A stretch of DNA of 16,821 nucleotides from Candidatus Calditenuaceae archaeon (GTDB taxonomy: Archaea; Thermoproteota; Nitrososphaeria_A; Caldarchaeales; Calditenuaceae), in the NCBI GenBank assembly GCA_025058225.1, contig JANXEE010000002.1:1-16821 (forward strand), read 5' to 3'. Position 1 is the first letter of the stretch, and every line of letters starts with the position of its first letter. The notes under the pieces are model-generated. The model was not told where the DNA came from. It worked only from the letters and a program-made list of their open reading frames with translations, and did no database searches. Positions 1 to 16,821 of the stretch are shown here, piece by piece. The translations under genes were made by a program, and so were the position numbers.

Positions 1-396
1 GTTGAGGACGACCACGACTTCGAGGCCACCGTGAGACTGATGGAGAGGGTGAGACCGGACTTCGTCAACATATCGAGGTTCTACCCGCGGCCGAAGACAG
101 AGGCCGCGAGGCTGAGACCTCTCAGCGACGAGGTCGTCAACCGGAGGAGCAGGGCCCTGACGGAGGTCTGCTCGAGGATCTCCCGGGAGCGAATGAACGA
201 GTGGATCGGGTGGGAGGGGTTGGCCCTAGTCGACGAAGTCGGTCCTCGTGGTGAAGCCATAGCGAGGAACATCGATTACAGGCCTATAGCTGTCCCAGGG
301 ACCGATGGGAGGTCGCTGCTCGGCAAATGGGTGGAGGTGCGTGTCACAGGCGCCAAGACCTTCTGTCTGATCGGCGAGCTGAAGGGTGTCCTGTAG
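1..396 (+). CDS. C-terminal part of a MiaB/MtaB-family radical-SAM tRNA methylthiotransferase (5'-truncated by the window edge; TRAM domain present)
   Basis: Frame 1 is open from nt 1 (VEDDHDFEATV...), so the listed ATG at 31 is internal. The translation shows the family-typical NISRFYPRPKTEAA segment, then a TRAM-like C-terminus (WIGWEGLALVDE...GKWVEVRVTGAKTFCLIGEL). Stop TAG 394-396. Confidence 0.7.
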   Translation, partial: VEDDHDFEATVRLMERVRPDFVNISRFYPRPKTEAARLRPLSDEVVNRRSRALTEVCSRISRERMNEWIGWEGLALVDEVGPRGEAIARNIDYRPIAVPGTDGRSLLGKWVEVRVTGAKTFCLIGELKGVL

Positions 397-404
397 GACG
401 AACG

Positions 405-929
405 TCAGGCCACGTAGGTGAGGTTCTCGTCGTCGAAGTGCCTCACGAGCCTCGGCTCGGATGGTCCGATCTGACCTTGGTTCAGCAGGGCCCTCACCTC
501 ATCCTCACCGAGGGGTTTTACGGCGAACCTGAAGGCCGGATGGTCGTCTCCGAACTCGGACCTCGTTATCTCCATCACCAACCGACGGGTCTCAGATTCG
601 TCCACGTAGCCGAGCGAGTGGAGGTACTCGTGCAGCAGAACCGTGAACAGGTAGGACTTGAGTTCTGTTTGGGGCGCTCCCCGACCCACGAGCGCCGAGA
701 TCACCCTCCTGTTCAGGACGATGAAGTTGGTTCCGATGCCATGATATGCGAGGACGAAGGCCGGTTCGTCGGCGAGCACCAGCATCAGTCCCGCCCTCCT
801 GATGCCCAGCCTCCTCTCCACCACCCTCTTGACCAGCGCGAAGATGTCCCTGAAGTCCTGCGCCCTCTCAAGCTCCGATCTGGTGTCCACCGTCCAGCTT
901 TCCACCCGGCACCTCATAACCATTGACAC
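405..929 (-). CDS. Small soluble protein with a single HExxH motif (putative zinc metallopeptidase-like protein, family not recognised)
   Basis: Minus-strand ORF with possible starts GTG 929 or ATG 923. The only recognisable signature is LLHEYLHSLGYVDESE (HExxH plus downstream acidic residues). Plus-strand ORF 327-926 is its antisense shadow. Confidence 0.55.
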   Translation of the reverse strand: MSMVMRCRVESWTVDTRSELERAQDFRDIFALVKRVVERRLGIRRAGLMLVLADEPAFVLAYHGIGTNFIVLNRRVISALVGRGAPQTELKSYLFTVLLHEYLHSLGYVDESETRRLVMEITRSEFGDDHPAFRFAVKPLGEDEVRALLNQGQIGPSEPRLVRHFDDENLTYVA

Positions 930-1049
930 TCGTCACGTCCAGTCGCGAGGTGGCGACTCAGTTTACGTCAGGGGTTGTCCTTCGTCTCCGGAAGTCCGTC
1001 AAGTCGCGGGCAAAACCCTAATACCGGGGGATGGAGAGGTGGACGCGAG

Positions 1050-1415
1050 ATGTCTGCCAGCGAGTTGCCGATGAACGTCCAGCAGCAGTTAGCAAGGCTC
1101 CAGCAGCTTCAGCAGACCCTCGCGGTTCTACTCTCGGAGAAGCAGAGGATCCAGACGGAGCTCGAGGAGATCAAACTCGCGCTGGAAGAGCTCTCGAAGG
1201 TCGACGAGTCGGTGATCGTGTACAAGGCGGTGGGGCCGCTGCTAGTTCAGACAGTTAAGGAGAAGGTGATCAGCGAGCTCTCCGAGAAGAGGGACCTTAA
1301 CGACACCAGGCTCAAGGTCCTCGAGAAGCAGGAGGCCAAGACGAGGAGCCAGATCACCACGCTGCAGAAGGAGATACAGATGAGCCTCGGGACCGGTCGG
1401 TCAGAGGAGTCGTGA
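1050..1415 (+). CDS. pfdB: Prefoldin beta subunit (GimC beta)
   Basis: ATG 1050 is preceded by GGAGAGGTGGA (1034-1044). The 122-aa product has two heptad-rich coiled-coil arms (QQQLARLQQLQQTLAVL...; LKVLEKQEAKTRSQITTLQKEIQ) flanking a beta-hairpin core (VIVYKAVGPLLVQ). The TTG 975 extension adds only Gly/Ser-rich non-conserved residues. Confidence 0.85.
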   Translation: MSASELPMNVQQQLARLQQLQQTLAVLLSEKQRIQTELEEIKLALEELSKVDESVIVYKAVGPLLVQTVKEKVISELSEKRDLNDTRLKVLEKQEAKTRSQITTLQKEIQMSLGTGRSEES

Positions 1416-2446
1416 GCTTCGGGTTCTCCGGACATAGGGAGCTGATCAGGTCACCTGACCTCGTCTGGAGGCTTTTGGAACACCTCATGACCCTGCGGGA
1501 CCAGAAGGTCACCGTTCTCACCCACATGGGCGGAGACCCTGATTCCCTTGCGTCCTCGATGGTCCTGAGGTCCCTTTTGGCAGCGGCGGTCAAGTGTGCC
1601 GAGGTTCACGTCCACGTCCCCGGGGAAATGTCGGACTCCGCGAGGAGGTTCGCATCGGCGCTCGATGTCGAACTGGTTCACGAGCTTCCCGACTCGGACC
1701 GTTACATAGCGATTGATGTCGGATCCCCTTCGCAGCTGGGGAGAGCGCTCGCACAGGTTTCCGGGAGGCTGACCGTGATAGACCACCACCAACCCCAGCA
1801 CAACTTCGATACCTCAGAGGTATTCATCGCCCCCGAGTACCGCTCCTGCTCGGAGATGGTCTTGGACCTCTGTCTCCTAGCCGGATACACACCGGAACCG
1901 CGGGAGGCTACGGCCCTCTACTTCGGGACCTACTACGACACCGTGAGACTGACCACATGTGACTCCCTAGTCCTCAAGAAGGTCGGCGTGCTCGGTGAGT
2001 TAGGCGCTGAGCCCGGCAAGCTGGCGGAGCGGTTGGAGGTCCCCCCGGACTACTCGGAGAGGGTTGCGAGGCTCAAGGGCATCAGGAGAGCCAGGCTCTA
2101 CAGGTGCGAGAACGTCATCGTCGCGCTCACCAGGGTCAGTGCCTTCAGGCCCTCCGTAGCCAGGGCCCTCCTCACGGCGGGTGCGGGCATAGCGGTTGTC
2201 GGGGACGAGGTGGAAGGCGTTTCTGAGCTGACGTTCAGGGTTTCCAACGAGGTCGCGTCGACCTATTCGTTCAACGTCGTGAGGGATCTGGTTAACCCGC
2301 TCATCTCGAAATACGGCGGTTCTGGAGGGGGGCACGCCGCAGCCGCGAGGGTGAGGGTTCACGTGGGGCTCGATGAGGCCTTCAGGAGGTGCGTGGATCT
2401 GATCGGAGGCATGCTGGGTGCCAACCTCACGCCGGTGGACGAGTGA
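1412..2446 (+). CDS. DHH/DHHA1-family phosphoesterase (NrnA/RecJ-like, stand-alone ~340 aa)
   Basis: All DHH motifs are present: I HMGGDPDSLAS, II IAIDVGS, III VIDHHQ, IV GTYYDT, and DHHA1 GGSGGGHAAAA. GTG 1412 overlaps the pfdB stop (GTGA, 1412-1415). Confidence 0.85.
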   Translation: MSFGFSGHRELIRSPDLVWRLLEHLMTLRDQKVTVLTHMGGDPDSLASSMVLRSLLAAAVKCAEVHVHVPGEMSDSARRFASALDVELVHELPDSDRYIAIDVGSPSQLGRALAQVSGRLTVIDHHQPQHNFDTSEVFIAPEYRSCSEMVLDLCLLAGYTPEPREATALYFGTYYDTVRLTTCDSLVLKKVGVLGELGAEPGKLAERLEVPPDYSERVARLKGIRRARLYRCENVIVALTRVSAFRPSVARALLTAGAGIAVVGDEVEGVSELTFRVSNEVASTYSFNVVRDLVNPLISKYGGSGGGHAAAARVRVHVGLDEAFRRCVDLIGGMLGANLTPVDE

Positions 2447-3294
2447 TGCCGGTCATCGAGGTCAAGGGGCTCAGGTTCAGATATGAGGGGTCCGAGAGCT
2501 GGTCGATAGACGGCGTCGACTTCGAGGTCTCCGAGGGCGAGCTTGTGCTGGTGGTGGGACCGACCGGTTCTGGCAAGTCAACGCTCCTGAGGGCCATAGT
2601 GGGCTTGGTGCCGCACTTCTACAAAGGAGAGTATCACGGCTCGGTGAGGGTTTGCGGGATCGATGTACCGAACACTCCTGTACACGTGGTCGCCACCAAG
2701 GTCGGCATGGTCTTCCAGAACCCCGAGACTCAGCTCTTCTCGACGACCGTAGAGGCGGAGATAGCCTTCCCGCTGGAGAACCTCGGCATCCCGAGGAGCG
2801 AGATGGTGGTGCGGGTAGAGGAGGTCCTGAGGGCGACGGGCATGACCGAGCTCAGGAAGAAGAACCCCGCGGAGCTCTCGGGAGGACAGAAGCAGCGCCT
2901 CGCGATCGCGTCGATCCTCGCCATGAGACCGGAGGTGCTGGTCCTGGACGAGCCCACCTCGATGCTTGATCCGATATCGGCGTCGGAGATCCTGGAGTTC
3001 GTGGTGCGCTACTGCAGATCGGAACGGAAGACGCTGGTCGTCTCCGAGCACAGGCTTGACCTTCTGGTACCCCTAGTTGACAGGATGACCGTCATCAAGG
3101 ACGGCAGGATCTCCTTCGACGGTCCGCCGCACGAGTTCTTCCTCCACGGCACCGGTGAGGAGTTCAGAATCAAACCGCCACGGGTCCCCGAGATATACCA
3201 CAGGGTGGCAGCGGCTGTCGGTCTGGAAAGGAGTGTAAGGGTGCCCCTGACGGCGGGTCAGCTCGTAGAGCTGGTCTCCTCGGGTGACCCTTGA
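2446..3294 (+). CDS. ecfA1: ECF-type ABC transporter ATPase (EcfA1/CbiO-like)
   Basis: Walker A GPTGSGKS, signature LSGGQKQR, Walker B VLVLDEPTS, H-loop VSEHR. ATG 2446 shares one nt with the upstream TGA (2444-2446). The 2389 start in the ORF track is an overlap extension. Confidence 0.9.
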   Translation: MPVIEVKGLRFRYEGSESWSIDGVDFEVSEGELVLVVGPTGSGKSTLLRAIVGLVPHFYKGEYHGSVRVCGIDVPNTPVHVVATKVGMVFQNPETQLFSTTVEAEIAFPLENLGIPRSEMVVRVEEVLRATGMTELRKKNPAELSGGQKQRLAIASILAMRPEVLVLDEPTSMLDPISASEILEFVVRYCRSERKTLVVSEHRLDLLVPLVDRMTVIKDGRISFDGPPHEFFLHGTGEEFRIKPPRVPEIYHRVAAAVGLERSVRVPLTAGQLVELVSSGDP

Positions 3295-4124
3295 TGCTGG
3301 AGGCGGTGAACGTCAGCTACGTGTATCCGAGCGGGAAGGTGGCCCTGGACGACGTCAACCTGGCAGTACGCGATGGTGAGGTGATGGTGCTGATGGGTAG
3401 CAACGGAGCCGGTAAGACCACACTCCTGAAGACACTAGTGGGGCTTCTGAGGCCCAAGAGCGGAAAGGTCCTGTTGGACGGTATGGAGGTCTCGTCCATG
3501 CCCGTGAGAGAGGTCTCCAGGATGATCGGTTACGTTCCCCAGATCGCCGACAGTCTGTTCTTCCTCGAAAGCGTCTGGGAAGAGATGACCTATGCTCTGA
3601 GGAACTTCGGCATCGGAGACGCAGATCACCGTGTTGAGTCGCTGCTCGAGAGGTTCGGTCTTGATGGGCTGAAGGACAGGTCGCCTTTCTCCCTCAGCGG
3701 CGGACAGAAGAAGAGGCTCTCGATCGCGGTGGTGCTGGCTTGGGACCCGAAGTACGTGCTCCTCGACGAACCGACCCTGGGCCAGGACAAGTCAGGCAGG
3801 GAGGCGATAGCGTGGACCATCGAGTCTCTGAGAAAGGAGGGTAGAGGGGTTGTGATTGCCACGCACGACGTCGAGTTCGCGTCCGAGCTGGACCCGCGGG
3901 TGACGCTCCTGAGCTCCGGAAGGGTTCTGGCCTCGGGCACGGCAGCGGAGGTCCTCTCCGACGAAGAGCTCCTGAGGTCCGCGAACCTGCTTCCTCCCCA
4001 GTCGGTCGTCATATCCAAGCAGCTTGGACGCCTCGGTGTGCAGACAACACACAGAGTGGACGAGCTCGTATCGAGCATCGCGTCGGTCATGAGGTGCAAG
4101 GGATTTGGCCGCAAACATCGCTGA
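3294..4124 (+). CDS. ecfA2: ECF-type ABC transporter ATPase (EcfA2/CbiO-like)
   Basis: Walker A GSNGAGKT, signature LSGGQKKR, Walker B YVLLDEPT, H-loop ATHD. ATG 3294 shares one nt with the upstream TGA (3292-3294). Confidence 0.9.
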   Translation: MLEAVNVSYVYPSGKVALDDVNLAVRDGEVMVLMGSNGAGKTTLLKTLVGLLRPKSGKVLLDGMEVSSMPVREVSRMIGYVPQIADSLFFLESVWEEMTYALRNFGIGDADHRVESLLERFGLDGLKDRSPFSLSGGQKKRLSIAVVLAWDPKYVLLDEPTLGQDKSGREAIAWTIESLRKEGRGVVIATHDVEFASELDPRVTLLSSGRVLASGTAAEVLSDEELLRSANLLPPQSVVISKQLGRLGVQTTHRVDELVSSIASVMRCKGFGRKHR

Positions 4125-4881
4125 TCTCCTCAGATACAGGGAAGTCGAGTCGCCGCTGATCAGGTTGGACCCGAGAGTGAAGCTGCTGATCGCGATCTAC
4201 CTCTTCTCCACGACGCTGATCTTCGACAGGCCCTTCTGGTTGAGCATCCTCGTCTCGACTGCCGTGCTATTCACGGTCTGGTTAACGCTTCTCTCGATCG
4301 GCGCCTCTAGGAGGTTGCTGAGGACGATAAGGGCGCTGTCGTTCTTCCTGGCGTTCGTGGTGCTGCTGAACGCCCTAGGCTTCGTCTCCCAGGGACTCAA
4401 TCCCTTGACTCCAGAGTTCGTCGCGATCACCTCGTCACAGCTGATGAGGTTCATCGCGGCCATCGTCTCCTTCTCGTTCTTCCTGCTGACGGTATCTCCT
4501 GAGGCCTTCGCAGCAACCCTCAGGTCTCTGAAGCTCCCCTACGACTACGTCTTCGCGATGACCGCGGCGATCAGGTTCGCGCCGCTCTTCCTCGAGGAGA
4601 TACAGGAGGTGATCGACTCACAGAGGCTGCGGGGTGTGGACTACAGCACCAGGAACCCCATCAAGCGTTTCAGGAACTACGTGAGGGCCTTCGTGCCGGT
4701 CGTGATAAACGCGCTCAAGAGGTCCTTCGAGATGGCCGAGGCCCTCGAGGTCAAGTGTTACGGCGCCGTCAGGGACAGGACCAGCTTCTACGTCCTGAGG
4801 GCCAAGGGGTCCGATGTGGGCGTCCTGGTGGCCTCCACCGCCGCCTTCGCAACACTGGTCACGCTGAGGTTGCTCCTCTGA
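4105..4881 (+). CDS. ecfT: ECF transporter transmembrane T component (EcfT/CbiQ family)
   Basis: Polytopic hydrophobic protein. It has the N-terminal LDPRVKLL motif and the coupling-helix Arg motifs (AIRFAPLF...IDSQRLRG) typical of CbiQ/EcfT. The only in-frame start before the conserved N-terminus is TTG 4105, which overlaps ecfA2 by 20 nt. Confidence 0.85.
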   Translation: MAANIADLLRYREVESPLIRLDPRVKLLIAIYLFSTTLIFDRPFWLSILVSTAVLFTVWLTLLSIGASRRLLRTIRALSFFLAFVVLLNALGFVSQGLNPLTPEFVAITSSQLMRFIAAIVSFSFFLLTVSPEAFAATLRSLKLPYDYVFAMTAAIRFAPLFLEEIQEVIDSQRLRGVDYSTRNPIKRFRNYVRAFVPVVINALKRSFEMAEALEVKCYGAVRDRTSFYVLRAKGSDVGVLVASTAAFATLVTLRLLL

Positions 4882-5884
4882 GACGGAACTCCACGACTTG
4901 ATGGAGGTCGTTGAGCAGCGAGGAAACTGTTGGTTCACCGGCCCCATGACCGATGAGGGTCAGGTCTCTTGCTATCCTGAACCTGAAGGTAACCGCGTTG
5001 AGCGTTCCGTGTACGCACAGCGGATCGTTGGCCTTCACCAGCCTAGGGGCCACGAGGAGCTTGCCTTCACCGTCCACGGAACCTATCAGCTTGACGGACA
5101 TGTTGGACTCTCGAGCGGCCGCGACCGCCTCCTGCGTAACCCTAGTTATCCCCGCCACCCTGACGTCCTCGAGGCCCCTGTCGAGGCCCATCAGCGAGTT
5201 CGCGAGGATCAGGAGCTTCAGGGCGGTGTCGTAGCCGTTCACGTCCAGCGACGGGTCCCTCTCCGCGATCCCGAGGTTCTGGGCCTCCCTTAGGGCAAGC
5301 TCGAAGGTCAGCCCCTCGAACTGCATCCTGCTCAGTATGTAGTTGGTCGTGCCGTTGAGGATGCCCCTGATGGAGAGGAGGTCGTCTCCACGCATGCAGA
5401 GCCTCCTGAGGGTTATCAAAGGAATACCGCCGCCAACGGTCGAGTCGAAGAGCAGCAGCTTCCCCGCGGAGCTCGCCAGATCCGTGAGCTCCCTGTAACG
5501 GAGGGCTATCGGTGCCTTGTTGGCCGTGACGACGTCGATGCCGTTGCTCAGAGCTGCTCGAATGTTGCTGAGGCCGGGCTCAGCGCTGGGGAGGTTAGTC
5601 GGTGTCAGCTCCACCAGCACGTCGAAGGCACCTTCCCTAATCAGGGAGAGCGCGCTCCCTTTCGTGAACACCTCGGAGTCCGAGAGATCGCCCTTCAGGT
5701 CGTCCGGAGACAGACCTTCATCCCTGTGGACGTAGCCGGAGGACCTCGCGACACCAACCAGCTTGACGCCGGAGACCCTGTGGTCCATCAACTCCCTCGC
5801 CAGCAATTTCCCCAAGAAGCCGTAGCCGTTAACGAAGACCTTCAAGGTCAGCCCTTCACACCTCCGATATCGCGAGGGCCCCAT
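4859..5884 (-). CDS. hom: Homoserine dehydrogenase (no fused ACT domain)
   Basis: Rossmann motif VNGYGFLG, plus NGTTNYILS and GHGAGEPTVSSLLNDL catalytic-domain motifs. The start is ambiguous. ATG 5884 overlaps the upstream gene by 29 nt. TTG 5845 gives the classic M-KVFVNGYG N-terminus and lies 13 nt after GGAGGTG, so it may be the true start. Confidence 0.9.
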   Translation of the reverse strand: MGPSRYRRCEGLTLKVFVNGYGFLGKLLARELMDHRVSGVKLVGVARSSGYVHRDEGLSPDDLKGDLSDSEVFTKGSALSLIREGAFDVLVELTPTNLPSAEPGLSNIRAALSNGIDVVTANKAPIALRYRELTDLASSAGKLLLFDSTVGGGIPLITLRRLCMRGDDLLSIRGILNGTTNYILSRMQFEGLTFELALREAQNLGIAERDPSLDVNGYDTALKLLILANSLMGLDRGLEDVRVAGITRVTQEAVAAARESNMSVKLIGSVDGEGKLLVAPRLVKANDPLCVHGTLNAVTFRFRIARDLTLIGHGAGEPTVSSLLNDLHQVVEFRLRGATSA

Positions 5885-6329
5885 GTCTCTCGGCGATCGA
5901 GGCGAGGTCGTCGTGGAGTTTTGAGATCCTGTCCGCAGGAACCTCCATCAGCAGCTTCACGGTCAGGGCCTCACCGTACCCTCTAGTGGAGGACTCGATG
6001 ACTCTGTAACCCCTCGACTCCAGCTCCGAGAGGAGCGAGTCCAACCTGACGCCACCAACGACGATCGCCATGGCCATTTCCTTCTCCAGGCTCTCGGCTC
6101 CCATGACGGGCACTCCGACGCCCTCTATCCCCTTCCTCGCCCTCTCGAGGCTCTGAGGGTCAGGGAACTCGACGTTGATGCTGACGGGCACGTATCCGGA
6201 CGTTATGATCTCCCTGTTGTGGACGATGGAGATGATGTTGCCCCCTGCGAGCGCGATCTGCTCGAGGACTTTCAGCAGCGTCCCGGGCCTGTCGATCAGC
6301 GCGCAGGTCAGCCTCACCCTCTGCTTCAA
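5856..6329 (-). CDS. Stand-alone ACT-domain protein (ACT plus a second ACT-like half), likely regulatory partner of the downstream homoserine dehydrogenase
   Basis: N-terminal ACT signature (LTCALIDRPGTLLKVLEQIALAGGNIISI) and a second beta-alpha-beta-beta-alpha-beta-like half. TTG 6329 lies 5 nt after GGAGGTGA on the minus strand. The stop is adjacent to, or overlaps, the hom start. Confidence 0.75.
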   Translation of the reverse strand: MKQRVRLTCALIDRPGTLLKVLEQIALAGGNIISIVHNREIITSGYVPVSINVEFPDPQSLERARKGIEGVGVPVMGAESLEKEMAMAIVVGGVRLDSLLSELESRGYRVIESSTRGYGEALTVKLLMEVPADRISKLHDDLASIAERHGALAISEV

Positions 6330-6455
6330 CGTCTCACCTCCGGCATCTTCGCTAAACGGTCCAGGTGTCTAAATTAGTTTGTGACGGCCTGCAGGAAAGG
6401 CGTTGAATGATCGTCTGCGAGTCGAATCCATTGCACCTCTGTGTCAGATCGATGT

Positions 6456-7928
6456 TCACCCTGCGCTGGGGAAGGACAGGGCCCTCTCCAGCCATCCCTT
6501 CAGCTCTGACACGTGGACCCTGACCTGCTCCGTCGTGTCCCTGTCCCGGACCGTTACGGTTTCGTCCTTCAAAGTCTGGTAATCGATCGTAACGCAGTAG
6601 GGAACTCCGATCTCGTCGAGCATGTGATATCTCTTCCCGATCGTGTCCTTCGACTCGTAGGCCGCGTCGAACTCCGTCCTCAGAGACTCGTAGATGTCCC
6701 ACGCCTTCTCCGGGAGCCCGTCCTTCTCGACCAGAGGCAACACGGCCACCTCCACCGGCGCGAGGAACTTCGGGATCTTCAGGACCCTCCTCTTGGCCTC
6801 CCTGACGTAATTGAGCTCCATCAACACGTAGACGCTCCTGTCGACGCCCATCGAGAGCTCGAAGACGTGCGGGAGGACCTTCCTGTTGCGGTTGGGGACC
6901 ATGAGGTCCTTTCCGCTGACCCTCATGTGTCCAGAGAGGTCATAGTCGCCCCGATAGTTGCACGCCACCAGCTCCACCCATCCCAGGGAAGTCTGCACTT
7001 CCAGGTCCCAAGCTTCTTTAGCGTAGAAGGCCTTCTCGTCGTCGCTGAGCCTCCGGAGCCTGATCTTGGACCTCTCCACACCCAGAAGCTCGTAGAACCT
7101 CTGCATCAGGGCCAGGTAGTAACCCGGAAGCCAGTGGGAGACCAGACCGGTCCTCAGGGCCTCCTCGACGGAGACCTCCCTGAAGTCGCCGCGCTCGCCG
7201 CCGAACCTCAGCCTGTAATCCTTTAGCCTCCTCCACCTGATGGGGTCGACGTCGTCCTCGGGATCGAAGAAGACCTCGACCTCCGCCTGATAGAACTCCC
7301 TGAGCCTTAGAAGGCTCTGCCTAGGCGAGATCTCGTTCCTGAAGCTCTTACCGAACTGACAGAGAGGCAACGGCAGTTTGGACCAGCCGATCTTGTAGGT
7401 CCTCAGGAAGTCGACGAAGAGCGATTGGCACGTCTCAGGCCTGAGGTAGGCCTCCTCGCCCTCACCGCCGACGTTGACCCTGAACATCATATTGAACCTC
7501 TCGACGCTGTCGAGCTCACCGCCGCATCGCTGACACCTGATGCCGTGCTCGAGGATGAGCGCGTAGATCTCCTCGTCCCTGAGCCTCTCCGGCACGATCT
7601 TGCCCGTGAACTCCTGGACCAGCCTGTCAGCCCTGTAAGTCGCTCTGCATGACTTGCATCTCGTCACCGGATCCGCGAACGACGCCAAGTGCCCCGATGC
7701 CACGAAGACCTTCTTCGCCATGATCACAGAGCCGTCGAGCTCCACCATGCCGTCGTATCTGACGACGTAGCGCCTCCACGCCTCCACGAACCTGTTCCTC
7801 AGCCCCAAGCCCAAGGGGCCGTAGTCCCAGAACCCCGCGGGCGCGTCGTCGTAGATCTCGCATGCCGGGAAGAAGAAGCCCCTCTTCAGGGAGAGGTCGA
7901 TCAGTTCGTCATAGACCCTGCCGGACAT
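6456..7928 (-). CDS. glyS: Glycyl-tRNA synthetase, archaeal/eukaryotic-type class II
   Basis: N-terminal RGFFFPACEIY...GFWDYGPLG, motif 2 FRNEISPR, motif 3 region SMGVDR, and C-terminal anticodon-binding domain (APVEVAVLPL...GKRYHMLDEIGVPYCVTID). ATG 7928. Confidence 0.95.
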   Translation of the reverse strand: MSGRVYDELIDLSLKRGFFFPACEIYDDAPAGFWDYGPLGLGLRNRFVEAWRRYVVRYDGMVELDGSVIMAKKVFVASGHLASFADPVTRCKSCRATYRADRLVQEFTGKIVPERLRDEEIYALILEHGIRCQRCGGELDSVERFNMMFRVNVGGEGEEAYLRPETCQSLFVDFLRTYKIGWSKLPLPLCQFGKSFRNEISPRQSLLRLREFYQAEVEVFFDPEDDVDPIRWRRLKDYRLRFGGERGDFREVSVEEALRTGLVSHWLPGYYLALMQRFYELLGVERSKIRLRRLSDDEKAFYAKEAWDLEVQTSLGWVELVACNYRGDYDLSGHMRVSGKDLMVPNRNRKVLPHVFELSMGVDRSVYVLMELNYVREAKRRVLKIPKFLAPVEVAVLPLVEKDGLPEKAWDIYESLRTEFDAAYESKDTIGKRYHMLDEIGVPYCVTIDYQTLKDETVTVRDRDTTEQVRVHVSELKGWLERALSFPSAG

Positions 7929-7952
7929 GTCCCAGATCGATCCGTCGGCACG

Positions 7953-7963
7953 TGATAGAAAAA
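7953..7963 (-). promoter_or_regulatory. TTTTTCTATCA element: oligo-T terminator for the RING-like gene and/or TATA-like box for glyS
   Basis: The minus strand reads TGA-TGGGTTTTTCTATCACG. The T5 run begins 4 nt after the stop of the 7968-8804 gene, and its centre lies about 27-30 nt upstream of the glyS ATG (7928), which fits a near-leaderless glyS mRNA. Confidence 0.4.
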
Positions 7964-7967
7964 CCCA

Positions 7968-8804
7968 TCAGGAGAGCTGGGTACCGCAGATTGGGCACTT
8001 GCCTCCTATGTCCCTCCAGGTCTCGATGCACTCCCTGTGCATCGGGGCACCGCATCCCGCGCAGTTCCTCATCGAACCCGGTTGTATTATGTCGCCACAT
8101 ATGGAGCACTCGGTCCTCGAGCTGGGCGTCTGGGTCTGGGGGATCTGGGGGGGCTGAGGGATCCTCTGTGTGACTTCTGGAGGTGCCAGTCTCACAGCGG
8201 TCGTGGATTGTTCCTCTGACTCCTCCTTCAGGAGCTCGTCGAACATCTCCTCTTCAGTAGTGGGTACCGGTGAAGAGATGGCTGCTCCCTGTAATGCCTC
8301 CACCTCCATCGGTTGATACGGCTGATAGGATGAGGGCTGAGACTCCGGACGAAGTGCGACCAACCCTATCATGGTGGATATTGCACCACCTCCGGCCATA
8401 GCGACGCCGGTGAAGAGCGCGGCTATCGCACCGACTTCGGTCCTGAACTCGACCTGTAGTGAGGGGAGCAGGTAGAGGACGGAGTACAGCGGAGAGAGGA
8501 TCGCCAGTGCGGCCCCACCCAGCGCGAAGGCCGGGACCGCGAACCTGAGTATTCTTATGCTGGTTGAGACCGATGCAAGCACGCCTGAGGCGCCGGCGAG
8601 CCCGGCCGCGATCAAGGAGAACATGAAACTGGAGGGGAGATCATAACCCTGGACGCCCTCGGCCATCACGTTGTCGTGAAGCAGGGAGACCCAGTCCAGA
8701 AGAAGCGTGAGGACGTGGACCGCACCGAGAACAGATATCAGAGAGCCGACCCTTATCAATCTGACTAATGCGTCCCTAACATCTGTACCCGTTACGAGCA
8801 TCAC
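7968..8804 (-). CDS. Polytopic membrane protein with low-complexity linker and C-terminal C4HC3 RING/PHD-like zinc finger
   Basis: About 4 hydrophobic helices in the N-terminal 150 aa, then an acidic and P/Q/S/T-rich linker. The C-terminus reads CSIC-x11-CAGC-x4-H-x2-C-x10-CPIC (nt 7971-8108). Start GTG 8804 or ATG 8801, with a strong TATA (TTATATAA) about 30 nt upstream. Confidence 0.7.
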   Translation of the reverse strand: MMLVTGTDVRDALVRLIRVGSLISVLGAVHVLTLLLDWVSLLHDNVMAEGVQGYDLPSSFMFSLIAAGLAGASGVLASVSTSIRILRFAVPAFALGGAALAILSPLYSVLYLLPSLQVEFRTEVGAIAALFTGVAMAGGGAISTMIGLVALRPESQPSSYQPYQPMEVEALQGAAISSPVPTTEEEMFDELLKEESEEQSTTAVRLAPPEVTQRIPQPPQIPQTQTPSSRTECSICGDIIQPGSMRNCAGCGAPMHRECIETWRDIGGKCPICGTQLS

Positions 8805-8833
8805 TGACCGCCTAGGTCTTGCCGTTCCCCATG

Positions 8834-8841
8834 TTATATAA
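8834..8841 (-). promoter_or_regulatory. TATA box (TTATATAA) for the membrane RING-like gene
   Basis: This is the best TATA match in the window. It lies in the 90-nt gap after the lrp stop and is centred about 34-37 nt upstream of the GTG 8804 / ATG 8801 starts. Confidence 0.5.
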
Positions 8842-8894
8842 GGATGTTGATCGACTCACGGACGAAACTCATCCGCGTCGGATCTCCACCGGCG

Positions 8895-9344
8895 TCAGGG
8901 CTGTTCCTTCACCGTCTCGAAGACGAAACACGTCTCGGTCTTGCTGACGTTCTTCAAGGGCCTCAGCCTGTCGATGACGAGCTTACCGACGTCCTCGACC
9001 GAGGAACCTCTGACCTTCAGTATCATGTCCCACTGGCCGCTGACCAAGTGCACCTCATACACTTCGGAGAGTTTGGCGATCTGTGCGGCGAGCTCGCGCT
9101 GAGAGACGTCCATCGTCGGCGCGAAGGAGACCAACACGAAGGCCGTGGTCCCGTTGCCGATCTTCGCGTAGTCCGGTATCACGGTGAAGGACTTGATGTA
9201 GCCCTCCTCGATCAACTTCTTGACCCTCTCTTGGACGGTGGTCCTCGGCAGGTTGAGCTCGCTGGCCAGGTCCGTGAAGGTCTTCCTCGCGTCCCTTCTC
9301 AGCGCCTCCAGGATCCTGAGGTCCCTCTCGTCCGGCGACGTCAC
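8895..9344 (-). CDS. Lrp/AsnC-family transcriptional regulator
   Basis: N-terminal wHTH (DLRILEALRRDARKTFTDLASELNLPRTTVQERVKKLIEEGYI) plus a C-terminal RAM/ligand domain (AFVLVSF...VYEVHLVSGQWDMILKV). GTG start at 9344. Confidence 0.9.
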   Translation of the reverse strand: MTSPDERDLRILEALRRDARKTFTDLASELNLPRTTVQERVKKLIEEGYIKSFTVIPDYAKIGNGTTAFVLVSFAPTMDVSQRELAAQIAKLSEVYEVHLVSGQWDMILKVRGSSVEDVGKLVIDRLRPLKNVSKTETCFVFETVKEQP

Positions 9345-9446
9345 AAAATTCTGTCCACCTACCCGTTATTTAGGGAGGGTAGATAGCCAATCAACTAACT
9401 ATAAATTAGGCAAGTTTTTATTCCGAGCGGAAATTAATCTGAAGAG
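9345..9446. promoter_or_regulatory. AT-rich divergent promoter region between lrp (-) and the HMGCS-thiolase-DUF35 operon (+)
   Basis: This is the only markedly AT-rich stretch in the window. TATA-like boxes face both directions: minus CCCTAAATAACGGG at 9362-9375, plus CTATAAATTA at 9399-9408 and TTTTTATT at 9415-9422. The inverted repeat CTACCC (9359-9364) / GGGTAG (9377-9382) brackets the lrp-side TATA. Confidence 0.5.
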
Positions 9447-10496
9447 TTGGCGAGGATAAGGAACGTAGCGATCCTAGGGTACGGAGGATATGTCCCGAGG
9501 CTGAGGATCAAGGCGACCGAGATAGCGAGGATATGGGGGAGGGAGGAGGACGCGCTGCCGGTCAGGGAGAAGTCGGTCAACGAGCTCGACGAGGACGCCA
9601 TAACGATGGCCGTGGAGGCGGCCAAGTACGCTATGAGGAGGGCCGGCATAGATCCCTCAGAGATAGGCGCGGTCAACGTGGGCTCCGAGTCGCATCCCTA
9701 CGCGGTCAAGCCGTCGGGAACCGTGGTCGCCGAGGCGCTGGGCATACCGCCGAACTTCCTCGCGGCGGACTTGGAGTTCGCGTGCAAGGCCGGGACTGAG
9801 TCCCTCCAGATGATCTCCGGACTGGTCTCGGCGGGCATCATAAAGGCAGGTCTGGCGATCGGGGCCGACACGGCTCAGGGGAGGCCGGGGGACGCGCTTG
9901 AGTTCACAGCTGCGGCCGGTGCGGCGGCCCTAGTCGTCGGTAGGCCCGGAAACGGTGAGGTCGCGTCCATCGAGTACGCCCGGAGCTACGTGACCGACAC
10001 ACCGGACTTCTGGAGGAGGGCCCACGAGCGTTATCCCTCGCATACGTTCAGGTTCACAGGTGAACCGGCCTACTTCCATCACACGCTCTCAGCGGTTAAG
10101 GGGTTGTTGGAGGAGGCGGGGCTGAAGGTCGCGGACGTGGACTACTTCATCTTCCATCAGCCCAACTACAAGTTTCCGCTCGCGGCCGCGAAGGTCCTCC
10201 AGATTCCTAAGGAGAAGGTGGAGCAGGGAGTCGTGACCCACCTCATCGGCAACACTTACGCCGCGAGCTCTCTGATGGGGTTGGTGAGGGTGCTGGACGT
10301 GGCGAGGCCTGGCCAGCTGATCGTCCTCACGTCCTTCGGCTCCGGTGCTGGAAGCGACTCCTTCCTCATCGAGACCAAGGAGGGGTTGCCTGAAAAGAGG
10401 GCCAAAGCTCCGTTGCTGGACGCGTTGATCAGCAGGGCGAAGTACGTCGATTATGCGACCTATCTTAGGCACAGGGACAAGATACGCGGTGCCTGA
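9447..10496 (+). CDS. Hydroxymethylglutaryl-CoA synthase (archaeal type)
   Basis: N-terminal ILGYGGYVPRLRI, catalytic Cys context LEFACKAGT, His context FIFHQPN, and GNTYAASSL. TTG 9447 is the only in-frame start before the conserved N-terminus. Confidence 0.9.
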   Translation: MARIRNVAILGYGGYVPRLRIKATEIARIWGREEDALPVREKSVNELDEDAITMAVEAAKYAMRRAGIDPSEIGAVNVGSESHPYAVKPSGTVVAEALGIPPNFLAADLEFACKAGTESLQMISGLVSAGIIKAGLAIGADTAQGRPGDALEFTAAAGAAALVVGRPGNGEVASIEYARSYVTDTPDFWRRAHERYPSHTFRFTGEPAYFHHTLSAVKGLLEEAGLKVADVDYFIFHQPNYKFPLAAAKVLQIPKEKVEQGVVTHLIGNTYAASSLMGLVRVLDVARPGQLIVLTSFGSGAGSDSFLIETKEGLPEKRAKAPLLDALISRAKYVDYATYLRHRDKIRGA

Positions 10497-10499
10497 GTC

Positions 10500-11666
10500 A
10501 TGAGGAGCGTTCACGTGGTGGGCGTCGGCTACACCAGGGTCGGGGAGCACTGGGGTGACTCCTTGACCGAGCTCATGGCAGAGGCCTCGCTCGCTGCGAT
10601 TGAGGACGCGGGCGTCGAGAGGGTCGATGGCATTTACGTCGCGAGCACCTTCTGCGAGGTGACCAACAACCAAGCTGGCATATCGGCCTTGGTCGCCGAG
10701 GCGCTGGGCCTGAGGAGCGTGTACGGCGTTAGGGTCGAGGGCGGTGAGTCATCGGGATTGATGGCCCTGATGGAGGCGTACGCTGCGGTCGCGTCGGGTC
10801 TGGTCGACTTCGCGCTGGTCGTCGGCGGCGAGAAGCTCTCCGACCTTCTGCCTGATGAGTTCAACTCCGTCCACAGCATGACCCTACCGTACGACTCGAT
10901 GGGTTACGCAGGTGTCACACCGGCGTCCATCGCGGCCCTCCTCTACAAAACGTATCTCGAGAGGTATGAGGTGCCTCAGGAGTTCGTTGCGCAGTTCCCG
11001 GTGCTCATGCACAACAACGCCGAAGGCGTCAGCCATGCGCAGTTCCCGTTCAAGGTGAAGCTGGAGGACGTGCTCGGTTCTCCTGAGGTAGCGCCCCCTC
11101 TGAGGAGGCTGGAGTGCTCCGCGCCCTGTGACGGTGCAGCTGCAGTAGTCCTCGCGTCCGATGACTCGCAAACTAGGCGTTTGTCCGGTCAAGCGGTGAG
11201 GATCGGAGGGATAAGCATAAGGACGGACTACGTATCACCGTTTGATAGGGAAGACCCGCTCTTCATGACTTCTGTCGCTCTCTCGGTCGATGAGGCGCTT
11301 CTCCGCAGCGGCATCTCCAGAAGCGAGCTCAACGTGCTCGAGGTCCATGACTCTTTCTCTATACTCGCCCCTCTGATACTCGAGAGCGGGGGCTTTTCGT
11401 CACGCTCGGAGAGCGGCCCGGACGTGAAGTCCGGGAAGTACTCCCTGGGGGGCGAGTTACCGATCAACACCTTCGGAGGCCTCAAGGCCAGAGGTCACCC
11501 GATTGGGGCGACGGCGCTCTATCAGGTAGCGGAGGTCTACCTTCAGCTCACGGGTAGAGCTGGCAAGAAGCAGGTCGATCGGACGAAGGCAGGTGCAATA
11601 ATTTCCGTGTCGGGCTTCGGGACCATCGCCGGGACGGCCGTAATGCTCTCGGGTGAGATGGGTTGA
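10500..11666 (+). CDS. Acetyl-CoA C-acetyltransferase (archaeal thiolase, SCP-x-like)
   Basis: Thiolase-fold signatures: VVGVGYTRVGEHW, CSAPCDGAAAVVLAS, LEVHDSFS, FGGLKARGHPIGATA. ATG 10500 lies 3 nt after the HMGCS stop. Confidence 0.9.
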   Translation: MRSVHVVGVGYTRVGEHWGDSLTELMAEASLAAIEDAGVERVDGIYVASTFCEVTNNQAGISALVAEALGLRSVYGVRVEGGESSGLMALMEAYAAVASGLVDFALVVGGEKLSDLLPDEFNSVHSMTLPYDSMGYAGVTPASIAALLYKTYLERYEVPQEFVAQFPVLMHNNAEGVSHAQFPFKVKLEDVLGSPEVAPPLRRLECSAPCDGAAAVVLASDDSQTRRLSGQAVRIGGISIRTDYVSPFDREDPLFMTSVALSVDEALLRSGISRSELNVLEVHDSFSILAPLILESGGFSSRSESGPDVKSGKYSLGGELPINTFGGLKARGHPIGATALYQVAEVYLQLTGRAGKKQVDRTKAGAIISVSGFGTIAGTAVMLSGEMG

Positions 11667-12070
11667 GGTTCAACTTCAGGCCTCAGAACCACTGGAGGTT
11701 CAAGAGGTTCAGGTACAGGACAGAGGTGCTCAGATGTGCGAACTGTGGCACCGTTAACGTGACGACTCGACCCGTCTGCAGGCGCTGTAGATCGAGGAAC
11801 CTCCAGAGGGAGGAGCTCCCGGAGAGGGGCAGGCTGGTGGCCTTTACCACCGTGAAGTCTCCCACAGAGGAGCACAAGGAGCTGGCGCCGTATATCGTGG
11901 GACTCGTCGAGTTCGAGGACGGCACGCGTATCGTGACGCAGATAACCGACGCTGACCCCGAGGATCTCAAGACAGGTATGATCGTCGAGCGCGTCCTGAG
12001 GAAAATCACTCACGACGGCGACGCCGGCATCATCATCTACGGCTTCAAGTTCAGGCCGCCGATAACCTAG
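11663..12070 (+). CDS. DUF35 protein (Zn-ribbon plus OB-fold), scaffold subunit of the archaeal thiolase/HMG-CoA synthase complex
   Basis: C4 zinc ribbon CANCGTVNVTTRPVCRRCRS, followed by an OB-fold-like segment (GRLVAFTTV...IVGLVEFEDGTRIVTQI). TTG 11663 overlaps the thiolase stop (TTGA). Confidence 0.85.
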   Translation: MRFNFRPQNHWRFKRFRYRTEVLRCANCGTVNVTTRPVCRRCRSRNLQREELPERGRLVAFTTVKSPTEEHKELAPYIVGLVEFEDGTRIVTQITDADPEDLKTGMIVERVLRKITHDGDAGIIIYGFKFRPPIT

Positions 12071-12259
12071 TCGGTCAAGTCTGTGGAGGACCGTTCAAGG
12101 GACTACGTTCTGTTCTTCTGGGATCCTGTGAAGGACGAGGATAGGCGCCGGAATTCGGTGAAACGTGTCAGACGGGGCCCTCGGACAGCCGTGCAGGGAT
12201 ATTAGTACCGTCCAACGGTTCACTTCGGCGTGTTCTGTGGACCGGGGCCCTTTTCGAGG

Positions 12260-12802
12260 ATGATGGAGGAGTTCGTGTTGGAGAGCTCGTTGAGGCGTCT
12301 GGTTCAGGACCCCATGAGGGTACTGAGGGAGCTCGATGCGAGACGAGGAATGGTGATTATGGACATCGGATGCGGTTACGGATTTCTGTCGGTGCCTGCG
12401 GCCAGGTTGGTCGGCCCATCGGGTCTGGTATACTCGATCGACGTTGACGACTTCAAGCTTCAGAGGCTGAAGAAGAGGGCTGAGGCGGAGGGCCTCGTCA
12501 ACCTTAGACCCATCAAATCAGAAGCCTGGAGGATTGAAGGCGTCGATCCCGCAACGGTGGACTTAGCTGTCATGTTCTTCAGCTTGCATCACTTCGAGAG
12601 GGTCCGGGAGTCCCTGGAGGAGGCGAACTCCAAGCTGAGGCGTGGCGGCAGGCTCTACGTCTATGACCCTATACGCTCGAGGTTCGCGGGTCACGGCACC
12701 GACGCAGAGGAGGTGTTGGAGGAGGGTGTTCGGCGGGGGTTCAGGTTGGGTTCTCTGAAAAAGAGCCTCCTCACGTACCGCCTCGAGTTAGTGAAACCCT
12801 GA
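12260..12802 (+). CDS. Class I SAM-dependent methyltransferase (substrate unknown)
   Basis: Motif I VIMDIGCGYGFLS, motif II YSIDVD, post-I acidic residue, and motif III-like LRRGGRLYVYD. The start is ambiguous. ATG 12260 is preferred. GTG 12230 is possible as a leaderless start 26 nt after the ATATTAGT box. Confidence 0.8.
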   Translation: MMEEFVLESSLRRLVQDPMRVLRELDARRGMVIMDIGCGYGFLSVPAARLVGPSGLVYSIDVDDFKLQRLKKRAEAEGLVNLRPIKSEAWRIEGVDPATVDLAVMFFSLHHFERVRESLEEANSKLRRGGRLYVYDPIRSRFAGHGTDAEEVLEEGVRRGFRLGSLKKSLLTYRLELVKP

Positions 12803-12903
12803 CGAAGGTGCCGATCGCTCTCCTGACCACCGTTATGGTCGGCGACTCAAACCGGTCATCACGACGGAAGAAGGTTCAAGAAATCCATAGGGAGATGAGA
12901 AAC

Positions 12904-12996
12904 GGGCCCGTGGCCTAGCCTGGACAGGGCGCCGACCGCAAGAGGGGCGCATGCCTCCGGAGCCGGAAGTCGCGGGTTCGAATCCCGCCGGGCCCG
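12904..12996 (+). tRNA. tRNA-Arg (anticodon CCG) interrupted by an 18-nt intron at position 29/30
   Basis: Hand-folded cloverleaf: acceptor GGGCCCG/CGGGCCC, D arm GCCT-AGCCTGGACA-GGGC, T arm GCGGG-TTCGAAT-CCCGC, discriminator G. Removing 12935-12952 gives the anticodon arm CCGGC-CTCCGGA-GCCGG with U33 and anticodon CCG (12957-12959). No CCA is encoded. Confidence 0.85.
12935..12952 (+). other. tRNA intron (ACCGCAAGAGGGGCGCAT) at non-canonical position 29/30 with hBHBh' splicing motif
   Basis: A central 4-bp helix forms as G24C25G26C27 paired with intron G13C14G15C16. It is flanked by two 3-nt bulges (C28 G29 | A and A U | G30), with each splice site after the second bulge nucleotide, as in the canonical archaeal BHB. 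The outer helices are A21G22G23:C31C32U33 and intron C2C3:G11G12. Confidence 0.7.
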
Positions 12997-13041
12997 ATAC
13001 GGTATCCGGTATGATTGAACCGGAGGGGAGGAGAGGGGCTG

Positions 13042-14073
13042 CTACCCCGTCAACTCCTTGGCGACGCCGTCTATACACAGCTTCGCCGTCTCGACGAACT
13101 CTTCAGGTCTCGATAACGGTGCGAGTATCAGGTACCTAGCTCCAGCGTTTACGTATTCTTGCAGCAGATCCACGCACTCCCTCGGCGTCCCTATGACCGC
13201 GACGCGCCTGTCGACCAGTTCATCCAGCTTCACGTCTAACTTTTGAGCCTCGAAAAGGATCCTCTCACCCATTTCCCTGTTCAAGGGGACGTGCTTCCAG
13301 ACGTTTAACTCTGGTACCGTGGTGGTCAGGTACAAGGCCTTAACAGGAAGGAGGAACTTCCGTTCGAGAGCCGCGCGTTCAACGGCAACGCCGACGTACG
13401 CGAAGAGGGCTGGAACGATCTCTTCGGGGTTCCTGCCTGCATCTGAAGCGACCTGACGAACGAATTGCAGCTTCCGTGCGTAATCCTTAGGTTCACCGGC
13501 TATCGGGATCCAGCCGTCCCCAAGCTCTCCGACGAGCCTCAAGGACCTGGGCGAGTTCGCGCCGATCCATATGGGCGGATGAGGCCTCTGGACCGGTTTA
13601 AGGTCCAAAATCGCCTTGGAGAGCCGCACGAACCTGCCCTCGAAGTCCACCTGATCTAGGGTCCACAGCAACTTGATCGCCTGAACGGCCTCCCTCATCC
13701 TCGAGACCGGGTGATCCCATTCGACACCGAAGGGTGTCAGGTTCATCGCCTCGCCAGCGCCGATCCCCAGAACGGTCCTCCCGTGTGAGAGGAGGTCCAC
13801 AGTAGCTACGATCTGCGCCAAGGTCTCAGGATGCCTCCTGTGGGGGTCCGAGACCGAGCTGCCGAGCCTAACCCTTCGCGTTTTGACTGCCAGCGCCGCG
13901 AGTGTGGTCCACGCGTCCACGGCCGCGAACCTCTTGATCCCGAAGGCCACTACGTGGTCTGCTAACCATAAGCCGTCCAATCCGGATTCTTCACAGAGTT
14001 CTGCGGCCCTGAAGGTCAGTTCGGGTGGATACAGGTTCGGAGCTAAACCGACCTTCACCGTGCCGTCTCTCAA
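13042..14073 (-). CDS. Luciferase-like (LLM-class) oxidoreductase, Mer-like, probably F420-dependent
   Basis: TIM-barrel LLM signatures: GLDGLWLADHV, RLGSSVSDPHRRHP, GRTVLGIGAGE, IWIGANSPRSLRLVGELGDGWIP, VIGTPRECVDLLQEYVNAGARYLIL. TTG 14073, with GTG 14058 as an alternative. The cofactor is inferred from family resemblance only. Confidence 0.8.
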   Translation of the reverse strand: MRDGTVKVGLAPNLYPPELTFRAAELCEESGLDGLWLADHVVAFGIKRFAAVDAWTTLAALAVKTRRVRLGSSVSDPHRRHPETLAQIVATVDLLSHGRTVLGIGAGEAMNLTPFGVEWDHPVSRMREAVQAIKLLWTLDQVDFEGRFVRLSKAILDLKPVQRPHPPIWIGANSPRSLRLVGELGDGWIPIAGEPKDYARKLQFVRQVASDAGRNPEEIVPALFAYVGVAVERAALERKFLLPVKALYLTTTVPELNVWKHVPLNREMGERILFEAQKLDVKLDELVDRRVAVIGTPRECVDLLQEYVNAGARYLILAPLSRPEEFVETAKLCIDGVAKELTG

Positions 14074-14098
14074 CGCACCCCCATATGGACGTCGATTG

Positions 14099-14107
14099 AA
14101 CTAAAAG
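14099..14107 (-). promoter_or_regulatory. TATA-like box (CTTTTAGTT) for the LLM oxidoreductase gene
   Basis: Centred about 29 nt upstream of TTG 14073 on the minus strand, implying a very short leader. Confidence 0.4.
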
Positions 14108-14212
14108 CCTTTCACGACCAAATGCCGACCTGGCCCGCGCCCCTAACCTCGTGACAACAGAGCGGTGGGTGCGTGTTCGGGGCTGGTGCTCACCGGCCTT
14201 CTGCAACGGCTG

Positions 14213-14524
14213 TCAGATGACCTCGATCCTATCGATGGGTATGCCGTAGACCTCCGAGAGTATCCTCGGTACCTTGTCCCTCTGGTCGCCCTGAAGGATG
14301 ATGACGCCGTTCTTGACTGCCCCTCCGCAGGCGCACCTCGTCTTCAGCTCGGAGACCATCTCGTCCAAGTCCACGTCAGCCCCCTCGAACCCCTCGACGA
14401 CGGTCACCTGCTTGTTCCACTTCTTCGTCTCCAGCCTGATCTTGATCTTCTGCATCTCATACGTGATCGTTTGACAGACGCAGAGGCTCCTCGGAAGCCC
14501 ACAGGTTGGGCACGAATCCACCAT
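14213..14524 (-). CDS. sui1: Translation initiation factor aSUI1 (eIF1 homologue)
   Basis: The N-terminal zinc knuckle MVDSCPTCGLPRSLCVC and the SUI1 core (KIKIRLETKKWNKQVTVVEGF...CACGGAVKNGVIILQGDQRDKV) match archaeal SUI1 of about 102 aa. ATG 14524 is preceded by GGAGAG. The upstream ATG 14545 (ORF track) sits only 6-10 nt from the TATA-like box, so it is less likely. Confidence 0.9.
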   Translation of the reverse strand: MVDSCPTCGLPRSLCVCQTITYEMQKIKIRLETKKWNKQVTVVEGFEGADVDLDEMVSELKTRCACGGAVKNGVIILQGDQRDKVPRILSEVYGIPIDRIEVI

Positions 14525-14550
14525 TACTTCACACTCTCCTCTCATTACCT

Positions 14551-14560
14551 ACTTAAAAGT
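14551..14560 (-). promoter_or_regulatory. TATA-like box (ACTTTTAAGT) for aSUI1; near-palindromic, so possibly shared with the divergent GT2 gene
   Basis: Centred about 31 nt upstream of ATG 14524. It lies in the 79-nt divergent gap between sui1 (-) and the GT2 gene (+). Confidence 0.4.
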
Positions 14561-14624
14561 CTTTAGCGGTCAACGTTTCTTAGGGTCGCTGTTCTGGATC
14601 TCATCGGACGGTGAGCTCGGAGGT

Positions 14625-15377
14625 TTGAAGAGGGCTGAGGTGGCTGTGGTGATACCGACGTACAACGAGGCCGGAAGCATCGAACGCGTGATCAGAAGCG
14701 TGATCGAGGCGGTTGAACGTAGAGGTGTGTCGTGCAGGATAGTGGTCGTCGATGACAACAGTCCCGACGGTACGTCGGAGGTGGTGAAAAGGCTGTCCGA
14801 GGAGATGGGTTGCATCGACCTCCTCGTGAGGCCCGGGAGGATGGGCATAGGGAGCGCGTACGTCCACGGTTTCAGGTACGCCCTCGAGCAGGTGGAGGGG
14901 CTCAGAGCTGTCGTTGAGATGGACGCCGACGGTAGCCACGACCCCTCTCAGCTCCCGCTGTTGATCGAACCCGTGCTCTCAGGAGAGGCTGACGTCGCGG
15001 TCGGCTCGAGGTACGTCGCTGGTGGTTCATGGGAGGGAAATCAGGCCTTCAGGGAGTTCATCAGCAGGGGCGCCAACCTGTTGACGCGGATCTGCACCGG
15101 CCTGCGGGTCAAGGACTCAACCAGCGGCTTCAGGACCGTCTCGTCGGACCTCCTGCGGACGTGCATCGCTACCCTCAGAGGGTCGAACAAGGGCTACGTC
15201 TTCCAAGTGGAGAGCCTGGCGACCTACGTTGGGTTCGGTGCGAGGGTCGTCGAGGTGCCCATTTCCTTCAGGCCTAGGGCTTCTGGGAAGAGCAAGCTGA
15301 GGGTCCGAGACGTCGTCGGCTTCGCGATCTGGAACCTCAAGTTCCTGCTCGGGAGGACGCTGAGGCGGTCGAGGTGA
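14625..15377 (+). CDS. GT2-family glycosyltransferase, dolichyl/polyprenyl-phosphate mannose (or glucose) synthase-like (Dpm1-like)
   Basis: VVIPTYNEAGSI, VVVDDNSPDGT, EMDADGSHDP (DxD-type) and GSRY motifs. The start is ambiguous: TTG 14625 abuts GGAGGT, and GTG 14640 is the alternative. Confidence 0.85.
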   Translation: MKRAEVAVVIPTYNEAGSIERVIRSVIEAVERRGVSCRIVVVDDNSPDGTSEVVKRLSEEMGCIDLLVRPGRMGIGSAYVHGFRYALEQVEGLRAVVEMDADGSHDPSQLPLLIEPVLSGEADVAVGSRYVAGGSWEGNQAFREFISRGANLLTRICTGLRVKDSTSGFRTVSSDLLRTCIATLRGSNKGYVFQVESLATYVGFGARVVEVPISFRPRASGKSKLRVRDVVGFAIWNLKFLLGRTLRRSR

Positions 15378-15381
15378 AAGC

Positions 15382-16098
15382 TCACATGACCCCCGGCTGC
15401 CCCCTCCTCCAGGCACTCCTCCTGAGGGCCCTTTCGGCCTTGAGCCTCGCTATCTCCTCGTCGAGCTCGCGGAGGTCCAGCTTCACTTGAACGATGTCGG
15501 AGAGAATCCGGAGAACTGCCCTCGCAGCGCCGGGCTGCCTGACTCTCGGGTCGTCTATCTCACCTAACAAGCACAATCCCTCCATCTGTCGCTCCATCGC
15601 GAGTCCGTGTATGAGGCCGTTGAACCCGGTGATGTAGCCCTCGTCTGAAAGAGGCACCGCGCCCGCCCTCTCGGCGACCTCGCAAAACCTATCGGACGTC
15701 GCGGCGTAGAAGACCCTGGGGTCCTCGAGCCGGGACTCACCTGTGTGCGCAGCACCTAGGGAGATCACGGTGTCCACACCAACCGACTGGGCCAGGTCCA
15801 GCACCCTCTCGCAGAGCTCGAAAAGGGCCGTGCTCTCCGGAGGCTGATAGCTTCCCGTGAAAACGACGAAGTCGTATCCGTCGCGCCCGAGCAACTTGTA
15901 CCAGCCCCTTTCGAAGGTTATAGTGCGACCGGTGTGCACCACGAAGGGTGGCCACTCGCCGGTGGCCGCTGCGAGTTCCTCAAGTCCGCAGCATTTGACG
16001 AGGTGTTCCATCGCTATGCCGGCGACGTTGCCCATGTCAGGGAGGGCAGCTATCAACCTCCTGGTCCTCGGGATGACACCCCTCACCCTGAACTCCAT
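15382..16098 (-). CDS. PAC2-family protein (archaeal proteasome-assembly-chaperone-like, COG1938-type)
   Basis: N-terminal LIAALPDMGNVAGIAMEHLV (family G-x-G-x-V-G-type loop), then FVVFTGSYQP and VDTVISLGAA segments typical of the PAC2/PbaA-PbaB fold. The C-terminus is coiled-coil-like and has no HbYX tail. ATG 16098. Confidence 0.7.
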   Translation of the reverse strand: MEFRVRGVIPRTRRLIAALPDMGNVAGIAMEHLVKCCGLEELAAATGEWPPFVVHTGRTITFERGWYKLLGRDGYDFVVFTGSYQPPESTALFELCERVLDLAQSVGVDTVISLGAAHTGESRLEDPRVFYAATSDRFCEVAERAGAVPLSDEGYITGFNGLIHGLAMERQMEGLCLLGEIDDPRVRQPGAARAVLRILSDIVQVKLDLRELDEEIARLKAERALRRSAWRRGQPGVM

Positions 16099-16170
16099 TC
16101 TGGAGCCAATATGGACGTCCGCTGTTGTTAAGGATCACTCTGACATTCAGGAGTTGGTACGGGAAACACG

Positions 16171-16178
16171 TTTTAGGA
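16171..16178 (+). promoter_or_regulatory. TATA-like box (TTTTAGGA) for the PPOX-family gene
   Basis: Centred about 26 nt upstream of ATG 16200, in the divergent gap shared with the PAC2 gene. Confidence 0.4.
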
Positions 16179-16199
16179 CACGAGGAGGGCCCTTTGTCG

Positions 16200-16598
16200 A
16201 TGGGCGTGGAGTTCAGGAGATCCGAGCTGAGCTTCCTGGAGAAGATGGAGCTCTGCAGACTGGCCACGGTCGACCGGGAGGGGCGACCTCACGTCGTTCC
16301 AATATGTTACGTCTTCAGAGATGGAGCCTTCTACATGGTAACCGACCTAGGGACGAAGAAGCACCGAAACCTGCAGCACAACCCCCGAGCAACCCTCGTT
16401 GTGGACGTCTACAAGCCAAACAGGGCCGTGATGGTGGAGGGCAGGGCAGAGCTGCTGACCGAGGGGGAGGAGTTCAGGAGGATCTCCGAGGCCTTCTACG
16501 AGCGTTTCGAGTGGGCCAGGCGGGACTTCTGGGACGAGGGCGAAGTCGTGATCATCAAGCTGGTTCCCGAGAAGAAGACGAGCTGGGGCCTTAAGTGA
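16200..16598 (+). CDS. Pyridoxamine 5'-phosphate oxidase (PPOX)-family split-barrel flavoprotein, possibly F420-dependent class
   Basis: LEKMELCRLATVDREGRPHVVPICYVFRDGAFYMVTD...KKHRNLQHNPRATLVVD is the PPOX/FMN-binding split-barrel signature. ATG 16200 sits about 26 nt after the TTTTAGGA box (leaderless geometry). The TTG 16125 extension is not conserved-looking. Confidence 0.8.
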   Translation: MGVEFRRSELSFLEKMELCRLATVDREGRPHVVPICYVFRDGAFYMVTDLGTKKHRNLQHNPRATLVVDVYKPNRAVMVEGRAELLTEGEEFRRISEAFYERFEWARRDFWDEGEVVIIKLVPEKKTSWGLK

Positions 16599-16642
16599 GG
16601 GGCGACCGAAGGGTCAGCCAATACCGTTACCGGTGCGAAACG

Positions 16643-16652
16643 TAGATTAGAA
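16643..16652 (+). promoter_or_regulatory. TATA-like box (TAGATTAGAA) for tRNA-Thr
   Basis: Centred about 34 nt upstream of tRNA position 1 (16682), consistent with a short 5' leader. Confidence 0.4.
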
Positions 16653-16681
16653 GTCCATACATCGGAAGCTCGGCGGTGGAG

Positions 16682-16753
16682 GCCCCGGTAGCTCAGCGGT
16701 AGAGCGCCGGCCTCGTAAGCCGGTGGTCGAGGGTTCGAATCCCTCCCGGGGCT
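16682..16753 (+). tRNA. tRNA-Thr (anticodon CGU), no intron, no encoded CCA
   Basis: Hand-folded cloverleaf: acceptor GCCCCGG/CCGGGGC, D arm GCTC-AGCGGTA-GAGC, anticodon arm CCGGC-CTCGTAA-GCCGG, variable TGGTC, T arm GAGGG-TTCGAAT-CCCTC, discriminator U. Confidence 0.9.
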
Positions 16754-16768
16754 ACGGTCGGGTAGCCC

Positions 16769-16773
16769 TTTTT
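16769..16773 (+). terminator. Oligo-T tract (TTTTT) downstream of tRNA-Thr
   Basis: The T5 run begins 16 nt after the tRNA 3' end and is preceded by the small GGG-TAG-CCC hairpin. Archaeal RNA polymerase terminates at oligo-T. Confidence 0.45.
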
Positions 16774-16821
16774 ACCACCGTTCCAAACGATGATGGGGTT
16801 GAATCGAGAGAAGTGCACGAC

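Follow-up and report, generated by a model that had tools for sequence, protein, structure and literature searches.

A Caldarchaeales family of four-helix membrane proteins with an srfp-type RING finger and a probable link to the archaeal ubiquitin system

Our analysis identified a Caldarchaeales-wide family of proteins that combine four transmembrane (TM) helices with a C-terminal RING finger (4TM+RING, or TM-RING), in which the ligand spacing of the finger is identical to that of the archaeal ubiquitin ligase srfp and whose genes lie beside the ubiquitin (Ub) operon in sister genera. Given that the RING is of the same kind as that of a proven archaeal E3 and that relatives encode the protein next to the Ub operon, the member analysed here probably serves the eukaryote-like Caldarchaeales (Aigarchaeota) ubiquitin system as a membrane-tethered RING ligase or, at the minimum, as an adaptor that recruits the E2. 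Demonstrated E3 activity is that of the C. subterraneum srfp paralogue; for the 4TM+RING family, the binding of an E2, a function as ligase, and the nature and fate of substrates are inferred. We did not find a transmembrane RING described in the literature on Aigarchaeota, where Burroughs, Iyer and Aravind 2011 may have noted one near the Caldiarchaeum operon.

The window, by which we mean the whole stretch of 16,821 nucleotides that was analysed, comes from a MAG of Candidatus Calditenuis, a hot-spring archaeon of the Caldarchaeales (formerly Aigarchaeota). The sequence-only reading had placed an open reading frame on the minus strand at 7968-8804, and this frame exists; translation probably begins at the ATG at 8801, which lies one codon downstream of an alternative GTG start at 8804, giving a coding sequence of 277 aa at 7968..8801 with its stop codon at 7968-7970 (ORF list and sequence). 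From this ATG, the product is identical to database protein P0001 of Candidatus Calditenuis (contig JAVQTC010000002.1), which already carries the NCBI name "RING finger protein." The gene was also thought to have its own TATA box, and a TATA-like CTTATATAAC is present on the minus strand at 8833..8842, some 37 nt ahead of the ATG, in a position that is kept in three orthologous loci (L001, L003, and L004). A T5 run on the minus strand at 7959..7963, four bases past the stop codon and kept in L003, is a possible archaeal terminator. Directly upstream, on the same strand, is an Lrp/AsnC regulator gene (8895..9344, minus strand) that is conserved as a neighbour in the Calditenuis-type clade (synteny in L001, L003, L004, and L016). 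The glycyl-tRNA synthetase (GlyRS) gene (6456..7928, minus strand) follows 39 nt downstream; it is a neighbour conserved across the family, and the TM-RING/GlyRS adjacency also occurs in Caldarchaeum and other genera. These two genes and the mevalonate-pathway genes of the window, all assigned by Pfam, are housekeeping neighbours. The earlier statement that the window has no Ub-like, E1, E2, or JAMM gene holds and extends to ±10 kb on the source contig.

The protein was expected to have about four hydrophobic helices, and hydropathy analysis found four. The membrane domain (8352..8741, minus strand) consists of TM1 (8679-8741), TM2 (8568-8627), TM3 (8466-8543), and TM4 (8352-8435), corresponding to hydrophobic segments at residues 21-41, 59-78, 87-112, and 123-150, all with 19-residue Kyte-Doolittle windows above 1.6. 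All four are helical in the AlphaFold model (residues 6-49, 56-82, 86-116, and 122-149), in which confidence for the TM domain is low (pLDDT 50-60). Lys and Arg number 3 in the N-terminus, 0 in loop 1, 2 in loop 2, and 1 in loop 3, a charge distribution that fits a predicted N-in/C-in topology and would place the RING finger in the cytoplasm. Residues R14, H29, L33, W37, G52, S62, G70, S103, and G124 of the TM domain are invariant in the family, and the conservation of this domain includes an invariant His, Trp, and Ser-Pro-x-Tyr. An HMM of the TM domain alone found the homologues at the 35 Ub loci described below at E values of 1e-10 to 1e-22, and a Pfam search with the membrane domain returned no family match. 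TARP/claudin-like four-helix proteins and GPCRs were rejected as relatives of this domain, their fold matches having E values above 0.1 and coming from a model with a pLDDT of 50-60.

Between the membrane domain and the finger lies the acidic low-complexity linker that had been put at about 80 aa. It is rich in Pro, Gln, Ser, and Thr and spans about 77 residues (151-227; 8121..8351, minus strand), with a pLDDT below 50, and is predicted to be disordered apart from one helix. In alignments of the family, both its length and its sequence vary. Within it, an acidic amphipathic motif, EEE[VM]F[DE]ELL[RK]xEE (8205..8258, minus strand), is conserved and predicted to be helical: E183, E184, F187, E189, L191, and E194 are invariant in the Calditenuis-type clade, and AlphaFold places a helix at residues 183-200, over the motif.

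The finger itself (7986..8108, minus strand) has the eight ligands that had been read from the sequence, CSIC-x11-CAGC-x4-H-x2-C-x10-CPIC, which are C232, C235, C247, C250, H255, C258, C269, and C272, spaced as C-x2-C-x11-C-x2-C-x4-H-x2-C-x10-C-x2-C. The Pfam model zf-RING_2 (PF13639) scored 30.0 bits against the whole protein and 35.2 bits against the isolated domain, above its gathering cut-off of 27.3, and the best PDB sequence matches of the finger were to the RING-H2 E3s Arkadia, RNF165, EL5, and gp78. An NCBIfam search with the protein gave nothing meaningful, and a word-indexed sequence search with the RING domain alone gave no match at E <= 1. The AlphaFold model of the RING alone has a pLDDT of 89.8 and a beta-beta-alpha core formed by two strands (18-20 and 27-29) and one helix (30-38), and its best 50 Foldseek matches in the PDB were all RING E3 domains (TM 0.6-0.74, rmsd 2-3 Å, about 50 residues). 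Fold matching of this zinc-free prediction points to a cross-brace RING fold, in agreement with the earlier preference for a RING over two zinc ribbons. We considered that the finger could instead be a pair of independent zinc ribbons, one after the other, or a reader finger of the PHD type, given that DZR, Zn_ribbon_3, and PHD match it weakly in Pfam, below threshold, and that its C4HC3 spacing is compatible with the PHD formula. We regard this as very improbable, however, given that all three of these models fall under their gathering cut-offs while zf-RING_2 passes, that the model has the RING core, and that neither a zinc ribbon nor a stand-alone PHD reader finger occurs among the best 50 fold matches, in which the sole PHD-named entry, PHF7, is a complex with an E2 (UBE2D2). 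The position of the Trp, at C6+4, is also that of RINGs, PHD fingers having theirs two residues ahead of C7.

As a predicted cross-brace RING, the finger was compared with the individual subclasses. It lies outside the RING-H2 (C3H2C3) subclass, its second pair being C247-x2-C250 followed by x4-H255, with Ala at the canonical His-4 position in the alignment with Arkadia. It fits the PHD ligand order and spacing (C4HC3, C-x2-C-x4-H-x2-C), but the PHD scores of 13.0 and 21.2 bits are below the cut-off of 24, Gly stands two positions ahead of C7, where PHD fingers conserve an aromatic residue, and the nearest folds are RING E3s. The MARCH-type RINGv model scored 7.2 bits against a cut-off of 21.6, and the spacing here is C-x2-C-x4-H, compared to C-x-C-x(5-7)-H in RINGv. 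The Prok-RING_1 model (PF14446, cut-off 29.1) reached 24.0 bits with the whole protein and 30.8 bits with the isolated domain, with only profile positions 5-36 of 54 aligned. The likeness covers the first two thirds of that model (C-x2-C ... C-x2-C-G-x-P-x-H-x2-C), whereas the C-terminal third of the finger (W-x6-C-P-x-C) resembles eukaryotic RING-H2 domains. The sequence-only reading had drawn attention to this RING-H2-like core (H-x2-C-I-x2-W, C-P-x-C), which includes equivalents of E2-contact residues at I234 (C1+2), W262 (C6+4), and P270 (C7+1), and these are conserved. Bacterial members of Prok-RING_1 have TM helices and are located near genes of Ub-like systems. The prokaryotic RING families were reportedly defined by Burroughs, Iyer and Aravind in 2011.

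A close known counterpart is srfp (small RING finger protein, CSUB_C1477), which acts as the E3 in the Ub/E1/E2 cascade of the archaeon Candidatus Caldiarchaeum subterraneum (Nunoura 2011; Hennell James 2017). The srfp motif is C-X2-C-X11-C-X2-C-X4-H-X2-C-X10-C-X2-C (Nunoura 2011), and the spacing of the eight ligands in our protein is identical to it. C4HC3 has been described as typical of prokaryotic RINGs, and this spacing is nothing unusual for the lineage, where it is that of the operon-encoded srfp. The two fingers share about 40% identity (BLASTP against an operon srfp, E 7e-10), come from the same archaeal order, and have the same Pfam signature of zf-RING_2 plus a partial Prok-RING_1. 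I30 and W58, which mutation showed to be required for srfp activity, correspond to I234 and W262 here, with the numbering checked on the srfp of L074. Among the srfp domains that we collected from the scanned loci, first-spacer lengths of 11 and 12 residues both occur. The proteins differ in their remaining architecture: srfp is soluble, about 75-90 aa long, encoded in the operon directly after E1, and has Arg or Lys past the last Cys, whereas the protein of the window is 277 aa long and encoded off the operon, with four TM helices, a long linker, and a Gly linchpin.

With its four-helix domain, C-terminal srfp-type RING, and adjoining GlyRS gene, the protein fits the 4TM+RING family, whose matches in profile searches were confined to sequences labelled Aigarchaeota/Caldarchaeales. 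The eight ligands, including the His and the CPxC pair, occur with the same spacing in 11/11 intact close homologues (55-100% identity) and in each of the 44 distinct RING domains that we gathered from the family. When 15 sequences with identities as low as 26% are aligned, the invariant finger residues are the eight ligands, I234, and P270. In the 44 domains, the E2-contact positions hold Ile, Leu, or Met in every case, Trp in 34 (Tyr in 8), and Pro in every case. No other part of the protein is as conserved as the RING (mean column identity 78%).

Outside the Calditenuaceae, the family can be linked to ubiquitin by gene position. In 35 of 73 E2 loci, which represent species-representative genomes and leave out the window's own assembly (JAVQTC), a full-length 4TM+RING homologue is encoded 1.2-1.5 kb downstream of JAMM/Ub/E2/E1/srfp, in Caldarchaeum, Wolframiiraptor, Terraquivivens, Geocrenenecus, and other genera, and GlyRS is next after it, as in the window. 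TM-RING and srfp are paralogous families that coexist at these 35 loci. The synteny with the Ub block crosses an opposite-strand gene and is not an operon. Conserved adjacency is also found for GlyRS and Lrp, which are unrelated, and hence the linkage may in part reflect an inherited order of genes. One alternative takes this further: the finger would be a treble-clef module for generic binding of peptides or proteins, unconnected with ubiquitin, on a sensor in the membrane, an accessory of a transporter, or the partner of a protease, and the Ub adjacency would be inherited order throughout. The housekeeping neighbours in the window, the gene's own TATA-like box, a GlyRS adjacency that is conserved as much as the one to the Ub operon, and invariant polar TM residues that suggest a separate function would all be in keeping with this, and Burroughs, Iyer and Aravind reportedly argued in 2011 that some prokaryotic RINGs work outside Ub pathways. 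Nevertheless, we consider a role outside ubiquitin to be quite unlikely, given that the ligand spacing and E2-contact residues match those of a proven E3, that the family, by the available names, is confined to the archaeal order with this Ub system, and that the adjacency to the Ub block persists across genera whose TM domains share just 26-31% identity.

A role in the ubiquitin system is also compatible with the gene content of the Calditenuaceae. Candidatus Calditenuis MAGs carry Ub-E2-E1 away from the TM-RING gene, and E2 and TM-RING were found in the same assemblies in JBCNVM (L021 and L003) and JANXEU (L023 and L016); the TM-RING P0015 and the E2 of L036 appear to share one contig of 733,637 bp. 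The sequence-only reading had left the partner open. With Ub-E2-E1 in Calditenuaceae that have the gene and an orthologue beside the Ub operon in sister genera, the field of partners is narrower than that, and the genome search for Ub partners that had been proposed located them in related Calditenuaceae assemblies and none beside the gene in this genome. In the Calditenuis E2, the catalytic Cys and the HPN motif are retained, as is the Pro-Tyr of loop 4 through which RINGs are contacted; the E2 of C. subterraneum has HPN-x8-V-C, without Gly. The Calditenuaceae operon has no srfp within 5 kb, and in Calditenuis it is also without an adjacent JAMM and a Ub propeptide. At none of the Calditenuaceae-type loci do the 5 kb on either side of E2 contain a further RING, and the surroundings of either locus, its own or the Ub operon, showed no RING but TM-RING in this group. 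A reading as anti-phage defence was unsupported: neither the protein nor srfp, the E2, or the operon protein of 188 aa had a PADLOC match, and coiled-coil neighbours matched generic coiled coils only.

In the mechanism that we propose, the four TM helices (N-in/C-in) would anchor the protein in the cytoplasmic membrane, and the flexible acidic tether of about 80 residues would present the C-terminal two-zinc cross-brace RING to the cytoplasm. The RING would bind the UQ_con E2 of the lineage, charged with archaeal ubiquitin, via I234, W262, and P270, and would direct ubiquitin transfer to membrane or membrane-proximal substrates, possibly selected by the conserved TM domain with its invariant His, Trp, and Ser-Pro-x-Tyr. 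This layout of TM anchor, flexible region, and cytoplasmic RING is similar to that of eukaryotic membrane RING E3s (ATL/EL5, Hrd1/gp78, RNF13/RNF24-type, and MARCH), and the RING domains of EL5, HRD1, gp78, RNF13, and RNF24 are among the best fold and sequence matches of the finger. However, the eukaryotic membrane domains have no detectable homology to our protein, and its C4HC3 finger, with C-x2-C as the second pair, differs from the eukaryotic C3H2C3 and does not have RINGv/MARCH spacing. The likeness is therefore architectural, and common descent of the whole proteins is not implied.

Work on archaeal RING E3s has so far concerned a single small soluble protein. The 4TM+RING family represents a second conserved archaeal RING that has the same finger as srfp and is membrane anchored, which suggests the membrane as a place to seek archaeal ubiquitylation substrates. 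It also makes it a testable question whether ubiquitylation of membrane proteins, a hallmark of eukaryotic ERAD, endocytosis, and ESCRT sorting, was already present in archaea. A bolder proposal, which we put forward tentatively and hold to be doubtful, is that the family is a dedicated membrane-resident ubiquitin ligase of Caldarchaeales, the counterpart of Hrd1/ATL/MARCH, that the tagging of membrane proteins with ubiquitin for quality control or sorting is pre-eukaryotic, and that in Calditenuaceae, whose operon has lost the soluble srfp, the E2 has TM-RING as its main or even its sole RING partner.

The linchpin position bears on how active the putative ligase could be. The residue after the last Cys is G273, not the Lys or Arg linchpin, in a tail reading GTQLS, and the first two tail residues are without Lys or Arg in 14/14 Calditenuaceae-type domains. 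By comparison, Lys or Arg occupies the linchpin position in all 23 srfp domains and in 30 of the 44 family domains (Lys in 21). The Terraquivivens and Wolframiiraptor proteins are examples of family members with a Lys linchpin. An Arg/Lys linchpin is needed for full srfp activity, and the R69A change impaired the srfp cascade. The activity of the Calditenuis-type proteins, with Gly at this position, may therefore be attenuated: it may be weak, consist of mono-ubiquitylation only, or require a further element, for example the acidic helix that is conserved in the linker. We also considered that the RING, at least in the Calditenuis-type clade, could be non-catalytic: it would still dock the E2, or some other binding partner, at the membrane, and the protein would work as an anchor, as a regulator, or by sequestration. 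The effect of R69A and the uniform lack of a basic tail residue would fit such a role, as would the losses of srfp, adjacent JAMM, and Ub propeptide noted above, which suggest a remodelled system. We consider it unlikely, given that the RING is nevertheless the best-conserved part of the protein, that the E2-contact Ile, Trp, and Pro are kept, and that about half of the family domains have the canonical linchpin Lys. Some natural RING E3s that are without a basic linchpin are still active. Within this one family, the natural variation between Lys and Gly at the linchpin represents a built-in comparison for the evolution of RING activation.

The minus-strand ORF at 7968-8804 picked out in the sequence-only reading is a real gene according to the ORF list, and its start is likely the ATG at 8801, giving a protein of 277 aa. 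This protein, here called TM-RING, is identical to database entry P0001, which carries the NCBI name "RING finger protein" and is encoded on contig JAVQTC010000002.1 (313 kb) of a metagenome-assembled genome of Candidatus Calditenuis. At ~60% GC, the window is unremarkable archaeal chromosome; its genes encode prefoldin beta, a DHH phosphoesterase, an ECF-type ABC transporter, homoserine dehydrogenase, glycyl-tRNA synthetase (GlyRS), an Lrp/AsnC regulator, an HMG-CoA synthase/thiolase/DUF35 trio, SUI1, a PAC2-family protein and two tRNAs. As the sequence-only reading stated, it holds no ubiquitin-like, E1, E2 or JAMM gene, and none was found within 10 kb on the source contig. A TATA-like CTTATATAAC lies ~37 nt 5' of the TM-RING ATG, at a position kept in three orthologous loci, and a T5 run follows the stop codon. 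GlyRS is always the next gene 3' of TM-RING on the same strand, with a gap of 39 nt in the window (6456-7928(-) and 7968-8801(-)) and 11 nt in the C. subterraneum-type locus (L074:8171-8866 and 8878-10326), which suggests possible cotranscription of the two genes despite the T5 run.

The finger occupies the last 46 residues of the protein and reads C-x2-C-x11-C-x2-C-x4-H-x2-C-x10-C-x2-C, followed by GTQLS. We confirmed that it is recognized as a RING by Pfam zf-RING_2 (whole protein, 30.0 bits; isolated domain, 35.2 bits; cut-off, 27.3), and the PHD, RINGv, double zinc ribbon and Zn_ribbon_3 models all fell under their own cut-offs on the window protein. The match to Prok-RING_1 covered profile positions 5-36 of 54 only. 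The closest sequences of solved structure were the RING-H2 domains of Arkadia, RNF165, EL5, gp78 and RNF24; aligned to these, the window finger has no ligand at the canonical His-4 position and uses instead an additional Cys, three residues N-terminal to ligand 3, which gives a C4HC3 set. The isolated finger was modeled by AlphaFold at a mean pLDDT of 89.8 with a RING beta-beta-alpha core. The reading of this domain as a RING, not a zinc ribbon, agreed with Foldseek, given that the 50 best PDB matches of the model were all RING E3 domains (TM-scores of 0.6-0.74 and rmsd of ~2-3 A across ~50 residues), including EL5, RNF165, RNF38, Arkadia, HRD1, gp78, RING1B and TRAF6. No zinc-ribbon domain or stand-alone PHD reader finger was among those 50, and the sole PHD-named entry was PHF7 in complex with the E2 UBE2D2. 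From the fold match we infer that zinc ligation in the window finger would be interleaved.

A word-indexed search returned 11 intact homologues at 55-100% identity and one frameshifted copy. All of the intact homologues came from Caldarchaeales/Nitrososphaeria metagenome-assembled genomes, and the eight proposed ligands were kept with identical spacing in 11/11. The profile search (1.84 billion representatives) gave 13 proteins at E <= 1e-10, which make up a wider family of four hydrophobic helices, linker and RING (188-259 aa) whose named members are labeled Aigarchaeota, Nitrososphaerota or Candidatus Pelearchaeum. Across an alignment of 15 members reaching down to 26% identity, the finger is invariant at the eight ligands and at I234 and P270. 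In one family member (P0012, 244 aa, on a 12.8-kb JGI contig), the C terminus loses frame just ahead of the RING, reflecting either a sequencing/assembly frameshift or a decayed copy. A membrane-associated prokaryotic RING architecture unlike that of the TM-RING family is seen in P0023 (282 aa, 4.9-kb NCBI contig), a weak profile match (E 2.4e-9) whose source organism is apparently AT-rich: a hydrophobic segment at the N terminus is combined with a tandem pair of C4HC3 fingers (C-P-x-C-H-A-P-A-H type).

Hydropathy and AlphaFold secondary structure place the hydrophobic helices of TM-RING at residues 21-41, 59-78, 87-112 and 123-150. Lys/Arg counts of 3 at the N terminus and 0, 2 and 1 in loops 1, 2 and 3 fit an N-in/C-in topology, suggesting that the C-terminal finger is cytoplasmic. 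No Pfam family matched the membrane domain, and its structure model was of low confidence. R14, H29, L33, W37, G52, S62, G70, S103 and G124 are invariant in the same 15-member alignment, which argues that this domain is more than a greasy anchor. The linker (residues 151-227) is acidic, rich in Pro/Gln/Ser/Thr and predicted to be disordered except for one helix, which covers the motif EEE[VM]F[DE]ELL[RK]xEE, invariant across the close clade.

Candidatus Caldiarchaeum subterraneum, of the same order as the host, was the source of the first eukaryote-type Ub/E1/E2/RING operon. The spacing of the window finger exactly equals the motif reported by Nunoura et al. for its small RING finger protein, srfp (CSUB_C1477): C-X2-C-X11-C-X2-C-X4-H-X2-C-X10-C-X2-C. 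Hennell James et al. showed that substrate ubiquitylation in vitro requires srfp, that I30Q abolished and W58A and R69A impaired the reaction, and that srfp has a displaced C3/H4 plus an extra Cys. We recovered srfp sequences from genomic loci, and in the C. subterraneum-type srfp (L074) the published numbering is exact for I30, W58 and R69; these residues correspond to I234, W262 and G273 of the window protein. An operon srfp and the window finger share 40% identity (BLASTP, E 7e-10), and both proteins match the same Pfam pair, zf-RING_2 and a partial Prok-RING_1. The most economical reading is that the window protein would be a membrane-tethered RING E3, or an E2-recruiting adaptor, of the Caldarchaeales ubiquitin system, with a finger paralogous to the proven srfp.

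An E2-alignment scan of one genome per species, a set that excludes the window's own assembly, yielded 73 E2 loci, which we searched with a RING pattern and with an HMM that represents only the close clade's membrane domain. In 35 of the 73, spanning Caldarchaeum, Wolframiiraptor, Terraquivivens, Geocrenenecus, HR01 and others, a same-strand ORF of ~230 aa lies 1.2-1.5 kb downstream of srfp, matches the membrane domain at E 1e-10 to 1e-22 (HMM positions ~10-142) and ends in a RING spaced as in the window finger. The conserved order is coiled-coil gene (-), JAMM (-), Ub, E2, E1, srfp, small coiled-coil gene, coiled-coil gene (-), TM-RING and GlyRS, the last two therefore being the same pair as in the window. 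Caldarchaeum also has genes for an Lrp homologue and DUF35 just upstream of this block; in Calditenuaceae the Ub genes are elsewhere, and TM-RING is still with GlyRS, behind an Lrp gene. This neighborhood is conserved synteny with an opposite-strand gene in between, not an operon, and the unrelated GlyRS is equally conserved beside TM-RING. In loci L005-L010, which have a P0214-type arrangement, the Ub-E2-E1-srfp block and coiled-coil genes are followed by a malic enzyme gene replacing TM-RING and GlyRS, and thus the adjacency has been broken more than once. The coiled-coil genes flanking the Ub operon in several genera encode ~260, 100 and 280-300 aa (L074:3194-3988(-), 6907-7218(+) and 7213-8121(-); L058:3090-3872(-), 7016-7324(+) and 7321-8160(-)). 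One of the three stands between srfp and TM-RING, and all three gave generic coiled-coil matches only.

A C. subterraneum E2-like query, rebuilt from a paper supplement, had 23 UQ_con homologues, one cluster of which has a Candidatus Calditenuis sp. protein. In Calditenuis metagenome-assembled genomes the locus encodes a 78-aa Ub ending ...TVGG with no propeptide, a 166-aa E2 that retains the HPN motif, catalytic Cys and loop-4 Pro-Tyr, a 412-aa ThiF-type E1 and a Cys-free 188-aa coiled-coil protein; neither srfp nor an adjacent JAMM was found there. Across Calditenuaceae, srfp was absent from 18/18 Ub loci, with no RING of any kind within 5 kb. E2 and TM-RING occur together in assemblies JBCNVM (L021 with L003) and JANXEU (L023 with L016) and in Candidatus Pelearchaeum maunauluense, and one 733,637-bp contig appears to hold both (P0015 and L036). 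Calditenuis ubiquitin (L012:3799-4035) ends directly ...TRTVGG without an adjacent JAMM gene; the C. subterraneum-type ubiquitin (L074:4769-5032) has a 9-residue propeptide, TRTVGGYGEPIRRAA, and a divergent JAMM/Rpn11-like neighbor. An intermediate group (L025-L035) keeps JAMM and is missing srfp. The Cys-free protein (186-188 aa) is last in the Calditenuis-type Ub-E2-E1 operon (L012:5788-6354, L011:7752-8315 and L022:6722-7282), where other Caldarchaeales carry srfp; it combines an N-terminal coiled coil with an alpha/beta domain and had no match in Pfam or PADLOC.

Directly after the last zinc-ligand Cys, at the linchpin position, 21 of 44 distinct family fingers have Lys and 20 have Gly, the rest having Gln (2) or Asn (1), and Lys/Arg is absent from the first two tail residues in 14 of the 44, including the window protein and its whole clade. 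All srfp fingers (23/23) have Lys/Arg there, compared to none in the window clade. The clade that lost the operon srfp is thus also without a linchpin, which argues against TM-RING having simply taken over E3 function; its role could be attenuated, mono-ubiquitylating or regulatory.

RING fingers are already known from Aigarchaeota: a single aigarchaeote had as many as nine zf-RING_2 proteins in the counts of Grau-Bove et al., and Hua et al. reported 1 or 2 RING/FYVE/PHD-type proteins per bin, with Ub, E1, E2 and DUB. Also known are the C4HC3 set, described as the usual prokaryotic configuration, and the NCBI name. In the accessible literature, excepting Burroughs et al. (2011), the paper that defined prokaryotic RING families, we found no earlier report of a conserved RING family with a membrane anchor and no account of TM-RING beside the Ub operon or paired with GlyRS, or of the srfp-less Calditenuaceae operon.

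Elsewhere in the window, the PAC2-family gene (15382-16098(-); Pfam E 7.6e-34), whose relatives carry proteasome assembly chaperone-like annotations, is 7 kb away from TM-RING and has no evident linkage to it. A 174-aa ORF at 405-929(-), unmatched in Pfam, contains HEYLH, an HExxH motif, and may encode a small metalloprotease-like protein; unannotated counterparts sit next to prefoldin in L001 and L003. The tRNAs are tRNA-Leu(aag) (12903-12997(+), 95 nt), which Rfam scores at a modest 41.9 bits, and tRNA-Thr(cgt) (16681-16755(+)), and a MazE/PIN toxin-antitoxin pair is inserted in L003 near the region matching them.
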